A DNA stretch of 64,000 nucleotides, taken from the NCBI GenBank assembly GCA_030681595.1, contig JAUXSB010000061.1, forward strand, positions 5,392-69,391. Direction: 5' to 3'. How positions within the stretch are numbered: position 1 is the stretch's first letter; the number at the start of each line of letters is the position of its first letter. The notes under the pieces were generated by a model. That model ran no database searches and was not told where the DNA came from. It was given only the letters and a program-made list of their open reading frames with translations. This DNA comes from Candidatus Omnitrophota bacterium. GTDB lineage: Bacteria > Omnitrophota > Gorgyraeia > Ghiorseimicrobiales > Ghiorseimicrobiaceae. The position numbers and the translations under genes are program-made. This document shows positions 1 through 64,000 of the stretch, piece by piece.

Positions 1-1898
1 TCTTCCTCACAAAGGATTGAGCATCCTTCCCCCTGCACCTGCACTGTGAACTGATTCTCTCCAATACGAATTATCTTTCGCTGAGATTCTTCCTGCTGTT
101 TTTGAGTTTTAACAGAAATATCAATTCCCTCAATAGACTCATCAACCTTAGAAGGCTTTGCCTTGCTGATAAATTCTTCACCGAAAAGCCTTGTGGCATT
201 AGTGTAGTCATATACCCTGAACATTGATTTTGAGCCTCTTGGCTCTCCTGTTCTTGTTCCTCTTCCAACCATCTGATAAAAACTTATGGGTGATTCTATG
301 TATCTGAAGAATACAACGTTATCGAGGTTAGGTATATCCACTCCTGTTGAAAGCAAATCAACAGTAGCAGCAATAAAATGGGAATTCTTTGAACCTCTGA
401 AATCAGGAATTAGCTTATCTGCCGAAGGCCTTAAATCAGGATTGCCTGTGCATTGAAAAGCATACATTTCTTTTGGTGAACGCTTATTATCCCTGCACCA
501 CTTCTCATAAACATTATTCAAGGCTATCATAACCTGATTGGCATGAGAATCCCTTGCGCAGAAAATTATTGTTTTCTGATGAGGGCCGCCTGTATCAAGA
601 AAATGCTGGAATAAATCCTCTGACATTGCCTTTACCCTGTCATCAAGCATCAGCTTCATCTCATAGTCTTTTGCAGTATATTTATCTTCAATATCATTCG
701 GATTAATCTTCTTGCCTGTAAATGGATCCGTTGCTGAACGTTTTTCAATATCTTCTTTGGTAATCTCTTTTTTGTCCAAGTCAACTAATCTTCTAACAAC
801 TTCGCAGGCAGCAAGATAACCGTCATCCTGGCCTGAGCCCATCGAGTATTCATAAACAGGCTTTCCAAAATAATCAAGATTATGTGAGGTAACCTCTTCG
901 TCTGCTTTTCTTCCCGGGGAATCTTTCTTCCCACCAACAACAATTCTTGGAGTAGCTGTTAACCCAACATGCACTGCATCGGGATTATCTCTCAGGATTA
1001 CACTCCATTTGCCCCATGCGCTTCTATGACACTCGTCTATGATGATATGGCTGAAGAAATTCTTAGGGTAATTTTCTTTCCAGAATTTTGGCTCATCGAA
1101 TTCCTCAGTAGTATTAAGGGTTTGATAAGTCGCAACGAGAACCTTGGCATTCCTTTGAGGGTCTTGGGTTGTAACTATCTGGGCATTATCGCCAAAGATG
1201 GCATGAAGCTTAGCTATACCCTGTGTCCTTAACTCATCCCTGTCACATACAAACAAAGCTCTCTTTAATTTCCCTGCCTGAGCAAGCTTATAGAGCAATT
1301 GCACTGCGATTATTGTCTTGCCTGTGCCCGTTGCAAGAGAAAGCAAAACTCTTTTATCACCTCCGGCTAATTTTTCCAAAGTAGCCCTGATAGCTGCATC
1401 CTGAAAATAATACCTTGCTGCTTCTCCACCCTTATATGGCATTAGCAATGGCTTCGCTGCTTCAGACTCGAGCTGGATATTCTTTATTTTTTCATATCTC
1501 TGCTTCAAATCATTTGGGGCGGGAAAGATGTTTAATCCCAAAGAATCCTTAATCTGCCCTGTATCTTCTGCATACTCACAATAGAGATTACCATTGGTTG
1601 AAAAAACAAAGGGAACATGAAACTTCTTCATATAGTCCCTGGCCTGTTGAATACCCAAAGAAGGCAATTTATCCTCCGCCTTCGCTTCAAGCAGAGCAAC
1701 CGGCAGGATTGATTTGCCCTCAACAAGTGGAATACAAAGGAGATAATCAGTCCTGCCTTTTCTCTTGCGAGGCCTGCCATCAATAATATCAACTCCACCG
1801 GGAGTTCTTTCTTCCCGAATTAGCGCTTCAACCCATCCTCTTTCATGCAAGGCTGGATTTATGAGCTCAATTCTTGTCTGTTTTTCATCTCTTGCCAT
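1..1898 (-). CDS. hsdR: Type I restriction enzyme R-subunit-like nuclease-helicase (HSDR_N PD-(D/E)xK domain + SF2 helicase); C-terminus runs off the left window edge
   Basis: Uninterrupted minus-strand frame from ATG at 1898 (AGGA RBS 5 nt upstream on minus strand) to position 1. It is absent from the ORF track only because it is edge-truncated. The N-terminus MARDEKQTRIELINPALHERGW carries the classic HsdR N-terminal motif, followed by D..EAK. SF2 motifs are present: ATGTGKT (I), IIIDECHRS (II), LTATP (III), QMVGRGTR (VI). The track ORF 71..268 is out of frame inside it. Confidence 0.6.
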   Translation of the reverse strand, partial: MARDEKQTRIELINPALHERGWVEALIREERTPGGVDIIDGRPRKRKGRTDYLLCIPLVEGKSILPVALLEAKAEDKLPSLGIQQARDYMKKFHVPFVFSTNGNLYCEYAEDTGQIKDSLGLNIFPAPNDLKQRYEKIKNIQLESEAAKPLLMPYKGGEAARYYFQDAAIRATLEKLAGGDKRVLLSLATGTGKTIIAVQLLYKLAQAGKLKRALFVCDRDELRTQGIAKLHAIFGDNAQIVTTQDPQRNAKVLVATYQTLNTTEEFDEPKFWKENYPKNFFSHIIIDECHRSAWGKWSVILRDNPDAVHVGLTATPRIVVGGKKDSPGRKADEEVTSHNLDYFGKPVYEYSMGSGQDDGYLAACEVVRRLVDLDKKEITKEDIEKRSATDPFTGKKINPNDIEDKYTAKDYEMKLMLDDRVKAMSEDLFQHFLDTGGPHQKTIIFCARDSHANQVMIALNNVYEKWCRDNKRSPKEMYAFQCTGNPDLRPSADKLIPDFRGSKNSHFIAATVDLLSTGVDIPNLDNVVFFRYIESPISFYQMVGRGTRTGEPRGSKSMFRVYDYTNATRLFGEEFISKAKPSKVDESIEGIDISVKTQKQQEESQRKIIRIGENQFTVQVQGEGCSILCEE

Positions 1899-1968
1899 GT
1901 TAGGAATCCTTATTTAGCTAAGAATTAGAGGACTTAATAATTTTTCTATATCTTTTCCAGCGGTTCGC

Positions 1969-3000
1969 TTAGAAAGAATCTTTTATCTCAAAATTTACTT
2001 TATAAAACTTCAATTTTATTAGACCATTAAGGGGTTCGACTGCATAAGACAAGCGCTCATCTGGCTCATTCACAATTATTATTCCTCTTACCTTTGTATT
2101 GAAATTCCTCTTAACCCATCCTACATATCTTAAGGTCTGACCGACAACCTTATCATTTTCTCTGCCTTTCTTTAACTCTACCACAACATGATTGCCTTGT
2201 TTATCTTTACACAACAAATCTATCTTTCCAACTTCTCTCGTATCATACTCTTTTCCAACCAAAGAAAATCCCTTTTCTAAAATAAAGATGTTCTCAGTAA
2301 GATAATCTCTTAAATCATTCTCGATTGATATTGAACCATAAGATTTCATGGCTTCTTCTGGACCTTCTTCTCCCTGAGCAAAAGCAAACCACAACAGATT
2401 ATTTACTAAATTATACTTCTCTAAGCCTAAAAGTTCTTTTATGGCTTGAAAAATAACACAATCTCTTAAATAATCTAATGTCCTTTCTAGTAATTCCTCT
2501 TTATCAGTAATATTAAAAATTTGTGTTGCATCTTTTAACGCGGCTTGATCCTGTTCAGAATTGATTTGGATTGCCTCTTTAGTCTGAGAGGTAACAAAGG
2601 GATATTTGCTGGGATCAGAAGAAACCAGAAATTGCGAGAGCGTCTGAATTCCGATTCCTTTGAGTCTAAAGAAATTATTTACTCTGCTTGGGAATGAATC
2701 AGTTCCATGAATTAAGTTTCTTAGTTCTTTGTTGAATTCTTCTATAGAGTTATTTTTATAAAGGAGATTTGTCAGATTTCTGTTTGCAGAGAAATGCTTC
2801 ATATAACCGAATAAGTCATCCAGCTTTTCAGGCGTTAAATCCTTTCCTTGCTTAAAATCCTCGCTATTCAAAATTGCTCTAGTCTGGATTTCCGCCTTCG
2901 CCTCTTCTTCATACCAATTTTTCGCTTCTTCTGAAGATAAGCTATTTTTCCACAATCTCAAATTCTCAATTTGTTCAGGGGTAAATTTAAATTCAGCCAT
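1969..3000 (-). CDS. NucS/DUF4263-like PD-(D/E)xK nuclease-domain protein with an unrecognised ~230-aa N-terminal region
   Basis: The C-terminal segment GKIDLLCKDKQGNHVVVELKKGRENDKVVGQTLRYVGWV matches the NucS/EndoMS-type and DUF4263 (Shedu-like) nuclease core (D..ELK..Q..Y). It is co-directional with hsdR-like, 70 nt apart. Confidence 0.5.
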   Translation of the reverse strand: MAEFKFTPEQIENLRLWKNSLSSEEAKNWYEEEAKAEIQTRAILNSEDFKQGKDLTPEKLDDLFGYMKHFSANRNLTNLLYKNNSIEEFNKELRNLIHGTDSFPSRVNNFFRLKGIGIQTLSQFLVSSDPSKYPFVTSQTKEAIQINSEQDQAALKDATQIFNITDKEELLERTLDYLRDCVIFQAIKELLGLEKYNLVNNLLWFAFAQGEEGPEEAMKSYGSISIENDLRDYLTENIFILEKGFSLVGKEYDTREVGKIDLLCKDKQGNHVVVELKKGRENDKVVGQTLRYVGWVKRNFNTKVRGIIIVNEPDERLSYAVEPLNGLIKLKFYKVNFEIKDSF

Positions 3001-3045
3001 GTTTTTTCCTCTTTTGTTTATGTGCAGATTGCCTTAATAATTTTT

Positions 3046-3186
3046 CTACTTGCCTAATATCCTCATCATAACAGTTCCGCAATCAGGGCATTTGCCTTTC
3101 ATTGCTTTCCTGCCATTTTTCAGGGTTACCTGTTCTTCATCCTTCATTTCTTTCTTTAATTTACATTTCAAACAGTATGCTTGCAT
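3046..3186 (-). CDS. Small zinc-ribbon protein (DUF5679-like), 46 aa, below the ORF-track size cut-off
   Basis: Minus-strand ORF MQAYCLKCKLKKEMKDEEQVTLKNGRKAMKGKCPDCGTVMMRILGK, with an AGGAG RBS 7 nt upstream of the ATG. It has two CxxC pairs. It lies between the NucS-like and Mrr-like genes on the same strand. Confidence 0.5.
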   Translation of the reverse strand: MQAYCLKCKLKKEMKDEEQVTLKNGRKAMKGKCPDCGTVMMRILGK

Positions 3187-3229
3187 TTTTTACTCCTTGC
3201 TAAGATTTAATAAAAATATTTACCTTATA

Positions 3230-4099
3230 TTATCTTTTTCCAAAGAATTTCATAAATAATCTTTCATTAAATATTTGTTTTCCATTCTTTTGAGAAAACC
3301 ATTCCCTAGTGTCTGAAGATTTGATTAAATCTTCAACGATTTGCTCACCAGTTTTTAAAATTATCCATTCTTGTTCAGCATAATTAACAGCGCGGCGAGT
3401 ATAACCAGAGGTCGTCATAAATATACATAAAATAGGACTCTTTACAGAAACAAACCAACTAGGCAACTTCTCAACTAAATTTTGATCGCCACGTTGCACG
3501 CTCAAATAATAGGTATGAAATGATCTTATTAAGATAGGAGAAATTTTACTTGAAAAATGTTTAACTTGACCAATAACCCTTATTTTAAAGTTGTCAGGTA
3601 AAATCCTAGTAGTAAGATACTTCCCAATATCAAAAAGTCCACAAAAATCAATACCTTCCTGATTTTTGGCTGTAAGCTGTATAGGATAGATACCACTTTG
3701 TTCTAATATATACTTACATAAAAACTCAAATTTTTGCCAAGATATTTTGTTGATCGCTTGGATTAATTCTTTTTTTTGTTTTCTTAACTCAGAAATCCGC
3801 AGATCTTCTTTGTGCTTTATGCTATAACTAATAAGCAAGTATTCGGGAAATTCATTAAACTCATAAGCAGGAGAAATCCCCTCTTTTTTACAGTCCTCTA
3901 TCCATTTACATATATAAAATTTGGTTTTTTTAAGAAGGACCTGATTTTCATCTATAAGTTGGAACTCACTTAGATTTGGAAAATGTTTTTTTAATTTATC
4001 ATAACTGTACTTTTCTAAGTCTATCTTATCGAACTTTGAATCTTTAATTTCCTTAAGAATTATCTTAGCGATTTTTGTTATCTCAGAATTAGAAAGCAT
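3230..4099 (-). CDS. Mrr-like (type IV restriction endonuclease catalytic domain) protein
   Basis: The C-terminal half WQKFEFLCKYILEQSGI..QEGIDFCGLFD..RVIGQVKHF fits the Mrr_cat pattern (GxDGGIDG ... QCKRY). Its start abuts the stop of the upstream ParB-like gene (4099/4102). Confidence 0.5.
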   Translation of the reverse strand: MLSNSEITKIAKIILKEIKDSKFDKIDLEKYSYDKLKKHFPNLSEFQLIDENQVLLKKTKFYICKWIEDCKKEGISPAYEFNEFPEYLLISYSIKHKEDLRISELRKQKKELIQAINKISWQKFEFLCKYILEQSGIYPIQLTAKNQEGIDFCGLFDIGKYLTTRILPDNFKIRVIGQVKHFSSKISPILIRSFHTYYLSVQRGDQNLVEKLPSWFVSVKSPILCIFMTTSGYTRRAVNYAEQEWIILKTGEQIVEDLIKSSDTREWFSQKNGKQIFNERLFMKFFGKR

Positions 4100-4101
4100 T
4101 T

Positions 4102-5250
4102 TTATTTAATATTTTTTAGTTGAACATTAAGAATTGTTATTAAATTTTCTATTAGTTTGATTATTTCTTCTTTCTGCTTTTTTCCCAGTTGAGTGTTTGC
4201 CAGTTTAATCTGTGGTATAGGTAAGGTGTTTATAACTTTTCCAGTCGACTTTAGGTATTCAATTAACTCAACAATATCTATTGGTTCTTTTCTTTCCTTC
4301 TCTCTAAAAATCTTTTCATGAAATTGCTCGATATCAAAATCTTCTTTTTCGATTTCTTTTTCAAAATCATCTAAAAGTTTCTTATTTTCTTGTATAACAA
4401 GATCGGCCAACAAATCACGAGTATTTTTAGAAACGGTTAATTTCGGTTCTTTTCCTTCTATAGTTGTTGTCCACGAAAGAAACTTTTTAAGATTTTTTTC
4501 ATTCTTGAATTTTCTCTTCTTATCATTCCATCCTAGCCATATCTGTAAGGTGGGTTTTTTAAAGATAATCTCATCGAAAAGCCCGAATTTTTCAGGATCT
4601 AATCTATCACCATAGTCCTCATCACTTCTCGATTGTTCGAATGCATAAAAAGAACGAAGAGATAGAGTAACCTCTGATCGTCCCATTCCACTGAATATAG
4701 CAGCAATCTCACGAACATCTTTTTTACTCTCTTTTTCAAAGTCCGCAAGGAATCTTGCGGTAGGGTATTTCTCCCAAGACTTAATACCTGGAGTGTGTCT
4801 AAAGCCTTGTATAATCCAAGCTATTTCTGGATTCTTTCCGTGGTAAACCAAAGCTTCTATTTTAATAATTCCATCGTATATATCTTTTGGGATATTAATT
4901 CTACCTTTTGTATGTGCTGATTGTAATGTTCTGAGTGCCGCGACTCTTCTATTGCCTTCTACAACGACAAATTGGTCAGTTCCAAAAGGCCTTAAAACTA
5001 TTCTGTCAACAACCCAAAAACCAGAAGTTTTCATGCTTTCCATTAAATCATTAATTCCCTGTTTTTGTAATTGTTGCAAACAATCCTGCTGTATAGCCAG
5101 CTCGGATATCCTAACATCTGGAATCTTTTCTTTTCCTGGCTTGTCAATTCTTGGATTATTGGGATCAAGAAAAATCTGGTCTAGTTTCACTTTTTGGGAG
5201 CCCATATTAGACATTTCAGCCCAAGCTTCTAGTTTTTTATACTTTGGCAT
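4102..5250 (-). CDS. ParB/Srx N-terminal nuclease-like domain protein with a coiled-coil C-terminus
   Basis: IVLRPFGTDQFVVVEGNRRVAALRTL resembles the ParB N-terminal (ParBc) arginine-finger motif GxRRxxA. The C-terminal 150 aa are Lys/Glu-rich. It sits in an operon with the neighbouring nuclease genes. Confidence 0.5.
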   Translation of the reverse strand: MPKYKKLEAWAEMSNMGSQKVKLDQIFLDPNNPRIDKPGKEKIPDVRISELAIQQDCLQQLQKQGINDLMESMKTSGFWVVDRIVLRPFGTDQFVVVEGNRRVAALRTLQSAHTKGRINIPKDIYDGIIKIEALVYHGKNPEIAWIIQGFRHTPGIKSWEKYPTARFLADFEKESKKDVREIAAIFSGMGRSEVTLSLRSFYAFEQSRSDEDYGDRLDPEKFGLFDEIIFKKPTLQIWLGWNDKKRKFKNEKNLKKFLSWTTTIEGKEPKLTVSKNTRDLLADLVIQENKKLLDDFEKEIEKEDFDIEQFHEKIFREKERKEPIDIVELIEYLKSTGKVINTLPIPQIKLANTQLGKKQKEEIIKLIENLITILNVQLKNIK

Positions 5251-5299
5251 GTTCTTCCTCCTTAGAAATTAGCGTTCTACCAACAAAATGAAAATCTCT

Positions 5300-6469
5300 T
5301 TATAAACTTGCTGTTGACTTCTTATTATTTAATTTTTTGTCATATTTATAAACTTTATGCATTCCCCTTTTAAATTCATCGGCATTTTTTCCAAACATTT
5401 TAAGAAAGACTTTTCTATTTTTCCTGATTACACCTCTTGAATAATAAAATGTTGTAATTAATTTAATACCTCGCAATAATATGCTATTCCATTGGGGAGA
5501 GATAATATGTTTTTGGATACTATTTATAGGGCGATATCTCATAGGGAAAATATCAACTCCAAGTTTATTTAATTCATTAATTCGATGATAAAAGAATTCT
5601 GGAGTGTCATATGCCTCTTCTGAATTAAAAATAACATAAACCATTATATCTTTCCCACTATATTTTTTTGCAAGTTTTATCGCATTTTGAATATATCCCT
5701 CTTGTGATGGATTATCAAAAGCAAATCTTAATGGGTCAATTTTCGTTTGGGAAAGAATTTTAGCCTTTTCTTCATCAAAAAGTCTACAATCTATACCTTG
5801 ATTAAAATCAAATGGTTTTCCTATCTTCTTTAATTTTTCAATATCTTTATAAAAATTTGGAGAAGCCAACCAATTATTATCCCAAAAAATAATTTTTTTA
5901 GAATTTGGATTTATATCTTTTTCCCAATTTTTTCTCACAAAGAATTTTGGTTCAAGTAATCGAACAACACAAAATTTACATTTTCTTATACACCCCCTTG
6001 TTGTATATGTTATTGAAAAGGGGAAAGATGGTAGAAAAGAGTAATCAGGACTACATCCTTCAACTTTATCAAAAAGACCAACATGTGGAATTATCCCCGT
6101 TTCTCTTTTTATTAAGTCTGGTAAAAGTGTTGCTAATATACCCCCTACTTTAACTTCAGCATTTGGATATCTACTTTGATAATCTTTTATAGATTTTATT
6201 GCTGCTTGAAAATGATAAGTAAATAGAGTTGTTATATAAATTATATCATATTGCTCTTTAAGTTTTGGTGGTTGATAACCAAAATAATCTTGAGGTGCAT
6301 TATCTTTTATATAATCAACTTCATCTCCTTTATTTTTATGCCAGGTTGAAATTTTCATTAATGCCAATGAAGGATATGGATTCTCATAACCGGGTTCAAC
6401 AAGCAATATTTGTTTATTCATAATTAATCTATAGACCCCATAATATTTAAAGATTCCGCTTTTAACCAA
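5300..6469 (-). CDS. Class B (B12-binding domain) radical SAM protein
   Basis: The N-terminal KQILLVEPGYENPYPSLALMKI is typical of a B12-binding Rossmann domain, followed by TTRGCIRKCKFCVV (CxxxCxxC). The likely true start is the internal Met at about 6421 (MNKQILL). Confidence 0.6.
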   Translation of the reverse strand: MVKSGIFKYYGVYRLIMNKQILLVEPGYENPYPSLALMKISTWHKNKGDEVDYIKDNAPQDYFGYQPPKLKEQYDIIYITTLFTYHFQAAIKSIKDYQSRYPNAEVKVGGILATLLPDLIKRETGIIPHVGLFDKVEGCSPDYSFLPSFPFSITYTTRGCIRKCKFCVVRLLEPKFFVRKNWEKDINPNSKKIIFWDNNWLASPNFYKDIEKLKKIGKPFDFNQGIDCRLFDEEKAKILSQTKIDPLRFAFDNPSQEGYIQNAIKLAKKYSGKDIMVYVIFNSEEAYDTPEFFYHRINELNKLGVDIFPMRYRPINSIQKHIISPQWNSILLRGIKLITTFYYSRGVIRKNRKVFLKMFGKNADEFKRGMHKVYKYDKKLNNKKSTASL

Positions 6470-6623
6470 GGAGATTTTTTAGTTAGTTTGGACTTTTTAT
6501 ACAAGAGCTATTTTATACACAAAGCCTATATTTCCCTCTTCTCCAATACAACCTTTTGAGTTTTATTAAATTTTCTATCTATTTGTCCTCGCCCTGACAA
6601 ACTCCTCCAAATCCTCTATCTAT

Positions 6624-7931
6624 CTACAACTTCTTGCCTCTCCTATCTTCCGTAAGCACGCTTATCCTTACAACCCTGCTGTCCTTGAAATATACAAAAA
6701 TTCCCGCTTCCGGAAGCTTATACCACCAGTATTCTAAAATTTTCTTATTTCCCCCGCTAGGTTTTTTAACTGCCGGCTCGCCTAAAACTTCAGCCACTTC
6801 TTCCTTGCCTTTGCCTTTTAGCTTTTGGCTTAACGCTTCTTCATTATAGATTAAGCCTTGATCTAACTCACTTTTCTCTAAATAAATGTTGCTTCGAAAA
6901 TTATCTGTATCCCTATCAGGCCAGAGCAAAACCATTACAGGCAGATGATCAGAAGCATATTTTCCGTAAAGCCATATCTGCCTATTATCGCCCTTTAATA
7001 TCCTTGGAATTTTAATGTCTTGCTGAAAGCTTAAGTCTTCTTTCCATGCCTGATGAACTTGTGCTGACTCCGGAATAATATCTTCACCGCTATACTCTAC
7101 CTGATACCATATTGTATCATACTGGCTATTGGATAACCTACCTTTTGGCTTATTAAGAGTTGTTACATCACTTGAGGTCAATAGATGTTTCATGCCCAGC
7201 AGACCCTTTAAATCATCCCATTCCTTCTTATCAACATTTGTATTAAAATCACCCATAAGGAAAATATCATTCTGATTTGGATCTAAATCCTGAACAGTCT
7301 TATAAACGATGGCAAGCCTCTTTATTTCATCTTTCCGCCATTTTGCAGCAGGAGCAGCCGCATGAATTGTAATAAGCGTAAAATCCAAATTTCCATTTCT
7401 TACCTTGAATGAAGCAATAAATGGCTCTCTGTCAAACTGCCTTTCCTGATCTTTTAAATCTTGCATGGAATTTTTGACCTCATCCCATAAATTGGCTGAA
7501 TCTGTAATCAAATCAATCTTTGACTTCCTGAAGATAAAAGCGTAATACTCAAAGGTATTGAGTGCCTTGCTTTTCTCTGCGTTTGCTGTTCCATTTGGTT
7601 CTCGGCTTATAACATAATCCCAATCATCGCCAAGATAAAAAACTATTTTCTTTAATGCCTCTATGCCGACATTCCCAAGAGGATCAGTCTTACTCGCGCC
7701 TGTATTCATCACCTCTTGAATCGCCACGATGTCATAATTCTTAAGAATCTCCGCGGCATTTTTTGATTGGTATTCATTGGCTTTGCCCAATTTTTCTATG
7801 TTGAATGTGCCCAAGCGGATTTGATTGGCATGAGAGGGCTCTACAATACCGGCAAAGGCATACTGAACGTAGAATATAAAGGTTAAAACTAGTAAAAATA
7901 CTATATTATTAAGTTTTCTTTTGGCTGTCAT
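6624..7931 (-). CDS. Secreted endonuclease/exonuclease/phosphatase (EEP, DNase I-like) family protein
   Basis: An N-terminal signal peptide is followed by RLGTFNIEKLG...YDIVAIQEV, the EEP hallmark. It overlaps the upstream gene by 23 nt, indicating translational coupling. Confidence 0.6.
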   Translation of the reverse strand: MTAKRKLNNIVFLLVLTFIFYVQYAFAGIVEPSHANQIRLGTFNIEKLGKANEYQSKNAAEILKNYDIVAIQEVMNTGASKTDPLGNVGIEALKKIVFYLGDDWDYVISREPNGTANAEKSKALNTFEYYAFIFRKSKIDLITDSANLWDEVKNSMQDLKDQERQFDREPFIASFKVRNGNLDFTLITIHAAAPAAKWRKDEIKRLAIVYKTVQDLDPNQNDIFLMGDFNTNVDKKEWDDLKGLLGMKHLLTSSDVTTLNKPKGRLSNSQYDTIWYQVEYSGEDIIPESAQVHQAWKEDLSFQQDIKIPRILKGDNRQIWLYGKYASDHLPVMVLLWPDRDTDNFRSNIYLEKSELDQGLIYNEEALSQKLKGKGKEEVAEVLGEPAVKKPSGGNKKILEYWWYKLPEAGIFVYFKDSRVVRISVLTEDRRGKKL

Positions 7932-8733
7932 CTTCTTTCTTTTTTATGGTTAGGGGTATGCTTTTAAATAATCCGATAAAGAACAATATAATCCCCCCTA
8001 CTCCCGCCACGAATAAAATAAAAAGAGCAATTAACAATATCGCGACTACCAGGAGAATTAAAAAGAATAACATTGCAGTAACAAAGTATAAAAACTGAAA
8101 GAAAGCTACCTTAATAGAATGAATAAACCTATTTTCTTTGTAAGGCAATTCAACTGTTGTTACTGTATCAAATAAAAGCTTATTGTTAAAATCTACCGGC
8201 ATAACTTTATATGGCTCTCTTTCAAAGCAATACACTCCGGCTACAAGCAAGCCCGTGCATACCAACTCAGAACAAAAGTAAGCATCTCTCAAATTAAAAC
8301 ACCTGCCGAGAAAAGCATCGCCCCAGATGAAATGAATTTGTGGAGGGGTAAGATTATAGAACAAAAAATATAAAAGCGCCCTGAAATCATATCCCTTACT
8401 AACTGAATTCTTGCAGAAGTCTATGGTTTTTTGAAGGATTAATTGAGATGCATTCTTATGCCGTAATATAAGCAACTCAAAATCACCCTTAAGATAAGAT
8501 TCTTTAAAATCTCTTTTTACTATGCCACCGGGGAAAGCCTCGACAACTTGGCCATCGCCAATATAAAGAGCAGCATGCGTCCAATGCCTTTCCTTATAAC
8601 CTCTCTTAAAAAAATTGGCTAACTTTATTGGCAATGATCCCCATCTAATCCCTCTGCCATTAGTAAGAATAATATCGCCTGGAATTAATTTACTAATGAC
8701 TAGATTATTCACTGCAACCTCCTGATTAAACAA
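7909..8733 (-). CDS. YiiX/DUF830-like permuted papain-fold (NlpC/P60 superfamily) hydrolase with a C-terminal TM helix
   Basis: HWTHAALYIGDGQVVEA and a downstream CSELV Cys motif; the C-terminus has a hydrophobic helix. Confidence 0.45.
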   Translation of the reverse strand: MFNQEVAVNNLVISKLIPGDIILTNGRGIRWGSLPIKLANFFKRGYKERHWTHAALYIGDGQVVEAFPGGIVKRDFKESYLKGDFELLILRHKNASQLILQKTIDFCKNSVSKGYDFRALLYFLFYNLTPPQIHFIWGDAFLGRCFNLRDAYFCSELVCTGLLVAGVYCFEREPYKVMPVDFNNKLLFDTVTTVELPYKENRFIHSIKVAFFQFLYFVTAMLFFLILLVVAILLIALFILFVAGVGGIILFFIGLFKSIPLTIKKKEDDSQKKT

Positions 8734-8851
8734 AAAACCCTCGCCTTGTGAGCGAAGGTTTTAATTATTTTAACGTGGCAGTTCCCCCTTCGAAACGTAC
8801 CATAACTGGATTATTAACTCGCTTATACATCCAAAAGAGGAAATATCATAA

Positions 8852-9502
8852 CTAAAACAGCCATTTATTTTCTCGCTCATCAAAATAATAAACTACTTGT
8901 TTTTCATTATAACGCAGTTCAGAATAACTCTCTATTTTGTGCTCTTTATTATTAATATCCTGCCATGTAACTGTTAACCATAACTTAAAAGGGTTTTCTC
9001 TGCTTTTAGCAATTGCTTCAATACCATTAGGAATATCTGGAGACCATTTAACAATCGCAGTTTCGGGATAGAACATATTAAAAATTAAACCGCGTTGCTT
9101 AGCTATTACATCCCATGCTTGAGAATCTACGTGTCTTCCAGCACCATCATCTATTTCGAATTTAACATGGATATTCTTCGATAATTTCTTATTTTTTATT
9201 TTGACCAAAGCAACTATCAATGCTTTTCTTTGTCCTTCTACTTGCGGAGGATTAGGTATATAGGGCACAAAAGCGAGAGGTTTAATAGAGAGAATGGAAG
9301 TTTTGTCTGAGAGAACTTTCAGTATATTATTATACTTCTCTCCAACTTTCAAATACGATTTATTTTTGACAAAGTTATATAAGTCTGTAACAAGTAAAGT
9401 AAAAATAGTTAAACCAGCCAAAGATAATAAAAAAATAAATCTTTTTTTGAATCTCTTTTTTCTCGTAAGACTCTCTTTGGCCTTGGATGGGGCTTTAGAC
9501 AT
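8852..9502 (-). CDS. Hypothetical membrane-anchored protein
   Basis: A complete ORF with one N-terminal TM segment, in the same operon orientation as the neighbours; no recognisable motif. Confidence 0.35.
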   Translation of the reverse strand: MSKAPSKAKESLTRKKRFKKRFIFLLSLAGLTIFTLLVTDLYNFVKNKSYLKVGEKYNNILKVLSDKTSILSIKPLAFVPYIPNPPQVEGQRKALIVALVKIKNKKLSKNIHVKFEIDDGAGRHVDSQAWDVIAKQRGLIFNMFYPETAIVKWSPDIPNGIEAIAKSRENPFKLWLTVTWQDINNKEHKIESYSELRYNEKQVVYYFDERENKWLF

Positions 9503-9507
9503 TTAAG

Positions 9508-10617
9508 TTATTTTAGCTTATTGATAATCTTTTGATTTGCTGAACTCTGTTGATACTCTTTCATCCTTGCATAGCAAATCGACCAGTCAAAAGTATTGTA
9601 TAGGTCATTAAATAAATTATTAGCCCAATTCTTATATCTAACAGAAGAGGGGTTCCAAGCTGTCCATCTGCTGAAGGTTGCCTTGCAATTTGTTACTAAA
9701 GCAAGATTGCCATAGTCATTTCCCCAAAAATATAACTCATTAAAATCTTTTTCTTCAGTATTTAATCCGAGAAAATATGCTACCTGCCCCAAACCTACAG
9801 TGTATGATTGGTAGTTTATTTTAATTCTAATGTCAAAGAAAAATCTCTTATAAAATCTGTATTCGGCGCTGTTGTTATACGTAGAATAATAAATCTTTGT
9901 ACCTTTAGGCATAGCAAGAGCCCTAAATATATTTAAATCATTAAAAAACATATTCTGTTTAAGAGAAATTGGCAATTTATCTTTCTCATATCTTGAAATA
10001 TCATTTTTAACGTTCTCTATTTCTATAAGATGATATTCGCCCATCGTTCCTGAGGGAACCTCTTTTTGAGTTCCGGTTACATGCCAAATATGTCCATAAA
10101 ACATAGAGAGATGACCAAGAATAGCAATAGCTTGAATATCTAAAAGTGGTTTTACTTCTTGAGGCATATTAAAAATAACATCTGTTTTTGAATCCAGAGA
10201 TCTTCTTAAGTAATTGCCAAACACTCCACTCTGTAATCGATAATACTGCCCCAACCCCGGTTTGTCAGGAAAGAACAAAAAGCCATCCTTTACTCTAATC
10301 TTTTTATCTTCATTATTTTTATTATCATTAAAATCTGATTCTTTATGTTCTATAAAATATACTGAAGTTATAGCTCTTTCTAATGTTTCTTCTTTAGTTA
10401 CATAAAATAACGCTCCGATTATAACTCCCGCAATAATTATCGTGGCCTCTTGTATTTTTGTTGAACTTCTATTTATGTACAGAAGCCATAATAAAAAATA
10501 TCCAAGTACTAACAAGCAAATCGGCATTATCTTTGACATAAAACAGCTCCTTTTCTTTGCCCATATTATACCCCTTTTAGTGGCAAATTCTAACCTTTTT
10601 CTTGCCCCGCAAAACAC
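9508..10617 (-). CDS. Hypothetical membrane protein
   Basis: A complete ORF with N-terminal TM helices. The likely start is the internal Met (MSKIMPICLL, about 10539). No recognisable catalytic motif. Confidence 0.35.
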   Translation of the reverse strand: MFCGARKRLEFATKRGIIWAKKRSCFMSKIMPICLLVLGYFLLWLLYINRSSTKIQEATIIIAGVIIGALFYVTKEETLERAITSVYFIEHKESDFNDNKNNEDKKIRVKDGFLFFPDKPGLGQYYRLQSGVFGNYLRRSLDSKTDVIFNMPQEVKPLLDIQAIAILGHLSMFYGHIWHVTGTQKEVPSGTMGEYHLIEIENVKNDISRYEKDKLPISLKQNMFFNDLNIFRALAMPKGTKIYYSTYNNSAEYRFYKRFFFDIRIKINYQSYTVGLGQVAYFLGLNTEEKDFNELYFWGNDYGNLALVTNCKATFSRWTAWNPSSVRYKNWANNLFNDLYNTFDWSICYARMKEYQQSSANQKIINKLK

Positions 10618-10880
10618 CTTAACAATCTCTTCAATTCCTGCGCGCTCAGCCTATCTGCCTCTCTTAGCCCGCACTCATGCCTCAGCAACAGATAAAACCT
10701 TATTATTGCCTTCGTCTCTTCAATCAACTTCCTATGCCTTCTATTCCGGAACCATGTAATTAGGCTAATCATCTTGCCACCTCCTACTATAATTGACGTA
10801 AGAAGTGGCAAAATCTAACAAATATTTTTATGGACATGACATTTTAGAAGCTTATAATATAAGATATTATGAGGTGAAAA

Positions 10881-11801
10881 ATGAGCGCTAAAAAAGCAAG
10901 AGACCTAAAAATACAAGTAGCGGAAGGTATTAAGGTATTAGAAGCATCTGTGACTGTCGTAAAGGCAGCGGATAATGTTGCAGAAATAAAAGCAGGGGAT
11001 TCTTTGGATCAAAAAATCAACACAGCCATGCCACTAACACCAGAGTTAATTGAGAACATGGCTAAAAAAGTCAAAGATTTATTAAACAAACAGTCCTCTG
11101 CTGTAGAAGCTTCTGGAGACTCACAGTTTGAAGGCTTCATCGCCCAAGGAATAGAAGCAGGACTTATTATTAGCGCAACAACAGGTAGCGCTATATCGCT
11201 AAATAAAAGCTTTTTAGTTGGACAGCAGAGTAAAGCGATAATTATAAATAACTTTAAGGATATTAATATTTATCAAGGAAACAAAAGCTATAAAGATCAA
11301 CCTGTAATCACTGAAGAAAGTATAAGAAAAATTACTCTTGCTCAACTTTTTAAACAAATAGAAAATTTAACATTAGGAGCATTGGGGTCAATCATTGTTA
11401 TTTTAGTTGTAATTATTACACTATCATTTAAAGCTGGCTATCATTATAGAGAGATTACTCAATCTTCAACAATAATTAAACAAACACCATCTCTTGAACA
11501 GCTAAACAGCTATCAAATATCACTTCTCAAAGAAATTTACAAATATCAGAAAATAACCGAGGTTAATAAAGTCATTATAGATAGAGTGGGATTTATTTTT
11601 GATGAGTCAACAAAGAAAAACACATCGATCAATGTTGCTGTTAATGTATTGGGTAATCGTGCAGATCAAACTCGATTTGAAGAGCTGATAATATCTATCC
11701 CTGAAGTTTTTCTAAAAAGCTTAACAGAAACAAGATGGGGTAGCCCATATGTTTTAACTATTACAGAAGAAACGCGTAAGCTTTTAGATAAGAATCTCTG
11801 A
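10881..11801 (+). CDS. Hypothetical protein with a central TM helix
   Basis: A complete ORF with a GAGGTG RBS before the ATG at 10881. It has a single hydrophobic segment LGALGSIIVILVVIITL. Confidence 0.35.
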   Translation: MSAKKARDLKIQVAEGIKVLEASVTVVKAADNVAEIKAGDSLDQKINTAMPLTPELIENMAKKVKDLLNKQSSAVEASGDSQFEGFIAQGIEAGLIISATTGSAISLNKSFLVGQQSKAIIINNFKDINIYQGNKSYKDQPVITEESIRKITLAQLFKQIENLTLGALGSIIVILVVIITLSFKAGYHYREITQSSTIIKQTPSLEQLNSYQISLLKEIYKYQKITEVNKVIIDRVGFIFDESTKKNTSINVAVNVLGNRADQTRFEELIISIPEVFLKSLTETRWGSPYVLTITEETRKLLDKNL

Positions 11802-12040
11802 AATCATTTTAACTATTTTTAAGAAATTCCCTTAACCCTTGTAAATCCTTCTTTAAAGCCGTATCTAATACCTCGCTTAAAATCTGCCTTATAAATATAT
11901 TTCAGAATAAATTTGACCATATTGCCTCAATTATACCACTTCCATTTCGAAATTGTAAGGATTTAGGGAGTGGCGAACTCTAACGGAAATATTTTAAGAA
12001 ATCGAAAGAAAGGAACATACCTAACTTCAACGACTAATGA

Positions 12041-13201
12041 TCAATTATGTTCGGTGTTCCCCATTTCACTAAGAACGCGCGGTAGCTGGCGGTATGACCC
12101 TACCTTGAGCATGGAAGTTATAAGCAATGGGAGGTGAGGATTTCGTTTTTTTGCTTGCCTCAGGTATTCATGGGTACGCTTGTCGACAACAACGGCATCC
12201 AGATACGGCATCAATGATGTGATATATTCGTCATTGAGATCGCTCCCGCTTGCTCTAATTGCTTTTCTGCGAGACCTGCGAATCTCATATATGATTTCCT
12301 CTGAAGGTAATCTATGACTCTTAAGTCTCGGCCATATAGATTCAATTTCAAGACCAAGTTGTCTTGTAGAAATAGCCACTTGTTGACGCCGAGCCGCCAT
12401 ATCTCTAAACTCACCTAAAGTAATACCCTCAGGAAGATCCTTAAGCGTATATCCGAATTGCTTAGCGAAGGCTTCATAGGTATTCAGACTGCTTTTTGAT
12501 ATTTCTGTAATATTTGAAAATATATCGTTACAAAAATCACGTGCAACTGCTTGATGATCTAACAACCTCTTGTCACCTCGTGTGACAAGTTCATTCTTAA
12601 GCGTTGATACTTCTCTCTGATATGCCAGCTTCTCTTCTCCCGATGAGAGGGAAAGTTTATCTTTAAGGACAGACAGCGGCGCATTATCGTTAACATCATG
12701 GCGCGCATGTAAAATTGATGCTACCTCCTGTTGCTTTTTGCCTAAACCTAAAGCTGTCATGTCTTGCCGAAGTTCACGCCACATTTTTAATGTCGGGATG
12801 TCAGAAGGAGCTCCAAAACGCAACAAGCAGACCCTTGTAGCTGAAAATAAATTCTCAACAGTGGCATCGCATTCTGCTGAAAGATAAACCTTTATTTCCG
12901 CTGCTAGCACGTCAACCACTGAACCGATGTGATTCGAACCATCAGCTTTCCATATCCACGCAACATGCGGGAGATTCAAAATAAACCGCATTCGACTCTC
13001 GGCAATGGTTTCTTCGGGATGTCTTATCAACTCCTCAAAATGATACCAGCTAATAACTAGAATCCAATTCTCTGATAGAATTTGATTTAATACTCTACTG
13101 GCTATCTCTCGGCGAGCTGCAACCTGGGAATAAGCATCTTCTGCCCACTTACCAAGAATTGAAGAGTCAATTGCTATAAACTTAGGTTTACTAAGAGACA
13201 T
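12041..13201 (-). CDS. Hypothetical protein (possible PIN-like N-terminus), noticeably more GC-rich than the adjacent island genes
   Basis: A 386-aa complete ORF. The N-terminal KFIAIDSSILGKW resembles a PIN first-Asp motif, but the call is weak. An RHH gene lies upstream on the same strand. Confidence 0.35.
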   Translation of the reverse strand: MSLSKPKFIAIDSSILGKWAEDAYSQVAARREIASRVLNQILSENWILVISWYHFEELIRHPEETIAESRMRFILNLPHVAWIWKADGSNHIGSVVDVLAAEIKVYLSAECDATVENLFSATRVCLLRFGAPSDIPTLKMWRELRQDMTALGLGKKQQEVASILHARHDVNDNAPLSVLKDKLSLSSGEEKLAYQREVSTLKNELVTRGDKRLLDHQAVARDFCNDIFSNITEISKSSLNTYEAFAKQFGYTLKDLPEGITLGEFRDMAARRQQVAISTRQLGLEIESIWPRLKSHRLPSEEIIYEIRRSRRKAIRASGSDLNDEYITSLMPYLDAVVVDKRTHEYLRQAKKRNPHLPLLITSMLKVGSYRQLPRVLSEMGNTEHN

Positions 13202-13332
13202 GTAAGTTAATTATTGTAATTTTGGCTTTATTTTACCACTTGTAACATCAAACTCAAGGATTTCATTACCTCACAACAAACTCCAGGTATGGACAGTCAA
13301 GGGTCGCATCTCTTCCATGAGCCGTTACCAAA

Positions 13333-13758
13333 CTAAACTTCAAGATACCCCTCAGCCGCCTCCCTCGCCAATTCACTTATCTTCCTGCCAGTCTTCTCTG
13401 CTAGCTCCCTTAATTTTCTGTCCTGTTCTTTCGTAATCGTTCTAGAGAATAATTTAAGTCCTATAGGGGAAATCTTCCTCAGCGGCTCGTAAGGCAGCCC
13501 TTTCTTTTCTATATCCTTGAAATAGGCATCAATGATCTTTCTTAATGCCGCGGATTCTGTTGTATTCAGTTTCTTAGCCAAATTATTGAGTTTCTTGGCT
13601 AAATCAGGGGTTAAGCCGACGTAAACAGTTGTGTAATTTCTTCTGTTGAAGTTTGTCTTAACCAGTTGTTTTTCATGGGGTAACGAAGTTTGGAAATGAA
13701 GCTGAAGGCATTTTCGTGTATTGACAAGGTAAGATATGGGCGGTGCCGGTCCTGACAA
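13333..13758 (-). CDS. Ribbon-helix-helix (CopG/Arc-like) DNA-binding protein with tandem RHH-like segments
   Basis: TTVYVGLTPDLAKKLNNLAKKLNTTESAALRKIIDAYF and ITKEQDRKLRELAEKTGRKISELAREAAEGYLE both look like RHH beta-strand-helix-helix units. The annotated N-terminus overlaps the comEC remnant frame, so the true start is uncertain. Confidence 0.45.
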   Translation of the reverse strand: MSGPAPPISYLVNTRKCLQLHFQTSLPHEKQLVKTNFNRRNYTTVYVGLTPDLAKKLNNLAKKLNTTESAALRKIIDAYFKDIEKKGLPYEPLRKISPIGLKLFSRTITKEQDRKLRELAEKTGRKISELAREAAEGYLEV

Positions 13759-14527
13759 ATACTTCTAAAATCCCTTTAGGCAAACTCGACCTATCCCCTA
13801 ATAACATTGTTGATAAAACCGCCGCGTAGCTTTTAGGCATATTAGCGTAAAAACCCGCCTGTATCTTTTGCTTAAACCTTAAGGCAATTTCTTTAATAGG
13901 GCTTGCTTTATGCCGGGCGATTACTTCAAAGCGGTTGTCCTTTTTTACATTTAACACGCCATATATGCCTTGGCGCGCTAAATAGCGGCGATAATTAAAG
14001 TTGCCTTTCCCGCTAAAATTATACGGGCTAAAAAAATTCCCTTCTAAGATTAATTCATCTCCGTAAGATACTGGATGCCCGCTTGCCTCGCCAGCGCTTT
14101 GTGGCGGGTCAAAAAGCTGAACTAAAATTTTTCCCCTCGCTGTTGCTTTTTGCTCCCCAAACCCTATCTCCGACAAACGTAATATGAACCTAACTCTTTC
14201 CCCTTTAAGTTGCGGCTCATTCTCAATTATTCCTGTCGCTAAAACTTTATCCTGCCAAAAAAGTGATTTGTAATTGCTGATGTGGTTTTTCGGCAAAGCC
14301 TGACAGCACGATAAATATGCGGCGCCTAAAAAGAAAACCAACCCCAGTAAATTTATGTCAAAGGCTTCGTCATTTTTTAAAAACAGGCAAACGAAAAATA
14401 AAAATACGCTGAGGCAATAACAAATAAAAAACGGGATACTGCCAAATTGCGCCGCCAATATCCCTAAAATAAAACTGATTACAGCCGCCGGAAGGACAAA
14501 GATTATTTTTTTATTTTGATTACTCAA
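13673..14527 (-). pseudogene. comEC: comEC N-terminal fragment (DUF4131 region) truncated within the competence-domain motif
   Basis: AAVLSTMLLGDRSSLPKGILEVFVRTGTAHIL matches the ComEC LGDRSGL...RTGTAHLLAISGLH region. The frame ends 18 codons later without the competence TM domain or the metallo-beta-lactamase domain. It overlaps the comEA start by 8 nt. Confidence 0.5.
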
Positions 14528-14891
14528 GAATAAGAAATGCTTTTATTTTTTCTATTTTCTTCTCGCTTATGCCTTTGATATTTTTTAACTGGTTTATCTC
14601 GGTGAATTTACCGTTTTTTATACGGTAATCGATAATCGCCTGCGCGGTTTTTGGCCCGATAAGCGGCAATTCAGCCAACTGTTCTTTATCCGCGGTATTA
14701 ATATTGACTTTGAGGGGTTTATTAAATGATGGGGTAGCGTAAATTTCGCCTGCCTTGGGCATTACCTTAAACAAATAACTTATGCCGATGCCGACAAGTG
14801 CCGCAAAGGTAACCGCCAAAATGACATTCTTTTCCTGACGGGTGAGGTTAAGCTGGAGCATATATTTAAATAACCAATGGCCAATTACCAA
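14520..14891 (-). CDS. comEA: ComEA-like helix-hairpin-helix DNA-binding competence protein
   Basis: An N-terminal TM helix is followed by INTADKEQLAELPLIGPKTAQAIIDYRIKNGKF..INQLKNIKGISEKKIEKI (tandem HhH). Confidence 0.7.
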   Translation of the reverse strand: MVIGHWLFKYMLQLNLTRQEKNVILAVTFAALVGIGISYLFKVMPKAGEIYATPSFNKPLKVNINTADKEQLAELPLIGPKTAQAIIDYRIKNGKFTEINQLKNIKGISEKKIEKIKAFLILE

Positions 14892-14927
14892 ATCCCAATG
14901 AATAGGAAATTACGAAATTTATTAAGA

Positions 14928-17339
14928 TTATATTACTATATTCACCAGCTTATTCGGCACAACTACAAAATTTTTGATTGGCTTGCCTTCAAGCCATTTT
15001 TTGACTATTTCGCGGGAAAGAACCAAATCTTTGAGGAGTTCTTTACCTATATCGACTTCGACTTCAATTTTATCTCTCACTTTACCGTTAATTTGTATAA
15101 CCAAGGCGGCCTTGTCTAACTTTAAGAATTCCGGATTAAACTCAGGCCATGAGGCGCAAGTAACGCTCTCTTTCTCTCCGAGCGAGTGCCACATTTCTTC
15201 GGCAATATGCGGCACAAACGGCGAAAGCAAAATTACCAGCGCCTTTAATACGTCTTTATTTGCCGCATCAGCCTTATAAATTTCATTTACCAATTCCATT
15301 ATTGAACTTATCGCTGTATTGAATTTAAACCCGCCTTCCATGTCTTCGGTTACTTTTTTAATCGTGCTATGCAGGCGGCGCAGAAGTTCTAGGCTCGGCG
15401 CTTTATCATCGGCTTTCTCCAATAAGCGCCAGACACGCATTAAAAATTTAAAAGAACCGTCTATTGCCGTATCATTCCATTCAAGCTCTGTCTCAGGGGG
15501 GGCAGCAAAAAGAATAAATAATCGCAGAGTATCAGCGCCATATTTCTTGATAATCCCATCAGGGTCAACAATATTGCCCTTTGACTTAGACATTACTTCG
15601 CCGTCTTTTAAAACCATCCCTTGCGTAAGCAGCTTATTAAACGGCTCATCTACCGAAGCTAAGCCTAAGTCTTTAAGAAATTTGGTATAAAAACGCGAAT
15701 AAAGCAAGTGCAAAATAGCATGTTCAATACCCCCGATATACTGGTCTACCGGCATCCAGTAAGCCGCTTCATTTTTGTCAAAAGGCGCTTCGCTAAACCT
15801 TGGTGAGCAAAAACGCAGGAAATACCACGACGAATCAATAAAAGTTGCCATGGTATCGGTCTCACGGCGCGCATGGCCTTTACATTTCGGGCATTTAACA
15901 TTGGTAAATTCTTCCACCTTAGAAAGCGGGCTGCCGCCTTCACCTGTAATCTTTATCTTTTCGGGTAGTTTTACCGGTAAATCTTCGTATGGCACACCGA
16001 CAACGCCGCACTTTAAGCAGTATATTACCGGGATAGGTGTACCCCAGTAACGCTGGCGCGAAATCAACCAGTCCTTAAGCCGCCAATTAGTAGTAATTTT
16101 ACCAATGCTTTTTTTCTCCATCCACTGGGCAATTTTTTCCTTGGCCGGATAATTTCTCGACCCGTCAAACTGCCCAGAATTTACCAAATAGCCTATCCCC
16201 TCATGCGCTTCAGTCATACTATCAACTGAAAGAATAGATTCATCGTCCAATCCCGGCTGAATTACTATGCGCATTGGCAGGTTGTGTTCTTTGGCAAAGA
16301 TAAAATCGCGCTGGTCATGTGTAGGGACCGCCATAATTGCCCCTGTCCCATATTCCATCAATACGTAATCCGCGATAAAAACCGGAATAATTTCATTATT
16401 TACGGGATTTACAGATTTTATTCCCTTGAGTTCAATACCGGACTTGTCTTTTTCTATGCGTTCCAGCCTGGTCTTTTTTTTCGCATTTTCAATATAGCCT
16501 GATACCTCTTTTATATTTAATATTTTATCTTTTATCTTTTCTATTATTTTATGTTCCGGAGCTAACACAATATAAGTTGCCCCAAAAATAGTATCAGCGC
16601 GGGTGGTAAATACCGGAATTATAGTATCGCTGTTTTCTAAGCGAAAATAAATTTCCACCCCACTACTTCTGCCAATCCAATTGTATTGCATGGCAATTAC
16701 GCGGTCCGACCAATGTTTTAATTGGGCCAAATCTTCTAAAAGCGCATCCTGATACTGGGTAATCTTTAGATACCACTGCTCCAAATCCTTTTGCAAAACC
16801 GGCGTATGGCACCTCCAGCATCCACCGTAAATTACTTCTTCATTTGCTAAAGTTGTTTCACAGCTGGGGCACCAGTTTACGCTGGATGCTTTTTTATAAG
16901 CAAGGCCGCGCTCCATCATCTTTAAGAATATCCACTGGTTAAAACGGTAATATTCAGGGTCACAGGTTGCTAATTCCCGTTCCCAATCATAAGAAAAACC
17001 CATCCGTTTAAGCTCAACCTTCATCCAGTCCATGCATTTATATGTCCAATCTTTAGGATCAGAGTTATTTTTTATGGCGGCATTTTCCGCAGGCTGGCCG
17101 AAAGCGTCAAACCCCATAGGATGAAGCACATTAAATCCGCATATCCTCTTATAACGCGCTACGACATCCCCGATAGTGTAATTGCGCACATGGCCCATAT
17201 GTATCCTGCCTGAAGGGTAGGGAAACATTTCCAGGCAATAGAATTTTTTACGCGTGTAGTCCATTTTGGCGCGGAAAATTCCCTTCTCCTGCCAGAACTT
17301 CTGCCATTTAGGTTCAATTTGTGAAAAATCGTAAATCAT
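14928..17339 (-). CDS. leuS: Leucyl-tRNA synthetase
   Basis: 803 aa with the HMGH motif ([12 protein letters not shown]), the KMSKS motif (VMSKSKGN) and a CP1 editing domain. Confidence 0.95.
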
Positions 17340-17344
17340 AAGTT

Positions 17345-17839
17345 TTAACGATAATTGCAGAAAGAAAGCGGAAGGGGGAAATCTATGCCTCTTAGATGCG
17401 CAATCACAGCTTGTAAATCGTCTTTCTTCGGCGAGGAAACCTTAATTTTTTCTCCTTCAATCTGAGTCTGTACTTTTAACCCCAGATCCTTGATAATTTT
17501 ATTTAACTCTTTAGCCTTTTCTTTGTCAATGCCGCTTGAAATTTCTACCGCCTGCCGTAAAGTCCCTTCAAAAGCTTTCTCGGGTTCTTTAAAATTAAAG
17601 AATTTTACCGACACCCCTCTTTTGGCTAATCTTGTCGCCAGCATATCCCTTAAAGCGCAGAGCTTAAAATCGTCATCTCCAATAAGAGTCAACTTCTTCT
17701 CAACGCGCTCAAATTCAATAGAAGACTTACTACCCTTAAAATCATACCGCTGGGCAAGCTCCTTCTTCGCCTGATTTACGGCATTATCTACTTCCTGCAT
17801 ATCTATTTCTGAGACAATATCAAAAGAAAAATTAGCCAT
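17345..17839 (-). CDS. yajQ: YajQ family nucleotide (c-di-GMP)-binding protein
   Basis: 164 aa starting [27 protein letters not shown], typical of the YajQ/UPF0234 N-terminus. Confidence 0.75.
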
Positions 17840-17892
17840 ATTCTTCCCCTTTTTGCATATTTTTATTATTGTAACATAAAAACGGCTATTTT

Positions 17893-17930
17893 CAAGCCAA
17901 CAAAAAATCCCAACGTATTGTTGGGATTAA
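17893..17930. terminator. Bidirectional rho-independent terminator hairpin
   Basis: aaaaaatcccaacgtattgttgggattaaaaaaaa is a perfect 9-bp stem flanked by A-runs and T-runs on both strands. Confidence 0.5.
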
Positions 17931-18280
17931 AAAAAACGCCGACAAAGGCGACATTATTTACTATCACCCTTATCTAACTTCCGGCCCTCTCTTTCAAGGC
18001 ATGTTAAGGAATTACCTCATCGCCTCCTCGCATCCTTACCTTACTAGGGCCTACCTTTATCGGCTACTTATAGTATAACACAGATTTTACCCTTTTTCAA
18101 GGGGAGGCACCCGACGAGAAATTTAGCGTAAGGTAAATATGGTACACGGGAAACAGTCAACGCCCTATAATGGTGAATGCCGAATTACACTAATTCGGCA
18201 TTCATAAAACCTTTCATTGTGGTGGCGCCGAAATACATTGTTTCGACATCCACTTCTAATTTCATTAAAGAAATTAGAAG

Positions 18281-18353
18281 TGGAGCTGGAGGGAGTTGAA
18301 CCCTCGACCTATTGCATGCCATGCAAGCGCTCTCCCAACTGAGCTACAGCCCC
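18281..18353 (-). tRNA. tRNA-Ala (anticodon GGC), no encoded CCA
   Basis: Reverse complement GGGGCTGTAGCTCAGTTGGGAGAGCGCTTGCATGGCATGCAATAGGTCGAGGGTTCAACTCCCTCCAGCTCCA. It folds as a cloverleaf with anticodon loop ATGGCAT. One C-T mismatch lies at the base of the anticodon stem. Confidence 0.75.
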
Positions 18354-18480
18354 ATATTTTAAATGACAAAATAAACTAAATTAAGTCCTTGACCTTTGAT
18401 ATGTTAGAATATAAAATAGTGGACATCAACTCGCCTTAATATTATATCAATAAAAGAGGCTGGGTCAACTAAATCTTGCG

Positions 18481-18909
18481 GTGGCCGCTAAGCCAAGCCT
18501 AATGAAAAATACTATCCACTTAAAGCATAATTGGGATATAATATTATTCGGGATTATAGAAATTCTTATTGGCGGAATAACTTTAACGGCTGTATTGTTA
18601 AGCCTTATTGAGAGTAAATCTACAAAACCGCTAAATATACTGCTATTTGTCTTATTTACCGCCTCGACTTCATTAGGTATAGGCATAGGGATAATAAAAC
18701 GCAACCTGGTTTGCTGCCGTTTATTGCTTTATTTCTCCAGTATAATTGTTTTAAGTAAATTTTTGATCTTTGCTAAAATTATCAGTATTAACGGCGCGCT
18801 GGAAACAACCATTCCCAGCCCGGTAAAAAACATAACTTCTATAATCTATCACGGCATCATTCTGCTTTATTTCACGCGCCGTAACATAAAAGCTAAATTT
18901 AGAGAGTAA
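18481..18909 (+). CDS. Small hypothetical multi-pass membrane protein
   Basis: 142 aa with four hydrophobic segments; it ends 5 nt before tRNA-Leu. Confidence 0.4.
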   Translation: MAAKPSLMKNTIHLKHNWDIILFGIIEILIGGITLTAVLLSLIESKSTKPLNILLFVLFTASTSLGIGIGIIKRNLVCCRLLLYFSSIIVLSKFLIFAKIISINGALETTIPSPVKNITSIIYHGIILLYFTRRNIKAKFRE

Positions 18910-18914
18910 ATATT

Positions 18915-19000
18915 GCCGAAGTGGTGGAATGGCATACACGTCGGTCTCAAAAACCGATGAGCGTAAGCTCGTAAGGGTTCAACTCCCTTCTTCGGCACCA
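18915..19000 (+). tRNA. tRNA-Leu (anticodon CAA) with encoded CCA and a long variable arm
   Basis: GCCGAAGTGGTGGAATGGCATACACGTCGGTCTCAAAAACCGATGAGCGTAAGCTCGTAAGGGTTCAACTCCCTTCTTCGGCACCA. Anticodon stem TCGGT/ACCGA, loop CTCAAAA. Confidence 0.8.
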
Positions 19001-19064
19001 TTTGTTCATAATTAACCGCCCACAACCCACGGAAAGAAGAACCCGGAAAGCTTAACAGAAGAAA

Positions 19065-19093
19065 TTGACAAAATTGATATAATCACATATAAT
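19065..19093 (+). promoter_or_regulatory. Near-consensus sigma70-type promoter upstream of rpmA
   Basis: TTGACA (19065-19070), a 17-nt spacer, then TATAAT (19088-19093). AGGAGG RBS at 19147-19152. Confidence 0.45.
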
Positions 19094-19159
19094 AGGGGTC
19101 TTCTATTTAGGTATCGAATTAAGGAATGGACTTATGTGTTTATTTAGGAGGTTTTAAAA

Positions 19160-19447
19160 ATGGCTCAACGTGGTGGTTTATCGCACATACATTACAAAGA
19201 AACCCGGGGATTAAAAGTAGCTGCCGGCCAGTTCGTTACGACCGGATCAGTTTTAACCCGCCAGGGGAATAAGTGGAAGGCGGGTTTAAATGTGGCAGAT
19301 TCTGGCACGCTTTTTGCCAAGATAGACGGGACAGTTTATTTTACCAAGAAAAGAAGCGCCTACAGGAAAACCAACATACATACCATTATCAATATAAAGC
19401 CGGGAAAACCTGCTGTGGCTTCAGCCGGCATGAAAAAAGCAAAATAG
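19160..19447 (+). CDS. rpmA: Ribosomal protein L27-like, with a divergent N-terminus
   Basis: VAAGQFVTTGSVLTRQGNKWKAGLNVADSGTLFAKIDGTVYF matches the L27 core (FGGE.V.AG.I.VRQRG..FH.G.NVG.G.DHTLFA..DG.V.F). The N-terminus MAQRGGLSH lacks the canonical AHKKG. Confidence 0.65.
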   Translation: MAQRGGLSHIHYKETRGLKVAAGQFVTTGSVLTRQGNKWKAGLNVADSGTLFAKIDGTVYFTKKRSAYRKTNIHTIINIKPGKPAVASAGMKKAK

Positions 19448-19449
19448 CC

Positions 19450-20352
19450 CTAAGGCTGCTTTAAAAGGCTGCCTGCTGCCTTTATGGTATTAGAGTGGAT
19501 AACCACGGTATCTTTTATGTCAAAAGCATACCCGCCGCCTAAAACAATCGCGGCGGGTATTTTATTTTTACAAAAATACCCCAAGCTAAATTCATCCCTT
19601 TCTTTTAACCCATCTAGAGAAATATCTAAATTACCTAATTGGTCATTTTTATAAGGGTCGGCTCCGGCAAGGTATACCGCAAAATCAGGATTAAATTCTT
19701 CAGTTATCCTCATAAACGCTTCTTTTAAGCACCCTAAATACTCCTCATCGCCTGAGCCATCCGAAAGGCCGATATTCAAACTACCCTTATCTTTGGGATA
19801 CGGATATAAATTTTCCTGATGTATGGAAAAGGTAAAAACATTTTTATCGCCACGGAAAATTGCGGCGGTTCCGTTTCCCTGATGCAGGTCTACGTCAACA
19901 ACCAGCGCTTTCTTAATCAAACACTCCTTTTGTAAAACCCTTACGGCAATGGCTATATCGTTAAAAACACAAAATCCTTCTCCGTGATCGGCGTAGGCAT
20001 GATGAAAACCTCCGCCTAAATGCACAGATAGCTTTTCCTTTAACGCGTAGCGCGAAGTTAAAATTGTGCCTCCGGCGCAAAGATATGACGCGCCAACCAA
20101 TTTTTCCGAATAAGGCAATTCCAGCTTTAATATTTCGGCATAGCTTAAGCTTGCGTTTTTCAATTTTTCTATATAAGCTGCCGTATGTACTAAGCCCACT
20201 TCCTCAATAGAAGCTTTCTGCGGCAGGATAAAATCGTTTTCGCTAGCTGCCTTTTCTTTAAGCAGGCTTTCTTTTATTAAGCGGTATTTTGCGGTCGGGA
20301 AAACATGAGCGCCGATATCTACTTCGTATTCAGGAGAATAAATGATATGCAT
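19450..20352 (-). CDS. Histone deacetylase superfamily (acetoin-utilization AcuC/HDAC-like) protein
   Basis: VVDVDLHQGNGTAAIF and GGGFHHAYADHGEGFC are HDAC zinc-site motifs. Confidence 0.7.
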   Translation of the reverse strand: MHIIYSPEYEVDIGAHVFPTAKYRLIKESLLKEKAASENDFILPQKASIEEVGLVHTAAYIEKLKNASLSYAEILKLELPYSEKLVGASYLCAGGTILTSRYALKEKLSVHLGGGFHHAYADHGEGFCVFNDIAIAVRVLQKECLIKKALVVDVDLHQGNGTAAIFRGDKNVFTFSIHQENLYPYPKDKGSLNIGLSDGSGDEEYLGCLKEAFMRITEEFNPDFAVYLAGADPYKNDQLGNLDISLDGLKERDEFSLGYFCKNKIPAAIVLGGGYAFDIKDTVVIHSNTIKAAGSLLKQP

Positions 20353-20416
20353 ATTTTGGCAGCGTTTTCCGCCAAAGGCGGATCCGCCTCCGGCGGAAGC
20401 GGATAGGCGAGCTTTT

Positions 20417-21442
20417 CTACCCGCTATGCGCTGTCCTTAACTGGCCACAGGCGGCAGAAATATCCTCTCCGCGCGCCTGCCTTAATGTAACAAACGTTCC
20501 ATTTTTTATCAACCGTCCCTTAAAAGCCGAAACCGTCTCTTTATCCGGCGGCTGACAAGAAAAATTATCCTGTGCGTTAAAAACAATGAGGTTAACCTTA
20601 CTGTTAAGAGTAGACGAGAGTTTAGACAACTTATCTGCGTCATTTAAACCGTCATTTACTCCTTTTATCAATACGTATTCAAACGTAATCTGACGGTCTG
20701 TCTTCTCTATATAACGCGCGAGGCTAGGTATCAATTTATCTAAGGGGTATTTTTTATTCACCGGCATAAGGCGGCAGCGGAGTTCGTTATCAACGGCATG
20801 CAAAGAAATGGATAATTCAACCTGGAGGCCTTCATCGCTCAAACGCTCAATCTGCGGGATTATGCCACAGCTAGATATTGTAATGCGCCGTGCCCCGATA
20901 TTAAAACCTCCGGATGAATTTAAAATACGTATTGCTTTAAGCACATTGTCATAATTATCCAACGGCTCGCCTATACCCATAAAAACAACATTGGTTACGG
21001 CTTTTCCGGTTATGTTAGTTATCTCTGATAGCTGCGAAGTAATCTCCGATACCGTTAAATTCCGCACAAAATTTTTCCCGCTTGCGCAAAAGCTGCATTT
21101 AAATTTACAACCCGCCTGTGAAGATAAACAAAGCGTATTTCTGCCTTTAGCCGGTATAAAAACAGCCTCTATTGTTTCCCTGTCCGCTAATTCAAAAAGG
21201 AATTTTTCTGTGCCGTCTTTAGACTTTAATCTTTTAACCAAGCTCAAGCCGCCGACATAAAACTTCTCTTCTAACCTAGAAATGTTTTTGCGGGAAATAT
21301 CCGACATAACCTCAAAGCTATTTGCCCCTTTCTTATAAAGCCAGGAAAAAATCTGGGTTGCCAGATAAGGAGCAAAACCTAAGGTGGATAAATCCATCTT
21401 TAGCTCTGTAAAAGACAGATTTTTTATGTCCTGTTTTTCCAT
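20417..21442 (-). CDS. rlmN: 23S rRNA/tRNA adenine C2-methyltransferase RlmN (radical SAM)
   Basis: CLSSQAGCKFKCSFCASG radical SAM cluster, GEPL motif and C-terminal Cys; length 341 aa. Confidence 0.85.
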   Translation of the reverse strand: MEKQDIKNLSFTELKMDLSTLGFAPYLATQIFSWLYKKGANSFEVMSDISRKNISRLEEKFYVGGLSLVKRLKSKDGTEKFLFELADRETIEAVFIPAKGRNTLCLSSQAGCKFKCSFCASGKNFVRNLTVSEITSQLSEITNITGKAVTNVVFMGIGEPLDNYDNVLKAIRILNSSGGFNIGARRITISSCGIIPQIERLSDEGLQVELSISLHAVDNELRCRLMPVNKKYPLDKLIPSLARYIEKTDRQITFEYVLIKGVNDGLNDADKLSKLSSTLNSKVNLIVFNAQDNFSCQPPDKETVSAFKGRLIKNGTFVTLRQARGEDISAACGQLRTAHSG

Positions 21443-21465
21443 TTTATTAAAATTAAAATTGGCCT

Positions 21466-22428
21466 TTAGGAGGGGAGGTCAGTATCTATTCTGCCTACTT
21501 TTCTGAATTTTTCGTATCTTAAATCAAGCAGTTTATCTTTAGGCACAGAACTTAACTCTTTTAAATATTTAAGGATGGTTTGCTTGATATTCTGGGCGGT
21601 CTCTTCAGGATTATTGTGCGCTCCTCCTAACGGCTCGGGTATAACCTCATCAACTAAACCGGCGTTTAATAGATCCATGGAAGTAAGCTTAAGCGCTTCT
21701 GCCGCCTGAGGGGCACGGGCGCTGTCTTTCCATAATATTGCGGCGCATCCTTCAGGAGAGATGACCGAATAGTAAGCATTTTCCAGAATAGAGACCCTGT
21801 CTCCTACGCCTATGCCTAAAGCGCCGCCTGAGCCACCTTCGCCGATAACAACTACCACTATAGGCACATCTATTTTCGCCATATCACGCAGGTTTTCCGC
21901 GATAGCCTGCGCCTGTCCGCGTTCTTCCGCGCCGATTCCCGGATACGCTCCCGGAGTATCAATAAAGGTTACTACCGGCAGGTTAAACCGCGCAGCGAGC
22001 CTCATCAGGCGCATACTTTTTCTAAAGCCTTCCGGGTGGGCACAGCCGAAATTACGCATAATATTTTCTTTTAAATCGCGCCCCTTTTGCTGGCCAATAA
22101 CCATAACCTTATACGGCTCTATCCTGGCGAATCCGCCGATAATAGCCTTATCGTCCCCAAAGAGGCGGTCGCCGTGCAATTCAATAAAATCCACGGCAAT
22201 AAGCCTGATGTAATCTAAAGAATACGGCCTCTGGGGATGGCGGGCAATCTGCACCTTCTGCCAAGCGGTCAATTTTCGATAGGTCTCCTTGCGTAAGCCT
22301 GCCAGCTTCTCCTCTAACGTCTTAATCTCAGCGGATAAATCTACCTTGCGCTCAGAAGAAAAATGCTTCAACTCTTCAATCTTCTTCTCTAATTCTTTTA
22401 TTGGACGTTCAAAATCCAAATTAGCCAT
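21466..22428 (-). CDS. accA: Acetyl-CoA carboxylase carboxyltransferase alpha subunit
   Basis: ARHPQRPYSLDYI..VTFIDTPGAYPG..EERGQAQAIA, canonical AccA; 320 aa. Confidence 0.9.
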   Translation of the reverse strand: MANLDFERPIKELEKKIEELKHFSSERKVDLSAEIKTLEEKLAGLRKETYRKLTAWQKVQIARHPQRPYSLDYIRLIAVDFIELHGDRLFGDDKAIIGGFARIEPYKVMVIGQQKGRDLKENIMRNFGCAHPEGFRKSMRLMRLAARFNLPVVTFIDTPGAYPGIGAEERGQAQAIAENLRDMAKIDVPIVVVVIGEGGSGGALGIGVGDRVSILENAYYSVISPEGCAAILWKDSARAPQAAEALKLTSMDLLNAGLVDEVIPEPLGGAHNNPEETAQNIKQTILKYLKELSSVPKDKLLDLRYEKFRKVGRIDTDLPS

Positions 22429-22429
22429 C

Positions 22430-23272
22430 TTAATCTATAATTACTGCTTCTGTATCAGGCGGGAGAAGCGAAAATAATTCCTCTACTTCTTCGTTTTTCA
22501 TACGCACGCATCCGTCTGTAATCTGCTGCCCCAGCGTCTGCGGCTCGGTAGTGCCGTGAATTCCGTAGCTCGGCAAATCAAAACCCATCCAACGCGTGCC
22601 TAAAATATTTTCCGGATTTCCCGCTGGTATAGGCTCTAGATGACCCGGCTTAAACCACGGCGGGTTAATAATTTTATCCTTAATCTTAAATGTCCCAACC
22701 GGAGTAGAATTATTTTTCCCGGTTGAAACCGTATAGGTCTTGATTATTTCTCCATCAGATTTAAGCATTAAAATATTCTGTGATTTATCCACCAACACAC
22801 TGAATTTACCAGTCCAGACCTTAAGCTTCATCTTCGGCCGAATCATCCCGGACTTAAGCATATTTATTTTAGTTATCAGTTCGACCGTCGTGTTAAACTC
22901 TTTGGCTATCTTAATTAAGCTGTCGCCGGGCTTTACTTCGTATAAACTGCTGTTCGGCGTGATCAAAGTCGGTGAAAGAATAATTTTCATATTTAAATCT
23001 TCTATTTTTTTCTGCACATCTTGTACCTGAGGATAATTTGGATAATTATTTATGATATCCCGATAGGTAGCCTTTGCAAGAAGCAATTCGTTATCCGTTT
23101 CCTGAACCCTGGCTAAATCAAACAACTGGCGGGCCGATGCTACGTTAGGCGCCGCCTTGCTGGTTTTATGCGGAATATTTTTTATAATTAAATAAATGCC
23201 TATTATACCGGCCAGCGAAATAGGAATAATAAAAATCAATTTTTTATTCATATGCTCCCCTGTTTTGCTCAT
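22430..23272 (-). CDS. LysM domain plus L,D-transpeptidase (YkuD) protein
   Basis: LysM segment YEVKPGDSLIKIAKEFNTTVELITKINML. YkuD catalytic segment YGIHGTTEPQTLGQQITDGCVRM. N-terminal TM anchor. Confidence 0.75.
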   Translation of the reverse strand: MSKTGEHMNKKLIFIIPISLAGIIGIYLIIKNIPHKTSKAAPNVASARQLFDLARVQETDNELLLAKATYRDIINNYPNYPQVQDVQKKIEDLNMKIILSPTLITPNSSLYEVKPGDSLIKIAKEFNTTVELITKINMLKSGMIRPKMKLKVWTGKFSVLVDKSQNILMLKSDGEIIKTYTVSTGKNNSTPVGTFKIKDKIINPPWFKPGHLEPIPAGNPENILGTRWMGFDLPSYGIHGTTEPQTLGQQITDGCVRMKNEEVEELFSLLPPDTEAVIID

Positions 23273-23718
23273 CGGCTCATAAAAAGCGCAATGATTATCC
23301 CTAAAATAGATCCGGTGATTACCTGCAGCGGCGTATGCCCGATAAGCTCCTTCAGCCTGTCTTCGTGTATTTTACCTGCCCAATAAATATCATCCATTAC
23401 CTTATTTAAAATCTCTGCCTGTTTGCCTGTTGAACGCCGCACTCCCTGCGCGTCAAACATTGTAACGAACGCAAACATCACTGCCAATGCAAATAACGGT
23501 GAATCAAATCCGAAATGCATCCCGGTAGCAACGGCTAAAGCGCTGGCCCCTGATGCGTGGGCAGAAGGCATCCCTCCTGTTCCTACAAACCAACGGAAAT
23601 CAAATTTCTTCTTTGTGATGACACCGATAAAAACTTTAATACTCTGGGCAATAAACCAGCCCCAGACAGTTGTAATAAGGACTTTATTACTAATAATGGC
23701 TGTAACGAATTCCTGCAT
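23269..23718 (-). CDS. DUF212/YuiD-like acid-phosphatase/vanadium-haloperoxidase-related membrane protein
   Basis: GGMPSAHASGASALA motif; 149 aa; it overlaps the ldt stop. Confidence 0.6.
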   Translation of the reverse strand: MQEFVTAIISNKVLITTVWGWFIAQSIKVFIGVITKKKFDFRWFVGTGGMPSAHASGASALAVATGMHFGFDSPLFALAVMFAFVTMFDAQGVRRSTGKQAEILNKVMDDIYWAGKIHEDRLKELIGHTPLQVITGSILGIIIALFMSR

Positions 23719-23743
23719 TTAAGGCTCCATTTTTATATTTTTA

Positions 23744-24382
23744 TTAATAACTGCTCTGATTAACGGGTAGCACCTGTATAGAAATCTTGGGCTTGTGGGT
23801 GGGCTTTCCCTGATAAATGATATAGCCGTGATTATTTTCTTCGGCTTCTTTTACTGTTTTTCTTCTTTCTGCCTTTGTTTGGTTCTGCTTGCGGCGCGAA
23901 GCTTTCTTTGCTTTCACCAAATTCTTCAACATTTGCTTAAGTTCATCTATCGAGCCTATTTTAGCTTCTAAAACGCCTTTTTCGGATGAAAGCGCGTCAA
24001 TTTTTGCCCTTAAAGTGCTTTCTTTTTGGCTTAAGGCATGGTTTTCCACGGTTAACTCTTCGATTGCCCGCTCTAAACCTGCTATCTCCTGGCGGCCGCC
24101 GGCTAATTCCACCTTCAACTGTTCTAAATTCTGCTTCCCAAGGGCTACTTTTTGCTCAAGATTCTGTTTTTCCTGAGAAACCTGCATTAAGCGCGTTTTC
24201 TCTTCTTCTAGTTGCCTAGTTATCGCGGCATTTCTTTGTTCCAGCTCTGCCAATTGCTTCTTGCGAAGGTTTAAATCCATATTCACCCCCGCATATTTAT
24301 ATACAGAAAAAGCTGCCAGCCCCGCGAGAAAAACTATAATTAATACAAATACCTGCGTATTTGCCCTAATTTTGCTTTTCAT
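23744..24382 (-). CDS. Membrane-anchored coiled-coil protein (function unknown)
   Basis: An N-terminal TM helix is followed by ~150 aa of heptad-like Q/E/L-rich sequence and a basic C-terminal tail. Confidence 0.4.
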   Translation of the reverse strand: MKSKIRANTQVFVLIIVFLAGLAAFSVYKYAGVNMDLNLRKKQLAELEQRNAAITRQLEEEKTRLMQVSQEKQNLEQKVALGKQNLEQLKVELAGGRQEIAGLERAIEELTVENHALSQKESTLRAKIDALSSEKGVLEAKIGSIDELKQMLKNLVKAKKASRRKQNQTKAERRKTVKEAEENNHGYIIYQGKPTHKPKISIQVLPVNQSSY

Positions 24383-24485
24383 AGCATGCCTCTTATTTTT
24401 TAACCTATTACTGTTATTTAAGTTAATTTTCTCCTAAAAATATACACACAAAAGTATTATATTATAAAATCGTAAAAAAGCAAGC

Positions 24486-24716
24486 AAATTACGCCCATAA
24501 CTCCCTGTCTAGGCTGCGGTACTGTACCGCTTCAGAAATATGCTCCGTACGGATATTGGCTGAACCTGCCAAATCCGCAATAGTGCGCGCTACCTTTAAA
24601 ATCTTATCATAGGCGCGAGCACTGAATTTTAACTCGTTTATTGCCGCTTTCAGTAATTCTTCCGCCTCTTTTTCTAAAACACAATGTTTTTTAATCTGCT
24701 TATGATTCGTTAAGGA
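24486..24716 (-). pseudogene. Decayed, startless copy of the yifB/comM 3' end (last ~75 codons)
   Basis: Minus-strand translation HSLTNHKQIKKHCVLEKEAEELLKAAINELKFSARAYDKILKVARTIADLAGSANIRTEHISEAVQYRSLDRELWA. It aligns residue-for-residue with the intact YifB C-terminus (…MSHKQVRKFCVLGKEEGELLKMAMSELNLSARAYDKILKISRTIADLSGSENIKIEHLSETIQYRSLDRNLFF). Nucleotide identity is roughly 70 percent, with shared strings ctgtctaggct, atcttatcata and tttagtaattc. A TAG sits immediately upstream and there is no start codon. Confidence 0.6.
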
Positions 24717-24850
24717 GTGCTAACCTTCGGATATTCGGCCTTATTAAACGCATAAACCTAAGGTCAATTCAACAACCTAAGAGGATGCTTCAATGCAAAA
24801 GTGCGAAATAATCCTTGAACTACCGATGGCGAATCGCGTATAATACATTT

Positions 24851-25957
24851 ATGAGAATTCCCAGGACAAAAGGCGGGTTAGCCGTCATTAATATTACTTC
24901 TTATTGCAACTCGAATTGCATTTTTTGCAAGGAAGGCAAGCATGATCATCCCTTCAACGTCCCCTTGGAAACCATAAAAAAGACTCTTTTGAAACTTAAA
25001 ACTCTGGGGGTCAATGAGGTTAATTTCATGGGGGGCGAAACAGCGTTAAGAAGCGACCTGGAAGAAATCTTTCAATATACGAAAAAACAGGGCATGACGA
25101 TTGGTTTGGTGACGAACGGCCTGAGGTTCTCAGACCCTGTTTTTGCGAAAAGAATTTTAAAGTTCGTAACCTTTATGGAAATTTCAATCCATGCCGCTGA
25201 CAAGAAGATGTATCATGCTATCAGCGGCAGGGATTGTTTCGAAAAATTACTGCGGGGGATAGAAAATATAAACGCCTACAACCAATGTTCAGCTGTTTTT
25301 TTTAACTTTGTCCCCAATTCAATCAACGCTTCAAAAATGACGGATGTTTTCCGGCTCGTTAAGAAAATATGGCCGAAGAATAACGCATTTTTCCATATTA
25401 AAAAATTAGCCATTAAAGGAAAGGTTAAAACAGCCCCGCAGTTGTTACCGAACGACGCCGAATTGCGCAAGCTGTTAAGAACAGCGCTTAGATACGCCGC
25501 TGAAAATAAAATCGGCGTCTGCGTCAGCGGGTTCCCTTTGTGCGCCTACGATGGATTTGAGCACCTCAGCCTCGAACTTCTGCACGAATTAAAGAAAAAT
25601 AAGAATTTCTTCACGAATAGCTACCTTTTGACGGAGAATACGGATTTTTCGTGTCCCAAGACATCCATCCGGAAAGACACCCACTTTCCCGCCAGATGCC
25701 ATCCCTGCGGCCTTAAACGGATATGCCCCGGGCTCGACCAGCAATATTTTGAGATCAAAAATTCAATAAACTACTTGACACCCCAGAAGAAAAATATCAG
25801 GTCCGTGGTCAAAGAATTTTTACTAAAGAACACGCTTTTTCAAGGTGATTACTTTTATCATTACTATCCCTTTAAAGGCCTATTTAAGAAACACGTCATT
25901 GACATGAAACGCGCCGAGAAGATTTCCCGTCATATGGAGAAATTGCTGCTTACCTAA
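24851..25957 (+). CDS. Radical SAM protein with a C-terminal SPASM/twitch-like Cys cluster
   Basis: ITSYCNSNCIFC (CxxxCxxC) near the N-terminus. The C-terminal Cys-rich segment is CVSGFPLCAYDG...CPKTSI...CHPCGLKRICPG. The track start at 24815 is TTG; the ATG at 24851 is preferred, with TATAAT 10 nt upstream. Confidence 0.7.
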   Translation: MRIPRTKGGLAVINITSYCNSNCIFCKEGKHDHPFNVPLETIKKTLLKLKTLGVNEVNFMGGETALRSDLEEIFQYTKKQGMTIGLVTNGLRFSDPVFAKRILKFVTFMEISIHAADKKMYHAISGRDCFEKLLRGIENINAYNQCSAVFFNFVPNSINASKMTDVFRLVKKIWPKNNAFFHIKKLAIKGKVKTAPQLLPNDAELRKLLRTALRYAAENKIGVCVSGFPLCAYDGFEHLSLELLHELKKNKNFFTNSYLLTENTDFSCPKTSIRKDTHFPARCHPCGLKRICPGLDQQYFEIKNSINYLTPQKKNIRSVVKEFLLKNTLFQGDYFYHYYPFKGLFKKHVIDMKRAEKISRHMEKLLLT

Positions 25958-25992
25958 GAAGTTAAACGGCAGACGTTTTCGGGAGGGTGGTT

Positions 25993-27531
25993 TTAAAAGA
26001 AGAGGTTTCTGTCTAGGCTCCTGTACTGTATCGTTTCGCTAAGATGCTCTATTTTGATATTTTCACTCCCGGACAAATCGGCAATTGTCCTTGATATTTT
26101 TAATATCTTATCATAAGCCCTGGCGCTAAGATTAAGCTCACTCATAGCCATTTTTAGTAATTCGCCTTCCTCTTTGCCTAATACACAGAATTTGCGCACT
26201 TGTTTATGGCTCATAAGAGCATTACATAAAATTCCCTCATCCTTGAATCTTTCTCTTTGAGTCGCGCGTGCTTTATTCACTCTTTCCTTAATTTGAGCGG
26301 AGCTCTCAGCAGGTATATTGCCGCTTAATTCCTGATAACGCGCCGGTGAAACCTCAATATGAATATCAATTCTGTCTAAGAGCGGACCAGAAATTTTAAG
26401 CCTATAGTTCTGAATTTTAGCGGGGCTGCAATGGCACGTCCGGGAATGCGAGCTATCGCCAAAATAACCACACGGGCAGGGATTCATTGCCGCAATCAAC
26501 AAAAAACGGCTGGGGTAAGAGGCTGACCTGGAAATACGCGAAACATTGATGTACCCATCTTCTAACGGCTGCCTTAAAACCTCTAATACATCGCGGTGAA
26601 ATTCTGGAAACTCATCCAGAAACAATACGCCGCCATGCGCAAGGCTTATTTCTCCCGGTTTTGCCGCTGCCCCTCCGCCTACAAGGGCGATATCGCTGGC
26701 TGTGTGGTGGGGGCTGCGAAAAGGGCGCGTTACCAGCAATGGTTGATTGGCTGAGAGCAGGCCGCTGATACTATAAAGCTTAGTGGCTTCCAATATTTCT
26801 TCAAATGTCATATCCGGCATTATAGTAGGAAATCTTTTAGCCAACATAGTCTTACCGGCGCCCGGGGGGCCGATCATAAGAATGTTGTGGTTGCCGCTTG
26901 CGGCAATTTCCAACGCCCTTTTTACTAAAATCTGCCCCTTGACATCGGAAAAATCCACATCGTATTTCGCTGTCTCCTTTAATAATTCATTTAAATCTAT
27001 TTTATAAGCGGCTATATTAACGTCGCCGCTTATTATGCCGACTGCCTGGGTTAAATTCTCTACAGGGTAAACTTCGATATCCCCAACGACTGCCGCCTCC
27101 GGGGCATTTTCCAGAGGCAGAAGAAGTTTTTTTCTTCTGCCTTTTTTAACGCTTAAAGCGACAGCCAAAGCCCCTTTTACCGGCCTCACCTTTCCCTCTA
27201 AAGCAAGTTCGCCCAAAATAACATATTCATTTAATTTTTCACTGCTTAATTGTTTAGAGGCGGCTAATACTCCTAAAGCGATAGGTAAATCAAAGGAGGG
27301 GCCTTCTTTTCTTTTATCCGCGGGGGCAAGATTAACCGTAATCCGTTCGGCGGGATAATGGTAGGCGGAATTCTTTATGGCAGATTTAACGCGGTCTTTG
27401 CTTTCTTTTACCGCGGTATCAGGCAAGCCTACAACCACTACGGCAGGCAGGCCTTGGCTGACATCTACTTCTATTTCCACCGGATATACATCTAAACCTA
27501 ATACTACAGCCGAGAATACCTTTGCCAGCAT
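25993..27531 (-). CDS. yifB: YifB/ComM family Mg-chelatase-like AAA+ ATPase
   Basis: Lon-like N-terminal domain, Walker A GPPGAGKT, Walker B VLFLDE, and the C-terminal domain; 512 aa. Confidence 0.85.
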   Translation of the reverse strand: MLAKVFSAVVLGLDVYPVEIEVDVSQGLPAVVVVGLPDTAVKESKDRVKSAIKNSAYHYPAERITVNLAPADKRKEGPSFDLPIALGVLAASKQLSSEKLNEYVILGELALEGKVRPVKGALAVALSVKKGRRKKLLLPLENAPEAAVVGDIEVYPVENLTQAVGIISGDVNIAAYKIDLNELLKETAKYDVDFSDVKGQILVKRALEIAASGNHNILMIGPPGAGKTMLAKRFPTIMPDMTFEEILEATKLYSISGLLSANQPLLVTRPFRSPHHTASDIALVGGGAAAKPGEISLAHGGVLFLDEFPEFHRDVLEVLRQPLEDGYINVSRISRSASYPSRFLLIAAMNPCPCGYFGDSSHSRTCHCSPAKIQNYRLKISGPLLDRIDIHIEVSPARYQELSGNIPAESSAQIKERVNKARATQRERFKDEGILCNALMSHKQVRKFCVLGKEEGELLKMAMSELNLSARAYDKILKISRTIADLSGSENIKIEHLSETIQYRSLDRNLFF

Positions 27532-28026
27532 CTATTGTTTATTTTTTTCTGCCACTTCTATATTAATAAAACCGGAGCTTAAACTCCCGGAAAAGGCATC
27601 TAAACCAAATTCCTTACCGTCATAGCCGGCAAAATCTATCTCTACAGCAACCTGCCATTTACCTGCCTTGTTAATCCAGCCGGCAAGGTCGCCGTTCAAG
27701 AGAAGGCTTTTTTCCTTTGGCAAAATAGTTAAAAAGTGTTCTTTTGCCAGAGGCTCCGGGAAACTTGGATGATATTCGAACTTTTCAGTTTTACCGTTAT
27801 ATGTTCTTACTAGTTTCCATAAATTTTTGTGAGGATAGAAAGATATTACCTGAGCCTCTGAATCAGATAAATTTTCCACTATAGCATCCACGGAAATCTT
27901 CTCTCCTAAAGTATAATTGTTTTTTTCGCTTTTAATCGTAAGGCTAACGGTTTGGTTTTTTTCTTCACAGCACCCAAAAGAAAATATCAAGGACGCAAAA
28001 ATAACCATTAATATTATTTTCTTCAT
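27532..28026 (-). CDS. Hypothetical lipoprotein
   Basis: Signal peptide ending with the lipobox-like LIFSFGCCEEK; 164 aa. Confidence 0.4.
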   Translation of the reverse strand: MKKIILMVIFASLIFSFGCCEEKNQTVSLTIKSEKNNYTLGEKISVDAIVENLSDSEAQVISFYPHKNLWKLVRTYNGKTEKFEYHPSFPEPLAKEHFLTILPKEKSLLLNGDLAGWINKAGKWQVAVEIDFAGYDGKEFGLDAFSGSLSSGFINIEVAEKNKQ

Positions 28027-28110
28027 TGCCGTCTCCTTTTTAAGCTTTATTTTTCGCCTACGCCACCTACTATACTATCATATTACTGCTGAATAAAAAA
28101 CAAAAGCATT

Positions 28111-30144
28111 TTATTCCGCTTCTGTATCGCCATTTCCCAAAGCGATAGCCTCTATCGCTTCCTCAACTTTGCGCTCAATGCTTCTCTCGATGAAACCGGG
28201 TATAGCATCTTGGATTTTTCTCTTAAAATCCGACTTTAGCCATTTAAAATTCATGGCGCTTGATAAACCGGAAAGCTGAAAATCAAAATCTAAAAACGAA
28301 AAATCATCCCTCAAAAGCCTAAGCAGGGGCTTAAATTTAGCCGAATCTTTAATTATATTTTTTGATAGCCGCAATAAGAGTATACTGCTTGCCAAATCGC
28401 TGGTAGAAATCCCGAAATAGCCTTCTAAGCCGACGTCTAAAGACTCTAAATTAATATTATCCAATTTAGCTATCGTATCATCTACTAAAAAATCTGCGGA
28501 AAGCCTATTAAAACCTATGCGGGATAATGACGGCATCCCAAAAAAATCTGCCAGCCATTTAAAAAATTCAAAATTATTTAAACGGCCGTTAGCTATGTTC
28601 ATTACCCCGCTTAGGCTAGGCTGGGGATAATTCTGATAATGAAGCCGGCTGTCCAGCATCCCTTCTACTTTGGAAAAATATACCGATAAAAATTTAAGCT
28701 CATCGGCGCTTACTTTTTTAACATCGAGGTTAAATTCGCATTGAGGCACGGGGCCGTCAATATTAATCTTGCCTTCACCGCTTAAGCGCCCGTCATAAAT
28801 TAATGAATTTAACCCTACCATCCTGATTATTCTTTCCTTAATATTAAATAAGGCGTTAAAATCCCTAAAAAATAAACCATGCATATTGTTTCCCGAGAAA
28901 TACTTGAAATCCGCCTCATCAAAATATATATCCAGATTTTCCCCCGAGCGAAATTTAAAAGCCGCGTTTTTAAACGCCGACTCTATTTTCTGAGGAACGG
29001 TTTTATTTTTAACATTCCTTGCAAAACCCAAAGTTATTTTCCCGTTAAATTTATCTGCGCCTAAATCCCCCAGAATATTAAGGTCAAATGCTAAAGGATT
29101 CTTTCCCCTCTCTTCTGGCGGCTGATAATAATATGTGTAACTGCTTATATTTATAGAGGGCGTGGCAGAAAAGGAAATATTGCCTTTTAGATAAAAAGGT
29201 ATGTCTTTCAGGGAAAACTTTAAACTTTCTATCTCTATATTCTGGGAAGTAAAGACCGCTACCCCGGACATATCAAAAAGATTCAATCCCGGCATGGGCT
29301 TTCTGACAACCTGAACCGCGGCCTGATGCCTGGCAGCCAATGACTTAAACCTATCAATCAGCGGTAGCGTTTTCTCACTAAGGGCGTTGGTGGATAGGCC
29401 GCTGCTTAAAGATAAAAAGCCGTTAAAACGCAAGGCGCTCTTCTCAAAGATACCCCAGAGCTTGGCATAAAAATACTTTCTGCTTACTTCAAGGCTATCC
29501 AAGGCAAATCCTTCGCTGGTTAAATAGCCCTTAAGATCATATTGTAAGGTTTCGGGTTTAATACCCGATAAAACATTCGTTAAATTGATTGATCCGGAGC
29601 TAAGGAAATACCCATGGCCCGCCTTTAGGAAAGCCGTAATTCCGACATGCCTATCCAAATTGCCTTTCTGGGGTAATTTCAAATATGCATTTTTTATACC
29701 TAAATTAAAAAATTTATCCTGCGGGAGGTTTTTTAACAGGTCGGCTAATTTCTGGATATTCTTTTTTAAAAAAGAAATGCAGTCGAGATAATCGCCAGAA
29801 GCTCCATCTATATTTACAGCGCTTACCAAAAAAACCCTTTGGGTTATAAACGCGGGAATAGAAAATGCCAGTTTTACTTTTTTTATAGAAAAAAACGCCG
29901 TTTCTTCAAGAGGTGAATCCCTAAAAACACGGATATCTTCCACGGAAGCCGTGGCCGGAAAATAATACTTTATATTTCCTACGGATACTTTCTGGTTAAT
30001 TTGCCCTGAGATTTCTTTTTCGGCCCTGTGCTTTGAGCCTGTAAGAAAATTATTTATTGCGTTTAAGGAAGCGGAAACTACCCAGAATAAAATAGCGGCA
30101 ACAAGAAGGGACCTAATAATATACTTTCGCAAAAAATAGATCAT
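28111..30144 (-). CDS. AsmA-like large membrane-anchored periplasmic protein
   Basis: 677 aa with a single N-terminal TM helix and a long beta-rich body, similar in architecture to the AsmA family. The family call is tentative. Confidence 0.35.
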   Translation of the reverse strand: MIYFLRKYIIRSLLVAAILFWVVSASLNAINNFLTGSKHRAEKEISGQINQKVSVGNIKYYFPATASVEDIRVFRDSPLEETAFFSIKKVKLAFSIPAFITQRVFLVSAVNIDGASGDYLDCISFLKKNIQKLADLLKNLPQDKFFNLGIKNAYLKLPQKGNLDRHVGITAFLKAGHGYFLSSGSINLTNVLSGIKPETLQYDLKGYLTSEGFALDSLEVSRKYFYAKLWGIFEKSALRFNGFLSLSSGLSTNALSEKTLPLIDRFKSLAARHQAAVQVVRKPMPGLNLFDMSGVAVFTSQNIEIESLKFSLKDIPFYLKGNISFSATPSINISSYTYYYQPPEERGKNPLAFDLNILGDLGADKFNGKITLGFARNVKNKTVPQKIESAFKNAAFKFRSGENLDIYFDEADFKYFSGNNMHGLFFRDFNALFNIKERIIRMVGLNSLIYDGRLSGEGKINIDGPVPQCEFNLDVKKVSADELKFLSVYFSKVEGMLDSRLHYQNYPQPSLSGVMNIANGRLNNFEFFKWLADFFGMPSLSRIGFNRLSADFLVDDTIAKLDNINLESLDVGLEGYFGISTSDLASSILLLRLSKNIIKDSAKFKPLLRLLRDDFSFLDFDFQLSGLSSAMNFKWLKSDFKRKIQDAIPGFIERSIERKVEEAIEAIALGNGDTEAE

Positions 30145-30649
30145 CTATATAAAACTCCACCTTATCAATGGAGTAAATTGCTTTATGGCTCCTCAAAAAA
30201 GCTGATAAGTATTTATACTCCTTGGACTCGGCAAACAAAAGTACTACTTGCCTTGACGATATTATCTCTTTTTCTAAATTTTCCACCAATTCCGCGTTTT
30301 TTTGCCGTTTCGCTATCTCCAAAAGATAAACAAGCGCAAAAACCCGCGCTTTAGATTTCGGATACTTTTTAACAAAGCGGTTAAACGCAGCGAAGGCATC
30401 GTAATAATTAGAGGTCAAGAAATAATATTCTCCAACAGCAAAAAGGGCATTTTCGGCTAACTTAGATTCTCCGAAATCATCTAGAAACATTTTAAAATTC
30501 ATAAAGGCAGAATCTAATTCACCGTTCTTCGCGGCTCTAATGCCTTGAAAGTATAAACTTTTATCCATCTGCGCATAGACAAGAGGGCAAATTGAAAGAA
30601 TAATAAACATCGCAATAAAAAAAACTGTAACCGTTCTTATCTTTATCAT
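30113..30649 (-). CDS. TPR-like repeat protein with an N-terminal signal/TM segment
   Basis: Helical repeats NALFAVGEYYFLTSNYYDAFAAFNRFVKKYPKS are typical of TPR. Confidence 0.35.
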   Translation of the reverse strand: MIKIRTVTVFFIAMFIILSICPLVYAQMDKSLYFQGIRAAKNGELDSAFMNFKMFLDDFGESKLAENALFAVGEYYFLTSNYYDAFAAFNRFVKKYPKSKARVFALVYLLEIAKRQKNAELVENLEKEIISSRQVVLLFAESKEYKYLSAFLRSHKAIYSIDKVEFYIDDLFFAKVYY

Positions 30650-30951
30650 AGTTTAGCCAGCGCTTCAGAAGCTTGCATATCTACCTTGATACCAACTGCT
30701 TGCGCTGAATTATTCGCCTCTTTTATCAGCCCTGCCAAAAGATCATCCAAGCTGACTATCGGTTTGCCATCGCGTAAACGCACTATCGCGGCAGGATAGT
30801 TAAATTTATCCAACGCTGCCACATTAAAAGCACTACAGCCCAACATCCCTTTATCCGTAATCATAAAAACTAAATTAACCGGCCCTATCCCTAAAGGAAT
30901 AACAAAGCCATCAACTTGCCTATTAGCTACTTGTATCTTCTTTGCTTCCAT
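30646..30951 (-). CDS. DUF1805 (YunC-like) family protein
   Basis: 101 aa: VIPLGIGPVNLVFMITDKGMLGCSAFNVAALDKFNYPAAIV matches the YunC/DUF1805 core. Confidence 0.5.
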   Translation of the reverse strand: MEAKKIQVANRQVDGFVIPLGIGPVNLVFMITDKGMLGCSAFNVAALDKFNYPAAIVRLRDGKPIVSLDDLLAGLIKEANNSAQAVGIKVDMQASEALAKL

Positions 30952-30975
30952 TTAATTTGGCAGGCTTAAAAACAA

Positions 30976-32091
30976 TCAAAATCTTGCCGATATACCTATC
31001 TGATTAATTATATTCTTATATTCAGAAAGAGGATTGTTGCTATCCAGGCTCCAGTAGTCAAACCTATAGGATAGAGTGTAATTTTTTGTAAGTGTGTAGT
31101 ACATAGACAGGCGATAATTATACCTATCATCATATTCTGCCATAAATATAGCTTGGCGCTCTTTATAATTTTTTCTCTCAAAATTAGGGGTAAAAGCAAT
31201 ATAAAGACGGTTGTCTTCCAGGAATAGGCCGGCAATAGTCAGAGAACTTTCAAAGGCATAATAATCATTTAAATCCTGAAGCAGGTCATTAGAGGAATTT
31301 CTGGAGGCTTTGCCTTCTAGGGTAATAATATACCTTCCGATATTACGGCTTAAGCCTGCCTCTAGCGCGTAGCGCTCGTCTTGACGCACAAACTCCTGCT
31401 TTACACCGCTGGGGTTTCTGGCTTTTTTGGCATCGTATTCTTTGACGCTATATTCAAAATTTAAATCGCTGTTCCATTCCGACGAGAAAAATGTTTTTGT
31501 GTTAAGAAAATACTTTAGATTATTATAGCTGGAATCTGAGGAAAGGGGATACCAAAGCGTCTCGTAGCCTATCCCCGGCTCAAGGCGTATTCTGCCTTGG
31601 TAGAAAGGATAAAGCCTCGCCGCTGTGCTTACGCTGCTAAAAAGATAATTGCTGTCAGTAAAATCGGAATATAGCTGGTTAAAAGACAATACGTTGGTGT
31701 TTAAGCCGAACCACCTGGTAAATGTCGGCTTCCAGCTAATCATTGCAAATTGAGTATTAAATATATCCCCTTTGTTAGATGAGTCGTTATTAACATTTGT
31801 CTCGTATCCGCTGGAAGCAGAAGCAAATATTTCAAGCCTAAGAAGGCGCTCCTTCTTTCTCTTTTTGATCTTCAGGAACGCTCTTTGCTTAAGCAGCTCG
31901 ATTAACTCGGATGTGGTCTTAGTTTCGGCTATAGCGCTCTGTTTTATGCTGGAAATCTTATCTTCTAACTGAACAGACCTATTTTCGTTCTCATCTGCGC
32001 AAAGGCCTTTTGGGGTATCTAAAAAAATGGTGCTTAGGCAAAGTATAAAAAAAACAAACTGGGCTAATATTTTTTTTAGGCTTATATTCAA
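30976..32091 (-). CDS. Putative outer-membrane beta-barrel protein
   Basis: Signal peptide, alternating hydrophobic beta-strand pattern, and a C-terminal aromatic residue (…GISARF). Confidence 0.35.
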   Translation of the reverse strand: MNISLKKILAQFVFFILCLSTIFLDTPKGLCADENENRSVQLEDKISSIKQSAIAETKTTSELIELLKQRAFLKIKKRKKERLLRLEIFASASSGYETNVNNDSSNKGDIFNTQFAMISWKPTFTRWFGLNTNVLSFNQLYSDFTDSNYLFSSVSTAARLYPFYQGRIRLEPGIGYETLWYPLSSDSSYNNLKYFLNTKTFFSSEWNSDLNFEYSVKEYDAKKARNPSGVKQEFVRQDERYALEAGLSRNIGRYIITLEGKASRNSSNDLLQDLNDYYAFESSLTIAGLFLEDNRLYIAFTPNFERKNYKERQAIFMAEYDDRYNYRLSMYYTLTKNYTLSYRFDYWSLDSNNPLSEYKNIINQIGISARF

Positions 32092-32463
32092 TTATGCCTC
32101 TTATTATTATTCTTGATAAAATCCTATTTTTCGGGGCTCTAAAGAAATATCCCCCGGCTCTGATTTATTGTAGTAGCTAGAGGTATTTTTGTCAACCCCG
32201 TTAGAAATTCCCTGCCATGGCTAATCTTTCTTTGCAAATAAACTCTCTTGAAGCAGTTTCCAATATCCGGTTTTAACCTTTACAATAGTATATAAGAATT
32301 TTCTAACGGGGTCAATATATATTCGCTATTTGCATTTTTGAAGCTATTTTGCTTAACTCTATACCGAACAATGAGTTATATAAAAAAATGCTTTTGGTAT
32401 ACCTCTTGAAAAAACATGCTTTATAGGGTATACTTATAATGTAAAAGGTAAAATATAACTGTA

Positions 32464-32562
32464 AAGGGCAAACTGCGGGAAACCGCAGGACGCAAAGCCT
32501 TGAGCCTAAAGCTCGCCAAAGAATTATGGCGGCAAAGGCAGTCGGTTGCCGGTTAACGCAAA
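32464..32562 (+). promoter_or_regulatory. c-di-GMP-I (GEMM) riboswitch aptamer
   Basis: AGGGCAAAC-UGCGG-GAAA-CCGCAG-GACGCAAAGCC-UUGAGCCUAAAGCUC matches the GEMM consensus: GGCAAAC, a GNRA-tetraloop P1 hairpin, the invariant GACGCAAAGCC, and GCCUAAA in P2. Confidence 0.65.
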
Positions 32563-32564
32563 GA

Positions 32565-32603
32565 AACCCTCAAACCGACTAATGGCTTTGAGGGTTTTTG
32601 AGT
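32565..32603 (+). terminator. Intrinsic terminator (riboswitch expression platform) directly upstream of the RBS
   Basis: aaccctcaaa-ccgactaatggc-tttgagggtt followed by TTTTG; then an AGGAG RBS and the ATG at 32617. Confidence 0.5.
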
Positions 32604-32616
32604 TTAGGAGTAAGAA

Positions 32617-33060
32617 ATGAGAAAAATAACAAAACTAACAATGATAACCGTAAGCCTAATCTGCCTTTTATCTTTACTGGCGCTTCCTGCTTATGCCTTT
32701 GACAAAGCTGAAATGGACCAGGCATTAAGAGAAGAGCTTGCCAAGATACCGGACATGGAAACAAAACAAGCTATCCTTGATGAATACAAAGAGGTTATCC
32801 GCGAAAGGATGCCGGATTTAAACTTAGATGAAGCCACCTGTCAGAGTTGTGAAGAGGATATTAAGGTATTAGAAAATGAATTAGTTATAAACTCTGTCAA
32901 TGGCGTATTAGACGAAGACAAAATACGAAAAGATAGGGAAGTGCTGCCGGAAACCAATACACCTACGCCTGCTCCAACAGTAGTTACCCCGGTCGTGGAG
33001 GTTCCTCCTCCGCCGCCGCCAGTCGCGCCTAAGCCGCCTAAACCACCGTGTGGCTGTTAA
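32617..33060 (+). CDS. Small secreted protein, paralog A (Pro-rich tail ending in CGC)
   Basis: Signal peptide ...ALPAYA, then the conserved module FDKAEMDQALREELAKIPDMETKQAILDEYKEVIRERMPDLNLDEATCQSCEEDIKVLENEL, then PPPPPPVAPKPPKPPCGC. Confidence 0.55.
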   Translation: MRKITKLTMITVSLICLLSLLALPAYAFDKAEMDQALREELAKIPDMETKQAILDEYKEVIRERMPDLNLDEATCQSCEEDIKVLENELVINSVNGVLDEDKIRKDREVLPETNTPTPAPTVVTPVVEVPPPPPPVAPKPPKPPCGC

Positions 33061-33077
33061 TAATCCTGGGGGTTAAA

Positions 33078-33635
33078 ATGAGAAAAATAATCTTTTTATG
33101 TTCTGTGCTCATGCTAGCAGGGATGTTTTGCTGTTTTAAACAAATTTACGCCTTTGACAAAGCTGAAATGGACCAGACATTAAGAGAAGAGCTTGCCAAG
33201 ATACCGGACCTGGAAACAAAACAAGCTATCCTTGATGAGTATAAAGAAGTTATCAGAGAAAAAATGCCGGAGTTAAATATAGATGAGGCAACCTGTCAAA
33301 GCTGTGAAGAGGATATTAAGGTGCTGGAAAAAGAGCTGTTAGCAAGCTTGGACAAAGGAAATATTGATCCTGGGGAATTCTCCGGAGGGAAAGAAAAATT
33401 GCTTGAGAAACAAAAAGTGTACAAAACTATAACTACAAGCAATACTGTAATGCAAGACCAAACCTCATTGAAGACGAGAACTAGGTATTTCGATGCAGAC
33501 GGCAACCCGGCTTGTGGCTGCGACTCTACCGCCACGGCGGTTACAGATCAAGTTGCGGTAACAACACAGGTACCGGTTACAGTAACCACAACATCGACAG
33601 TTGAAGCCGGTGAAACAGTAGCGGCAGCACAATAA
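33078..33635 (+). CDS. Small secreted protein, paralog B (Thr/Val-rich tail, CGC motif)
   Basis: Start at the ATG at 33078 (GGGGG RBS); the track ORF starts earlier. It carries the same conserved module as paralog A, with about 90 percent nucleotide identity over ~190 nt, then ...PACGCDSTATAVTDQVAVTTQVPVTVTTTST. Confidence 0.55.
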   Translation: MRKIIFLCSVLMLAGMFCCFKQIYAFDKAEMDQTLREELAKIPDLETKQAILDEYKEVIREKMPELNIDEATCQSCEEDIKVLEKELLASLDKGNIDPGEFSGGKEKLLEKQKVYKTITTSNTVMQDQTSLKTRTRYFDADGNPACGCDSTATAVTDQVAVTTQVPVTVTTTSTVEAGETVAAAQ

Positions 33636-33664
33636 CCATGCCTTGTTGAGGAATTTATTATTTC

Positions 33665-33697
33665 AAAAACCCGCTTTAGAAAGGCGGGTTTTTTATT
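33665..33697. terminator. Bidirectional rho-independent terminator between the secreted-protein genes and folE
   Basis: aaaaacccgctttagaaaggcgggtttttt. Confidence 0.55.
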
Positions 33698-34257
33698 TAC
33701 CTGGAATTAATTAAGGCTAAAGTTTCCGCCCGCGTCTTCTGGTTTTTCTTAAATACTCCCCTGACCGCGGAAGTAACCGTTAAGATACCGGGCTTTTTTA
33801 CTCCACGAAATGTCATACAAAGATGTTCTGCCTCAATTACTACCATACACCCTTGAGGCTTTAGTTTCGACATAATGATGTCGGCGATTTGTGTTGTTAA
33901 GCGTTCCTGTACCTGCGGGCGCTTAGATAAGACATCTACCACGCGCGCTAGCTTACTTAATCCGGTAACCCTGCCCTGTTTAGGAATATATGCCACGTGC
34001 GCCTTTCCGATAAACGGCAGGAGATGATGTTCGCAGCAGCTATAAAGCGGTATACCTTTAAGTAAAATTATCTCTTCGTGCTTCTGGTCTAAGACAACTT
34101 CTAATTCCTTTTCGGCGCTTTCTTTAATCCCGGAAAATATCTCTTCGTACATTTCAGCTACCCTACGGGGAGTCTCCAACAGGTCTTTTCTTTTCGGATT
34201 TTCCCCTATCGCTTCTAAAATTTCCCTTACTGCTTTCTCGATTTTCTTTTTATCCAC
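33697..34257 (-). CDS. folE: GTP cyclohydrolase I
   Basis: 186 aa with ...[10 protein letters not shown]...GK.HVAYIP..., the canonical FolE active-site region. Confidence 0.85.
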
Positions 34258-34351
34258 GTCATCCTCGCTTCTTACCAGCCATAGTGACGATACCCGCTAC
34301 GTAACCGTAGCCATAAAACGATACGGGCTTCGTTACCATAACCATTACCGA

Positions 34352-35764
34352 TTACTTACCAATACAGAATTCTGAAAATATCTTTTCCAGTAAATCCTCG
34401 GAAAAATTTTTTCCGGAAACGGTATCGAAAGAGCCTAAAGCGCCTTTGATGTCCTGAGCAACAAACTCCACCGATACCTTATTATCCAGTGATTTTAAAG
34501 CGCTGTCTATAAAATTCTCTGCCTCTTTTAAAAGTTCAATATGCCGAAGATTACTTACCAGCGCGGATTCCGATTTTATGACCTTGCCGCCAAATACCAA
34601 ATCCGCAATCGCCTCTTCCAATAAACCTATATTTTGTAGTTTTTTAGCTGAAAGCCCAATCACGTGCTTAAATATTTCTTCAATTTTTATTTTGTCGATT
34701 TTTTGCCGAAGATCTATTTTATTTATAATCGCGATAATTTGCTTTTTCCTTAATTTTTTAATTAGCGCTTCGTCATCTTTGGTTAATTTTTGGCTGCCAT
34801 CAAAGAGCAAGATCACTAAATCCGCAAACCCAATGTGCCGTTTTGACCGCGACACCGCCTTTTTCTCTACTAAATCCCGCGGCTCAATAATTCCGGCGGT
34901 ATCCACAATCCTTACCGGTATTCCTTTTATATCAATAATTTCCTCTATAGTATCGCGGGTCGTGCCGGAAATGGATGAGACAATTGAGCGCTCTTGTTTT
35001 AAGAGCGCGTTTAGAAGAGAAGACTTGCCTACATTTGGTTTTCCACAGATAACCGCCTGAATACCGTCGCGCAATACCTTACCATGCTTAGATGATACCA
35101 AAATGCCTTTTAAAGCGCCATTGACTGCGTTAAGTTTTTTAAAGGCTTCTTTTAAATTCAGCACGCCAATTTCTTCCTCAGGAAAATCAATATTTGCTTC
35201 TAATATAGCAAGCGCATCTAATAAGCCTTTACGCAGCCTATTTATTTGGTTGGATAAAGTACCCCTTAGCTGTTCTGTCCCGATTTTTAAGGCCGAATCG
35301 GTCTTTGCGCGGATAATATCCAGAACCGCCTCGGCCTGCGCTAAATCAATCCTGCCGTTTAAAAAAGCTCTTTTGGTAAACTCTCCTGGCTCGGCAAGCC
35401 GTGCCCCATTTTCTAAAACTAAATCCGATACGGCGCGCATAGCCATAATCCCACCGTGGCAATTTATCTCCACAACATCTTCTTTGGTATAGCTCTTAGG
35501 CTTCCGCATTACGGTAAGCAAAACTTCATCGATTATTTTTAATTTCTGGTTTCTGGCAACTGGTTTCTGGTTTCTCTCGACAATCCATCCATAATGCACA
35601 GTATACGCCTTAAAGCCAGATGGTTTCTTGCCGCCTTTAGCAACAAAAACCCTATCGGCAATTTTTAGGGCGTCTTTTCCGCTGATACGCACAATCCCGA
35701 TGCCCGCCTCGCCCAACCCCGTCCCCATCGCCGCAATTGTGTCGGTTAAACCTAAATTACGCAT
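34352..35764 (-). CDS. mnmE: tRNA modification GTPase MnmE
   Basis: N-terminal MRNLGLTDTIAAMGTG..GIGIVRISG, G-domain GKPNVGKSSLLN, and the C-terminal CIGK motif; 470 aa. Confidence 0.9.
   Translation of the reverse strand: MRNLGLTDTIAAMGTGLGEAGIGIVRISGKDALKIADRVFVAKGGKKPSGFKAYTVHYGWIVERNQKPVARNQKLKIIDEVLLTVMRKPKSYTKEDVVEINCHGGIMAMRAVSDLVLENGARLAEPGEFTKRAFLNGRIDLAQAEAVLDIIRAKTDSALKIGTEQLRGTLSNQINRLRKGLLDALAILEANIDFPEEEIGVLNLKEAFKKLNAVNGALKGILVSSKHGKVLRDGIQAVICGKPNVGKSSLLNALLKQERSIVSSISGTTRDTIEEIIDIKGIPVRIVDTAGIIEPRDLVEKKAVSRSKRHIGFADLVILLFDGSQKLTKDDEALIKKLRKKQIIAIINKIDLRQKIDKIKIEEIFKHVIGLSAKKLQNIGLLEEAIADLVFGGKVIKSESALVSNLRHIELLKEAENFIDSALKSLDNKVSVEFVAQDIKGALGSFDTVSGKNFSEDLLEKIFSEFCIGK
35543..35577 (-). 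repeat. Heptamer tract (tttctgg units) inside mnmE
   Basis: tttctggtttctggcaactggtttctggtttctc; it encodes VARNQKPVARNQK. Confidence 0.7.
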
Positions 35765-35848
35765 AACAATTTAAACCATCATGGATTTTTATGTTTAAAA
35801 TATTTCTGAGAGTTTTTAAAATTAGGGGGGTATTTCTTCGAAAATATC

Positions 35849-36199
35849 TTATTGCTTGCCTATGCCTTTTAAAACTTCTTTAATTGAATGCGCCAGTATG
35901 GGTATTTCTTCCTTTACCGTTTTCCATAAAATCTCTACATCAACGCCGAAATATTCATGAATCAACTTATTCCTCATCCCGGACATTTTTTTCCAGGGGA
36001 TATCGGGATATCTATGCCTTAGTGCTACAGGGATATTTTTGGCCGCCTCGCCTATTACCTCAATACTTCTTACTACCGCATTTATGGTTTTCTTATCTTT
36101 TGCAAAATCATTAAAATCCATACCTTCGATAAAACTATTTATCTCATTGGTAGAAACAAGGATGTCTTTTATATAATCTCTATAATCCCGCTTTTTCAT
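35849..36199 (-). CDS. hepT: HepT-like (DUF86) toxin, nucleotidyltransferase substrate-binding family
   Basis: 116 aa with the R(x4)HxY-like motif RNKLIHEYFGVD. It overlaps the upstream MNT gene by 4 nt. Confidence 0.75.
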   Translation of the reverse strand: MKKRDYRDYIKDILVSTNEINSFIEGMDFNDFAKDKKTINAVVRSIEVIGEAAKNIPVALRHRYPDIPWKKMSGMRNKLIHEYFGVDVEILWKTVKEEIPILAHSIKEVLKGIGKQ

Positions 36200-36489
36200 A
36201 TATATACGGTTTCTTTCAGGATATATCTGCCGATTACCGGCTTTAAAGCCTTTTTGGATACCAAATCAACCTTTACGCCAAGCAAACGCCTAAGAAACCC
36301 CTCTAAATCCATAAACTCAAACATTCCTATGGGTTCCTTAAATTCCACAAGGACATCAATATCGCTTTTTGCCTTTTGCTCGTTTCTTACATAAGAACCA
36401 AATACGCCTATTTTCTTAACCTGATACTTTTCTGCCAATAAACTTTTATTCTTGCCTAGAGTTTCTTTTATGGTCTTTAAAGTTATCAT
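36196..36489 (-). CDS. mntA: MNT-like minimal nucleotidyltransferase antitoxin
   Basis: GVFGSYVRNEQKAKSDIDVLVEF, the GSx9-13DxD nucleotidyltransferase motif; 97 aa. Confidence 0.8.
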   Translation of the reverse strand: MITLKTIKETLGKNKSLLAEKYQVKKIGVFGSYVRNEQKAKSDIDVLVEFKEPIGMFEFMDLEGFLRRLLGVKVDLVSKKALKPVIGRYILKETVYI

Positions 36490-36570
36490 TGCTTTATCCC
36501 CGGACTTTGATTACAAGCAAATATTAGCACAAAATCGTTGATTACTCAAGATGATAGATTCAGCCGCGTT

Positions 36571-36641
36571 TAATCGACTTTCCTCCAATTCCCACCCGCC
36601 CCCATCGCCGCAATTGTATCGGTTAAATTTATCTTTTGCAT
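36571..36641 (-). pseudogene. Duplicated remnant of the mnmE 5' end (23 codons)
   Basis: Minus-strand MQKINLTDTIAAMGAGGNWRKVD* compared with the MnmE N-terminus MRNLGLTDTIAAMGTG. The core cccatcgccgcaattgtatcggttaaa (36601-36627) is nearly identical to 35724-35750. Confidence 0.5.
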
Positions 36642-36693
36642 AATAAACTCTATTTTCCCACCTATCAATTTTAATAGGAAGCGGGATCCCGCT

Positions 36694-37089
36694 CTAGCGG
36701 GAAAACTGCTCCTTTACCTTGGGGCGGGTGAAATAGATAATTGAACTTATCAAGATGATTACCGGCAATAAATCTCCAAATTCATAATAAATACCCCTGT
36801 ATGGATACACGATTATTGGTAGCCAAGCAATTATTAAATAAATTTTACGACCCCATTCTTTTAATAACAAAATACCTACAGCTCCTATTGTAGATATTAT
36901 GCTTGCACCTAAAATTATAATAGAAAATATACATATATATTTCATATAAGAGGTATCAAAAAATCCTCCCTGAAACCCAAATAAGATTTTCCGAAAGAAA
37001 AAGTATGTCATAAATAACATAACCAGTATATTCCCAATTGCAAATATCTTTATTGTTTGAAGCCTCTTCTTATCCATCATCCCCTCCAT
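36694..37089 (-). CDS. Hypothetical small membrane protein
   Basis: 131 aa with 3-4 hydrophobic helices. Confidence 0.35.
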   Translation of the reverse strand: MEGMMDKKRLQTIKIFAIGNILVMLFMTYFFFRKILFGFQGGFFDTSYMKYICIFSIIILGASIISTIGAVGILLLKEWGRKIYLIIAWLPIIVYPYRGIYYEFGDLLPVIILISSIIYFTRPKVKEQFSR

Positions 37090-37276
37090 TTCTATATTAA
37101 CAAATAAACAGCAGAAGTTTTATTCGTAAGCACATTAGAAATCTTTTGGCAAATTACCTGTGAGAGTTTGCGGAGAGCAAATGCTGAAACTGACCGAGCA
37201 TAACCTGCCTGCTTTTCTTACGAGGGAATTTCGGCAAATTTGCGAACCGCTAAATTCCACAGGTCGGCAAAAGATT

Positions 37277-38737
37277 TCAGTGCGGAGAATAGAAACTTCC
37301 GTTGTTTATCGCTTGTCTTGCCTCCCCCACCACAAACAACGAACCCGTTACCAAAATTAAATCTTTTCTATCGGCAATTTCTTTTGCTTTCTCTATTGCC
37401 TCTCTAACATCTTTAGTTAAATATATTTCAGCTTGCAGCTTGCAGCTTGCAGCTTGCAGCTTGATATGTTCCGCCTCCGCCGCCCGCGGGCTATTCGCCT
37501 TAGTCAAGATAACTTCATCCGCCATCGGAAAAAACTCGCTACATATTCCCTCAATATCCTTATCTTGGCAAACCCCTAAAACTAAGATTAACCTTTTATA
37601 TTGTCCTCCGGAGGCGGATCCGCCTTCGGCGGAAAAATTATGCTTAATCGTTTCTTTTAACGCCTTTGCCGATGCCGCATTCTGCGCCCCGTCTAATATA
37701 ATCCAAGGATTTTTACTAACAACTTCACATCTCCCCGGCCAAACCGTATTATAAATCCCTTTTCTGATGGAATCGACACTAATATTGACGCCATTAAATC
37801 GCAATGCCTCAACCACCCCCACTGCCGTAGCCGCATTCACCAATTGATGTTTGCCTAAAAGTTTTATTCTTAAATTCTTATACTCACTAAAAATCCCTCG
37901 TATCTCAAACTTACTTATTTTGTATTTATTTTTGACTTTTGACTTTTGACTTTTGACTTTATAAATTATATCTTTCCCCACCTCATATAATTTTGCCCCC
38001 ACCTGCCTGCACCTATTCCTAATTACCTCGGCTGCCCCTTCCTCCTGCGGCGCACTGATTACTACCGAGGGACGAGGGACGAAAGACGAGAGACGAAAAT
38101 TCTTAATAATTCCGGCTTTTTCTCTGGCAATTTTCTCAATAGTATTGCCCAAAAGTTGAGTATGCTCTAAACTTATCGGGGTAATTGCACAAACTAAAGG
38201 ATTGACTACATTGGTAGCATCCAACCTTCCGCCTAAGCCGGTTTCCAAAACCACAAAATCTGCCTTTTTTTCTTTAAAATAAACAAAGGAAAGCGCGGTA
38301 TAAACCTCAAAGAAAGTAAGCGAACCGTATTTTGAATTTTTATTAAATTTATCTGTCTTTGGCTTTAATTCAGAAACTAACCGGCAAAGTGCCCGCCTTG
38401 GAATCATCCCTTCAAACTCGGGGCTCGGGGCTCGGGGCTCGGGGCTCGGTAACAAAATTCGTATTCGTTCACGAAAATCCGATAGATGCGGCGAGGTATA
38501 CAAACCGGTTTTATATCCCGCCTCACGTAAAATATAAGCACAAAAGGCACAGGTTGAACCTTTGCCTTTTGTGCCGGCAACATGAATACATTTAAACGCG
38601 CCTTGAGGATTGCCTAAAATTTCTAGCAGCTCTTTTATGCGCTCTAATTTAATTAAACGTTTATAATGATATTGGGATTTTTTTTCGTAGTTAACGAAAG
38701 ATTCTAAATAGCGGATTGCTTCGGGGAAAGATAACAT
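37277..38737 (-). CDS. folC: Folylpolyglutamate synthase/dihydrofolate synthase with several low-complexity in-frame inserts
   Basis: P-loop GTKGKGST and the Mur-ligase fold; 486 aa. The inserts are encoded by heptamer repeat tracts (see repeats). Confidence 0.85.
   Translation of the reverse strand: MLSFPEAIRYLESFVNYEKKSQYHYKRLIKLERIKELLEILGNPQGAFKCIHVAGTKGKGSTCAFCAYILREAGYKTGLYTSPHLSDFRERIRILLPSPEPRAPSPEFEGMIPRRALCRLVSELKPKTDKFNKNSKYGSLTFFEVYTALSFVYFKEKKADFVVLETGLGGRLDATNVVNPLVCAITPISLEHTQLLGNTIEKIAREKAGIIKNFRLSSFVPRPSVVISAPQEEGAAEVIRNRCRQVGAKLYEVGKDIIYKVKSQKSKVKNKYKISKFEIRGIFSEYKNLRIKLLGKHQLVNAATAVGVVEALRFNGVNISVDSIRKGIYNTVWPGRCEVVSKNPWIILDGAQNAASAKALKETIKHNFSAEGGSASGGQYKRLILVLGVCQDKDIEGICSEFFPMADEVILTKANSPRAAEAEHIKLQAASCKLQAEIYLTKDVREAIEKAKEIADRKDLILVTGSLFVVGEARQAINNGSFYSPH
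37437..37473 (-). repeat. Tandem heptanucleotide tract (cttgcag x ~5) inside folC
   Basis: cagcttgcagcttgcagcttgcagcttgcagcttga; it encodes KLQAASCKLQAE in frame. Confidence 0.8.
37930..37960 (-). repeat. Tandem heptanucleotide tract (ttttgac x 4) inside folC
   Basis: ttttgacttttgacttttgacttttgacttt; it encodes KVKSQKSKVKNKYK. Confidence 0.8.
38062..38098 (-). repeat. Degenerate heptamer tract (gagggac gagggac gaaagac gagagac) inside folC
   Basis: It encodes RLSSFVPRPSVV. Confidence 0.6.
38418..38449 (-). repeat. Tandem heptanucleotide tract (ggggctc x 4) inside folC
   Basis: cggggctcggggctcggggctcggggctcgg; it encodes PSPEPRAPSPE. Confidence 0.8.
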
Positions 38738-38741
38738 GTAT

Positions 38742-38766
38742 CATGTAACAGGTTACATGTAACAGG
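38742..38766. promoter_or_regulatory. Direct repeat catgtaacagg x 2 containing the perfect palindrome GTTACATGTAAC, immediately upstream of the folC start codon
   Basis: tcatgtaacaggttacatgtaacagg, 5-30 nt upstream of the ATG at 38737; a candidate operator. Confidence 0.25.
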
Positions 38767-38834
38767 ATATAAACTGCAAACAACAAAAATAAATTTTTAC
38801 ATGAAACGGGGCCTGATACGCGTAACGCACAAAT

Positions 38835-40394
38835 TTAGTGCTTAAAATGCCGCATCCCGCAGAAAGCCATAGCAACCCCCTTTTTATCGGCAGTCTTGAT
38901 GATTTGTTCATCAGCAATTGAGCCGCCGGGTTGAATTATGGCTTTTATGCCGCCCTTTGCCAGCTGGATAATCGCGTCTTCTTTAGGAAAAAATGCATCA
39001 GAAGCGCAAGTAGCACCCTTGGCCAATTTACCGGCTTTTTTTATGGCGATATAAGCGCTATCCACGCGCGACATTTGGCCCGCGCCGATACCCACAGTTT
39101 TAGTGCCTTTAACCAAAATAATGCTATTAGATTTAACATGTTTTGCCACCTTAAAAGCAAAGAGCAAAGATTCTATCTCTTTTTTGGCAGGTTTCTTTTT
39201 TGTAACTATTTTAAAACTGTTAGGCTCGTAAACCTTTAAATCTTTATCCTGAAGGAGAAGGCCTCCAGAAACTTTCTTAAAATCAAAATTATCGCTTTGG
39301 GGAGTTTTTAATTCCAAAATCCTCACATTTTTCTTCTTCTTTAAAATTTCAAGCGCCGCGCTATTAAAAGAAGGCGCGATTACACATTCAATAAATCCGC
39401 TCTTATCTACCGCGGCGGCGACTTTTTCATCTATAGCGCGGTTAAAAGCGATGATCCCGCCGAAAGCAGAAAACGGGTCACACTTGTAGGCATTCTGATA
39501 TGCCTTAAGCAGGCTTTTGTCTTCGGATACACCGCAGGGATTATTGTGTTTAACAATTACTGCGGCAGGCTTTTCAAATTCGCTTACTAATTCCCACGCG
39601 GAATTTAAATCCAAGATATTATTAAAAGATAACTCTTTACCTCCTAACTGCTTTACCGAAGCAATGCCCTCCAGCTCTTTTCCTTTAACACGGTAAAAAG
39701 CAGCCTTTTGATGAGAATTCTCACCATATCTTAAATCTTGTATTTTTTCAAAACTAAAATCTATTTCCTGAGGAAAATTCATCTTCTCAAGGGGCCCGAG
39801 CGAAAAAGAACCTTTCAGATAATTAAAAATTGCCCTGTCGTAAGAAGAAGTAAGGTTAAATACGTCTAAGGCAAGCCTGGTTAAAACCGCATCCGACAGG
39901 ACAGCGTTATTATTTTTCAGTTCGCGTAATACCTCATCATATCTTGCCGGATTAGAAACTACCGCTACCGAACGGTAATTCTTTGCAGCAGACCTTAACA
40001 TTGACGGGCCGCCGATATCGATATTCTCAATCGCAGTGCTAAGCGTTACATTCTTTTTCTGTATAGTTTTTTCAAAAGGGTATAAGTTTACCACCACCAT
40101 ATCAATTAAGCCGATTTTATACTGTTGGAGCTGTTTTATATGGCCGGGGTTATCCCGCAACGCTAGAAGCCCGCCATGTATCTTAGGATGCAGTGTTTTT
40201 ACCCGTCCGTCGAGCATTTCAGGAAAACCCGTGTAATCAGAGACTTCGATAACGCCTACCCCGCCTTCGGATAAAAGTTTCGCTGTTCCGCCGGTAGAAA
40301 TTATTTCCACGCCTAAATTTTTCAGGCCCCGGGCGAATTCTAATATTCCCTGTTTATCTGATACGCTTATCAACGCGCGTTTTACTTTAATCAT
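38835..40394 (-). CDS. purH: Bifunctional AICAR transformylase/IMP cyclohydrolase
   Basis: MIKVKRALISVSDKQGILEFARGL..GVEIISTGGTAK, the MGS-like domain plus the AICARFT domain. The start is taken at the ATG at 40394 rather than the track start at 40418. Confidence 0.9.
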   Translation of the reverse strand: MIKVKRALISVSDKQGILEFARGLKNLGVEIISTGGTAKLLSEGGVGVIEVSDYTGFPEMLDGRVKTLHPKIHGGLLALRDNPGHIKQLQQYKIGLIDMVVVNLYPFEKTIQKKNVTLSTAIENIDIGGPSMLRSAAKNYRSVAVVSNPARYDEVLRELKNNNAVLSDAVLTRLALDVFNLTSSYDRAIFNYLKGSFSLGPLEKMNFPQEIDFSFEKIQDLRYGENSHQKAAFYRVKGKELEGIASVKQLGGKELSFNNILDLNSAWELVSEFEKPAAVIVKHNNPCGVSEDKSLLKAYQNAYKCDPFSAFGGIIAFNRAIDEKVAAAVDKSGFIECVIAPSFNSAALEILKKKKNVRILELKTPQSDNFDFKKVSGGLLLQDKDLKVYEPNSFKIVTKKKPAKKEIESLLFAFKVAKHVKSNSIILVKGTKTVGIGAGQMSRVDSAYIAIKKAGKLAKGATCASDAFFPKEDAIIQLAKGGIKAIIQPGGSIADEQIIKTADKKGVAMAFCGMRHFKH

Positions 40395-40526
40395 TATTTG
40401 TCCCCTCAATGAGCACATAAGTTACGGGGGCGAGGCCGACGTAACTTATAAGTGCGAATTGATACCGCCGAATGATGGAAAATTATCGCAAGAAAATTTT
40501 CCATCATCCTATGAGGCGGGAATCAT

Positions 40527-41237
40527 TTACTTGCTACACCTAATCAGCATCCAATCACCATCTTGGACAATATAATCTTTATTTTCTAATTTTAAGAGCC
40601 CGCTGTTACGCGCTTCGTTCAAATGGCCGGACTTTATCAAGTCATCATAATGCACAACTTCGGCGCGGATAAAACCCCGCTGGATATCCGAATGTATCGC
40701 GCCTGCCGCATCCCATGCGGTTTGCCCTTTCTTAAGCGGCCAGGCATGGGAATCTTTATCTCCGACGGTAAAAAATGATATATAGCCGAATTCATTATAA
40801 GCCTTTAATAAAAAATCATCTTTATCCGGCGGATTTTCTTTATCTATTAAATATACCGGCCTTAAGGTAACCAACTGAAAACCGGCGATGATCTTCTTTT
40901 CGGCATCGCTTAACGTCTCGCAAAATAGGAGATCTTCCTTCTCCAGCCTTGCCTTAAATTTATTAAGTAATTCTTTTTCTTTTGCGTCTTCTGCGCGGGA
41001 TAATCTTGTTTCCACAAATTCCAGATCGGATAAAATTAAGTCCACTTTCGCGTTTTTATCCGCGATTATACCGTCTGCTTCGGATAATTTAGCCTGCTCA
41101 TAAATTAATTCCGCCTCTATGTATACCTTTTTGGCAGACTTAAATAAATCCTTCAATTTATCTACGCGCCTGTCAACGACTGTAATCTTGGAGCCGGAAA
41201 AAATATTATCTAAACCGTAAATTCCAAATTTTGCCAT
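40527..41237 (-). CDS. YchF-like protein lacking a functional G domain (coiled-coil plus TGS/DUF933 C-terminus only)
   Basis: The C-terminus FFTVGDKDSHAWPLKKGQTAWDAAGAIHSDIQRGFIRAEVVHYDDL...LENKDYIVQDGD matches the YchF TGS domain. The N-terminal MAKFGIYGLDNIFSGSKIT is a degenerate remnant of the G1 motif (GIVGLPNVGKST). 236 aa against about 360 for YchF. Confidence 0.6.
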   Translation of the reverse strand: MAKFGIYGLDNIFSGSKITVVDRRVDKLKDLFKSAKKVYIEAELIYEQAKLSEADGIIADKNAKVDLILSDLEFVETRLSRAEDAKEKELLNKFKARLEKEDLLFCETLSDAEKKIIAGFQLVTLRPVYLIDKENPPDKDDFLLKAYNEFGYISFFTVGDKDSHAWPLKKGQTAWDAAGAIHSDIQRGFIRAEVVHYDDLIKSGHLNEARNSGLLKLENKDYIVQDGDWMLIRCSK

Positions 41238-41473
41238 GAGATTTACCCCGTTAGAAATAATCCGCCGCGGGCGGATGTCTAGCTAATATAAACTTAAACA
41301 TAATTTATAGCTTCTCTAAAAATCTATTGCCCCAAAATGCTTCTGTTGCTATCTCTAACGGGGTTAATTAAAAGGCGTGCCTTACTTTGTTATTTTAAAC
41401 CGAAAATACGAATTGCGGTTATATTATAAAGGAAAACGGGGTAGGCGTCAACAAATAGTTAAAGGGCAGACGA

Positions 41474-42523
41474 TTAAAACCTATATTTTAATTCTGACCA
41501 GAACAACACCTGCGTAAGTTTTGTAAATTGGTCTTTATCCCATGCTGGATTACGAGTCTCATCCCAGGTTATTCCGTCAATCCTGGCAAATGTGCCGTCT
41601 AAGCCCAATCCAAAATTCCAATTATGCATAAGGCCCCAAATGCCTTCGATGCCAAACATAAAAGCATATTTAGGCTTATCGTAATCGCCATAGAAAGTTA
41701 AAGACCGCAATAAATGATTATCCACATCTTTGGCAGTCGGTAATGGAGAATATTTAAGATTCATGCTGAATTTAAACTCTTTGCGCAATATATCGGCGGC
41801 CAGGCCAACATACGGAAAGTAGTATTGAATTTTATATGTTCCGATGTGTTCATCTTGATACGACATAACTCCTAAGATTCTATCGTATAAATCGTATAAA
41901 TCGTAATCAAACCTCTCGTATTTATAACCTATCAACGCGCCCAACTTTATTCCGTCGGAGGCCAATAACGCCAACGGCTCTATGTTTCTGGGCGCAATGC
42001 CTTCATAAAAATCATACCGCACATACCCCTCGGCAATAACAGCATCCATGTCTGCCCTTGATTCGGTAGAAGATATTAATGTTGCGCTAAACCAATCTTT
42101 ATCCGTCATCTTAGAGTTGGCTTCTTTGTCTATAGGGGCCCAGAAGTCAATATTTAAAGAAAATTTTTTAAAACCGGCGTTAACATTCGCCCCGCCCATC
42201 CAGTTATCAAAGGGAAACATTAATTCGCTTACATGGTTATCAAAATCATAAGTGGTGTCTCCGGCGATATAGCCTATTTTAAGCGTAACCTCTAATTCAA
42301 TCTCGTCTAACGTCTCGCCGATAATTTTATGCCTTTTAAAAAACGGGCTGGAAACCGATTCCTCTTCCGCTCGAACCGTCCTGGCAAGCGCTGGTTCGCC
42401 TTTGAGTACGTCTAACGCATCCTGAATTGCTGTTTCTCTTGAATCAGAATAAGAAAAAACAAAAGGGGGAATAAGTAAGCCTAAAATCAAAAATGCAGAT
42501 ACTAGAGTATTTGATTTATTCAA
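41474..42523 (-). CDS. Putative outer-membrane beta-barrel protein
   Basis: Probable TTG start at 42523, overlapping the kamA stop; the track ORF extends further through kamA. It has a signal peptide and a C-terminal …SELKYRF with a terminal Phe. Confidence 0.4.
   Translation of the reverse strand: MNKSNTLVSAFLILGLLIPPFVFSYSDSRETAIQDALDVLKGEPALARTVRAEEESVSSPFFKRHKIIGETLDEIELEVTLKIGYIAGDTTYDFDNHVSELMFPFDNWMGGANVNAGFKKFSLNIDFWAPIDKEANSKMTDKDWFSATLISSTESRADMDAVIAEGYVRYDFYEGIAPRNIEPLALLASDGIKLGALIGYKYERFDYDLYDLYDRILGVMSYQDEHIGTYKIQYYFPYVGLAADILRKEFKFSMNLKYSPLPTAKDVDNHLLRSLTFYGDYDKPKYAFMFGIEGIWGLMHNWNFGLGLDGTFARIDGITWDETRNPAWDKDQFTKLTQVLFWSELKYRF
41883..41909 (-). repeat. 9-nt tandem repeat (atcgtataa x 3) inside an OMP gene
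   Basis: It encodes YDLYDLYDR. Confidence 0.6.
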
Positions 42524-43694
42524 TGTAGGTATATATTTTTCCCTTATAGTTCCTAAGGGTATAGCGCCCCTTGTCCTGAGAAAGGAGATAATTCGGGCCA
42601 ACGGGAATTTTACCTCCGCCGCCGGGGGCATCAACTACGTAAGTGGGAACGGCATAACCCGAAGTGTATCCACGCATCTTTTCAATAATGTTTATACCGA
42701 CGGCAACGGGTGTCCGGAAATGCGCGGTACCTTTTACCGGGTCACACTGATAGATATAATACGGCCGCACTCTCACTTTGAGCAGCTCATGCATGAGTTT
42801 GCGCATAATATATGGCTTATCGTTAATCCCGTTTAATAATACAGTCTGCGAACCTAAAGGAAAACCCGAATCAGCAAACATTCCCATTGCCTGCCTCACC
42901 CTTTTTGTAATCTCGCGTGGATGGTTAAAATGCAGGCTTATCCAAATGGGCGAGTACTTTTTTAGCATGGTAACTAATTTTTCGGTAATCCGCTGCGGAA
43001 GCGTTACCGGCACGCGGCTGCCAATACGCAAAAATTCTACATGCGAAATACCGCGAATAGCCTGAATAATTTTTTCTAACTCGTCGTCTTCCAGCATAAG
43101 CGGGTCTCCGCCGGAAATGAGTACGTCGCGGATTTTATGGTTAGACTTAATGTAATCTACCGCCTTAGATAAATCAAACGGCTTATGCTCTTTTTCGCCG
43201 ACAATTCTGCGCCGCGTGCAATGACGGCAATACATCGCGCACTGCTCTGTCGCCAGGAGTAAAACCCTATCCGGATAACGGTGCACCAACCCCGGCACGG
43301 GAGAATCCCTGTCTTCGGCGCAAGGGTCCACCATTTCATGAGGAGCTATATTAAATTCTTCCGCCAGAGGAACAGCTTGGCGCCTTATGGGGCACTGTGG
43401 ATCTTCGGTATCCATTAATGTCGCCCAATAAGGGGTAACGGAAACTGCGAGGCGTCCGCGGCTGCGGCGGATGCCTTCCTCTTCTTGCGGAGTAAGCTGA
43501 ATAACCTGGGCTAACTGCTCTTTAGTGTGAATGCTGTTTTTTACCTGCCAATGCCAGTCTTCCCACTCTAAAGGAGAAATATCTTTAAAAAGGCTTATCT
43601 CGCTGTAATCAACGGGAAAAGTTTTGCGCCGCGCCGGAGCCGCAGAAACATTCTCTGCTTGTGGCTTCTCCAAAACCTGGGGGTTATTGGCCAA
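42516..43694 (-). CDS. kamA: Lysine 2,3-aminomutase family radical SAM protein
   Basis: CAMYCRHCTRRR radical SAM cluster in the typical KamA context; 392 aa. Confidence 0.8.
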   Translation of the reverse strand: MANNPQVLEKPQAENVSAAPARRKTFPVDYSEISLFKDISPLEWEDWHWQVKNSIHTKEQLAQVIQLTPQEEEGIRRSRGRLAVSVTPYWATLMDTEDPQCPIRRQAVPLAEEFNIAPHEMVDPCAEDRDSPVPGLVHRYPDRVLLLATEQCAMYCRHCTRRRIVGEKEHKPFDLSKAVDYIKSNHKIRDVLISGGDPLMLEDDELEKIIQAIRGISHVEFLRIGSRVPVTLPQRITEKLVTMLKKYSPIWISLHFNHPREITKRVRQAMGMFADSGFPLGSQTVLLNGINDKPYIMRKLMHELLKVRVRPYYIYQCDPVKGTAHFRTPVAVGINIIEKMRGYTSGYAVPTYVVDAPGGGGKIPVGPNYLLSQDKGRYTLRNYKGKIYTYIE

Positions 43695-43711
43695 TTTATC
43701 CTCCTCTGTTA

Positions 43712-44713
43712 TTATTTATTAAGTTTATATCTTTTTATTCCCGCATCCAAGATACGGTTAATTATCTTATGGAAATGGACTCCTTTATAATCCGCTACCA
43801 GCTTAAAAATATCTTTTACGGCCAATGAAGGCAAAGGGTTTATCTCTAAAACATAGAGATTACCTTTATCATCCACGCGAAAATCAACCCTGCCGAAATC
43901 ACGGCAGTCCACCGCCCTATAGGTAGAAAGGGCTAAATCACATATTTTTTTCTCAAGCGCTTTGTTTATCTTAGCCGGGTAAATATAACCTAATCTGTCT
44001 GAAGCAATAAAATCAAAGGTATAAAACTGATCCCCTAAATGCACATTATTATCAATATGCACCTGTGCCGGCGGAAAAACTTCGGGGCTGTCATTACCGA
44101 TAATCGGCACGGTAAACTCCGAACCCCTGATAAATTCTTCCACTAATACTGACTGCTTATAGTTAGAAATAAGCTGCCCTATCTGGGCTTTTAATTCCTT
44201 AGGATTATCTACGCGTGATTTTTCTGTCAAGCCTTTCGATGTGCCCTCATATCTGAGTTTTGCAATCAAGGGAAATCTTAAATGGTCTAAATTATAGGTT
44301 TTATTACCGGCATTCACCACAAAATATTTAGGCGTAGGGATCTTCTCCGAAATAAGCACTTTTTTGGTCATTACTTTATCGAGCGTTAAGCTTAAGGTCA
44401 GTCCGTCGGAGCCTACAAAAGGGACATTAAGCGTTTCTAAAATTACCGGCACCTGCGCTTCCCTGTTTCTACCCAGATAACCTTCACAAATATTAAAAAC
44501 TATATCTACTCTCCCTCGAATGTTATCCCCGATGCTTAAAAGATTTTTTACGCCGCCGATTCGGACAACTTTATGGCCACCGGACTCAAGTGCTAAAGCA
44601 ATATTGTTTACAGTTTCTTCCGAGTCAAATTCAGCGTTAATATCTACCGGCTCACCTTCTTTAACCGGCCGTTTACTTTTTAAATCATATGTAAAACCTA
44701 CTCTTAACCCCAT
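43712..44713 (-). CDS. ATP-grasp enzyme of the D-alanine--D-alanine ligase family
   Basis: …FGRVDFRVDDKGNLYVLEINPLPSL at the C-terminus matches the Ddl-family ATP-grasp. Confidence 0.65.
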   Translation of the reverse strand: MGLRVGFTYDLKSKRPVKEGEPVDINAEFDSEETVNNIALALESGGHKVVRIGGVKNLLSIGDNIRGRVDIVFNICEGYLGRNREAQVPVILETLNVPFVGSDGLTLSLTLDKVMTKKVLISEKIPTPKYFVVNAGNKTYNLDHLRFPLIAKLRYEGTSKGLTEKSRVDNPKELKAQIGQLISNYKQSVLVEEFIRGSEFTVPIIGNDSPEVFPPAQVHIDNNVHLGDQFYTFDFIASDRLGYIYPAKINKALEKKICDLALSTYRAVDCRDFGRVDFRVDDKGNLYVLEINPLPSLAVKDIFKLVADYKGVHFHKIINRILDAGIKRYKLNK

Positions 44714-44945
44714 AATCGCAACATAAAAAAAGAGCCCTTACTCTTGAGCCCCCCTTATTATCTCCCTATTTTTTCCAATTTTGTCTTCTTCCCTCGTTTA
44801 TTTTAGTTTTCCACAACTATTTCTTGCGCCATTATCTAAAAATTAACACAAGATGTAGTAATTGTCAATAAAAATTTGCAAACTTGCGTTTAAATTTTTA
44901 TTGATGCCGTAAAGACTTTTACGGTGGAGAGAATAAAAAAGTTAC

Positions 44946-45584
44946 TTAAGAAATCCCTACGCCTAAATTGCTTAAACTTGCTAAAAGGGCAAGGTAATTT
45001 TTAAAACAAATGCTCTTTATCCCCAGCGCCTTTCCCTCTTTAACCAAGTCCTCCCTGTCGTCGATATAGATCGCCTCTTTAATACCCGCCCCCGCCTCTT
45101 TAAGCGCTTTTCTATAAATTAACGGGCCGGGTTTACGCGAGCCAACTTCATAAGAGAGCACATGTTTATCGAATTCTTCAAATATGGCATATTCCTTTAT
45201 CAAATAATCATAATGCAATTTATTAATATTGGAAATTAAAACAACCGTAAACTTCTCTTTGAGCTTTTTAATTAAATTATGCACTTTTAGGTTATCGTCG
45301 GTAAGGAAAAAAATCTCGTTCCAGATAGCTACAAATTCTTCATACCCAATCTCCATGCTCAACAATTCCTTTACCTTGCGGTAAAACTCAACAGGGGTAA
45401 GCTTGCCTTCTTCGAATAAACCCGTAAGATTTGAATCAAAAAATAATTGGTAGATTTCGCCCGTATTTTTATCAGTGAAATTTTTTATCCTCTCAACTGC
45501 CAGATAATGGTCGAAGTTAACCGTAACGTTTCCCAAGTCAAACAATATTGCCTTAATATTTGCGGCTATTTTTTGCGTTATCAT
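44946..45584 (-). CDS. HAD-superfamily hydrolase
   Basis: N-terminal ILFDLGNV (DxG motif I) and C-terminal IDDRED (motif IV). Confidence 0.55.
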   Translation of the reverse strand: MITQKIAANIKAILFDLGNVTVNFDHYLAVERIKNFTDKNTGEIYQLFFDSNLTGLFEEGKLTPVEFYRKVKELLSMEIGYEEFVAIWNEIFFLTDDNLKVHNLIKKLKEKFTVVLISNINKLHYDYLIKEYAIFEEFDKHVLSYEVGSRKPGPLIYRKALKEAGAGIKEAIYIDDREDLVKEGKALGIKSICFKNYLALLASLSNLGVGIS

Positions 45585-46204
45585 TTCTTCTTTAGGCTGA
45601 ATTTTCCATCAGTAACGTATAAATAAAATTCGGTTTTTTCATCTCCGGAATCATAACTCGCTTTCGCTGGGCGTATATCCAAAAAGGCAAATTTATGCTT
45701 ATTTAAAAAACCTAATAATTTATCCGGGCGCCCGGATAAATTATAAGACAATTCCGGAAACTGCCCCTCGCTAACCGGATTCGTAAATCTGCTTCTTACG
45801 CGGCTAAGCCTGAATAGATTAATCTGCTTTTTATTTAATCCCACCTTAATAATATCGCCGTCAATTATCCATTGATTGCCCACAAGCAGGAATTTTTCCG
45901 GACGAAAACTCCGGGGGAAAGTAAGATGCTTTATACTTAATACCGTATCATAAATTTCGGCCTCAACCGGAGTAGATTCAATTACGGCTAACGGTTTATC
46001 CTCATCGAACATGCGGTACGGGCTTATATAATAACCGACAAAGGTCAGAATCGCGCCTAAGAATAAAACACAAACAAAAGAAACCCCTATCCACAGAGCG
46101 CGCTTTGACACCAGCCCGACTGCGTCATTCTGGCGGGTCAATAGTTTCAATAAAGCGAAGCTTAACAACACCAGAAGTATACCTAAAATTAATATTGCCT
46201 GCAT
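45581..46204 (-). CDS. Hypothetical membrane protein
   Basis: Two N-terminal TM helices; 207 aa; overlaps the HAD gene by 4 nt. Confidence 0.35.
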   Translation of the reverse strand: MQAILILGILLVLLSFALLKLLTRQNDAVGLVSKRALWIGVSFVCVLFLGAILTFVGYYISPYRMFDEDKPLAVIESTPVEAEIYDTVLSIKHLTFPRSFRPEKFLLVGNQWIIDGDIIKVGLNKKQINLFRLSRVRSRFTNPVSEGQFPELSYNLSGRPDKLLGFLNKHKFAFLDIRPAKASYDSGDEKTEFYLYVTDGKFSLKKK

Positions 46205-46206
46205 GG

Positions 46207-46884
46207 CTAAAACATATACGTAATACTCGATGTTAACGCGTATTCATCTACGAAACGGCTCTCAAAATTAAACCGTACTTTTTCTTTTAAGAGATAATCG
46301 AAACCTAAGGCAAATCCATAATTTCCTTCCGAGCGCAGTGTCCCGCGCTGGCCGTCTACCCTCCGGATGAGGCGGGTATACCCGAGCTTCGCCCCAACAT
46401 AAGGGCTGAATTTTTCGCCTTTTAAGCTTAGGGAGGCGTCAAACTGTGTTTCATCCAGTATCGCCTTATGCGTAAGGTTATCTGTATTCTTATTCGGATC
46501 GGGGTGGATGCTAATATGATGCCAGCCTAAAATAAATTTTACCTTGTCGTCTTCAAACGCCTTCATTCTTAAACCGTATCCACCACCCCAATTATAATTA
46601 TAATAAAATTTTTGATCGTTGTACTGGTCGTTTTTAATATCGCCGGAACCGAATTTAGCTTCAATATCCAGCCAATCAAAAATGCCATAAACCATACAGT
46701 AAAAAAACTGGGAACTTTGTATATTAGTAGTAATATCTTCAATATCGCGCCGAAAGACGTAATTTGCCTCTGCCCCTACTTCAAATTCCCCTTGCTTAAG
46801 GAAATACGGCCCCTTAAACGGTACGGCAGAAGCGGAACCCGCATAAAAAATAATACCGCATGCGATCAATATTATTTTTTTCAT
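46207..46884 (-). CDS. Putative outer-membrane beta-barrel protein (OmpW/OmpA-like size)
   Basis: Signal peptide …GSASA, alternating beta pattern, and a terminal Phe. Confidence 0.4.
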   Translation of the reverse strand: MKKIILIACGIIFYAGSASAVPFKGPYFLKQGEFEVGAEANYVFRRDIEDITTNIQSSQFFYCMVYGIFDWLDIEAKFGSGDIKNDQYNDQKFYYNYNWGGGYGLRMKAFEDDKVKFILGWHHISIHPDPNKNTDNLTHKAILDETQFDASLSLKGEKFSPYVGAKLGYTRLIRRVDGQRGTLRSEGNYGFALGFDYLLKEKVRFNFESRFVDEYALTSSITYMF

Positions 46885-46887
46885 TCT

Positions 46888-48012
46888 TCACTTCGCAAAA
46901 TTTTTCTTTAAGAAACCCTCTAATATTTTTGCACCGCGGTACAGATTATCAATCTTTACGTACTCATCGTTTGTGTGCGCGCATCCAGAGCTTCCGCAGC
47001 CAAAACTAATCGCGGGAATATCCCGCTCCTGAAAAAAAGTAATTACGGTTGCGCCCTCTGAACCTTTTACCTTTGGCTTAACCTTAACTTCTCCTGCCGC
47101 TTCAAGCAACGAATGTATAAGTAAATGATTTCTATCTATCAGGTACGGCTTCTGGATATCATTAAACTCTATTTTAAATTTTTTGGCGTATGTACGGATA
47201 ATTTTCTTAACCGCCGCTATAATTTTATTTTTATCCATTCCGGGCAGATACCTTAAATCTACTTCAAATTCACAATAATCCGCGACGATATTCACTTTTT
47301 CTCCGCCGCTAATTTTACCGATATTTACCGTCGGGTGCTTAAGCAACGGGTGTGCTTTATAGTTAAACCTGTGTTCCTTTAAAGCGCAAATAATGCGGCT
47401 GGAAAGCTCAATGGCATTTATGCCCCTCTCGGGGTATGCGCCGTGCGCGGCTTTACCGAACACCTTCACCTTAAAATGCATCAGGCCTTTTTGGGCGATA
47501 ACGATATTAAATTCATCGGAGTCTAAAACTAAAGCGTAATCAGCTTTGATAATTCCCTTTTCTAAAAGCGGTATAAGCCCGTATTTGCTGCCTGTTTCCT
47601 CATCGGCTGATGCCACAAAAAGGATATTATATTGCGGCTTGATTTTCTCTTCACAAATACTCCTTATTGCCTCAAGGGAAATAGCCAAATTACACTTGCA
47701 ATCTGTCGAGCCGCGGCCGTAAATCCTCCCCTTTTCAATTTTCGCGGCAAAGGGGTTATGTTTGGCGCCTTTTGCCGCCGGGACAGTATCTAAATGCGGG
47801 GAAACAAGCAATGTTTTATTTATCCTGCCTTCTAAGAAAGCCAGTACGTTAAGCCTTTTTTCTTTAAATTCATAAATCTTGGGTTTTAATCCGGACTTTT
47901 TTAAGTGGCTTTTTACAAACCCGGCGATCCTTGATTCATCGCCCGGAGGGTTCTCTGAATTTATGCGGATTAAATCCTGAGTAAGTTTAATTAATCTTTG
48001 TTTTGATATCAT
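46888..48012 (-). CDS. M20 family metallopeptidase (ArgE/DapE-like)
   Basis: …VSPHLDTV…GRGSTDCK…ADEETGS, the M20 metal-binding motifs. Confidence 0.7.
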   Translation of the reverse strand: MISKQRLIKLTQDLIRINSENPPGDESRIAGFVKSHLKKSGLKPKIYEFKEKRLNVLAFLEGRINKTLLVSPHLDTVPAAKGAKHNPFAAKIEKGRIYGRGSTDCKCNLAISLEAIRSICEEKIKPQYNILFVASADEETGSKYGLIPLLEKGIIKADYALVLDSDEFNIVIAQKGLMHFKVKVFGKAAHGAYPERGINAIELSSRIICALKEHRFNYKAHPLLKHPTVNIGKISGGEKVNIVADYCEFEVDLRYLPGMDKNKIIAAVKKIIRTYAKKFKIEFNDIQKPYLIDRNHLLIHSLLEAAGEVKVKPKVKGSEGATVITFFQERDIPAISFGCGSSGCAHTNDEYVKIDNLYRGAKILEGFLKKNFAK

Positions 48013-48029
48013 TTCTGGGGTAGCCTTAT

Positions 48030-48482
48030 TTATTTTTTCTGCAGTGCCTCCCTTACCAAGTTGCTCACCAATTTTCCGTCGGCAGCACTCCCTGCTTTAG
48101 CCATTACCTCTTTCATTACTTTCCCCATCTCGGCTATTGATAAGACAGTCCCCGGAGAGGCAATTACCTCGTTTATGATTACGCGTATTTGTTCTTCGGA
48201 TAGCTGCACTGGAAGGTATGACTCAAGGACTTCTTTTTCCTTTATTTCTTTCTCATATAAATCAAGGCGGCCACCCTGCTTAAACTGCTCAATTGAATCT
48301 TGCCGCTGTTTGACCTGCTTTTTGATTACCGCGATGACTTCTTCATCGGAAAGGATGTCCTTTCTTTTATCTATGGCTGCGTTCTTTAAGCTTGCGCGCA
48401 AAAAACTTAGAACCGATACCTTAAGCGCGTCCTTATCTTTCATTGCCTGCTTATAATCCCCTAAAATTTTTTCTTCTAACAT
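48030..48482 (-). CDS. GatB/YqeY domain protein
   Basis: 150 aa: MLEEKILGDYKQAMKDKDALKVSVLSFLRASLKNAAIDKRK, the YqeY signature. Confidence 0.7.
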   Translation of the reverse strand: MLEEKILGDYKQAMKDKDALKVSVLSFLRASLKNAAIDKRKDILSDEEVIAVIKKQVKQRQDSIEQFKQGGRLDLYEKEIKEKEVLESYLPVQLSEEQIRVIINEVIASPGTVLSIAEMGKVMKEVMAKAGSAADGKLVSNLVREALQKK

Positions 48483-48501
48483 ATACGGCTCCTTTATTTA
48501 A

Positions 48502-49332
48502 TCACCTTTTGCTTTTATATAATCCATAGTTTACCAGAATGCTCAAATCTTGCCATAGTTTTCTGGAGGAAAGCACGGCAAAGATTATTTTTCTTCTTCC
48601 GCCTGAAAATGCCGCGCCGGTAAAACAATGCCTTGATTTCATGGTATAGCCGGTCTTTCCGATTACAGCTTTGGGTTTCTTCCAGAGCATTTTATTATGG
48701 TTTCTTAAACGTATTTTCTTTCCGTTTGCCCCGGTTATAACCTTTTCTTTGGTGTTCATCAACTCAACGATTTTCGGCTCACTCAAGGCATGGCGCATCA
48801 TTTGTGCCAGATCAAAAACCGTAGAATACTGCTTTATTTTTTTAGAAGGAAGCCCTGTAGCATTGACAAAACAGGTATTTTTCATTCCGCTTTTTTCTGC
48901 CTTCTCATTCATTAATTTTACGAATTCGCTTTCTGAACCGGCAACCTCTTCGGCAAGAGCAATAGAAGCATCATTAGAGGAAGCCATAAGGCAAGCGGCT
49001 AACAAATCCCCGGCGCGATACTGCACACCCCGCTTAAGCCCTGCCTTACTCGGTTCAACATCCGCCGCTTTTTTAGAAACGGTAATCATTTTATCGAGGT
49101 TAATTTTTTCCAGGACAAGCAAGGCGGTCATTACCTTCGCGGTCGATGCCGGCGGTATACGCAGGTTGGTATTTTTTGCGTATAAAATCTTTTTCGTGCG
49201 GGCATCAATGATAATAGCTGATTTAGCACTTATGTAGATGCTTCCTGAACCCTTGGATACCGCATTGCTGGCTGCAGCTATCAATAACAATGCCGATATA
49301 GCAGCCATTTTCAAGTAGGTAAATTTCCGCAT
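48502..49332 (-). CDS. D-alanyl-D-alanine carboxypeptidase (S11 family, PBP5-like)
   Basis: Signal peptide; SxxK (PASTAKVM), SxN (ASSNDA) and KTG (GKTGYT) motifs. Confidence 0.7.
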   Translation of the reverse strand: MRKFTYLKMAAISALLLIAAASNAVSKGSGSIYISAKSAIIIDARTKKILYAKNTNLRIPPASTAKVMTALLVLEKINLDKMITVSKKAADVEPSKAGLKRGVQYRAGDLLAACLMASSNDASIALAEEVAGSESEFVKLMNEKAEKSGMKNTCFVNATGLPSKKIKQYSTVFDLAQMMRHALSEPKIVELMNTKEKVITGANGKKIRLRNHNKMLWKKPKAVIGKTGYTMKSRHCFTGAAFSGGRRKIIFAVLSSRKLWQDLSILVNYGLYKSKR

Positions 49333-49368
49333 AGATTTTTAAATTTCGGAAGGGTATTTCTAGAAATA

Positions 49369-49743
49369 CTAATCCAAGATGGGATCTGTGTCAAATCTTG
49401 CCTTAAAGGCTTCTTCAAAATCATAGACGCCCTTAAAGTCTTCTTTGGAATCTTTTTCTGTTTTATAAAGCAGGTTCTCGGAAATCATATTAAACACTAT
49501 TTCTCCGAAGTCTTCCGTTGATTTTACTCCCCAGTGCTCAAACACCGTTTTACTCAAGCCTCCGAATTGCTCCAGCGCGTATTCCTTTATCCCTAGGAGC
49601 AATTCCTGCCCTGTGATGTGGCCTTTATTTTTACTTTTCTTTTGGACATAAGAAAGCGCTTCCAGCACGAATTCATAAGCGTCTATCTTATAGCGCCTGT
49701 CTTTCTTAACTAGCCTATCCATCCTTATAATAAAGTCATCCAT
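49369..49743 (-). CDS. Hypothetical protein
   Basis: 124 aa, acidic, no recognised motif. Recalled from memory only: it vaguely resembles a small family found in the PVC-group bacteria. Confidence 0.3.
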   Translation of the reverse strand: MDDFIIRMDRLVKKDRRYKIDAYEFVLEALSYVQKKSKNKGHITGQELLLGIKEYALEQFGGLSKTVFEHWGVKSTEDFGEIVFNMISENLLYKTEKDSKEDFKGVYDFEEAFKARFDTDPILD

Positions 49744-49745
49744 AA

Positions 49746-49958
49746 TTAAATTTCAGCATCCTTTACCAGCTTGCGGTAATAGGTAATGCAGCCATCACAG
49801 GTATCCGACTCATTCTGCCAACGCGGATGGTCTTTTTTAATAAGTCCGATTAAATATTCTTCAGCTTTGATATGCATAAGCGCGGCCTTCGTATCAATAT
49901 TCCTCCCGCAAATTTGGCATTTATATAATTTATTTTTCTTTTCTTTTTTCTTTATCAT
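49746..49958 (-). CDS. Small zinc-ribbon protein
   Basis: CQICGRN…CDGC, two CxxC pairs; 70 aa. Confidence 0.35.
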   Translation of the reverse strand: MIKKKEKKNKLYKCQICGRNIDTKAALMHIKAEEYLIGLIKKDHPRWQNESDTCDGCITYYRKLVKDAEI

Positions 49959-49971
49959 TTATGCTCCTTGG

Positions 49972-50691
49972 CTATTCCGCTGCGCTCTCTAAAGACAGGT
50001 TGCGCTCTACAAATTGCACTACCTGCTCCTGTAATTTTGGACTGATATTATAAAACTCGATTCCCATGCCGGGATATAGTTGAGGCATAAGCTCTTTCTG
50101 GGCAAGCCAGATTACCTTCCCTTCTAACGTAATGTACCCTGGTTTAGGCATAAGCTTTATCTGCAATGTCAGGATATCCCCTAAGGCATAAATTTTTTTG
50201 CAGAGAATATAAGCGCCTATCGCGCTGAGATTATAAACTTTGCCTTCATGAAAAGCGTCTTGAGAATGCCTTAATTTAAACTGTAGCGGAATAAATATAG
50301 GCAGGCGCTTAAAACGGCGGCGCAGTTGCTTCTTTTTTATCCGTTCGATAACTTTGTCTTCCTTGAAACTATGCAGCGCCAATTCTTCGCTTTCATAAAT
50401 CTCAAAAACTTTATCCAGGCAAACTGCCGAAAATATATTCTTTACATGTAAAGGCACATTTATAAACTTCATCCTTCCCTGATGGTTACTCGCGTTTTTA
50501 TAGGCAATAGCCAAAACCGAAAGCCCGGAGTAATCCACAAGATTAACATTGGTAAAATCGCACATTATATCGGTTATTCCGTTTTCCAGGTAATACCCCA
50601 CGGCTTCAATAAAATTTGAAGCGTCAATGTTTATATCGCCGCTTAAGTATAAAATTATTATATTATCTTTCTGGCGCGGTACAATATCCAT
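49972..50691 (-). CDS. STAS (anti-sigma-factor-antagonist-like) domain fused to a C-terminal PilZ domain
   Basis: The N-terminal STAS-like fold is IIILYLSGDINIDASNF…DYSGLSVL. The C-terminal PilZ motifs are RRRFKR (RxxxR) and NLSAIGA (D/NxSxxG). Confidence 0.55.
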   Translation of the reverse strand: MDIVPRQKDNIIILYLSGDINIDASNFIEAVGYYLENGITDIMCDFTNVNLVDYSGLSVLAIAYKNASNHQGRMKFINVPLHVKNIFSAVCLDKVFEIYESEELALHSFKEDKVIERIKKKQLRRRFKRLPIFIPLQFKLRHSQDAFHEGKVYNLSAIGAYILCKKIYALGDILTLQIKLMPKPGYITLEGKVIWLAQKELMPQLYPGMGIEFYNISPKLQEQVVQFVERNLSLESAAE

Positions 50692-50716
50692 AGTTCTTTT
50701 TTACTTCACCTTATAT

Positions 50717-51370
50717 CTAAGATATCTTCGCAATAAAAGCACGGTAATTTTCTTTAACATCCCCCTTAAAAATACCGCTGCCTACACAGGCAAGTTCTAC
50801 GCCCGCATCTTTTATATCCAAGATGTTATCTATCTTTACGCCGCCGTCTAAAGCGATGATGAAATTATGTTTGGCACTCGAAAGCTCTCTTGCTTTATCC
50901 AGGACTTCAGTCTTAAACGGGCTGCCGTAATAACCCGGGTTAACCGAAAGTAAAAGGAGTACGTCGATCTGATTAAATAAATGCTTTATCTGGCTTAGCC
51001 CTGTTTCAGGGTTAACGGCCAAACCCGCCTGCATTCCTTTCGACCGGATTTGGCGGATTATTTTTTCAGGAGCAATACTCTTTGTTTCATAGTGGAAAAT
51101 CACCCTTTTTACTTTGGATTTTTCTGCCGCCTCCAAATAACTTAGGGGGTCTTCCACCATCAAATGAAACTCGAGGCCGATACTGGCGTCAATAGAAGAC
51201 AATGCCTCCACTCCCACACTTTTGGAAGGGACAAACCTGCCGTCCATAACATCAATCTGGGCAAAATCACAGATGCTCTCTGACTGTTTTATTTTATTCT
51301 GAAAATCTTCGTTATTATCGGTTAATATTGCCGGGATAATTTTCATCCCGCCCTTCCTTTCATTCTCCAT
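50717..51370 (-). CDS. rpe: Ribulose-phosphate 3-epimerase
   Basis: IIPAILTDN…HLMVEDP…DGGV, the canonical Rpe. Confidence 0.85.
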   Translation of the reverse strand: MENERKGGMKIIPAILTDNNEDFQNKIKQSESICDFAQIDVMDGRFVPSKSVGVEALSSIDASIGLEFHLMVEDPLSYLEAAEKSKVKRVIFHYETKSIAPEKIIRQIRSKGMQAGLAVNPETGLSQIKHLFNQIDVLLLLSVNPGYYGSPFKTEVLDKARELSSAKHNFIIALDGGVKIDNILDIKDAGVELACVGSGIFKGDVKENYRAFIAKIS

Positions 51371-51412
51371 ACCCGCCCGCTTCCTAAAAATCTACTTCCG
51401 GAATGGCTGGGT

Positions 51413-52048
51413 TTACCCAATAGGGCAAAGCTTACACCTCTGATTACTCTTTAAGCAAAACTCTTTACCTAATTTAACAATCAAAGCATGAAATTCATTA
51501 AACATTTTAACATCTTTATTTAGATTTTCCATAAAAAATTTTTGTACTTCGCTGTAATCAGCATCGTGCCGGATAAAATTATGCCGGGAAAATATCCGCT
51601 TGGTATAGGCGTCTACAACGAATATAGGTAGATTTGCCGCATAAAGGATTATGGAGTCAGCGGTTTCTTCGCCTATTCCATTTACGCTTAACAGCTCTTT
51701 ACGTAAACTTTCAATGCCTTGATTAAATAATTTCTTTAGGCTGCCGCCGTATTTATTAAAGAGAAAATTAGTAAAATTTTTAAGCCGCCGCGCCTTGACA
51801 TTAAAATATCCCGCCGGCCGGATTAACTGGGCAAGTTTATCGTGGCTCATTTCGTGCAATTTTTTCGGGCTTAAAGCGCGCGCGGCTTTTAGGTTATTAA
51901 TCGCCTTTTCTACGTTCTGCCAGTTGGTATTTTGCGTAAGAATCGCCCCTGCCGTTACCTCAAACGGCCCATCCCCCGGCCACCAGTATTGCGGGCCGAA
52001 AGAAGTGTAAAGTTTTTTATAAATTGAATTTAATTTCTTAGTCCCCAT
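51413..52048 (-). CDS. HhH-GPD (endonuclease III-like) base-excision DNA glycosylase domain protein
   Basis: LLSVNGIGEETADSIILYA helix-hairpin-helix, GPD-like loop, and a C-terminal Cys cluster CLKSNQRCKLC. Confidence 0.6.
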   Translation of the reverse strand: MGTKKLNSIYKKLYTSFGPQYWWPGDGPFEVTAGAILTQNTNWQNVEKAINNLKAARALSPKKLHEMSHDKLAQLIRPAGYFNVKARRLKNFTNFLFNKYGGSLKKLFNQGIESLRKELLSVNGIGEETADSIILYAANLPIFVVDAYTKRIFSRHNFIRHDADYSEVQKFFMENLNKDVKMFNEFHALIVKLGKEFCLKSNQRCKLCPIG

Positions 52049-52053
52049 AGGCG

Positions 52054-53547
52054 TTAACCACGGATGAGCCTACGCCAGCGCGCGAACCTTATAAGCGCAA
52101 GCCTATCCTGGCTGCGTATACTTTCAAAACTTAATCCTAACATATAACTGCCTTCTGCCTCGGGCAAACTTTTTATCCAGATAAGTTGCGCTTGAGCGGA
52201 AACCGGCTGTTTACTTCTCGGTAAATGAATCCTTAGGAATACCTTTATCTTACCTATGCCTAATCCGCTTATATCCTGCTTTAAAAAATTAACCCTTAAA
52301 GCTACCCCGCCGTATGAAATATCCTGCGTAAATCCCTGCTGCCAAGGAAAGATAATTTCAGCGCCTAATGCGCTTATTCTATTTATCTGGAGCTCAACCG
52401 GAAGGACTGTATCCATGCGCGCGTACTTCCTTCTTTCTTCTCCTTTATAAAACCTTTCCGCCTGCCGGATACGTTTTTCTATCGGCGGATGAGCATATAA
52501 TAAAAATTCTATTATTCTATTCGGGGAAAAATCGGCTAAATTCTTCTCGCCAAGCTTTTTCATCATTGAGATGAAACTTAAAGGGTCGTTAGTTAATTCC
52601 AAAGCAAAGAGGTCGGCGAAACTCTCCCTTCTGCGGCTATAGCCATTTTGAAAAGGCAGGATAAATAAACTAACGATAGAAAGGCCAAACGCCAAGAGCG
52701 GGAAGGCGGCAATATCATAAATCTCTTTAAAGCCAAAACGCGCTAAGGCTGCCCTTAAAAATACGTCGCAGGCAAAGAAAGAAAAAAATGAAAATATGCT
52801 TCCGGCAATTAAGAGCCTTAACGTATCCTTATATACTTCATGGCCTAATTCGTGCGCAACCACTGAACAAACCTGCTCTGTATCAAATTCGTTTACCAGG
52901 TTATCCGCCAGGAGAATCCTGCGGTTTTTGCCTAAACCGCAGACCATTGCGTTAGATTTCTTGGTTTTCTTAGAAAAATCAATAATGAAAATATTTTTTA
53001 TTTTAGAGCCGGATTTATCTACCAGAGAACGAATCCCGGCTTTAAGATTTTCATCTTGGACCGGTGAAGATTTAAAAAAAAGCGGGATAAGTAAAATCGG
53101 GGTAAGTTTTGCAAAAACTACGCTTAAAAATATCCAGAAAAGCGCGGCATATATCCACCAATTATCCTGCGTTTTTCTTAAAAATAAATACAGTACTTCG
53201 GCGGTAACCAAAAATACCAGCAATTCAATTAACTGTTTTTTAAATGTATCTTTTAACCAGGCAGGAAATTTTTGGCTCGACAGGTTAAACTTATGTTCCA
53301 AGATAAAACCTTCATAAAAGCACAAAGGAAAACTCAATAAAAAAGAGGCGCCGTCAAGGATAAAAACATAAATTGCCACCAGCCAGAAACTATTCCGGGT
53401 AAGCAAGATTATCTTTTCTTTCGCATAAACGGACAGGCCGAAGGACAAAAGAAACAATAGCCCTGCCAAAGATAAAACAATATGCGCTAAAAACAGCCAA
53501 TTTTTAATAAGGTGGTATTTTTTTGCGCGGGCTTTGATTTCCTGCAT
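52054..53547 (-). CDS. M48 (HtpX-like) zinc metalloprotease with a C-terminal PilZ domain
   Basis: Multiple TM helices; HELGHE zinc motif; C-terminal RRKYARMD (RxxxR) plus DISYGGVAL (DxSxGG), the PilZ motifs. Confidence 0.6.
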   Translation of the reverse strand: MQEIKARAKKYHLIKNWLFLAHIVLSLAGLLFLLSFGLSVYAKEKIILLTRNSFWLVAIYVFILDGASFLLSFPLCFYEGFILEHKFNLSSQKFPAWLKDTFKKQLIELLVFLVTAEVLYLFLRKTQDNWWIYAALFWIFLSVVFAKLTPILLIPLFFKSSPVQDENLKAGIRSLVDKSGSKIKNIFIIDFSKKTKKSNAMVCGLGKNRRILLADNLVNEFDTEQVCSVVAHELGHEVYKDTLRLLIAGSIFSFFSFFACDVFLRAALARFGFKEIYDIAAFPLLAFGLSIVSLFILPFQNGYSRRRESFADLFALELTNDPLSFISMMKKLGEKNLADFSPNRIIEFLLYAHPPIEKRIRQAERFYKGEERRKYARMDTVLPVELQINRISALGAEIIFPWQQGFTQDISYGGVALRVNFLKQDISGLGIGKIKVFLRIHLPRSKQPVSAQAQLIWIKSLPEAEGSYMLGLSFESIRSQDRLALIRFARWRRLIRG

Positions 53548-53553
53548 ATTACC

Positions 53554-55896
53554 CTATCTTGCTTCCTCTAAAATTATCGCCTGATTTAGGCTGCGCGCTA
53601 AACCTTCCAGAAAAATTTTAAATTGCTTATATTCGGAAACGAGAATATATTTCTTTTTAAACGCCTGCCGGCTTTTATATTCTAGCGTGCTGCCTTTCAA
53701 AACGTACTTGGAAGAAAAACTTAGCCATTCATTATCAATATCTACGGAATCCGGGAGGTATTTAAAACGTAAACTCTGCGGTATATTTATTTTTAAGTCC
53801 GCCTCTGTCTGGCTCAGGCTGCCGAAATACAACGGATAATTACGCTCATCTTTTACAACGCTAGAGACACCAACGCCCCCGGAAAGTTCCGATAGAATCC
53901 GCGCTCTTCCTGCCTTAATCAAGAAATCATCGCCGCTGAATTTATAATTAAAAATTACCTTTTTATTCAAGTCGCGCGCGTTTTCAATTTTGTAGTCAAG
54001 CAGGCGGCCGTTGGGAGAAAATTCCTGCACTTTATTCTTAATCCCCTCTTCAATTAAGGAGGGCGGCGTATAAATCAGCCAATACCTCTGCGCCTGTTCA
54101 TAGGCGCCGGAAGCAAAGACAGAGCGAGCCGCTTCTATTGATTCATCTTTGTTTATTTTAATCTGGGTTTGGGTTTCTATAGAATTACGCGTTACGCCAA
54201 AATCAGGCGTCGTCATAATCTTAAAAGTATTTTCAAAAAATACCAAAACCTTCCTTGCCTGATCGCCCGAAGGCAAATCACCGAAAGAAACCGTCTCGGC
54301 TGTAGGGTCAAGGAAAATATAATCGCCGCCTAATTCCAGGACACAAATCGCGTGGTTAAAGACGGACATGGGAAATTCTTCCTGAAGGGCAATTGTCCCT
54401 TCGGTGCCGATTAAAACCGGATATGCCGCAAGCCCTGCCTCTTTCAACATCGTAATCAAAAGTATAGCCTGATCTTTACAGTCGCCATATTTATTTAAGA
54501 ATATCTCCGCTGCTCGATGCGGCTCGTATCCGGCATCGCCGTATTCTACCGCCACATACCTTATCTCCTGCGCGCAGAAGTGATAAATTGCCTGCGCCTT
54601 ATCTTTATCCGAAGTTAATCCTTTGGTTAATTCTTGCACTTTTTTCTTGATGCTTTCGTCGGCGGTAATTTTATCTTTGTACAATTTATCCCACCAGTTA
54701 AATATCTCATCCCACGAAGAAAAGCTGGACATTAAAAGGATTGTGTCTATTTCCGCCCTTGGCGGCATATTCGGCTCAGGAATAATCTGAGGGATATTTT
54801 TCAGTTCTAAAAGATACATGGTTTTATCTTTTTCTTCTGTGATCTTTGGCGTAAGATTAGCCGCAATTTTATTATATTCGCTGTTTAAAATTTTTGTATT
54901 AACTTTCCTGCCTTTCGGGACAATCAACTTAAAAGCAGAATAAAGTACCGGCTCGGATTCCTGCAAAAAATAGGGAAGCGAAAAATGCTTATCCGCCATT
55001 AATTTACTATTGTAGGTACGCGCCTTATATTCGATTAAGGCGCCGGGGGTAACCTCAGGCATCGAGATAATCTTAGCGCGGGCATTACTGTAAAGCGGGA
55101 AATTCAAATACACGGAAACATCCCGGATATTCTTATCACCTACCGATACCGCTGTCCCGTCCGGCTTAATAGTCCGGGCGAATTCCAGCTCTACTTTTTC
55201 ATAAGTGGAGTCATAGCCTAAAACCACTTCCGAAAAATCCTCCTTTCCTCGGTCATTTAAAATTTTAACCAAGATATGCGCGCTGGATACAGAAGTATTA
55301 TCCGGCAATATCTCCAGTTCTTCTTTTACGGATAATATTAATGCTCCGGCCTCAGGATAGTCTTCTTGCGCCGGAGAATTTATAAGCAGCGGCAAAATAT
55401 CCGCGCTAACTTCTTTGCCTATCAAATGTGAAAGCGCCGCAAGGCGCTCATCGGCTTTTGCCCTATATTCTTTATTGCTGGGGCTAATTTTTTGATAAAT
55501 CTTCTCCGCTTCATCATAGAGGTTACTTTTTTCACAAGTCAGGCCGTAATAATAAAGATACTCCCCGTCATTTAATTTACCTAATTTATTAAATACTGCT
55601 AATGCTTCAGTAAATTTATTCAAATGATACAAAGCTAATGCAGAAATTTTCTGCGCGCCGGCATTATCTAAACCGGAAAAGGCATCTATTGTTTTATCAA
55701 ACCTGCCTAAATCAAAATATAAGTTTCCCAACTTAAGTTTAGCCGCATCCGTATTCTCTTTTTTATATTTCTCTATAGCTAACCCGTAAAAACCTCTACC
55801 CAATTTTACATAATAATCTGCGGGTGTAGCAATAAAAACAGCCGCGCATGAAATTAAAAGAACAGATAATCCGAAAATTAATTTTTTGCTTTTCAT
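53554..55896 (-). CDS. TPR repeat plus DUF3857-like plus transglutaminase-like cysteine protease domain protein
   Basis: Signal peptide; N-terminal TPR-like repeats; the transglutaminase core YGDCKDQAILLITMLKEAG. Confidence 0.55.
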   Translation of the reverse strand: MKSKKLIFGLSVLLISCAAVFIATPADYYVKLGRGFYGLAIEKYKKENTDAAKLKLGNLYFDLGRFDKTIDAFSGLDNAGAQKISALALYHLNKFTEALAVFNKLGKLNDGEYLYYYGLTCEKSNLYDEAEKIYQKISPSNKEYRAKADERLAALSHLIGKEVSADILPLLINSPAQEDYPEAGALILSVKEELEILPDNTSVSSAHILVKILNDRGKEDFSEVVLGYDSTYEKVELEFARTIKPDGTAVSVGDKNIRDVSVYLNFPLYSNARAKIISMPEVTPGALIEYKARTYNSKLMADKHFSLPYFLQESEPVLYSAFKLIVPKGRKVNTKILNSEYNKIAANLTPKITEEKDKTMYLLELKNIPQIIPEPNMPPRAEIDTILLMSSFSSWDEIFNWWDKLYKDKITADESIKKKVQELTKGLTSDKDKAQAIYHFCAQEIRYVAVEYGDAGYEPHRAAEIFLNKYGDCKDQAILLITMLKEAGLAAYPVLIGTEGTIALQEEFPMSVFNHAICVLELGGDYIFLDPTAETVSFGDLPSGDQARKVLVFFENTFKIMTTPDFGVTRNSIETQTQIKINKDESIEAARSVFASGAYEQAQRYWLIYTPPSLIEEGIKNKVQEFSPNGRLLDYKIENARDLNKKVIFNYKFSGDDFLIKAGRARILSELSGGVGVSSVVKDERNYPLYFGSLSQTEADLKINIPQSLRFKYLPDSVDIDNEWLSFSSKYVLKGSTLEYKSRQAFKKKYILVSEYKQFKIFLEGLARSLNQAIILEEAR

Positions 55897-55903
55897 ATAT
55901 TTT

Positions 55904-56722
55904 TTATCCTTTCAACTCTTGGTATTTTTTAAGGAACCCCTCCGTTAGGCCGCCGGTTTTTCCTTGGCTGATTTTCTTGTTATCCACTAAAGTAAGCGGC
56001 ATAATTCCGCTTAATGAATTAGTCAAAAAAGCCTCATCCGCATCAAATAATTCTCCGGGAGCAATTTCTTTTTCATACGCCCTTATCTTTTCTTTCCTGG
56101 CGATATCCAAAACCATAACCCGGGTTAAGCCTAAGAGGCAGCCGGATTCTTTATGCGAGGTAAAGATAACGTTATCCTTCACGATAAATATGTTCGCGCG
56201 GCTTGCTTCAGAAATCATGCCTTTCGTATTCAGAAGGATTGCCTCATCGGCATTTTTATCCCTTGCCTCAAGCTCTGCCAGTAAAAAATGCAGGCGGGCT
56301 GAAACTTTAAGATTAGAAAGAAAAGAGGTTTCATTCTGGCGCATATTGCTGATGATTGCCGAAAAGCCTGAAATATATTTTTCTTTGGAATTGTATAATT
56401 CGTGCCGGCGGGCAATCACGGATATATGGACCTTAACAACCCCCTGCCAAACAGTTAAGCGTAGGTAAGTACTGGGATAATTATTAAAACTAAGCGCCTC
56501 GCTTATTATATCTTTTAGTTTTTCCTTTGAATAGGTTAAATTAAGCCTTATTAGAGGCGCGGATTTAATGAGGCGCTCTAAATGCGCCTCTAAACCGAAT
56601 ATCTTGTTATTGTCCGCGCGCATAGTCTCAAATAAGCCCTGAGAGTAGATAAACCCCGGCTCATAGATAGGCGTAAGCGCCTCTTTCTCATTCACAAATT
56701 TACCGTCTAAAAATACTTTCAC
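55904..56722 (-). CDS. pabC: Class IV aminotransferase (aminodeoxychorismate lyase-like)
   Basis: Fold-type IV PLP enzyme pattern, adjacent to pabB; 272 aa. Confidence 0.6.
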   Translation of the reverse strand: MKVFLDGKFVNEKEALTPIYEPGFIYSQGLFETMRADNNKIFGLEAHLERLIKSAPLIRLNLTYSKEKLKDIISEALSFNNYPSTYLRLTVWQGVVKVHISVIARRHELYNSKEKYISGFSAIISNMRQNETSFLSNLKVSARLHFLLAELEARDKNADEAILLNTKGMISEASRANIFIVKDNVIFTSHKESGCLLGLTRVMVLDIARKEKIRAYEKEIAPGELFDADEAFLTNSLSGIMPLTLVDNKKISQGKTGGLTEGFLKKYQELKG

Positions 56723-56767
56723 ACCGCCGTTCCTTACAAATTATCGCCCCCTCCTCCTAACATAGAC

Positions 56768-58144
56768 TCAGGAAAAGCGGGGCTCATTTTCTATCCCTAA
56801 AGCTTTAAAAATAGCTTTGGCTTTTATTAGCGTCTCTTCGTATTCGGCCTGAGGGATAGAATCAGCTACAATCCCGCCGCCAGTATTAAAATATATTTTA
56901 TCATTTTTTAAAAGCAGCGTGCGGATTAAAATATTTAAATCCATATTACCGGCTAAATCCAGATACCCTAAGGCTCCGGTATAAATATTGCGCCGGGCCG
57001 GTTCCAGCTCTTCTATTATTTCCATTGCCCGGATTTTAGGGCATCCGGTAATTGAACCTCCGGGGAAACAGGCTTTGATTAAATCCAGCCTATCTTTATT
57101 TTTATGAAGCATGCCTTTAATTTCGCTGGTTGTCTGAAACACGGTAGTGTATGTTTCTAATATGCGCGGCCTTGTTACTTTTATGCTTTTATACTCGCAT
57201 ACCCTGCCTAAATCGTTTCTTTCCAAATCCACAATCATTAAAAGCTCAGCCCTATCCTTCTCGGAATTAAGCAATTCTTCTCTCAGGGAATTATCTTCGT
57301 CTTCCACGCTGCCGCGCGCCCTTGTGCCCTTCATCGGGCGGGTTATCACCCGGCTTCCGTTAACCTGCAAAAACCTTTCCGGGGAAGAGCTTAAAATCTT
57401 AAAGTCGCCCGCGTCAAAATAACTGCAAAAGGCGGCAGGAAAAATACCGCGCAGCCTGCGATAGAGAGAAAAAGCATCTGCCTTACAATCCGCTGTAAAA
57501 CGCTGGGATAAATTTAACTGATAAATATCGCCCGCACTTATATACCGCTTTGCTTTATTAACAGCGCGGATATACTCACTTTGGCTGAAATTTGATTTTA
57601 AATTCCTGGCTTTGAATACAGATTCGCGGCTTCCCGCTTCCTCTATTTTTGCCAATAGGCCCGCAATCTCTTTAAAGCGCTCTTTCGCCTTTAGCCTAGC
57701 TAATCTGGTACTTTTTTCAGGCAGGCCGGAGGAAAAAACGGTCAGGCTTTTCTTAATATGGTCTATAGTGATAACCGCGCCGTAAAAACCCAGATAAACG
57801 CTGGGCAATTTTAAATCATCGCTTATCCGGCGCTTAATTTTTTCTAAAATAAAACCTAAATCATAGGAAAAATACCCTAAGAACCCGCACAAAAAAGGCG
57901 AAAGCCTGCGCAAATTCTTTGGTAAGCTAAATTTGTTAAGATAATTCCGTAATAGAGGGAAGGGGTTTTCATTCCTTGCGCCCTTTAAGGTAAATTCCGG
58001 GTTAAAACCTAAAAAAGAATACCTGCCTAAGCCGTCAAAATTTAAGGCGCTGTCTAAGAAAAATACGCCGCGCTTATCCCTTAAGGCGTTAAAAACCGCA
58101 AAAGCATCTTTATCATATTTATAAGTCTTATATATATAGCTCAT
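56768..58144 (-). CDS. pabB: Aminodeoxychorismate synthase component I (chorismate-binding enzyme)
   Basis: …[10 protein letters not shown]…, the chorismate-binding domain signature; 458 aa. Confidence 0.8.
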
Positions 58145-58220
58145 TAGATTAAACCCGAATCGTGCGTTAGAAATGGATGAAGATTAGTTATGTTCACCAT
58201 GATCTAATGCACAATTTGGG

Positions 58221-59042
58221 TTAAACTATTTCCAAATGCAAAATCCCGTCTATCATAAACGTGCGCTCTTCAGCCCTTAAATGGCAATAGCCCACTAAAC
58301 AATACTTTCCTTCCTGTTTTATTATTTCCAGCGGCATAACTTCGCGCTCGGTAAACTCTCCCCGAAAAACAGAAAAATACCTTATCTTCAGCTTTACGCC
58401 TAAGCTTATTGCCTCTTCTATCTCGGCAATCCGTTCGGAAATTGCTTTATCGGTTACTTGCTTATCTATGCAGAATAAATTACAAATATAAGAAAATTCG
58501 TCGTAACCCTGCGCCTTAAATATAGAAAATAGTTTCTGTAAAATTTCAAAGCTCATCTCTACATCATCGGCGGCGCGGTGCTTCTGCGGCTTAGCTATTT
58601 CAAAATGCTTGGCAACTCCGCTTAGTTTATAACTTAATAAATTAGGTATAAGCGCCCGAGCCATCGCTAAGATATCAATGGTCAAGAGCTCACTAGGGAA
58701 TACTTCATTTATTAACTTTAACTCATTTTTCATAAAACTTTCATCAAAATTAGCGTTATAGGCAAAGAGGGCATTCTCCCCTTTTATAAAATCCATAAAT
58801 CTGGGGATAACCTCCAAAGGGGGCGGCGCATTTTCAAGCATCTCACTGGTTATGCCGTTTACGGCAAAAGCACCCCTAGAAACAGAAACTCCGGGGTTAA
58901 TCAAAGAATGAAACCTCTCTATTATATTCGTACCCTCGGCCTTTACGGCGCCGATCTCCACAACCCTGTCTCCCGATTCAGGCTCCAAGCCGGTAGTCTC
59001 CACATCAAAAATGACAAATTTAATTTCAGATAATTTTGCCAT
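58221..59042 (-). CDS. DnaQ-like DEDDh 3'-5' exonuclease with a C-terminal WYL-like domain
   Basis: FVIFDVETTGLEP (Exo I), YNANFDESF (Exo II), HRAADDVE (Exo III). The C-terminal KYCLVGYCHLRAEERTFMIDGI resembles a WYL motif. Confidence 0.65.
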   Translation of the reverse strand: MAKLSEIKFVIFDVETTGLEPESGDRVVEIGAVKAEGTNIIERFHSLINPGVSVSRGAFAVNGITSEMLENAPPPLEVIPRFMDFIKGENALFAYNANFDESFMKNELKLINEVFPSELLTIDILAMARALIPNLLSYKLSGVAKHFEIAKPQKHRAADDVEMSFEILQKLFSIFKAQGYDEFSYICNLFCIDKQVTDKAISERIAEIEEAISLGVKLKIRYFSVFRGEFTEREVMPLEIIKQEGKYCLVGYCHLRAEERTFMIDGILHLEIV

Positions 59043-60387
59043 AGGCTTTCTCCAGAATATAGGCGCTTATTTTCCTTTCCGGGCGGTAAGACAACTTTAC
59101 CTTCCTGATATTTTCCAGCCCGGAATCATCCATCACATTGATATATTTATATTTTTTTAAATCAAGGCAGAATTCTCTAAATAAAAATTGGGCAATACCC
59201 TTAAATTTTAAATCCGCTGTCTCAGCCATTATACAGAAGGTATCATCATTTAGTTCAAAGCCGAAGGTATAGGCCTTAATCTCTGCACCTATCCTGATTA
59301 CCTTTCCCAAAAGCCCAAGCCGGGAAAGATTAAGCAAGGCTTCTTCCTGCGCCAAGCAATTATCATCCAATATGGCATGGTAAAATTCTTTATCGCCTGC
59401 ATCAATCCTTTGCCCCTCTTTATGCAGGCGTTCCTTGCGCCACTCTGCCAAAACGCTTAAACATTCAAACGTATAACCCGGCGTCAGCACCTGGCAGCTA
59501 TATTTATAATTCTTGACAAAATAATTGCAATTTGCGCGCTTCGCCTTAAATTTATCGCCGCAAAGCCCTGCCAAATCATCCCTTAAGTACACATACTCTT
59601 TTTCCTTCGGGATAATCACAAAACCGTTATTTTGACAAGGATCTAATATGCTTTCTTCAATATTCTCTATACGTGAGATGGCCCGGTTAGTATTGCGCGC
59701 GTCCATAATACGGAAACACTCATTAAGCAACTCCTTATCTATCCTTTTACCTAAAGGAGGAAGATACATAAAACACCCGGCCTTATCCTGAAAAAAAACA
59801 CAGAGGCAATCGCCAATAATTTTATAGCGGATATCAAATAACGAACGCCAACTGTAAATATTGGCAAAAGAATATGCAGAGATTTCATGCCCCCTAATTT
59901 TCAGGTATTTTTCAAAAAGCGGCTTATCTTCAATCTTAATGTGGCTGCCTAAAATTTCTCCGTTTAAATTTATTTCTGAGACAATTTTAAGTTCTTCGTT
60001 GTACCGGCAGATCAGGCCCGAATTATCCCGCAAAAATTTTTTTGCCTCGTCGCCGTTTAAAAAATCATTTAAGTAGGAGGCGTAACCCCTGAACTCTTCT
60101 GTATTTATTTTTTGGGACGCATAAAGGCAGTTTAAATCAACGGCAAGGTAAACTTTCCCGCCTTGTCCGTGCAGAATGAACGGATAAATGCGACAGTCAA
60201 GGAAACGCGCCTCATAATTACGGCATTTACGCATAGAGGCTTCAAAAGAGGAACAAATAAAATAATCATTGCAGGAAACAACCTCGCGCTTATACGGCGT
60301 CCACGGCGTATCTTTTTCGCTAAACCTGCAGCAGCCGTCGCATTCAAGGCATATTTCCTGCGGGATAAACTGTTTCACCTGCATCAT
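59026..60387 (-). CDS. Fusion of a YkgJ-type CxxCxxCC Cys-cluster domain and a DUF2156 (MprF C-terminal-like, aminoacyl-tRNA-dependent transferase fold) domain
   Basis: The N-terminal CLECDGCC…C cluster is followed by SAYSFANIYSWR…EYVYLRDDLAGLCGDKFKAKRANCNYF, the DUF2156 hallmark strings. It overlaps both neighbours by 4-17 nt. Confidence 0.55.
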   Translation of the reverse strand: MMQVKQFIPQEICLECDGCCRFSEKDTPWTPYKREVVSCNDYFICSSFEASMRKCRNYEARFLDCRIYPFILHGQGGKVYLAVDLNCLYASQKINTEEFRGYASYLNDFLNGDEAKKFLRDNSGLICRYNEELKIVSEINLNGEILGSHIKIEDKPLFEKYLKIRGHEISAYSFANIYSWRSLFDIRYKIIGDCLCVFFQDKAGCFMYLPPLGKRIDKELLNECFRIMDARNTNRAISRIENIEESILDPCQNNGFVIIPKEKEYVYLRDDLAGLCGDKFKAKRANCNYFVKNYKYSCQVLTPGYTFECLSVLAEWRKERLHKEGQRIDAGDKEFYHAILDDNCLAQEEALLNLSRLGLLGKVIRIGAEIKAYTFGFELNDDTFCIMAETADLKFKGIAQFLFREFCLDLKKYKYINVMDDSGLENIRKVKLSYRPERKISAYILEKAYGKII

Positions 60388-60704
60388 TTTACAATACTCC
60401 CGGGCTTACGCGGCTTATCTACGATAAGGATACTTAAGCCTTCGTCATCAGAGGCGGCTAAAAGCATACCCTGGCTTTCCACTCCGCGCACGGCCTTTGG
60501 CTCTAAGTTATCCACGATAATAACCTGCCTGCCGATTAATTCTTCCGGCAGATAATATGGCCGTATGCCTGCCACCAATTGTTTCTCTGCTCCTCCGGTA
60601 TCAATTTTTAAAACATATAATTTATCGGCATCGGGATGCACGGTAACTTCTTTAATCACCGCCACCTTTAACTCTGTTTTTCTAAATTCATCGTATGTAA
60701 CCAT
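60384..60704 (-). CDS. CsaA/Myf-type tRNA-binding domain protein
   Basis: FRKTELKVAVIKEVTVHPDADKLYVLKIDTG…GIRPYY, the EMAP/CsaA OB-fold signature. Confidence 0.7.
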   Translation of the reverse strand: MVTYDEFRKTELKVAVIKEVTVHPDADKLYVLKIDTGGAEKQLVAGIRPYYLPEELIGRQVIIVDNLEPKAVRGVESQGMLLAASDDEGLSILIVDKPRKPGSIVK

Positions 60705-61114
60705 TATTCCATCCCCCTTATTCTTACGCGCATTTTTTTCTTTTCAGAATGCAGGCGCTTATTTTGCAGTATTTTTTCTTTGGCGCGCCTTGAGCGCCGC
60801 TTTTTTTGCCTACGGATTTTTTCAATCAGCTTTCTTTGAGCGGCAATAAACCCATTTTTCCTTTCCTCAATTAAATCCAGAAGCCGCCTGCGGCCCAAGT
60901 ATCGGTTAAGGCTCTGTGCGCGTTCCTGCTGGCATTTTACTTCTATTCCCGTAGAAATATGCCTTAAATATACGCAGGTAGAGGTTTTATTGACATTCTG
61001 GCCGCCCGGCCCTGAGGAACGGATAAATTTCTCCTCAATGTCTTCCTCGCGCACGCCTAAACTCCGCATCCGCGCGAAAAGTTCCTTTTCCTTCTCTATC
61101 GATACGCTGAACAT
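60704..61114 (-). CDS. arfB: Peptidyl-tRNA hydrolase ArfB (alternative ribosome-rescue factor, GGQ motif)
   Basis: SSGPGGQNVNKTSTCV plus a basic C-terminal tail KKRRSRRAKE. Confidence 0.75.
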   Translation of the reverse strand: MFSVSIEKEKELFARMRSLGVREEDIEEKFIRSSGPGGQNVNKTSTCVYLRHISTGIEVKCQQERAQSLNRYLGRRRLLDLIEERKNGFIAAQRKLIEKIRRQKKRRSRRAKEKILQNKRLHSEKKKMRVRIRGME

Positions 61115-61122
61115 CGCTTATT

Positions 61123-61725
61123 TTAAAAAACGTACTTTAACAACAGGAACCCTACTATCAAAAGCGCAACAAAGATTATAGAAAGGATGTCAAAATATTT
61201 CTCAATAGATTTCTCGATTCTTTCGCCGAATAGGCGCAAAGCTCCGGCAACCAAAAAGAACCTTCCGGCGCGCCCGATGACAGAAGCCGCGATAAAGACG
61301 GTTAGCGAAATTTTAAATAAACCTGCCGTGATTGTTATCGCCTTATAAGGTATCGGGGTAAAAGCAGCGGTAAATATTGTAAAAAAGGCATTTTCAGCGT
61401 ATTTTTTCCCGATCAGTTCCACTATCGCCTCTAATTTATAAGTGCTAACGATGAATTTTCCGGCACTTTCATATAGGCCCCAGCCGATTAAATATCCGAA
61501 GAGCGCGCCGCAAACCGAACCGATGGTGCATATCGCTGCATAGCGTAGCCATTTTTTCTTCTCTGCCACAACCATTGCGATTAAAAGCACATCCGGAGGA
61601 ATAGGGAAAAAAGAGCTCTCAATAAAAGCCACTCCGAAAAGGGCATAAGGGGCATTCTTTGTCCTTGACCACTGAATAGTCCAATCGTACATTTTTCTTA
61701 AATAGTTAAACATATTCCCTTTCAA
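61123..61725 (-). CDS. DedA/YqaA family membrane protein
   Basis: FIESSFFPIPPDVLLI motif and 4-5 TM helices. Confidence 0.6.
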   Translation of the reverse strand: MKGNMFNYLRKMYDWTIQWSRTKNAPYALFGVAFIESSFFPIPPDVLLIAMVVAEKKKWLRYAAICTIGSVCGALFGYLIGWGLYESAGKFIVSTYKLEAIVELIGKKYAENAFFTIFTAAFTPIPYKAITITAGLFKISLTVFIAASVIGRAGRFFLVAGALRLFGERIEKSIEKYFDILSIIFVALLIVGFLLLKYVF

Positions 61726-61765
61726 TCAAGTTTAGTAAACAAAGAATCCGCCCGTAATAAATTAA

Positions 61766-63829
61766 TTATTCCTTAAGAAGATTTTTAATATCGGGAAGGG
61801 CCCTGTTTGTTTCTTCTTCGCCTTTTTCAATCAGTGCTTCTATTTTATAAAACTCAAACCAATCCGTGCCTAAGGCAAACGGGCGAATCACAACATCTGC
61901 CATCTGGCAATTTGATTCGGAGACAGCCGACTCTAAAGTTTGGATGCTGTTAACAATCACGTCGAATATATTAGGGAAAAACGTATTCTTCATGCGGACT
62001 TTTAAACGATAGGCTATTTTAGCAAAAAACCCTTTTGCCTTTGCCTGTTTCATTGACGCTTCTAATTGTTTTTGGTTAAACTCGTAATTCTGCAGTATAT
62101 GTTCCGGCCGCGGCAGAGTATCCACCGCGATTATCTTTTTTATCCCCATCTTAACTAATGTAGCTATCGGCACAGGCTCAATAATTCCGCCGTCGACAAG
62201 CAGGTCGCCGTTTACTTTTACAGGCGCAAAAAGCCCCGGAATAGCAATGCTTGCCATCACCGCGTCCACCAAGCTGCCTGAGTCAAAAATGAATTTGCTT
62301 CTCTTGCTGATATTGCATGCCACTATTCTAAGCGGAAGATGGCTGTCCTGAAATGTCTTTTTACCGATAACTTTATGCAAAAATTTCTTTATCCTTTTTC
62401 CTTTGGCAAAGGACAATTTAGGAAAGCAAAAATCCAGTAAAAGATGAAATACTTTCCGGGGGCTGTTAAATTCCATGAGAACTTTCTCCAGCTCGCTGCT
62501 ATTTAAGCCTACCGCCCAAAAAGCCGCGATCAAAGCACCCATACTTGAGCCCACCACTACATCAATCGGAATATTCTCCCGCTCAAGTACCTTGATTACC
62601 CCGACATGCGCTAAACCAAAAGCCGCCCCTCCGCTTAACGCCAGCCCCACACGCACATCGCCAATTTCGCGGACAATCCGGCGCAGGATTTTCTTGTATT
62701 CATCTTCAAGGCGCTGCCGCGCGGCTTTATCTTCATGGCTATCACTCCAAAACATCGGCAAGGCGGCATATATTTTATTTCCCAAAGCACCGGAAGCCTC
62801 TTTAACAGAAAGGCAATCCTGCCCGTTTTTCTCATTAATAACTATCTTGAGCTTATCCTGGGGTAAATTTATCTTCGTGCGTAAATCGTCTATTAAAACC
62901 TTGGTCTTGGCTAAATTCTCAATATGGTTATCCGTGACTATGTTGACAATATCCGACTGCCGCAGCGCCTGATAGACCACTTCATCCGGCTCTGCCAGAA
63001 GATCAACTACAACGTAGTGATATTCTCCGGCAAGCTGGGTTAAAAGCGCACTTAAGTTAGCGGTATATCTTCCGTCGGTATGCTCGTGCGCTACATTTAA
63101 GATATCCAAACCGCTAGGCTCATCTTTTATGATGGCGCTTTGAATAACCTTACTTGTAAAGAAAGGCGTATCCAGCTTTATTACCGGCAAATCACTGTTA
63201 TCTGCTTTACTGATATCCATGGCACGGCATACTTCATTCGCTTTTTTGCTTATATCTAAAAGAAGGACGTTCCGCTCGGTTTCCTTCTTTAAATTTAAGG
63301 CGAGATTAACCGCGTATCTGGTGCGGCCGATGCCCCTTACGGCGCTGAAAATCGAAATGATATTGCTTTCAAAGATCCTTTTTTCCTCGGTGTCTTTTTT
63401 TCTCAGGCGCCGGGATAAAGTCTTGCTTAAATCAATAGCTAAATGCGGAATATGGCTTAAAATTATCTGAAAATCATCTTTCTCAATCTTTAAAATTTTA
63501 GAGTCATTGGCGGCAATGGCATTTACCGAATGAGAATCCCCCGTAAGCAAAGAAATAATCCCGAAGTAATTCCCGCAATGCAGGTATTCCAAGGTTTCAT
63601 TTTTTCGCTTCCCGCTTACAATACGCACCCTGCCCGTGATTACGCAGTAGAAAGCATCCGGAGGGTCAAATTCTTTATAAATTAAATCGTCTTTTTTATA
63701 CTCAACTACTTTGCTTCTCTCGATGATTAAATTTTTTTCAAACAGGTTAAGGTTAGAAAAAATCGGCGCGTAATCAACGATAAACGATTTATCCAGGTCT
63801 TTCTTAAAAATACCAAAAGGCAGATTCAT
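61766..63829 (-). CDS. NTE-like protein: cyclic-nucleotide-binding domain, a degenerate P-loop-like middle region, and a patatin-like phospholipase domain
   Basis: N-terminal cNMP-binding beta-barrel (…GNYFG…RSATV-type region). Patatin motifs GLALSGGAAFG and GSSMG (GxSxG), with an Asp in DGG. The ATG at 63829 is preferred over the track's GTG at 63838. Confidence 0.7.
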   Translation of the reverse strand: MNLPFGIFKKDLDKSFIVDYAPIFSNLNLFEKNLIIERSKVVEYKKDDLIYKEFDPPDAFYCVITGRVRIVSGKRKNETLEYLHCGNYFGIISLLTGDSHSVNAIAANDSKILKIEKDDFQIILSHIPHLAIDLSKTLSRRLRKKDTEEKRIFESNIISIFSAVRGIGRTRYAVNLALNLKKETERNVLLLDISKKANEVCRAMDISKADNSDLPVIKLDTPFFTSKVIQSAIIKDEPSGLDILNVAHEHTDGRYTANLSALLTQLAGEYHYVVVDLLAEPDEVVYQALRQSDIVNIVTDNHIENLAKTKVLIDDLRTKINLPQDKLKIVINEKNGQDCLSVKEASGALGNKIYAALPMFWSDSHEDKAARQRLEDEYKKILRRIVREIGDVRVGLALSGGAAFGLAHVGVIKVLERENIPIDVVVGSSMGALIAAFWAVGLNSSELEKVLMEFNSPRKVFHLLLDFCFPKLSFAKGKRIKKFLHKVIGKKTFQDSHLPLRIVACNISKRSKFIFDSGSLVDAVMASIAIPGLFAPVKVNGDLLVDGGIIEPVPIATLVKMGIKKIIAVDTLPRPEHILQNYEFNQKQLEASMKQAKAKGFFAKIAYRLKVRMKNTFFPNIFDVIVNSIQTLESAVSESNCQMADVVIRPFALGTDWFEFYKIEALIEKGEEETNRALPDIKNLLKE

Positions 63830-63838
63830 AGCTATCAC

Positions 63839-64000
63839 CTATTTGATGATTTCATTCTCCAGCCACTCATATTCTCCCGCAAGGAGCTTCTTGGCAATTT
63901 TATCGCTTAATTTATCCTGATTAAAACAGGTATCCTGAAAATTGCGCTTAATGCGTACCCTTGCCTCTTTGCAGAACAAATCTGCCAATTCTACAGGCGA
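63839..64000 (-). CDS. 3' end of an unidentified gene (partial)
   Basis: An open minus-strand frame ending …AGEYEWLENEIIK* at 63839; only 53 codons are visible. Confidence 0.3.
   Translation of the reverse strand, partial: SPVELADLFCKEARVRIKRNFQDTCFNQDKLSDKIAKKLLAGEYEWLENEIIK

Follow-up and report, generated by a model that had tools for sequence, protein, structure and literature searches.

Class I c-di-GMP riboswitches (RF01051) of C. difficile lie ahead of the flagellar operon, PPEP-1 and several small hypothetical proteins, and act as transcriptional OFF switches (PMC11477304). The locus considered here, in a 64,000-nucleotide stretch of DNA from a Candidatus Omnitrophota bacterium (hereafter the window), places an RF01051 aptamer ahead of two adjacent genes, A and B, for small exported proteins and beside a divergent gene for an outer-membrane protein. 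Several of its parts invite comparison with other described systems: the small secreted paralogs and outer-membrane barrels of curli (csgBA/csgDEFG) and Fap (fapA-F), among which FapC bears a conserved Cys motif; CCS, which combines a CxxC with a CxC; TonB, whose proline-rich rod spans the periplasm; and the Cys-rich wall proteins of Chlamydia and planctomycetes, groups to which the Omnitrophota are supposed to be akin. The Omnitrophota are uncultured and mostly ultra-small, and to our knowledge next to nothing has been established about the biology of their cell surface. Neither c-di-GMP nor riboswitches are mentioned in the main genomic survey of the phylum (PMC10066038).

The reading that we prefer, with a probability of roughly 0.4, is that the locus specifies a c-di-GMP-repressed envelope protein composed of a base, a stalk and a thiol tip, which would work together with the divergent outer-membrane protein.

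Genes A and B

The gene pair and the hairpin that follows it comprise these features:

32617-33060, forward strand: gene A, 147 aa, with signal peptide 32617-32697, module 32698-32883 and tail 32884-33057
32839-32850 and 33049-33057, forward strand: gene A motifs, CQSC and the C-terminal CGC that closes the proline-rich tail
33078-33635, forward strand: gene B, 185 aa, with signal peptide 33078-33152 and module 33153-33338
33294-33305, 33513-33521 and 33420-33605, forward strand: in gene B, CQSC, CGC and the predicted beta-hairpin tail, respectively
33665-33694, no strand assigned: hairpin AAAAACCCGCUUU-AGA-AAGGCGGGUUUUUU between the convergent gene B and folE, fold energy -18.1 kcal/mol

The initial annotation had described two adjacent genes with a shared module of about 90% nucleotide identity, and this was confirmed. 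A repeat finder returned a single 189-nt direct repeat (32691-32879 and 33146-33334, 89% identity), our own count gave 163/186 identical nucleotides over the 62 codons of the module, and the two proteins matched one another by BLASTP with E = 1e-45. The module is an acidic, helical segment of ~62 residues that directly follows the Sec signal peptide in both proteins and begins exactly at the predicted signal-peptidase site (AYA/FDK in A, IYA/FDK in B). The tails diverge as had been claimed, that of A being proline-rich and ending in PPCGC and that of B being Thr/Val-rich with ACGCDS (~21% identity when force-aligned).

The start of gene B is most likely the ATG at 33078, not the GTG at 33048 given by the open reading frame list, because the homologues in NCBI and ENA have 185 residues and a GGGGG Shine-Dalgarno-like run lies upstream. 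As this start is 17 nt past the stop codon of A, with no terminator between them, the two genes are probably co-transcribed, and the hairpin at 33665-33694 is probably a bidirectional terminator that ends the operon. Judged by their substitution patterns, A and B are real genes under purifying selection: the dN/dS of the module is 0.08 for A (against the orthologue at L001, the related locus of a second genome) and 0.06 for B, and that of the gene B tail is 0.20.

The c-di-GMP riboswitch and its expression platform

The region upstream of gene A contains the following elements:

32406-32434, forward strand: sigma-70-like promoter (TTGAAA-17-TATACT) ahead of the riboswitch, from a consensus scan
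32457-32553, forward strand: c-di-GMP-I (GEMM-I) aptamer, RF01051, 70.3 bits, E = 9.6e-12
32540-32547, forward strand: aptamer 3' strand AGUCGGUU, the 5' half of the predicted antiterminator, pairing with 32573-32580 (-12.3 kcal/mol)
32567-32599, forward strand: intrinsic terminator, CCCUCAAACC...GGCUUUGAGGG then UUUUU, fold energy -18.7 kcal/mol, z = -5.5
32573-32580, forward strand: left arm and loop of the terminator, AACCGACU, the 3' half of the antiterminator

Control by a GEMM riboswitch, proposed in the initial annotation, is well supported by the aptamer upstream of A, which scores at twice the RF01051 gathering score of 35 bits, aligns to model positions 1-87 and carries a GAAA loop (GNRA) on its first hairpin; by eye, the P1 helix pairs 32456-32461 with 32550-32555. 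RF01051 also precedes the family gene in every related locus that has readable upstream DNA, with the full-length aptamers scoring 42-84 bits. The G that directly precedes GC-AAA in helix 1, and that may be the equivalent of Vc2 G20 (selectivity for c-di-GMP over cGAMP), is present in all seven leaders that retain the aptamer 5' end, L004 being excluded as it starts further downstream. The promoter is conserved in L001 and in the locus L002, which has a second promoter copy before its A-type gene, seemingly without an aptamer.

The window terminator stands alone, with no overlap with the aptamer, and an equivalent hairpin and U-run occur in 8/8 leaders. In minimum-energy folds of the nascent transcript, (A)GUCGGUU of the aptamer pairs with AACCGAC(U) of the terminator in all seven full leaders (-9 to -14 kcal/mol), and across the eight leaders all 56 cells of the antiterminator are paired (100%, vs at most 54% when the pairing was slid). 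Covariation adds little, as there is one compensatory change (in L007, where both bases of a U-A pair have changed to give C-G), and 134 of 500 shuffles perform equally well. A simple terminator scan listed neither this hairpin nor the one downstream of gene B, and both were therefore checked by folding.

We predict from this conserved arrangement that the aptamer is coupled to gene expression through the terminator and antiterminator. With ligand bound, the aptamer would retain its 3' strand and the downstream terminator would form; without ligand, that strand would pair with the left arm of the terminator and RNA polymerase would read through. Because the antiterminator uses the aptamer 3' strand and the terminator is separate from the aptamer, the riboswitch is most likely an OFF switch that represses at high c-di-GMP, a sign read from the architecture of the platform, and the proteins would thus be made when c-di-GMP is low. 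Beyond C. difficile, c-di-GMP-I riboswitches of either sign are known, and high c-di-GMP is usually expected to induce matrix genes. The predicted sign is opposite to that expectation and fits a classical biofilm-matrix role poorly, so that the matrix or adhesin role previously suggested on the strength of the riboswitch is doubtful.

Export and anchoring

Sec signal features (a basic n-region, a hydrophobic core and small residues at -3/-1) are present in 12/12 members of the A/B family. The mature parts of the same 12 proteins lack a hydrophobic segment (maximum 19-residue Kyte-Doolittle mean < 0.85). The CxxC is kept in 11 members and the CxC, as CGC, CRC or CDC, in all 12. The earlier description of the products as secreted Cys-motif proteins is thus borne out, while its suggestion of lipid anchoring through cysteine is not: the signal peptides end in AYA/F, IYA/F, AYS/F or similar, with no lipobox ([LVI][ASTVI][GAS]C) and no cysteine at +1, as would be needed for an Lgt/LspA substrate.

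Two further fates were rejected. Sortase- or exosortase-type anchoring through a C-terminal sorting signal (LPXTG, PEP-CTERM or GlyGly-CTERM) is contradicted by A-type proteins that end directly at CGC or CDCG, and by the lack of a hydrophobic helix in any mature family sequence. A RiPP precursor is contradicted by the N-terminus being a Sec signal; moreover, the sole nearby radical-SAM gene (24815-25957) is 6.7 kb off and is missing from the syntenic L001.

Age of the duplication and concerted evolution

The two genes had been called recently duplicated, a description that does not hold. Both paralog types are also found in L001 and in the much more distant L002, the window B tail is homologous to that of L002 (E = 2e-6) and the window A tail to that of L011 (E = 7e-7), and the modules of the two window genes differ by a dS of 0.75, vs ~0.5 for housekeeping orthologues of the window and L001. 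By these comparisons the duplication is old and predates the splits from both L001 and the much more remote L002/L011 lineages. In the window/L002 quartet, 42 informative module sites support a grouping by genome and 0 support one by tail type. Modules would also group by genome if each lineage had duplicated the gene independently, but this was rejected in view of the orthology of the tails between lineages. Modules that cluster by genome and tails that cluster by type indicate concerted evolution, and on this comparative evidence the high nucleotide identity of the modules reflects gene conversion together with strong purifying selection (dN/dS about 0.06). In L015, from an L002-like strain, the assembly shows both copies joined into one at the sequence that they share, and many loci carry one paralog type only.

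These results bear on the reading of the initial annotation as a whole, in which a matrix, adhesin or signalling gene underwent recent tandem duplication and is switched ON by c-di-GMP. The 89% identity of the shared segment, the riboswitch upstream and the exported Cys-motif products all speak for it. With both paralog types older than the L001, L002 and L011 splits, a module dS above that of housekeeping orthologues, opposite groupings of modules and tails and a platform that predicts OFF, we regard it as highly improbable. The preferred reading, a base shared between two kinds of stalk and tip, accommodates modules that are homogenized and tails that are kept distinct.

An orphan family restricted to one lineage

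The family numbers about 12 proteins in ~15 billion searched, all on Omnitrophota-type contigs, with five true matches among 1.84 billion representatives and nine clusters among 5.8 billion. Two further matches of the exhaustive search (P0008 and P0009) were discarded as noise, being repeat proteins in which 15-19 residues matched several times. A first scan of genome contigs gave no match. A scan of viral contigs was likewise empty and thus gives no hint that the family came from phages. When seven members, A and B included, were scanned against Pfam and NCBIfam, the matches were noise only (AcrIC5, ERG2, PspA, DUF5760 and TssO, with E at least 0.025), and a PDB profile search with the module found no significant relative. 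On the basis of this rarity and these searches, A and B belong to a lineage-restricted orphan family, in agreement with the initial annotation, which recognized no family; the homologues are few and uncharacterized.

Tails, cysteines and predicted structure

Overall, AlphaFold gave models of low quality (mean pLDDT 51 for A and 55 for B), insufficient for fold assignment. They predict an all-helical module and, in the tail of B, strands at residues 115-138 and 153-176 (pLDDT 75-88) with P-A-CGC-D at the turn. A Foldseek search of the PDB with the B model returned nothing at E < 1. Its top matches were generic long hairpins, e.g., pore-toxin stems and the flagellar LP ring. A-type tails carry (EP)6, KPxPK and polyproline runs, and in L002 and L003 the B tails are short, with a high content of charged residues. 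The net charge of the module is -10 or -11. There are only four cysteines per protein, the CxC lying 52-83 residues downstream of the CxxC in the 11 members that have both. The divergent A-type member L011 lacks the CxxC; a four-cysteine site is thus not essential, and the idea of a fixed double-disulfide staple between CxxC and CxC was dropped.

The cysteines raise the alternative that A and B bind or chaperone a thiophilic metal, e.g., Cu(I), in the periplasm, in which case the T-C-x-x-C that opens helix 3 would resemble the MxCxxC of HMA/Atx1 and the CxC of the tail the C-terminal CxC of CCS. Copper-ATPase metal-binding domains were, together with LM1843, the only matches in the PDB profile search, aligning (E)ATCxxCExDI with GMTCxxCxxxI, but these were below significance (E 0.1-0.24; per-domain E 11-19) and serve as a lead only. 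At L004 the family gene is followed on the opposite strand by genes for a thioredoxin-fold protein resembling TlpA/Sco and for a reductant transporter (DsbD_TM/CcdA), which would hold thiols of the periplasm in the reduced state, but these neighbours occur at that one locus only. No conserved copper-handling genes lie near the locus, nothing here ties c-di-GMP to metal handling, L011 lacks the CxxC, and the module is predicted to be helical and not the beta-alpha-beta-beta-alpha-beta fold of HMA. Membership of HMA itself (PF00403) was rejected on that predicted structure and because seven members had no match to it in Pfam at E up to 5. We consider this alternative unlikely.

Somewhat less probable again is that A and B are structural envelope components cross-linked through intermolecular CxC/CxxC disulfides, as in the Cys-rich outer-membrane complex of Chlamydia or in planctomycete wall proteins rich in Cys and Pro. 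Conserved cysteines in exported proteins and the proline-rich A tail would suit such a role; four cysteines per protein are few for it, the mature outer-membrane protein encoded next door has no cysteine, there is no Pfam YTV or chlamydial Omc match, and the family is distributed far too narrowly for a core wall component. For the base-stalk-tip protein that we favor, the CxC would serve at the tip, in either disulfide cross-linking or the binding of a thiophilic metal.

The divergent outer-membrane protein

The gene on the other side of the riboswitch is:

30976-32091, reverse strand: beta-barrel-type outer-membrane protein of ~371 aa, with a signal peptide, an N-terminal helix and a C-terminal ...ARF

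This gene adjoins the unit of riboswitch and family gene, in divergent orientation, in 9/9 readable loci. Most of these loci are syntenic relatives (folE is downstream in eight), so the adjacency is partly inherited gene order; the only clearly rearranged witness is the pair L004 and L014, in which the gene is still paired with the unit though both outer flanks differ. The outer-membrane protein family matches A/B in rarity, with nine close and two distant relatives. Its N-terminal helix, TTSELIELLKQRAxLxxKKxxxExL, is invariant and has a net charge of +8 over 29 residues (58-86 of the window protein), complementary to that of the module. The ELIELLKQRAL motif also occurs in distant homologues with no riboswitch or family gene nearby and is thus not specific to A/B. 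The window protein has a sub-threshold match to the C-terminal end of the PF10082 (BBP2_2) model (12 bits, E = 0.093; gathering score 23.7 bits), and its link to BBP2_2 is transitive only, through two distant homologues (P0021 and P0022) with precomputed PF10082 matches that the outer-membrane protein profile finds at 1e-48. A PDB profile search with the outer-membrane protein returned nothing.

A barrel with an N-terminal helix, divergent from two adjacent small secreted paralogs under c-di-GMP regulation, suggests fibre or matrix subunits exported in the style of curli (CsgA/CsgB-CsgG) or Fap (FapB/FapC-FapF), with B, whose tail is predicted to be a long Thr/Val/Gln-rich beta-hairpin, polymerizing and A acting as accessory or nucleator. 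However, A and B have no internal imperfect repeats and no Pfam curlin (Curlin_rpt) or Fap match, the tail of A is a proline-rich rod and not amyloid-like, and the B tails of L002 and L003 are of another character. The many loci with a single paralog type and the predicted expression at low c-di-GMP also argue against fibres, which we judge as improbable as metal binding.

A proposed model

Under the reading of a repressed base-stalk-tip protein, A and B would make up an operon of two genes, with soluble envelope proteins exported by Sec as their products. The base would be the strongly conserved, very acidic three-helix module, usually with its CxxC; the stalk would be elongated, as a proline-rich rod in the A type and a long beta-hairpin in the B type; and the tip would be the CxC thiol site at the far end. 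A and B would then be alternative stalk-and-tip versions that share one base, which recurrent gene conversion between the tandem copies would keep identical. We infer a physical partnership with the outer-membrane protein, in which the acidic module perhaps docks on the invariant basic N-terminal helix.

A bolder and rather unlikely extension is that this is a new envelope device of a small Omnitrophota clade, consisting of a beta-barrel with exchangeable stalk-and-thiol-tip subunits on an acidic base, deployed only at low c-di-GMP, in which recombination between the tandem modules switches the tip. If so, it could be, e.g., a tether or contact structure that these bacteria, which are ultra-small and may depend on a host, use in their free or attack phase.

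The invariable tie between one riboswitch, one orphan family and one lineage-specific outer-membrane protein offers a compact, testable handle on c-di-GMP control in the Omnitrophota, and a tractable one: the RNA is amenable to tests in vitro, A and B are small soluble proteins, and the gene for their predicted partner is an immediate neighbour. The locus further provides a clean example from nature of domain-limited concerted evolution, with the lesson that neighbouring genes of high nucleotide identity need not be recent duplicates.

Comparison with known systems

Curli and Fap resemble the locus in gene layout; A and B differ from them in having no sequence or profile similarity and no repeats, in one paralog being a proline-rich rod and in the opposite predicted c-di-GMP sign. 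With HMA/Atx1 and CCS the likeness is a TCxxC at a helix N-terminus and a second motif, CxC, on a flexible C-terminal extension. The differences are that the similarity is non-significant (E of at least 0.1) and that A and B are predicted to be helical instead of ferredoxin-like, are exported instead of cytoplasmic and include one member without the CxxC. The A-type tail, a putative polyproline-II spacer of about the length of the B-type hairpin, recalls the (EP)n/(KP)n spacer of TonB; this likeness is compositional only, and A-type proteins have neither the TonB C-terminal domain nor a membrane anchor. Compared with BBP2_2 (PF10082) porins, the window outer-membrane protein belongs to a close subfamily that has a polybasic N-terminal-helix extension and is always paired with the riboswitch unit, whereas its BBP2_2-type distant homologues are unpaired.

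The closest regulatory parallel is with the C. difficile operons, with which the locus has in common the aptamer family, a terminator-based transcriptional platform, the OFF sign (predicted here) and small proteins of unassigned function among the cargo. It differs from them in that its cargo is unrelated to any described riboswitch-controlled protein, its host is an uncultured Omnitrophota lineage, and riboswitch and gene stay linked, without variation, throughout the tiny A/B family.

A tandem pair of exported proteins from a rare family

Two adjacent genes of the Candidatus Omnitrophota MAG, A and B (NCBI Q8L26_08820 and Q8L26_08825), encode proteins that align with E = 1e-45. The features reported in the initial annotation (a tandem pair, a common module and differing tails) proved accurate in every particular.

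Gene pair and adjoining features (window coordinates)
32617-33060, +, gene A, 147 aa
33078-33635, +, gene B, 185 aa, ATG start taken as most likely
32691-32879 and 33146-33334, single 189-nt direct repeat with 89% identity, the DNA common to A and B
33665-33694, hairpin with flanking A and U runs

The ATG at 33078 was preferred as the start of B because the listed GTG at 33048 overlaps A and conflicts with the 185-residue homologs. The repeat encodes ~62 residues from FDKAEMD (the module), directly behind the predicted signal peptidase site, and outside it the tails are essentially unrelated (~21% identity when force-aligned). The hairpin separates the operon from the convergent folE, probably closing the operon. 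A and B are genuine genes and not a spurious ORF pair, as shown by their dN/dS values and their conservation in related loci. Nearly every long ORF of the window is read from the minus strand, and the plus strand has just three units: the A/B operon, 10881-11801 and 24815-25957.

A word-indexed search of 5.8 billion clusters returned only the window proteins and one orthologous pair, and a module profile run exhaustively with HMMER against 1.84 billion representatives gave five true matches, two further matches being repeat-protein noise. Two additional members came from a profile search, one more organism (a Crystal Geyser 'Omnitrophica' MAG) from a scan of GTDB species genomes and JGI metagenomes, and the divergent member L011 from following the neighboring gene; a scan of viral contigs gave no match. 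The family thus totals ~12 distinct proteins at 9-10 loci, none with a significant match in Pfam, NCBIfam or PDB, in agreement with the earlier statement that no family was recognized.

Protein architecture

The N-termini of all 12 members have 2-4 basic residues, a hydrophobic core and small residues at -3 and -1, and no member has a hydrophobic segment beyond the signal peptide. Judged from these features, the family proteins are Sec-exported, processed by signal peptidase I and soluble. The module, with a net charge of -10 or -11, is predicted to form three helices, the third starting with T-C-x-x-C in 11 members (L011 has no CxxC). A CxC is present in 12 of 12, in every case at the distal end of a long spacer, 52-83 residues from the CxxC in the 11 members that have one.

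Tail types and the loci that carry them
A-type: window, L001, L002, L004, L011; proline-rich linker, protein ends in CGC or CDCG
B-type: window, L001, L002, L003, L005, L016; Thr/Val/Glu-rich

The A-type linker is polyproline, KPxP or (EP)6, and the L007 tail is a hybrid of three AAPEPV repeats, then ACGC, then nine residues. AlphaFold models the window B tail as a long beta-hairpin (strands 115-138 and 153-176, pLDDT 75-88) and places P-x-C-x-C-D at its turn, while mean pLDDT for the two window models is low overall (51 and 55); a Foldseek search with predicted structure gave nothing significant. The architecture may be summarized as a base, a stalk and a thiol tip. That A and B are instead a disulfide-cross-linked wall component seems to us quite unlikely.

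A c-di-GMP riboswitch and its predicted sign

Leader of the A/B operon (window coordinates)
32406-32434, promoter-like TTGAAA-17-TATACT, 5' of the aptamer
32457-32553, c-di-GMP-I aptamer, RF01051, 70.3 bits (gathering score 35)
32567-32599, hairpin and U-run (terminator), 3' of the aptamer, -18.7 kcal/mol, z = -5.5

The RF01051 match upholds the riboswitch that had been proposed ahead of the pair. The same aptamer precedes the first family gene in every locus with upstream DNA available (window, L001, L002/L008, L003, L005, L006/L007, L011 and L015); the L004 and L014 contigs, from the same sample, both break inside it (model positions 25-87 and 1-41). Eight of eight leaders have a stand-alone terminator, clear of the aptamer.

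When the transcript of each of the seven complete leaders is folded as far as the terminator loop, the minimum-energy structure has the 3' strand of the aptamer, (A)GUCGGUU, paired to AACCGAC(U), the segment that supplies the terminator's upper left arm and loop; predicted energies are -9 to -14 kcal/mol. This antiterminator pairing and the terminator stem cross and are therefore mutually exclusive in a nested fold. In an alignment of eight leaders 56 of 56 cells pair, as against at most 54% for slid registers, with one double change (U-A to C-G, L007) and five wobble changes; a shuffle control was not significant (134 of 500 shuffles equal it), the leaders varying little. By this predicted logic, bound c-di-GMP would lock the aptamer 3' strand and the terminator would form, and without c-di-GMP that strand would pair with the terminator arm to give the antiterminator; the leader is thus probably a classical OFF switch. 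In C. difficile, c-di-GMP riboswitches of class I are reported to act as OFF switches at the level of transcription, and some precede small hypothetical proteins (PMC11477304).

If the OFF reading is correct, A and B would be made at low c-di-GMP, which argues against the matrix or adhesin role that the initial annotation drew from the riboswitch. The predicted sign also counts against A and B being curli- or Fap-like secreted fiber subunits, as do the lack of repeats and the proline-rich A tail, and although the gene layout agrees with such a fiber we consider it rather unlikely.

At L002, a marine metagenome locus, a second, A-type gene has its own TTGAAA-17-TATACT copy (4780-4851), 3' of a weak hairpin behind gene B and with no aptamer, and its product may escape c-di-GMP control.

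An old duplication with a homogenized module

Both genes are present in L001, an ENA contig syntenic with the window, and both types occur in L002, in the order B then A, where the outer-membrane protein encoded beside them is only 58% identical to that of the window. The B tails of the window and L002 match with E = 2e-6 and the A tails of the window and L011 with E = 7e-7; since the tails are orthologous between lineages, both types are older than these splits. The modules, in contrast, cluster according to genome: of the informative nucleotide sites in the window/L002 quartet, 42 join A and B within a genome, none supports (A,A)(B,B) and three support the third topology, and in L002 the likeness of A and B reaches into the signal peptide. 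The window/L001 quartet is mixed (6, 6 and 2 sites), and dS between the window modules is 0.75, compared with window-L001 values of 0.8-0.9 for module orthologs and ~0.5 for the orthologs of folE and the outer-membrane protein. From the dS values and mixed site counts we infer that the last homogenization in the window lineage is about as old as the split of these two sampled species. With a dN/dS of 0.06-0.08 for the module, purifying selection accounts for much of the "90% identity". The pair is therefore not recently duplicated, and the original reading as a whole, a recent duplication encoding an adhesin induced by c-di-GMP, is now very unlikely.

The L015 strain, which matches L002 at 100% over the A gene, has a single family gene. 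This gene is a chimera (1655-2241, compared with L002 4100-5300) in place of the B-A pair; B contributes the leader and the 5' half of the signal peptide and A the remainder, with the junction inside GGTTATGGGTATTATGT, common to both copies. It represents either a natural deletion by tandem-copy recombination or an assembler collapse, and whichever its origin it exposes homology usable by gene conversion.

For the proline-rich A tail (window 32884-33057), dS to L001 is ~0.10 (dN/dS ~1.1), in contrast to ~0.8 for the adjacent module and ~0.5 for neighboring genes, although the numbers are small; codon constraint in the proline run and recent exchange are both possible causes.

The divergent outer-membrane protein

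At every readable locus a 365-373-residue protein is encoded divergently upstream of the family gene(s). It has a signal peptide and an invariant N-terminal helix (TTSELIELLKQRAxLxxKKxxxExL, net charge +8 across 29 residues), its body is rich in Tyr and Asn, its C-terminal residue is Phe, its mature form is free of cysteine, and its match to BBP2_2 is below threshold. The protein belongs to a family just as small as that of A and B, with nine close relatives and two at 30% identity; the latter keep the ELIELLKQRAL motif without the polybasic run, and neither a riboswitch nor a family gene lies near them. The two families are restricted together and their genes are always neighbors, which suggests a joint function of A/B and the outer-membrane protein, and the complementary charges suggest that the acidic module may dock on the basic helix. 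Adjacency is partly inherited, since most loci are syntenic, with folE downstream in eight.

Genes beyond the outer-membrane protein gene (window coordinates)
27532-30945, -, DUF1805, YfiO/BamD-like TPR, 677-aa and 164-aa proteins

This looks like an outer-membrane biogenesis cluster; the 677-residue protein has a faint AsmA match, on its L011 homolog. The cluster occurs in the window, L001 and L011 and not in L002 or L003, with other genes elsewhere. In L004 and L014, the one rearranged case, both outer flanks are unlike those of other loci: past the outer-membrane protein gene comes an AMP-binding enzyme, and on the other side, past gene A, come a redoxin, DsbD_TM and aldehyde dehydrogenase. 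The L004 genes convergent behind the A-type gene (606-1777, -) encode a TlpA/Sco-like thioredoxin-fold protein and a DsbD_TM/CcdA reductant transporter, which may bear on whether the CxC and CxxC thiols are oxidized or reduced. This one redoxin/CcdA neighborhood, together with PDB matches that are not significant, would agree with a periplasmic binder of thiophilic metal (HMA-like TCxxC, CCS-like CxC tail), a reading that we nonetheless hold to be improbable.

Other elements in the window

Additional features (window coordinates unless stated)
32195-32312 and 41245-41364; L002 3753-3852, MITE-like element, ~118 nt, 14-15-nt terminal inverted repeats
24815-25957, +, radical-SAM gene, opposite-strand insertion between a ComM-like gene and a 212-aa gene
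35849-36199, -, HepT-like toxin gene, in the gap between mnmE and a folC-like Mur-ligase gene
61766-63838, -, 690-aa protein with cyclic-nucleotide-binding, AAA_31 and patatin-like phospholipase domains

The MITE-like element has the terminal inverted repeats ACCCCGTTAGAAAT ... ATTTCTAACGGGGT. One copy sits between the outer-membrane protein gene and the riboswitch promoter, a spot occupied in L002 and empty in L001; the second window copy has only the termini in common. The radical-SAM gene is not in the syntenic L001 region, and L001 has a 23S_rRNA_IVP gene in place of the HepT-like gene, indicating a small variable islet.

A model and its relation to known systems

We propose, with a probability of about 0.4 for the model as a whole, that A and B are exported base-stalk-thiol-tip proteins repressed by c-di-GMP, that they would act with the neighboring outer-membrane barrel, and that they represent two tip variants, with gene conversion keeping the shared base alike. 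The system is narrowly distributed and its biochemical function is inferred; it is also a well-defined, experimentally tractable orphan in an uncultured phylum. The riboswitch class is already known, as are riboswitch-gated small exported proteins as a kind of unit. New here are the A/B protein family itself, its unvarying link with one riboswitch and with one outer-membrane protein specific to the lineage, the combination of two tail types with a homogenized base, and the probable OFF sign.

What the first reader, a model, noticed from the sequence alone, without database searches (positions are those of the whole stretch)
37430..38450. Multiple in-frame tandem heptanucleotide repeat tracts inside folC, with more in mnmE
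Four separate tracts of 4-5 copies of a 7-nt unit (cttgcag, ttttgac, ggggctc, degenerate gaNNgac) lie inside the folC coding sequence. Each preserves the frame and encodes a low-complexity insert (KLQAASCKLQAE, KSQKSKVKNKYK, PSPEPRAPSPE, RLSSFVPRPSVV). mnmE carries a similar tttctgg tract (35543-35577), and an OMP gene carries a 9-mer tract. Heptamer tracts are classic slipped-strand phase-variation substrates. Finding them inside essential biosynthetic genes is odd. They may represent a genome-specific class of expansion segments or mobile micro-repeats.
Basis: seen in the sequence. Interest (0 to 1): 0.6.

Follow-up and report, generated by a model that had tools for sequence, protein, structure and literature searches.

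The report
Frame-locked heptanucleotide repeats in folC loops
A folate enzyme gene (folC) and a tRNA-modification gene (mnmE) of an uncultivated Omnitrophota bacterium carry short 7-base tandem repeats in surface loops; relatives have different repeats at the same spots, and in one relative the loss of a single repeat unit breaks the reading frame, so these housekeeping genes carry built-in mutational on/off hot spots.

Summary
folC (37277-38737, minus strand) holds three perfect and one imperfect 7-nt arrays of 4.4-5.0 copies. mnmE holds one imperfect array. Shuffled sequence gives 0.05 perfect arrays where 3 are seen.

The arrays are not specific to this genome. In 120 Omnitrophota FolC orthologs the same loops carry 7- or 8-nt arrays with different units. 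Loop lengths fit "empty loop plus three units": 4 aa against 11 aa (period 7) or 12 aa (period 8). The predicted structure places them in low-confidence loops.

Arrays are about 9 times denser in folC than in other ORFs, about as dense as in non-coding DNA.

Two contigs 99.4% identical differ by exactly one AGGCGCA unit. The shorter allele splits folC into 108-aa and 373-aa ORFs. Further split alleles at this loop occur in other lineages.

Best explanation: slipped-strand microsatellites in permissive loops, kept in frame by selection, acting as frameshift hot spots. Whether the switching is adaptive is open. The closest known case is the neuO heptanucleotide repeat. I rate it a new variant of a known kind. 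The "mobile micro-repeat" idea is not supported for the arrays.

The parts
37277..38737 (-). folC (folylpolyglutamate/dihydrofolate synthase), 486 aa, intact ('ON') allele
   Evidence: ORF list and translation. PDB 1o5z E=1.4e-62. Pfam Mur_ligase_M and Mur_ligase_C. 100% identical to an NCBI Omnitrophota MAG protein.
38417..38449 (-). Site A array. Coding strand (CCGAGCC) x4.7, perfect, gene nt 289-321. Encodes PSPEPRAPSPE, directly after the conserved RERIRIL strand.
   Evidence: A 13-aa gap lies opposite it in T. maritima FolC. pLDDT is below 50 at residues 100-104. All 120 orthologs have a loop here, mostly 12 aa, with 7-aa periodicity. The one-unit polymorphism in a relative is at this site.
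38405..38407 (-). ATG of Met111 in the conserved FEGM motif, 10 nt after array A. After a -1-unit shift the stop overlaps it as ATGA. After a +1-unit shift the stop lies 4 nt upstream. It is a possible re-initiation codon (inference only).
   Evidence: Simulated +/-7-nt alleles. In L167, L170 and L171 the second ORF was called starting at this Met.
38066..38096 (-). Site B array. Coding strand (YYTCGTC) x4.4, imperfect, gene nt 642-672. Encodes FRLSSFVPRPS after GIIK.
   Evidence: pLDDT is below 50 at residues 216-221. Ortholog loop lengths are 4 aa (19 orthologs), 11 aa (31) or 12 aa (24).
37930..37960 (-). Site C array. Coding strand (AAAGTCA) x4.4, perfect, gene nt 778-808. Encodes KVKSQKSKVK in a beta-hairpin loop.
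   Evidence: pLDDT is below 50 at residues 265-273. Anaerolineae folC genes carry 7- or 8-nt arrays at the equivalent position.
37604..37633 (-). Site D insert (SAEGGSASGG). GC-rich and palindrome-containing (GGCGGATCCGCC at 37613-37624). Not a heptamer array; it is a second class of loop insert.
   Evidence: pLDDT is below 50 at residues 370-378. It is present or absent, or varies by indels, between close orthologs.
37429..37463 (-). Site E array. Coding strand (AAGCTGC) x5.0, perfect, gene nt 1275-1309. Encodes KLQAASCKLQA in the C-terminal domain.
   Evidence: L083 and L084 carry the related units AAGCTGC/AGGCTGC at the same site.
34352..35764 (-). mnmE (tRNA modification GTPase), 470 aa
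   Evidence: Translation. Pfam TrmE_N, MnmE_helical and MMR_HSR1.
35543..35575 (-). mnmE array. Coding strand (AGAAACC) x4.7, third unit diverged. Encodes ERNQKPVARNQKL in an N-terminal-domain loop.
   Evidence: Five relatives have arrays with other units at the same loop. L166 has an empty 4-aa loop there.

Best explanation
The tracts are heptanucleotide (in relatives sometimes octanucleotide) microsatellites sitting in permissive, disordered surface loops of FolC and MnmE.

They change length by slipped-strand gain or loss of whole units. A 7- or 8-nt unit shifts the frame, so purifying selection keeps only alleles whose net insert is three units (21 or 24 nt, that is 7 or 8 aa). This is why nearly all arrays have 4-5 copies.

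Repeated contraction and re-expansion keeps arrays near-perfect while the unit sequence drifts. Orthologs therefore share the site but not the unit. Out-of-frame alleles arise naturally and truncate or split the protein, so the arrays act as mutational ON/OFF hot spots.

Shown: the arrays, their loop location, site conservation with unit turnover, the three-unit length rule, and one natural one-unit frameshift allele. Inferred: slippage as the cause, homogenisation by contraction/expansion cycles, and tolerance of OFF intermediates. No adaptive function of the switching is claimed. The preference for period 7 is a general, unexplained bias of prokaryotic repeats.
For: 1. Arrays are real and far beyond chance.
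2. They lie where distant FolC structures have gaps and where the AlphaFold model has pLDDT below 50. The encoded peptides are enriched in P, Q, S, H, R and T and depleted in I, F, Y, L and V.
3. A codon alignment with four relatives of 70-73% aa identity shows a 7- or 8-nt array of about 4-5 copies in nearly every relative at each of the four sites (at site C one has a palindromic insert instead and one an interrupted array). Units are different, and flanking codons are conserved. Some relatives share related units, for example AAGCTGC/AGGCTGC at site E and CCTCGTC/CCTCGCC at site B.
4. Across 120 orthologs, lag-7 self-identity of the loops is 24.9% against 7-8% after shuffling. Lag-8 self-identity at site B is 18%. 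Other lags sit at background.
5. Site B loops are 4, 11 or 12 aa long. Period-7 loops are 11 aa in 24 of 29 cases. Period-8 loops are 12 aa in 13 of 14 cases. This equals an empty loop plus three units.
6. L167 and L168 are 99.4% identical over 1869 nt and differ by exactly one AGGCGCA unit at site A. The 4-unit allele splits folC into 108-aa and 373-aa ORFs with no other indel.
7. Array density per kb is 0.14 in folC, 0.016 in other ORFs and 0.17 in non-ORF DNA. Period 7 dominates in both coding and non-coding sequence. This fits a general mutational process filtered by selection.
8. L165 and L166 are 92.6% identical at the nucleotide level. One has an empty site B and the other a perfect (AGCTGTC) x4.4 array, so gain or loss is recent.
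Against: Direct length polymorphism was verified at DNA level in only one pair of contigs, and not in the window's own population. No reads were available.

Stepwise slippage must pass through frameshifted intermediates. That is hard to reconcile with an essential gene unless OFF alleles are tolerated.

No empty (about 5-aa) state of site A is seen among 120 orthologs. Contraction/expansion cycling at that site is therefore not demonstrated.

The concentration in folC, mnmE and (in relatives) purH, three neighbouring folate-linked genes, is not explained by loop permissiveness alone.

The preference for 7 nt is unexplained. The arrays show no hairpin propensity that would promote slippage.
Confidence: 0.7

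Rival explanations
1. Adaptive contingency loci. The arrays are maintained by second-order selection as reversible frameshift switches. These would turn folC and mnmE off and on (phase variation) in a host- or partner-dependent lifestyle.
For: Unit length is not a multiple of 3, and arrays are kept near-perfect over long divergence. A one-unit frameshift allele was assembled as the consensus in a sister sample. Independent split alleles at the same loop occur in L170, L171 and the P0125 contig, with intact neighbouring genes. The P0026 species has the intact protein on at least 13 contigs and a 368-aa C-terminal fragment on 7. The neuO precedent shows that a heptanucleotide repeat in a coding sequence can be ON only at multiples of 3 (PMC13001214).
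Against: Copy numbers are minimal (4-5) and nearly invariant. Classical contingency loci have long, variable tracts (neuO has 3-53). There are four tracts spread through one gene rather than one near the 5' end. The genes are core metabolic ones, not surface or host-interaction genes. Site B is empty in about 20% of orthologs, so that array is dispensable. My search could only find truncations near site A, so ascertainment is biased. The L170 lesion is a nonsense codon, not a slip.
Confidence: 0.2
2. A dedicated or processive repeat-generating process adds several units at once. Candidates are templated re-priming during break repair or polymerase stuttering. Selection then keeps the in-frame (+3-unit) products.
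For: Nearly all arrays have 4-5 copies, and period 7 is preferred in non-coding DNA as well. A preference for four units in mostly intergenic heptamer repeats of Xanthomonas and Nostoc is reported (PMC4692102). This process would remove the need for frameshifted intermediates.
Against: The only directly observed change is a single unit. No candidate enzyme was identified. The non-coding sample here is too small to show a deficit of 2-3-copy arrays. The coding copy-number distribution is explained by frame selection alone.
Confidence: 0.07
3. Mobile micro-elements. The arrays are inserted copies of small mobile repeats, analogous to Rickettsia palindromic elements or cyanobacterial small dispersed repeats.
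For: Other small inserts in these genes behave this way. A 57-nt NPVRN...ISNGV palindromic element and a 21-nt CLTGRQA-type palindrome are present or absent between orthologs of at least 91% identity. The terminal motif of the 57-nt element recurs in the window. A few units recur at different sites or genes: AAATCCG, AAGTGTC(A) and AAGCTGC.
Against: Array units are nearly all different. They are non-palindromic and unstructured. Units are related between close relatives at the same site. Arrays obey the three-unit rule tied to their own period. No dispersed family of identical arrays exists in 64 kb.
Confidence: 0.02
4. Assembly or sequencing artefact.
For: None specific. Repeats can in principle be mis-assembled, and one related contig (L169) is riddled with frameshifts.
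Against: The arrays are 31-35 nt, shorter than reads and assembly k-mers. The ORFs stay open. Equivalent arrays occur in independent assemblies from NCBI, ENA, JGI and Logan.
Confidence: 0.01

Closest known systems
neuO heptanucleotide VNTR (E. coli K1 capsule O-acetyltransferase, CUS-3 prophage)
   Same: A 7-nt tandem repeat lies inside a coding sequence and is translated in all three frames as a 7-aa repeat. The full-length protein is made only when the unit count fits modulo 3. Length changes arise by strand slippage, and ON and OFF alleles occur in nature (PMC13001214).
   Different: neuO has one long, highly variable tract (3-53 units) at the 5' end of an accessory, phage-borne surface-modification gene in a pathogen. 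Here there are four minimal tracts (4-5 units) in internal loops of a core enzyme. Their sites are conserved across a phylum-level clade and the unit sequence turns over.
Simple-sequence-repeat contingency loci of Haemophilus, Neisseria and Campylobacter
   Same: The repeats are not multiples of 3 and lie in coding sequence, so gain or loss of a unit frameshifts the gene.
   Different: Those use 1-5-nt units in many copies, mostly near the 5' end of surface or restriction-modification genes. Adaptive switching has been shown experimentally there. None of that is shown here.
Borg tandem repeats (aaTRs) in Methanoperedens extrachromosomal elements
   Same: Perfect, fast-evolving tandem repeats inside ORFs create disordered protein segments. 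They have flanking partial repeats, and several repeats can occur in one ORF (PMC9879509).
   Different: Borg repeats in ORFs have unit lengths divisible by three. Here the units are 7 or 8 nt, and the frame is kept only by three-unit quantisation.
Over-represented heptameric SSRs of bacteria (cyanobacterial STRR; GGGNATC repeats of Xanthomonas and Nostoc)
   Same: Period 7 is favoured over other long periods. About four units are preferred. Arrays are conserved in position between relatives while varying in length (PMC4692102).
   Different: Those are family-specific G-rich units, mostly intergenic and under-represented in coding regions, and are interpreted through G-quadruplexes. Here the units are diverse, non-G-rich, unstructured and inside genes.
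Rickettsia palindromic elements and other in-frame selfish inserts
   Same: Short inserts are tolerated in-frame in surface loops of housekeeping proteins.
   Different: RPEs are dispersed copies of one palindromic element. The arrays here are locally generated direct repeats with unique units. The resemblance applies better to the 57-nt and 21-nt palindromic inserts seen in relatives. This comparison rests on my own knowledge; no paper was read for it.

Membership tests
FolC / Mur-ligase family (host gene) | Mur ligase middle and C-terminal domains, P-loop GTKGKGS, and homology to solved FolC/FPGS structures | tested here: met
   PDB 1o5z E=1.4e-62, plus 2vor and 1w78. Pfam PF08245 and PF02875.
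SSR-mediated phase-variable (contingency) locus | Tandem repeat in the coding sequence with a unit length not divisible by 3 | tested here: met
   7-nt units at four sites in folC and one in mnmE.
SSR-mediated phase-variable (contingency) locus | Unit-number polymorphism between near-identical genomes that switches the reading frame | tested here: met
   Met in a relative, not in the window's own population. L167 and L168 are 99.4% identical and differ by one AGGCGCA unit, which splits folC.
SSR-mediated phase-variable (contingency) locus | High-frequency, reversible switching within a clonal population, with a phenotypic consequence | not testable with these tools
   Needs read-level data or culture.
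SSR-mediated phase-variable (contingency) locus | Long, copy-number-variable tract, typically near the 5' end of a surface, host-interaction or R-M gene | tested here: not met
   Copy number is 3.6-5.0 in the folC-internal arrays detected (one 5.6-copy array at the 3' end of L121 may lie beyond the stop). Sites are internal. The genes are core metabolism or tRNA modification.
neuO-type heptanucleotide coding VNTR | Heptanucleotide unit translated in three frames, with an intact ORF only for one residue class of unit number modulo 3 | tested here: met
   7-aa periodicity of the loops. The three-unit length rule holds. The one-unit-shorter allele is out of frame.
neuO-type heptanucleotide coding VNTR | Homology of gene or repeat unit (AAGACTC) and a prophage context | tested here: not met
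   The units are different and the genes unrelated.
Borg-type amino-acid tandem repeats | Repeat unit length divisible by three in ORFs | tested here: not met
   Units are 7 or 8 nt. Borg rule taken from PMC9879509.
Heptameric SSR families (STRR, GGGNATC) | Genome-wide family with a shared consensus unit, predominantly intergenic, with G-quadruplex potential | tested here: not met
   Every array has its own unit. All window arrays are intragenic. No structure signal was found.
In-frame mobile palindromic elements (RPE-like, SDR-like) | Dispersed copies of one conserved, usually palindromic element | tested here: not met
   Not met for the arrays. Partly met for separate inserts: site D, and the NPVRN...ISNGV element in relatives.

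The most novel reading that the evidence does not exclude
The arrays are maintained contingency switches in a folate-linked gene cluster (purH-folC-mnmE) of free-living or epibiotic Omnitrophota. At site A the 'OFF' alleles would not be null. Both shifted frames terminate at or 4 nt before the conserved Met111 ATG, and the -1-unit frame gives an ATGA overlap. Coupled re-initiation could then yield a two-piece FolC (about 108 aa plus about 375 aa) that reassembles across the disordered loop. The repeat would toggle between a fused and a split enzyme rather than between on and off.
Probability: 0.12. Interest if true: 0.8.

Novelty: new variant of a known kind. Interest (0 to 1): 0.55.

Why it matters
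Repeat-driven frameshift switching is regarded as a feature of surface and host-interaction genes in host-adapted pathogens. Longer-unit repeats in environmental bacteria are usually dismissed as neutral. Here 7- and 8-nt repeats sit at conserved loops of core enzymes across an uncultivated phylum. They are quantised to three units, and natural frameshifted alleles exist.

If this is general, three consequences follow. First, gene calls and pseudogene counts in metagenome-assembled genomes will be affected at such loci. Second, these loops offer natural markers of very recent divergence. Third, core metabolism (folate retention, tRNA modification) may be heterogeneous within populations of nano-sized bacteria.

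It also gives a clean natural system for asking why period 7 is favoured in prokaryotic repeats.

Tried and rejected
The metagenome-contig scan gave few close relatives.
- P0146/L169 looked like a site A frameshift allele. The contig has many fragmented genes and is a noisy assembly, so it was discarded.
- The P0125 contig shows a split folC in its gene table, but no DNA was available.
- A search with the MnmE N-terminus returned only 7 fragments on short contigs, which is inconclusive for mnmE OFF alleles.
- I suspected folC-flanking intergenic DNA was a special hot spot. Its density (0.25 per kb) is similar to non-ORF DNA in general (0.17 per kb), so the idea was dropped.
- Hairpin or structure propensity of the arrays shows no signal, with z-scores from -1.3 to +0.6.
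- GGCGGATCCGCC as a dispersed element: only 3 hits in 64 kb. One is intergenic and one is the AccA GEGGSGGA motif, so it is not a widespread family here.
- The leuS tract at 16507-16540 (TCTTTTA x4.9, 85% matches) is A/T-rich low complexity in a lysine-rich stretch. It was not counted as part of the phenomenon.
- The Elhai 2008 paper on cyanobacterial small dispersed repeats could not be read.
- The literature searches found no description of such arrays in Omnitrophota.
Full report
**What is in the window.** The ORF at 37277-38737 (minus strand, 486 aa) is FolC. It matches the T. maritima FolC structure 1o5z at E=1.4e-62. It carries Pfam Mur_ligase_M and Mur_ligase_C. It is 100% identical to an NCBI protein from a Candidatus Omnitrophota metagenome-assembled genome.

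Tandem Repeats Finder and an exact-run scan find three perfect 7-nt arrays and one imperfect one inside it:
- 37429-37463, x5.0, perfect
- 37930-37960, x4.4, perfect
- 38417-38449, x4.7, perfect
- 38066-38096, x4.4, imperfect

mnmE (34352-35764) has an imperfect array at 35543-35575. These three perfect arrays are the only perfect tandem repeats with period >=5 and >=3 copies in the 64 kb. Dinucleotide-preserving shuffles give a mean of 0.05.

**Where the arrays sit in the protein.** Against solved FolC structures, the array-encoded segments fall opposite alignment gaps. An AlphaFold2 model built on 26 orthologs (mean pLDDT 79.6) has pLDDT below 50 at residues 100-104, 216-221 and 265-273. These correspond to array sites A, B and C. 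Residues 370-378 are also below 50 and correspond to a fourth, palindrome-containing insert that I call site D. Site E replaces a short connector in the C-terminal domain. Loop peptides across orthologs are enriched in P, Q, S, H, R and T and depleted in I, F, Y, L and V.

**The relatives give the main result.** FolC lengths in Omnitrophota range from 439 to 515 aa. In an alignment of 26 orthologs the variable segments coincide with the window's array sites.

I fetched DNA for four relatives of 70-73% aa identity and made a codon alignment. At each of the four sites nearly every relative also has a tandem array of about 4-5 copies, of period 7 or 8. At site C, L081 carries a palindromic insert instead and L083 an array interrupted by a hairpin-like insert. 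The units differ:
- Site A: CCGAGCC, TCACCTA, GGGCACCA, GAGAGTCA
- Site B: YYTCGTC, AAGTGTC, CCTCGCC, GAGCACCA, GGGTACA

Flanking codons are well conserved. Some pairs share related units: AAGCTGC/AGGCTGC at site E in the window, L083 and L084, and CCTCGTC/CCTCGCC at site B in the window and L082. The arrays are therefore inherited and drift rather than being independent insertions. The mnmE array behaves the same way. Five relatives have arrays with other units at the same N-terminal-domain loop, and one relative (L166) has an empty 4-aa loop.

**Statistics over 120 orthologs.**
- The site A loop is 12 aa in 50 of 109 parsable orthologs.
- Lag-7 self-identity is 24.9% at sites A and B, against 7-8% after shuffling. 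Lag 8 reaches 18% at site B. All other lags are at background.
- Site B loop lengths are strongly clustered: 4 aa (19 orthologs), 11 aa (31) and 12 aa (24).
- Period-7 loops are 11 aa in 24 of 29 cases. Period-8 loops are 12 aa in 13 of 14 cases.

The filled state therefore equals the empty state plus three units (21 or 24 nt). That is the smallest frame-preserving expansion of a unit that is not a multiple of 3. It explains why nearly all folC arrays have 4-5 copies (3.6-5.0 in those detected). A pair of genes 92.6% identical at the nucleotide level differ by an empty site B against a perfect (AGCTGTC) x4.4 array, so gain or loss is recent.

**How special is folC?** I surveyed 167 folC-centred loci from many phyla, about 2.2 Mb in total.
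- Arrays of at least 3.5 copies are dominated by period 7, with 8 and 9 next.
- Density per kb is 0.14 in folC, 0.25 in its 150-nt flanks, 0.016 in other long ORFs and 0.17 in non-ORF DNA.
- folC is thus about as permissive as non-coding DNA and about 9-fold above other coding sequence.
- The flanks are not special compared with intergenic DNA in general.
- Anaerolineae folC genes carry arrays at site C, so the phenomenon crosses phyla.
- In 21-kb neighbourhoods of the close relatives, arrays occur in folC and mnmE or immediately beside them; the only other one found lies in a small gene just downstream of mnmE in L081.
- In two more distant Omnitrophota contigs an in-frame (GCAGAGA) x5.0 array sits in the domain linker of the adjacent purH.

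An excess of heptameric repeats in bacteria, and a preference for about four units, are already on record (PMC4692102). The cause is not known.

**Direct evidence for slippage and its consequence.** A search with the first 95 residues of FolC returned many short N-terminal fragments from Omnitrophota. Four cases were examined.
- P0121 ends ...GARRKAQGAILRE. Its contig L167 has folC split into 108-aa and 373-aa ORFs. The sister-sample contig L168 encodes the intact 483-aa protein. The two are 99.4% identical over 1869 nt and differ by exactly one AGGCGCA unit at site A (5 units against 4), with no other indel.
- L171, from an NCBI MAG, has folC frameshifted inside a complex site A repeat. Its neighbouring genes are intact.
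- L170 has an in-frame TGA inside the site A loop.
- The P0125 contig has a 106-aa plus 351-aa split, seen in the gene table only because no DNA was available.

In addition, the P0026 species has the intact 493-aa protein on at least 13 contigs. A 368-aa C-terminal fragment from the same species is on 7 contigs, and a 107-aa N-terminal fragment ends in site A. One apparent case (L169) was discarded because the contig is full of frameshifts. My search could only detect truncations near site A, so no frequency can be derived from it.

**Interpretation.** The best-supported mechanism is slipped-strand microsatellite dynamics in permissive loops, filtered by frame.
- Shown: whole-unit gain or loss occurs in nature.
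- Shown: only in-frame alleles give full-length protein, which yields three-unit quantisation.
- Inferred: contraction and re-expansion keep arrays homogeneous while units drift.

Stepwise slippage must pass through frameshifted alleles. The recurrence of split folC in assemblies suggests such alleles are tolerated at least transiently. That tolerance would also explain why arrays accumulate in folC and mnmE rather than in strictly essential genes.

Whether the switching is exploited as true phase variation is open. In favour are the persistence of near-perfect arrays and the abundance of split alleles. Against are the minimal and invariant copy number, the presence of several internal tracts per gene, the core-metabolic function, and the dispensability of the site B array. 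The arrays have no hairpin propensity. They are not dispersed copies of one element. The mobile-element reading is therefore rejected for them.

**A speculative extension.** Simulated +/-1-unit alleles of the window gene terminate 1-44 nt after each array. Only at site A is there a nearby restart codon. The stop of the -1-unit frame overlaps the conserved Met111 ATG as ATGA. The stop of the +1-unit frame lies 4 nt upstream of it. In L167, L170 and L171 the downstream ORF was called from exactly this Met. A two-piece FolC made by coupled re-initiation is conceivable but untested. The FEGM motif varies at synonymous positions, as expected for ordinary protein-level constraint.

**Comparison with known systems.** The closest known case is the neuO heptanucleotide repeat of E. 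coli K1. That is a 7-nt coding repeat which is ON only at multiples of three and which slips in nature (PMC13001214). It differs in having one long 5' tract in a phage-borne accessory gene. Borg tandem repeats also create disordered segments, but their units in ORFs are divisible by three (PMC9879509). Classical contingency loci use 1-5-nt units in surface genes. I found no description of such arrays in Omnitrophota.

**Verdict.** This is a real and reproducible feature, a new variant of a known kind, of moderate interest. Its main open questions can be answered directly with read-level data.

Noticed in passing
window 32195-32312 and 41245-41364: Two elements of about 120 nt are bounded by the inverted motif ACCCCGTTAGAAAT...ATTTCTAACGGGGT (4 motif hits against 0.54 expected). 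The second lies between the ychF-like gene and the omptin gene. In relatives a 57-nt version of the same termini is inserted in-frame in folC as NPVRNT.AI.GE.KISNGV. It is present or absent between orthologs of at least 91% identity (P0034/P0035, P0084/P0107). It looks like a MITE-like family that can land in coding sequence.
   Followed up: partly
window 37604-37633 (folC site D); relatives P0047/P0271, P0049/P0274, P0028/P0062: A second class of in-frame micro-insert consists of short GC-rich palindromes. Examples are GGCGGATCCGCC (encoding GGSASGG) and a 21-nt CLTGRQA/LPAGRQA-type insert. They can nest inside heptamer arrays, and they differ between orthologs that share a 90%-identity cluster or are 94% identical.
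   Followed up: partly
L091 3141-3175 and L099 1869-1903 (relatives): purH, the gene next to folC, carries a perfect in-frame (GCAGAGA) x5.0 array (LQAESREQRAESRE) in the linker between its two domains. Three neighbouring folate-linked genes (purH, folC, mnmE) therefore host arrays in this clade. The window's own purH has none.
   Followed up: partly
window 37277-38737 compared with L081 and L083: folC is a mosaic. The window and L081 are 92-93% identical at the nucleotide level over the first 80 codons, up to site A, and then drop to about 62%. The window and L083 reach 86-91% identity only in the C-terminal part around site E. This suggests recombination between lineages with breakpoints near the arrays.
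   Followed up: no
window 35849-36489: A HepT-like/MNT nucleotidyltransferase toxin-antitoxin pair sits between mnmE and folC. Relatives have other small cassettes (ParE-type, 23S_rRNA_IVP) at this variable spot.
   Followed up: partly
window 41882-41905: A perfect 9-nt repeat (ATCGTATAA x2.7, encoding YDLYDLYD) lies in an omptin-family outer-membrane protein ORF (41474-42634). Its unit is divisible by three, so it is a different case from the heptamers.
   Followed up: partly
window 34287-34345: A 31-nt direct repeat (x1.9, 78% matches) lies in the short spacer between folE (33697-34257) and mnmE.
   Followed up: no
L081 9932-10000 and L166 2283-2365 (relatives): Paired period-9 arrays of opposite sequence sense lie in the purH-folC spacer, for example ATTGAGTTT x4.9 followed by TAACTCAAG x3.0. 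These could pair as a long hairpin. The window's spacer (38738-38834) instead has a 12-13-nt direct duplication (catgtaacagg).
   Followed up: no
L167 compared with L168, folC codons 161-167: Nine substitutions are clustered within 20 nt in otherwise 99.4% identical genes. The in-frame allele has Cys in place of the near-invariant Gly of ETGLGGRLDAT. This is probably a short recombination patch.
   Followed up: no

Follow-up and report, generated by a model that had tools for sequence, protein, structure and literature searches.

A conserved Omnitrophota gene block pairs a YkgJ-type cysteine-cluster domain with a DUF2156 transferase and may function in tRNA-linked acyl transfer

The window, a stretch of 64,000 nt from a Candidatus Omnitrophota MAG, contains a cluster of four co-directional ORFs on the minus strand (Table 1). 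As the initial annotation had described, these genes overlap end to start, by 1 nt (TAATG), 4 nt (ATGA) and 17 nt, respectively. The whole strand around the cluster is densely packed, and its genes are all co-directional. In the clade of the window, VTT/DedA and patatin phospholipase genes are located directly upstream.

Table 1. Genes and encoded domains of the cluster, with positions in the window
Feature	Position	Strand	Length	Pfam family
GGQ RF-1-domain protein (ArfB / C12orf65-MTRFR-like peptidyl-tRNA hydrolase)	60704-61114	-	136 aa	RF-1
Free-standing tRNA_bind OB-fold protein (Trbp111/MetRS C-terminal type)	60384-60704	-	106 aa	PF01588
YkgJ::DUF2156 fusion, whole ORF	59026-60387	-	453 aa	
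YkgJ-type (CxxCxxCC) cysteine-cluster domain of the fusion, residues 1-148	59944..60387	-		PF03692
DUF2156 (LPG_synthase_C) tandem-GNAT transferase domain of the fusion, residues 149-453	59026..59943	-		
Exonuclease-WYL protein, whole ORF	58221-59042	-	273 aa	
DEDDh (DnaQ/PolC-type) 3'-5' exonuclease domain, residues 1-185 of 273	58488..59042	-		RNase_T
WYL domain, residues 186-273 of the exonuclease protein, and stop codon	58221..58487	-		

The product of the first gene matches Pfam RF-1 (4.9e-22) and carries the GGQ motif at residue 37 followed by a K/R-rich basic C-terminal tail, with a protein pI of 10.95. These features fit its previous designation as ArfB, but the protein scores only 60 bits against the NCBIfam ArfB equivalog, below the cut-off of 100 bits, and the alignment is confined to residues 17-52. 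The best PDB match is human C12orf65 (7a5h_C, 2e-19), whereas E. coli ArfB is matched only at 1e-7, and by sequence similarity human C12orf65/MTRFR, rather than E. coli ArfB, is the closer relative. As the ArfB-like gene is adjacent to the other genes only in L001-L004, L011 and L012, which correspond to 2/80 species loci and belong to the window's own clade, it is a lineage-specific neighbor outside the conserved module. The element of ribosome rescue in the theme proposed for this locus is therefore unsupported.

The second protein belongs to the tRNA_bind family (PF01588, 7.7e-28), and its best PDB matches are the C-terminal domain of P. abyssi MetRS (1mkh, 9.5e-31) and Trbp111 (1pyb, 2.3e-23). 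The matches to CsaA structures are weaker (1e-7 to 1e-9), and the score against the CsaA model TIGR02222 is 51.5 bits, below the 119.65-bit cut-off; the scores for MetRS-C and Trbp111 are much higher. The tRNA-binding part of the former CsaA/Myf assignment is thus retained, but the protein is of the Trbp111/MetRS-C type rather than CsaA. It scores 109.8 bits against NCBIfam metG_C_term (MetRS beta), just under the cut-off of 116.65 bits.

The 148-aa N-terminal domain of the fusion is soluble and cysteine-rich, and occupies the place of the integral-membrane flippase in MprF. Alone it matches PF03692 at E = 0.022 (15.9 bits, under the 23-bit cut-off), but 16 of 18 orthologous N-domains match the family at E ≤ 0.01 (best, 1.7e-9), and where the YkgJ and DUF2156 genes are split, the separate upstream gene encodes a clear PF03692 protein. 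The window domain can be assigned to the YkgJ/PF03692 family through this orthology. Its CxxCxxCC motif is C13-LE-C16-DG-C19-C20, with C45, C55, C65 and C87 in addition. All eight cysteines are invariant in an alignment of 18 sequences (A3), and C13 and C16 are nearly invariant (≥90%) among 23 fused homologues (A1). The AF2 model of the domain has a pLDDT of 87.5, and no fold match was found in the PDB at E ≤ 0.001. In FliB, a [4Fe-4S] cluster is bound by the cysteine-rich motif CX4CX3CC, which has been likened to CX2CX2CC of PF03692 (PMC8598068). By analogy, the YkgJ domain presumably binds Fe-S or Zn. Among representatives of this YkgJ subfamily exceeding the standalone length, DUF2156 is the sole partner domain identified by Pfam (5/10 atypical-length proteins scanned).

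The remainder of the fusion, its catalytic module, matches PF09924 (LPG_synthase_C) at 1.5e-29 over residues 168-445, with 103.4 bits against a cut-off of 27.5 bits, and the match spans positions 7-297 of the 298 in the profile. All homologues carry PF09924, and the public NCBI annotation of the fusion is 'phosphatidylglycerol lysyltransferase domain-containing protein'. The AF2 model of this domain (pLDDT 89.2) retrieved 2hqy first in Foldseek (2.5e-22, TM 0.83), followed by the C-terminal domains of MprF, Sbb17/Sba18 and FemX, all with a probability of 1.0. The predicted structure is that of a tandem GNAT fold. The DUF2156 assignment thus holds in both profile and fold searches, and the fusion with YkgJ is as initially described. 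When a sequence profile of 54 homologues was compared with the PDB, the sole solved relative was BT_3689 (2HQY, 3e-48), and no MprF chain was found at E ≤ 1. The earlier likening of the domain to the MprF C-terminus and FemX is therefore borne out by Pfam and by fold, but MprF is beyond the reach of the sequence profile. No TM segment was found in the fusion (maximum Kyte-Doolittle value of a 19-residue window, 1.12), indicating that it is not an MprF-type membrane enzyme.

The helix between the two GNAT halves (residues 278-293) and its N-terminal flank are highly conserved: G277, K281 and R284 are invariant both in A1 and in the alignment of 54 homologues (A2), N288 is invariant in A1 and reaches ≥90% conservation in A2, as does K283 in A1. 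A positively charged helix at this place has been implicated in binding of the tRNA acceptor arm (PMC8913301). The GNAT motif-A-like loop, K-x-K-G-[LI]-[AS] at residues 394-399, is also conserved. In Omnitrophota the DUF2156 domains have a basic pI (median 9.1, n = 77), whereas that of the BT_3689 group is acidic (~5.3, n = 118). Eight conserved basic positions in the Omnitrophota clade are non-basic in BT_3689, including K396 in the motif-A loop, which is replaced by Asp. The core residues R284, N288, E389, D392, N417, K431, S433 and P436 are common to BT_3689, so the donor chemistry could be the same.

The last protein consists of a DnaQ-type exonuclease and a WYL domain, as previously noted. 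It matches RNase_T at 5.3e-34 and WYL at 1.7e-11 (residues 205-271), and retains the DEDDh catalytic residues D13, E15, D100, H155 and D160. Its best PDB match is the T. maritima PolC exonuclease (2p1j, 4.6e-31), and the WYL domain matches that of PafBC (6sj9, 6.7e-9). In the sources the protein is annotated as a member of the Pol III epsilon family, and the 273-aa architecture is highly uniform across Omnitrophota. Among the PADLOC defense models, the exonuclease matches only the generic DEDDh and WYL accessory models and the other three proteins match none; by these models the cluster is not a known anti-phage defense system. Viral contigs yielded no relatives of the window protein.

We compared the gene neighborhoods of 80 species-level loci, 74 of which have flanks long enough to count the tRNA_bind and exonuclease genes. 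YkgJ and DUF2156 are fused or adjacent in 79/80 loci, as split adjacent genes in 74 and as a fusion in five. Fused forms occur in at least three separate clades, and the fusion is the minority state of a two-gene pair. The tRNA_bind gene lies immediately upstream of the YkgJ gene in 48/74 loci, 33 of them with a 4-nt ATGA-type overlap, and the exonuclease gene lies immediately downstream of DUF2156 in 53/74, most commonly with an 8-nt overlap. WYL is present in 41 of these 53 adjacent exonucleases and absent from 12. The tRNA_bind neighbor is absent in 19/74 and the exonuclease neighbor in 20/74 of the Omnitrophota loci (about a quarter to a third). The gene preceding tRNA_bind belongs to 24 different families over 44 loci, which indicates that the block persists through rearrangement. 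Thus, the four-gene operon proposed for this genome is conserved well beyond it after exclusion of the ArfB-like gene, and the conserved unit is tRNA_bind-YkgJ-DUF2156-DEDDh exonuclease, with or without WYL. The YkgJ and DUF2156 pair is also present in Poribacteria and Edwardsbacteria, where neither tRNA_bind nor the exonuclease is alongside. In many genomes the block runs on into PabB-PabC-DUF3857/transglutaminase, and part of the linkage may therefore be inherited synteny. According to the initial annotation, the fusion is not known to have been characterized, and our literature search found no publication linking YkgJ with DUF2156.

All biochemically characterized DUF2156 enzymes, namely MprF, ErdS, ErgS and VlmA, use aminoacyl-tRNA (PMC8913301, PMC2922099). 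For the Omnitrophota clade, a link to tRNA is the best reading and a plausible one, because the inter-GNAT helix is basic and invariant, the domain has a basic pI and clade-specific basic residues, and the tRNA_bind gene is translationally coupled. The earlier step from DUF2156 to aminoacyl-tRNA gains from the coupled gene and the basic residues; however, aminoacyl-tRNA as the donor is insecure for this clade because the only solved relative detectable by sequence was reported with acetyl-CoA and MprF is reached only by fold. In our model, the fusion is the single-chain state of a soluble enzyme made up of two parts, the eight-cysteine YkgJ domain and the tandem-GNAT DUF2156 transferase. The YkgJ domain would hold an Fe-S or zinc center with a possible role in acceptor binding, redox gating or structure. 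The DUF2156 module would most likely take the aminoacyl group off aminoacyl-tRNA, whose acceptor arm would be bound by the inter-GNAT helix and the other clade-specific basic residues, and move it to a probably non-lipid cytoplasmic acceptor. The co-translated Trbp111-like protein would bind at the elbow of the tRNA, presenting it in trans. The exonuclease, presumably co-transcribed and usually with a WYL domain that would bind single strands, could process the 3′ end of tRNA or another nucleic acid, or alternatively might serve an unrelated DNA function. As an explanation of the whole block, an aminoacyl-tRNA-dependent YkgJ-DUF2156 transferase with a tRNA_bind helper is tentative, and we put its chance slightly below even. 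The cluster is nevertheless a real, conserved and uncharacterized variant of the DUF2156 transferases, and probably performs tRNA-linked acyl transfer of a kind not yet described.

The closest solved relative by far, BT_3689, points instead to an acyl-CoA-dependent acyltransferase, which would transfer from acetyl- or acyl-CoA to a protein, a small molecule, tRNA or aminoacyl-tRNA; if the acceptor were tRNA or aminoacyl-tRNA, the tRNA_bind protein would deliver the acceptor and not the donor. The active site of BT_3689 reportedly contains acetyl-CoA, and Lys acetylation of RNase J is influenced in part by the homologue from H. pylori, HPB8_1270 (PMC10700544). The many core residues common to BT_3689 and the conserved motif-A-like loop are consistent with this possibility, as is the Bacteroides orthologue, which adjoins another GNAT gene near pta-ackA. 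However, the Bacteroides clade lacks a YkgJ partner and is acidic where the Omnitrophota clade is basic, and BT_3689 differs at all eight conserved basic positions, K396 and seven others; the finding in H. pylori is a partial effect seen in vivo upon gene deletion and not enzymology, and every enzymatically characterized DUF2156 protein uses aminoacyl-tRNA. We therefore regard acyl-CoA as a possible donor, though one on the unlikely side. The family name and the NCBI annotation rather suggest MprF-like aminoacylation of lipids by an enzyme peripheral to the membrane, as fungal ErgS, a free-standing DUF2156 protein that modifies a lipid without TM helices (PMC8913301). In this genome the neighboring DedA/VTT protein might then be the flippase, and a patatin phospholipase gene also lies just upstream in this clade, but VTT is adjacent in just 3/90 loci, the fusion has no TM or flippase domain, the profile does not reach MprF, and the TM-scores to MprF are only ~0.6. 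To our knowledge, an obligate YkgJ partner is not known in lipid aminoacylation, and we consider this activity quite improbable.

The block might also be an inherited stretch of Omnitrophota synteny composed of unrelated housekeeping genes, among which only YkgJ and DUF2156 cooperate. The tRNA_bind protein would then serve in trans as a tRNA cofactor of general use to synthetases whose own tRNA_bind domain has been lost, the exonuclease would act in DnaQ-type DNA proofreading or repair, and PabB and PabC would make p-aminobenzoate. In line with this, the tRNA_bind protein nearly qualifies as the MetRS beta subunit by NCBIfam, and PheRS beta is devoid of its own tRNA_bind domain in at least one Omnitrophota case (L005), so a free-standing tRNA_bind protein may be a general housekeeping factor. 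Furthermore, the exonuclease most resembles proofreading domains of the PolC and epsilon types, the block often runs through to PabB-PabC-DUF3857/transglutaminase, the strand is tightly packed and co-directional as a whole, and only the YkgJ and DUF2156 pair is retained outside Omnitrophota. On the other hand, adjacency with start/stop overlaps is maintained at only ~35-50% protein identity and behind 24 upstream families, a degree of retention that characterizes true operons; PabB and PabC accompany the pair less often than do tRNA_bind and the exonuclease; and it would be an unlikely coincidence for a tRNA-binding protein to adjoin a transferase from a family that depends on tRNA. Mere synteny of this kind is, in our judgment, unlikely.

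The individual parts of the block can be compared with known systems. The YkgJ domain of the fusion shares with FliB the CxxCxxCC-like motif followed by further conserved cysteines, eight in total; however, FliB is a flagellin lysine methyltransferase, and the window protein shows no sign of SAM use. Within the YkgJ family, the window-type domains constitute a specific subfamily of 182 clusters at 50% identity (E ≤ 1e-30). The tRNA_bind protein has in common with Trbp111 and the C-terminal domain of MetRS (MetRS beta subunit) an OB-fold of ~106-111 aa and the motif G-x-E-S-Q-G-M-L-L, with E-values of 1e-23 to 1e-31, but its gene heads the YkgJ-DUF2156 block, to which it is coupled in translation, and does not accompany metG. 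BT_3689 and HPB8_1270 are free-standing bacterial DUF2156 proteins and, like the DUF2156 domain of the fusion, soluble, ~300 aa in length and of tandem-GNAT fold. BT_3689 is the best match both in sequence and in fold, but no YkgJ partner accompanies the Bacteroides gene, whose neighbors include neither tRNA_bind nor an exonuclease, and the acidic BT_3689 does not have the eight basic residues of the Omnitrophota clade.

The C-terminal domain of MprF, the founding member of PF09924, shares the family, the tandem-GNAT fold and the basic inter-domain helix with the window domain. The identity between them is only 10-16%, and in place of the membrane flippase domain the transferase of the block has a YkgJ partner, N-terminal or adjacent. 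GNAT enzymes can also use aminoacyl-tRNA on unexpected acceptors: Mom of phage Mu modifies DNA adenine with Gly-tRNA and provides a precedent for a nucleic-acid acceptor (PMC13219725), although Mom is a viral protein with only one GNAT domain and no sequence relationship to the window protein. ErgS, ErdS, VlmA, Sbb17/Sba18 and FemX are soluble tandem-GNAT proteins, free-standing or fused, which divert aminoacyl-tRNA to non-phospholipid acceptors (PMC8913301, PMC2922099), but partners of the YkgJ, Fe-S or Trbp111 type and linked exonucleases are absent from all of them. ErdS is fused to AspRS, itself a tRNA-handling protein (PMC8913301, PMC2922099), and this arrangement is conceptually similar to the linkage of the YkgJ-DUF2156 fusion to a tRNA-binding protein in the window.

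The four ORFs at 58221-61114 of the minus strand are joined end to start, with overlaps of 1, 4 and 17 nt. Their coordinates and domain calls bear out the four overlapping genes described in the initial annotation, and the catalytic motifs of the GGQ protein and the DEDDh exonuclease are intact. The four genes are part of a longer co-directional and closely packed run, in which Pfam places a patatin-cNMP protein and a VTT/DedA protein upstream and PabB-like, class IV aminotransferase and DUF3857-transglutaminase genes downstream. No tRNA gene or structured RNA was found within the operon, and a promoter and terminator scan near the genes gave nothing over the shuffled expectation. The fusion protein has a 100% identical NCBI protein from a Candidatus Omnitrophota MAG. 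Two unusual signalling fusions flank the block and recur in related genomes, and a c-di-GMP-I riboswitch aptamer and several large ORFs lie elsewhere in the window.

Coordinates of the four overlapping genes and of other features in the window
Feature	Position	Strand	Details
GGQ RF-1 protein, 136 aa	60704-61114	-	Pfam RF-1 4.9e-22; GGQ at residue 37, then basic tail
tRNA_bind protein, 106 aa	60384-60704	-	Pfam tRNA_bind 7.7e-28
YkgJ::DUF2156 fusion, 453 aa	59026-60387	-	Pfam LPG_synthase_C/DUF2156 1.5e-29, residues 168-445, full model length
Exonuclease-WYL, 273 aa	58221-59042	-	RNase_T 5.3e-34 and WYL 1.7e-11; DEDDh = D13, E15, D100, H155, D160
Patatin phospholipase	61766-63838	-	N-terminal cNMP-binding and AAA_31 (ParA/MinD-like)
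M48 (CAAX-type) peptidase	52054-53547	-	C-terminal PilZ
c-di-GMP-I riboswitch aptamer	32457-32553	+	70.3 bits (gathering score 35)
ORF, 195 aa	33048-33635	+	next large ORF after the aptamer; no Pfam match
ORF, 371 aa	30976-32091	-	no Pfam match at E<=1e-5
ORF, 677 aa	28111-30144	-	no Pfam match at E<=1e-5

Relatives of the fusion at 84%, 55% and 53% identity keep the order VTT - RF-1 - tRNA_bind - fusion - exonuclease - PabB - PabC - DUF3857, while a relative at 37% identity has fusion - exonuclease/WYL - PabB - PabC - DUF3857 without adjacent RF-1 and tRNA_bind genes. Three free-standing 300-aa DUF2156 genes lie in the order tRNA_bind (106 aa) - CxxCxxCC gene (153-175 aa) - DUF2156 - RNase_T with or without WYL, amid wholly different genes. 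A genome-contig scan with the single fusion protein as query returned no match. Scanning one genome for each GTDB species with an alignment as query yielded 391 relatives and 80 retained loci, mostly from Omnitrophota, with seven from Poribacteria, one from Edwardsbacteria and one labelled Margulisiibacteriota, and the proteins of the window were mapped onto every ORF of these loci. The YkgJ domain is fused to DUF2156 in 5 loci, encoded by an adjacent separate gene in 74 and missing in 1. A tRNA_bind gene lies immediately upstream in 48 of the 74 loci with sufficient flank (4-nt overlap in 33 of these), elsewhere in the locus in 7, and is absent from the locus in 19; the exonuclease follows immediately in 53 of 74 loci, most commonly with an 8-nt overlap, and carries WYL in 41 of the 53 but not in the other 12. 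The conservation of the operon beyond this genome, on which the initial annotation depended, thus extends to the linkage of tRNA_bind, YkgJ, DUF2156 and exonuclease but not to the ArfB-like gene, which adjoins the block in only 2 of 80 loci and was rejected as a conserved member.

The gene ahead of tRNA_bind belongs to 24 unrelated families across 44 loci, which indicates that the block has outlived many rearrangements. In 16 of these 44 loci it encodes a same-strand protein of about 500 aa without a clear Pfam family (L022 4159-5667, L069 4137-5651 and 14 others), which may be, judging from a weak Alginate_exp match of one member, an outer-membrane beta-barrel. Poribacteria and Edwardsbacteria keep the YkgJ-DUF2156 pair alone, followed in Edwardsbacteria by rimP-nusA-infB and in Poribacteria by a thiamine pyrophosphokinase-like gene that replaces the exonuclease (L037 7478-8191, L045 7497-8288; TPK_catalytic 2.4e-14). 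The Margulisiibacteriota-labelled contig was discarded as an independent phylum example, since it ends 70 nt upstream of the YkgJ gene and shows exactly the gene context of an Omnitrophota-like contig.

Residues 1-148 of the fusion carry C13-x2-C16-x2-C19-C20 together with C45, C55, C65 and C87, which are invariant across 18 N-domain sequences; in the alignment of 23 fused homologues, C13 and C16 are no more than nearly invariant (at least 90%). The window's own N-domain matches PF03692 (YkgJ/CxxCxxCC) at E=0.022 only, 16 of 18 orthologous N-domains match it (best 1.7e-9), and the separate upstream gene of the split loci is recorded as PF03692. The module is acidic (pI ~5.5) and hence unlikely to be a nucleic-acid-binding domain, and its predicted fold (pLDDT 87.5) found no counterpart among solved structures. 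In a neighbour-joining tree of the DUF2156 domain, fused forms fall in at least three separate clades amid split forms, the clade of the window being sister to split genes. This pattern points to repeated fusion or fission, as is classical for two parts of a single enzyme, and YkgJ and DUF2156 very probably constitute one functional unit. An N-domain profile searched against 1.84 billion representatives retrieved 182 clusters at E<=1e-30, either stand-alone proteins of ~165 aa or DUF2156 fusions of ~450 aa, and no recurrent fusion partner beyond DUF2156 appeared among its matches. Two proteins of the YkgJ subfamily, P0487 (562 aa) and P0375 (556 aa), have ~200-400 extra residues without a Pfam domain, placed before the Cys domain in P0487, and these regions may be other partners of the domain. 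Our literature search found no paper connecting YkgJ/CxxCxxCC with DUF2156, and public records name the proteins 'phosphatidylglycerol lysyltransferase domain-containing' or 'DUF2156 domain-containing'. This DUF2156 tandem-GNAT clade, with a near-constant cysteine-cluster partner and a characteristic operon in one phylum, is uncharacterised.

The assignment of the C-terminal module to DUF2156 was upheld by the full-length Pfam match and by structure prediction (AF2 model, pLDDT 89.2) with Foldseek. The top PDB hit was the Bacteroides DUF2156 protein BT_3689 (2HQY; E 2.5e-22, TM 0.83, 28% identity), followed by MprF C-domains (E ~1e-11 to 1e-9, TM ~0.6, 10-16% identity), the tRNA-dependent peptide synthases Sbb17 and Sba18, and then FemX. 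A profile search built on 54 homologous sequences retrieved 2HQY alone (3e-48), with MprF chains all absent at E<=1. Acetyl-CoA was described in the 2HQY active site in 2023, and deletion of the H. pylori DUF2156 gene HPB8_1270 partly lowered the acetylation of four RNase J lysines (PMC10700544). The step from DUF2156 to aminoacyl-tRNA is therefore unsafe for this branch of the family: of the aminoacyl-tRNA transfer proposed in the initial annotation, family and fold hold but the donor does not follow, the nearest relative being linked to acetyl-CoA. On a Bacteroides contig (L091 5001-6948), the BT_3689 orthologue has a second GNAT gene (Acetyltransf_9) immediately after it and lies beside lrgAB and pta-ackA, which suggests an acetyl-metabolism context for the BT_3689 clade.

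The neighbouring proteins also needed relabelling. The tRNA-binding protein, first called CsaA, is of the Trbp111/MetRS-C type (1mkh 9.5e-31, 1pyb 2.3e-23; NCBIfam metG_C_term 109.8 bits, cut-off 116.65), its CsaA matches being far weaker (1e-7 to 1e-9) and the CsaA model below cut-off (51.5 versus 119.65 bits). PheRS beta of another Omnitrophota genome (L005 1529-3562, +; GCA_028707125.1; 677 aa) has no N-terminal tRNA_bind (B2) domain of the usual kind, its B3_4 beginning at residue 100, and free-standing tRNA_bind proteins in Omnitrophota may compensate for domain loss in synthetases. The GGQ protein has the motif and basic tail expected from its ArfB label but is nearest to human C12orf65/MTRFR (7a5h_C, 2e-19, residues 19-123); E. 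coli ArfB matches at 1e-7 over the N-terminal part only, and the GGQ protein stays below the 100-bit cut-off of the NCBIfam ArfB equivalog (60 bits). MTRFR acts with an RNA-binding partner in the rescue of split large subunits. An MTRFR-like GGQ gene directly before a tRNA-binding protein gene was seen in the clade of the window only. The exonuclease is nearest to PolC/epsilon proofreading domains (2p1j 4.6e-31; E. coli epsilon ~5e-15) and its WYL domain matches that of PafBC; no feature of it separates RNA from DNA as substrate. Proteins with the 273-aa exonuclease-WYL architecture vary very little in length, and the named ones all come from Omnitrophota. A defence system was ruled out, as PADLOC gave generic DEDDh and WYL matches only, no relatives of the transferase were found in viral contigs, and the context is conserved, chromosomal and housekeeping-like.

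We favour, tentatively, a soluble two-module transferase that would combine a YkgJ metal-cluster module with a DUF2156 tandem-GNAT module and, in Omnitrophota, work with a dedicated Trbp111-like tRNA-binding protein. Aminoacyl-tRNA would most probably be the donor and the acceptor probably non-lipid; the exonuclease-WYL would be co-expressed, and the GGQ protein would be a mere neighbour in the lineage of the window. In aaPGS and ErgS, a basic helix between the GNAT halves helps to bind the tRNA acceptor arm (PMC8913301). In the corresponding inter-GNAT helix K281 and R284 are invariant, and among the fused homologues N288 is invariant and K283 at least 90% conserved. The domains of the Omnitrophota type have a basic median pI (9.1, n=77) and those of the BT_3689 group an acidic one (~5.3, n=118), and the conserved basic R239, K261, K281, K292, R320, K396, R404 and K/R438 are non-basic in BT_3689, which has Asp at K396 in the GNAT motif-A loop. 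Also favouring a tRNA ligand, a translationally coupled Trbp111-type gene is the commonest upstream neighbour, and the BT_3689-type Bacteroides locus has none of the YkgJ, tRNA_bind and exonuclease genes, with another GNAT adjoining and pta-ackA near. Against a tRNA donor, however, the core residues R284, N288, E389, D392, N417, K431, S433 and P436 are shared with BT_3689, the motif-A-like K-x-K-G-[LI]-[AS] loop is conserved, and outside Omnitrophota no tRNA_bind gene lies beside the pair. On balance, the involvement of tRNA in some capacity is slightly favoured, while aminoacyl-tRNA as the donor falls a little short of an even chance.

The features shared with BT_3689 would suit an acyl-CoA-dependent acyltransferase, whose acceptor could be tRNA or aminoacyl-tRNA; we regard this as unlikely, though a serious competitor to the aminoacyl-tRNA-dependent transferase. 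Rather unlikely, too, is inherited synteny of unrelated housekeeping genes, with cooperation limited to YkgJ and DUF2156: the block runs on into PabB-PabC-DUF3857, the exonuclease resembles DnaQ, tRNA_bind comes close to a MetRS beta subunit in score, and PheRS beta lacks its own tRNA_bind domain in one Omnitrophota genome. MprF-like lipid aminoacylation is improbable, since only 3 of 90 loci have an adjacent VTT gene and the fusion has no TM domain; with no sequence-level MprF match either, an MprF-type membrane enzyme was ruled out.

Where cells divert aminoacyl-tRNA to lipids and small molecules, the main route known is through DUF2156 enzymes. A soluble, phylum-wide clade with a cysteine-cluster partner, to which Omnitrophota usually add their own tRNA-binding protein and a 3'-5' exonuclease, would take this enzyme family into new chemistry or regulation, and DUF2156 is the first concrete partner assigned to a subfamily of uncharacterised YkgJ proteins. 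The cluster is robustly conserved, uncharacterised and a challenge to the common annotation rule for DUF2156: if the donor is acyl-CoA, 'DUF2156 = tRNA-dependent' is not a safe rule and the name 'phosphatidylglycerol lysyltransferase domain-containing protein' is misleading for hundreds of Omnitrophota proteins.

The system differs from that of BT_3689: beside the Bacteroides orthologue, genes for YkgJ, tRNA_bind and the exonuclease are all lacking. In FliB, eight Cys are conserved and an equivalent N-terminal motif binds a [4Fe-4S] cluster that is oxygen-sensitive (PMC8598068), which the eight Cys of the YkgJ module parallel. We give little weight to a bolder proposal, that YkgJ Fe-S and tandem-GNAT modules would make a new kind of nucleic-acid-modifying enzyme, for which the Trbp111-like protein would hold tRNA, while 3'-end processing or proofreading of the modified nucleic acid would fall to the DEDDh-WYL exonuclease. 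Such an enzyme would either modify tRNA and, like Elp3, have both an Fe-S cluster and a GNAT active site, or, in a Mom-like version, use aminoacyl-tRNA to decorate tRNA, RNA or DNA.
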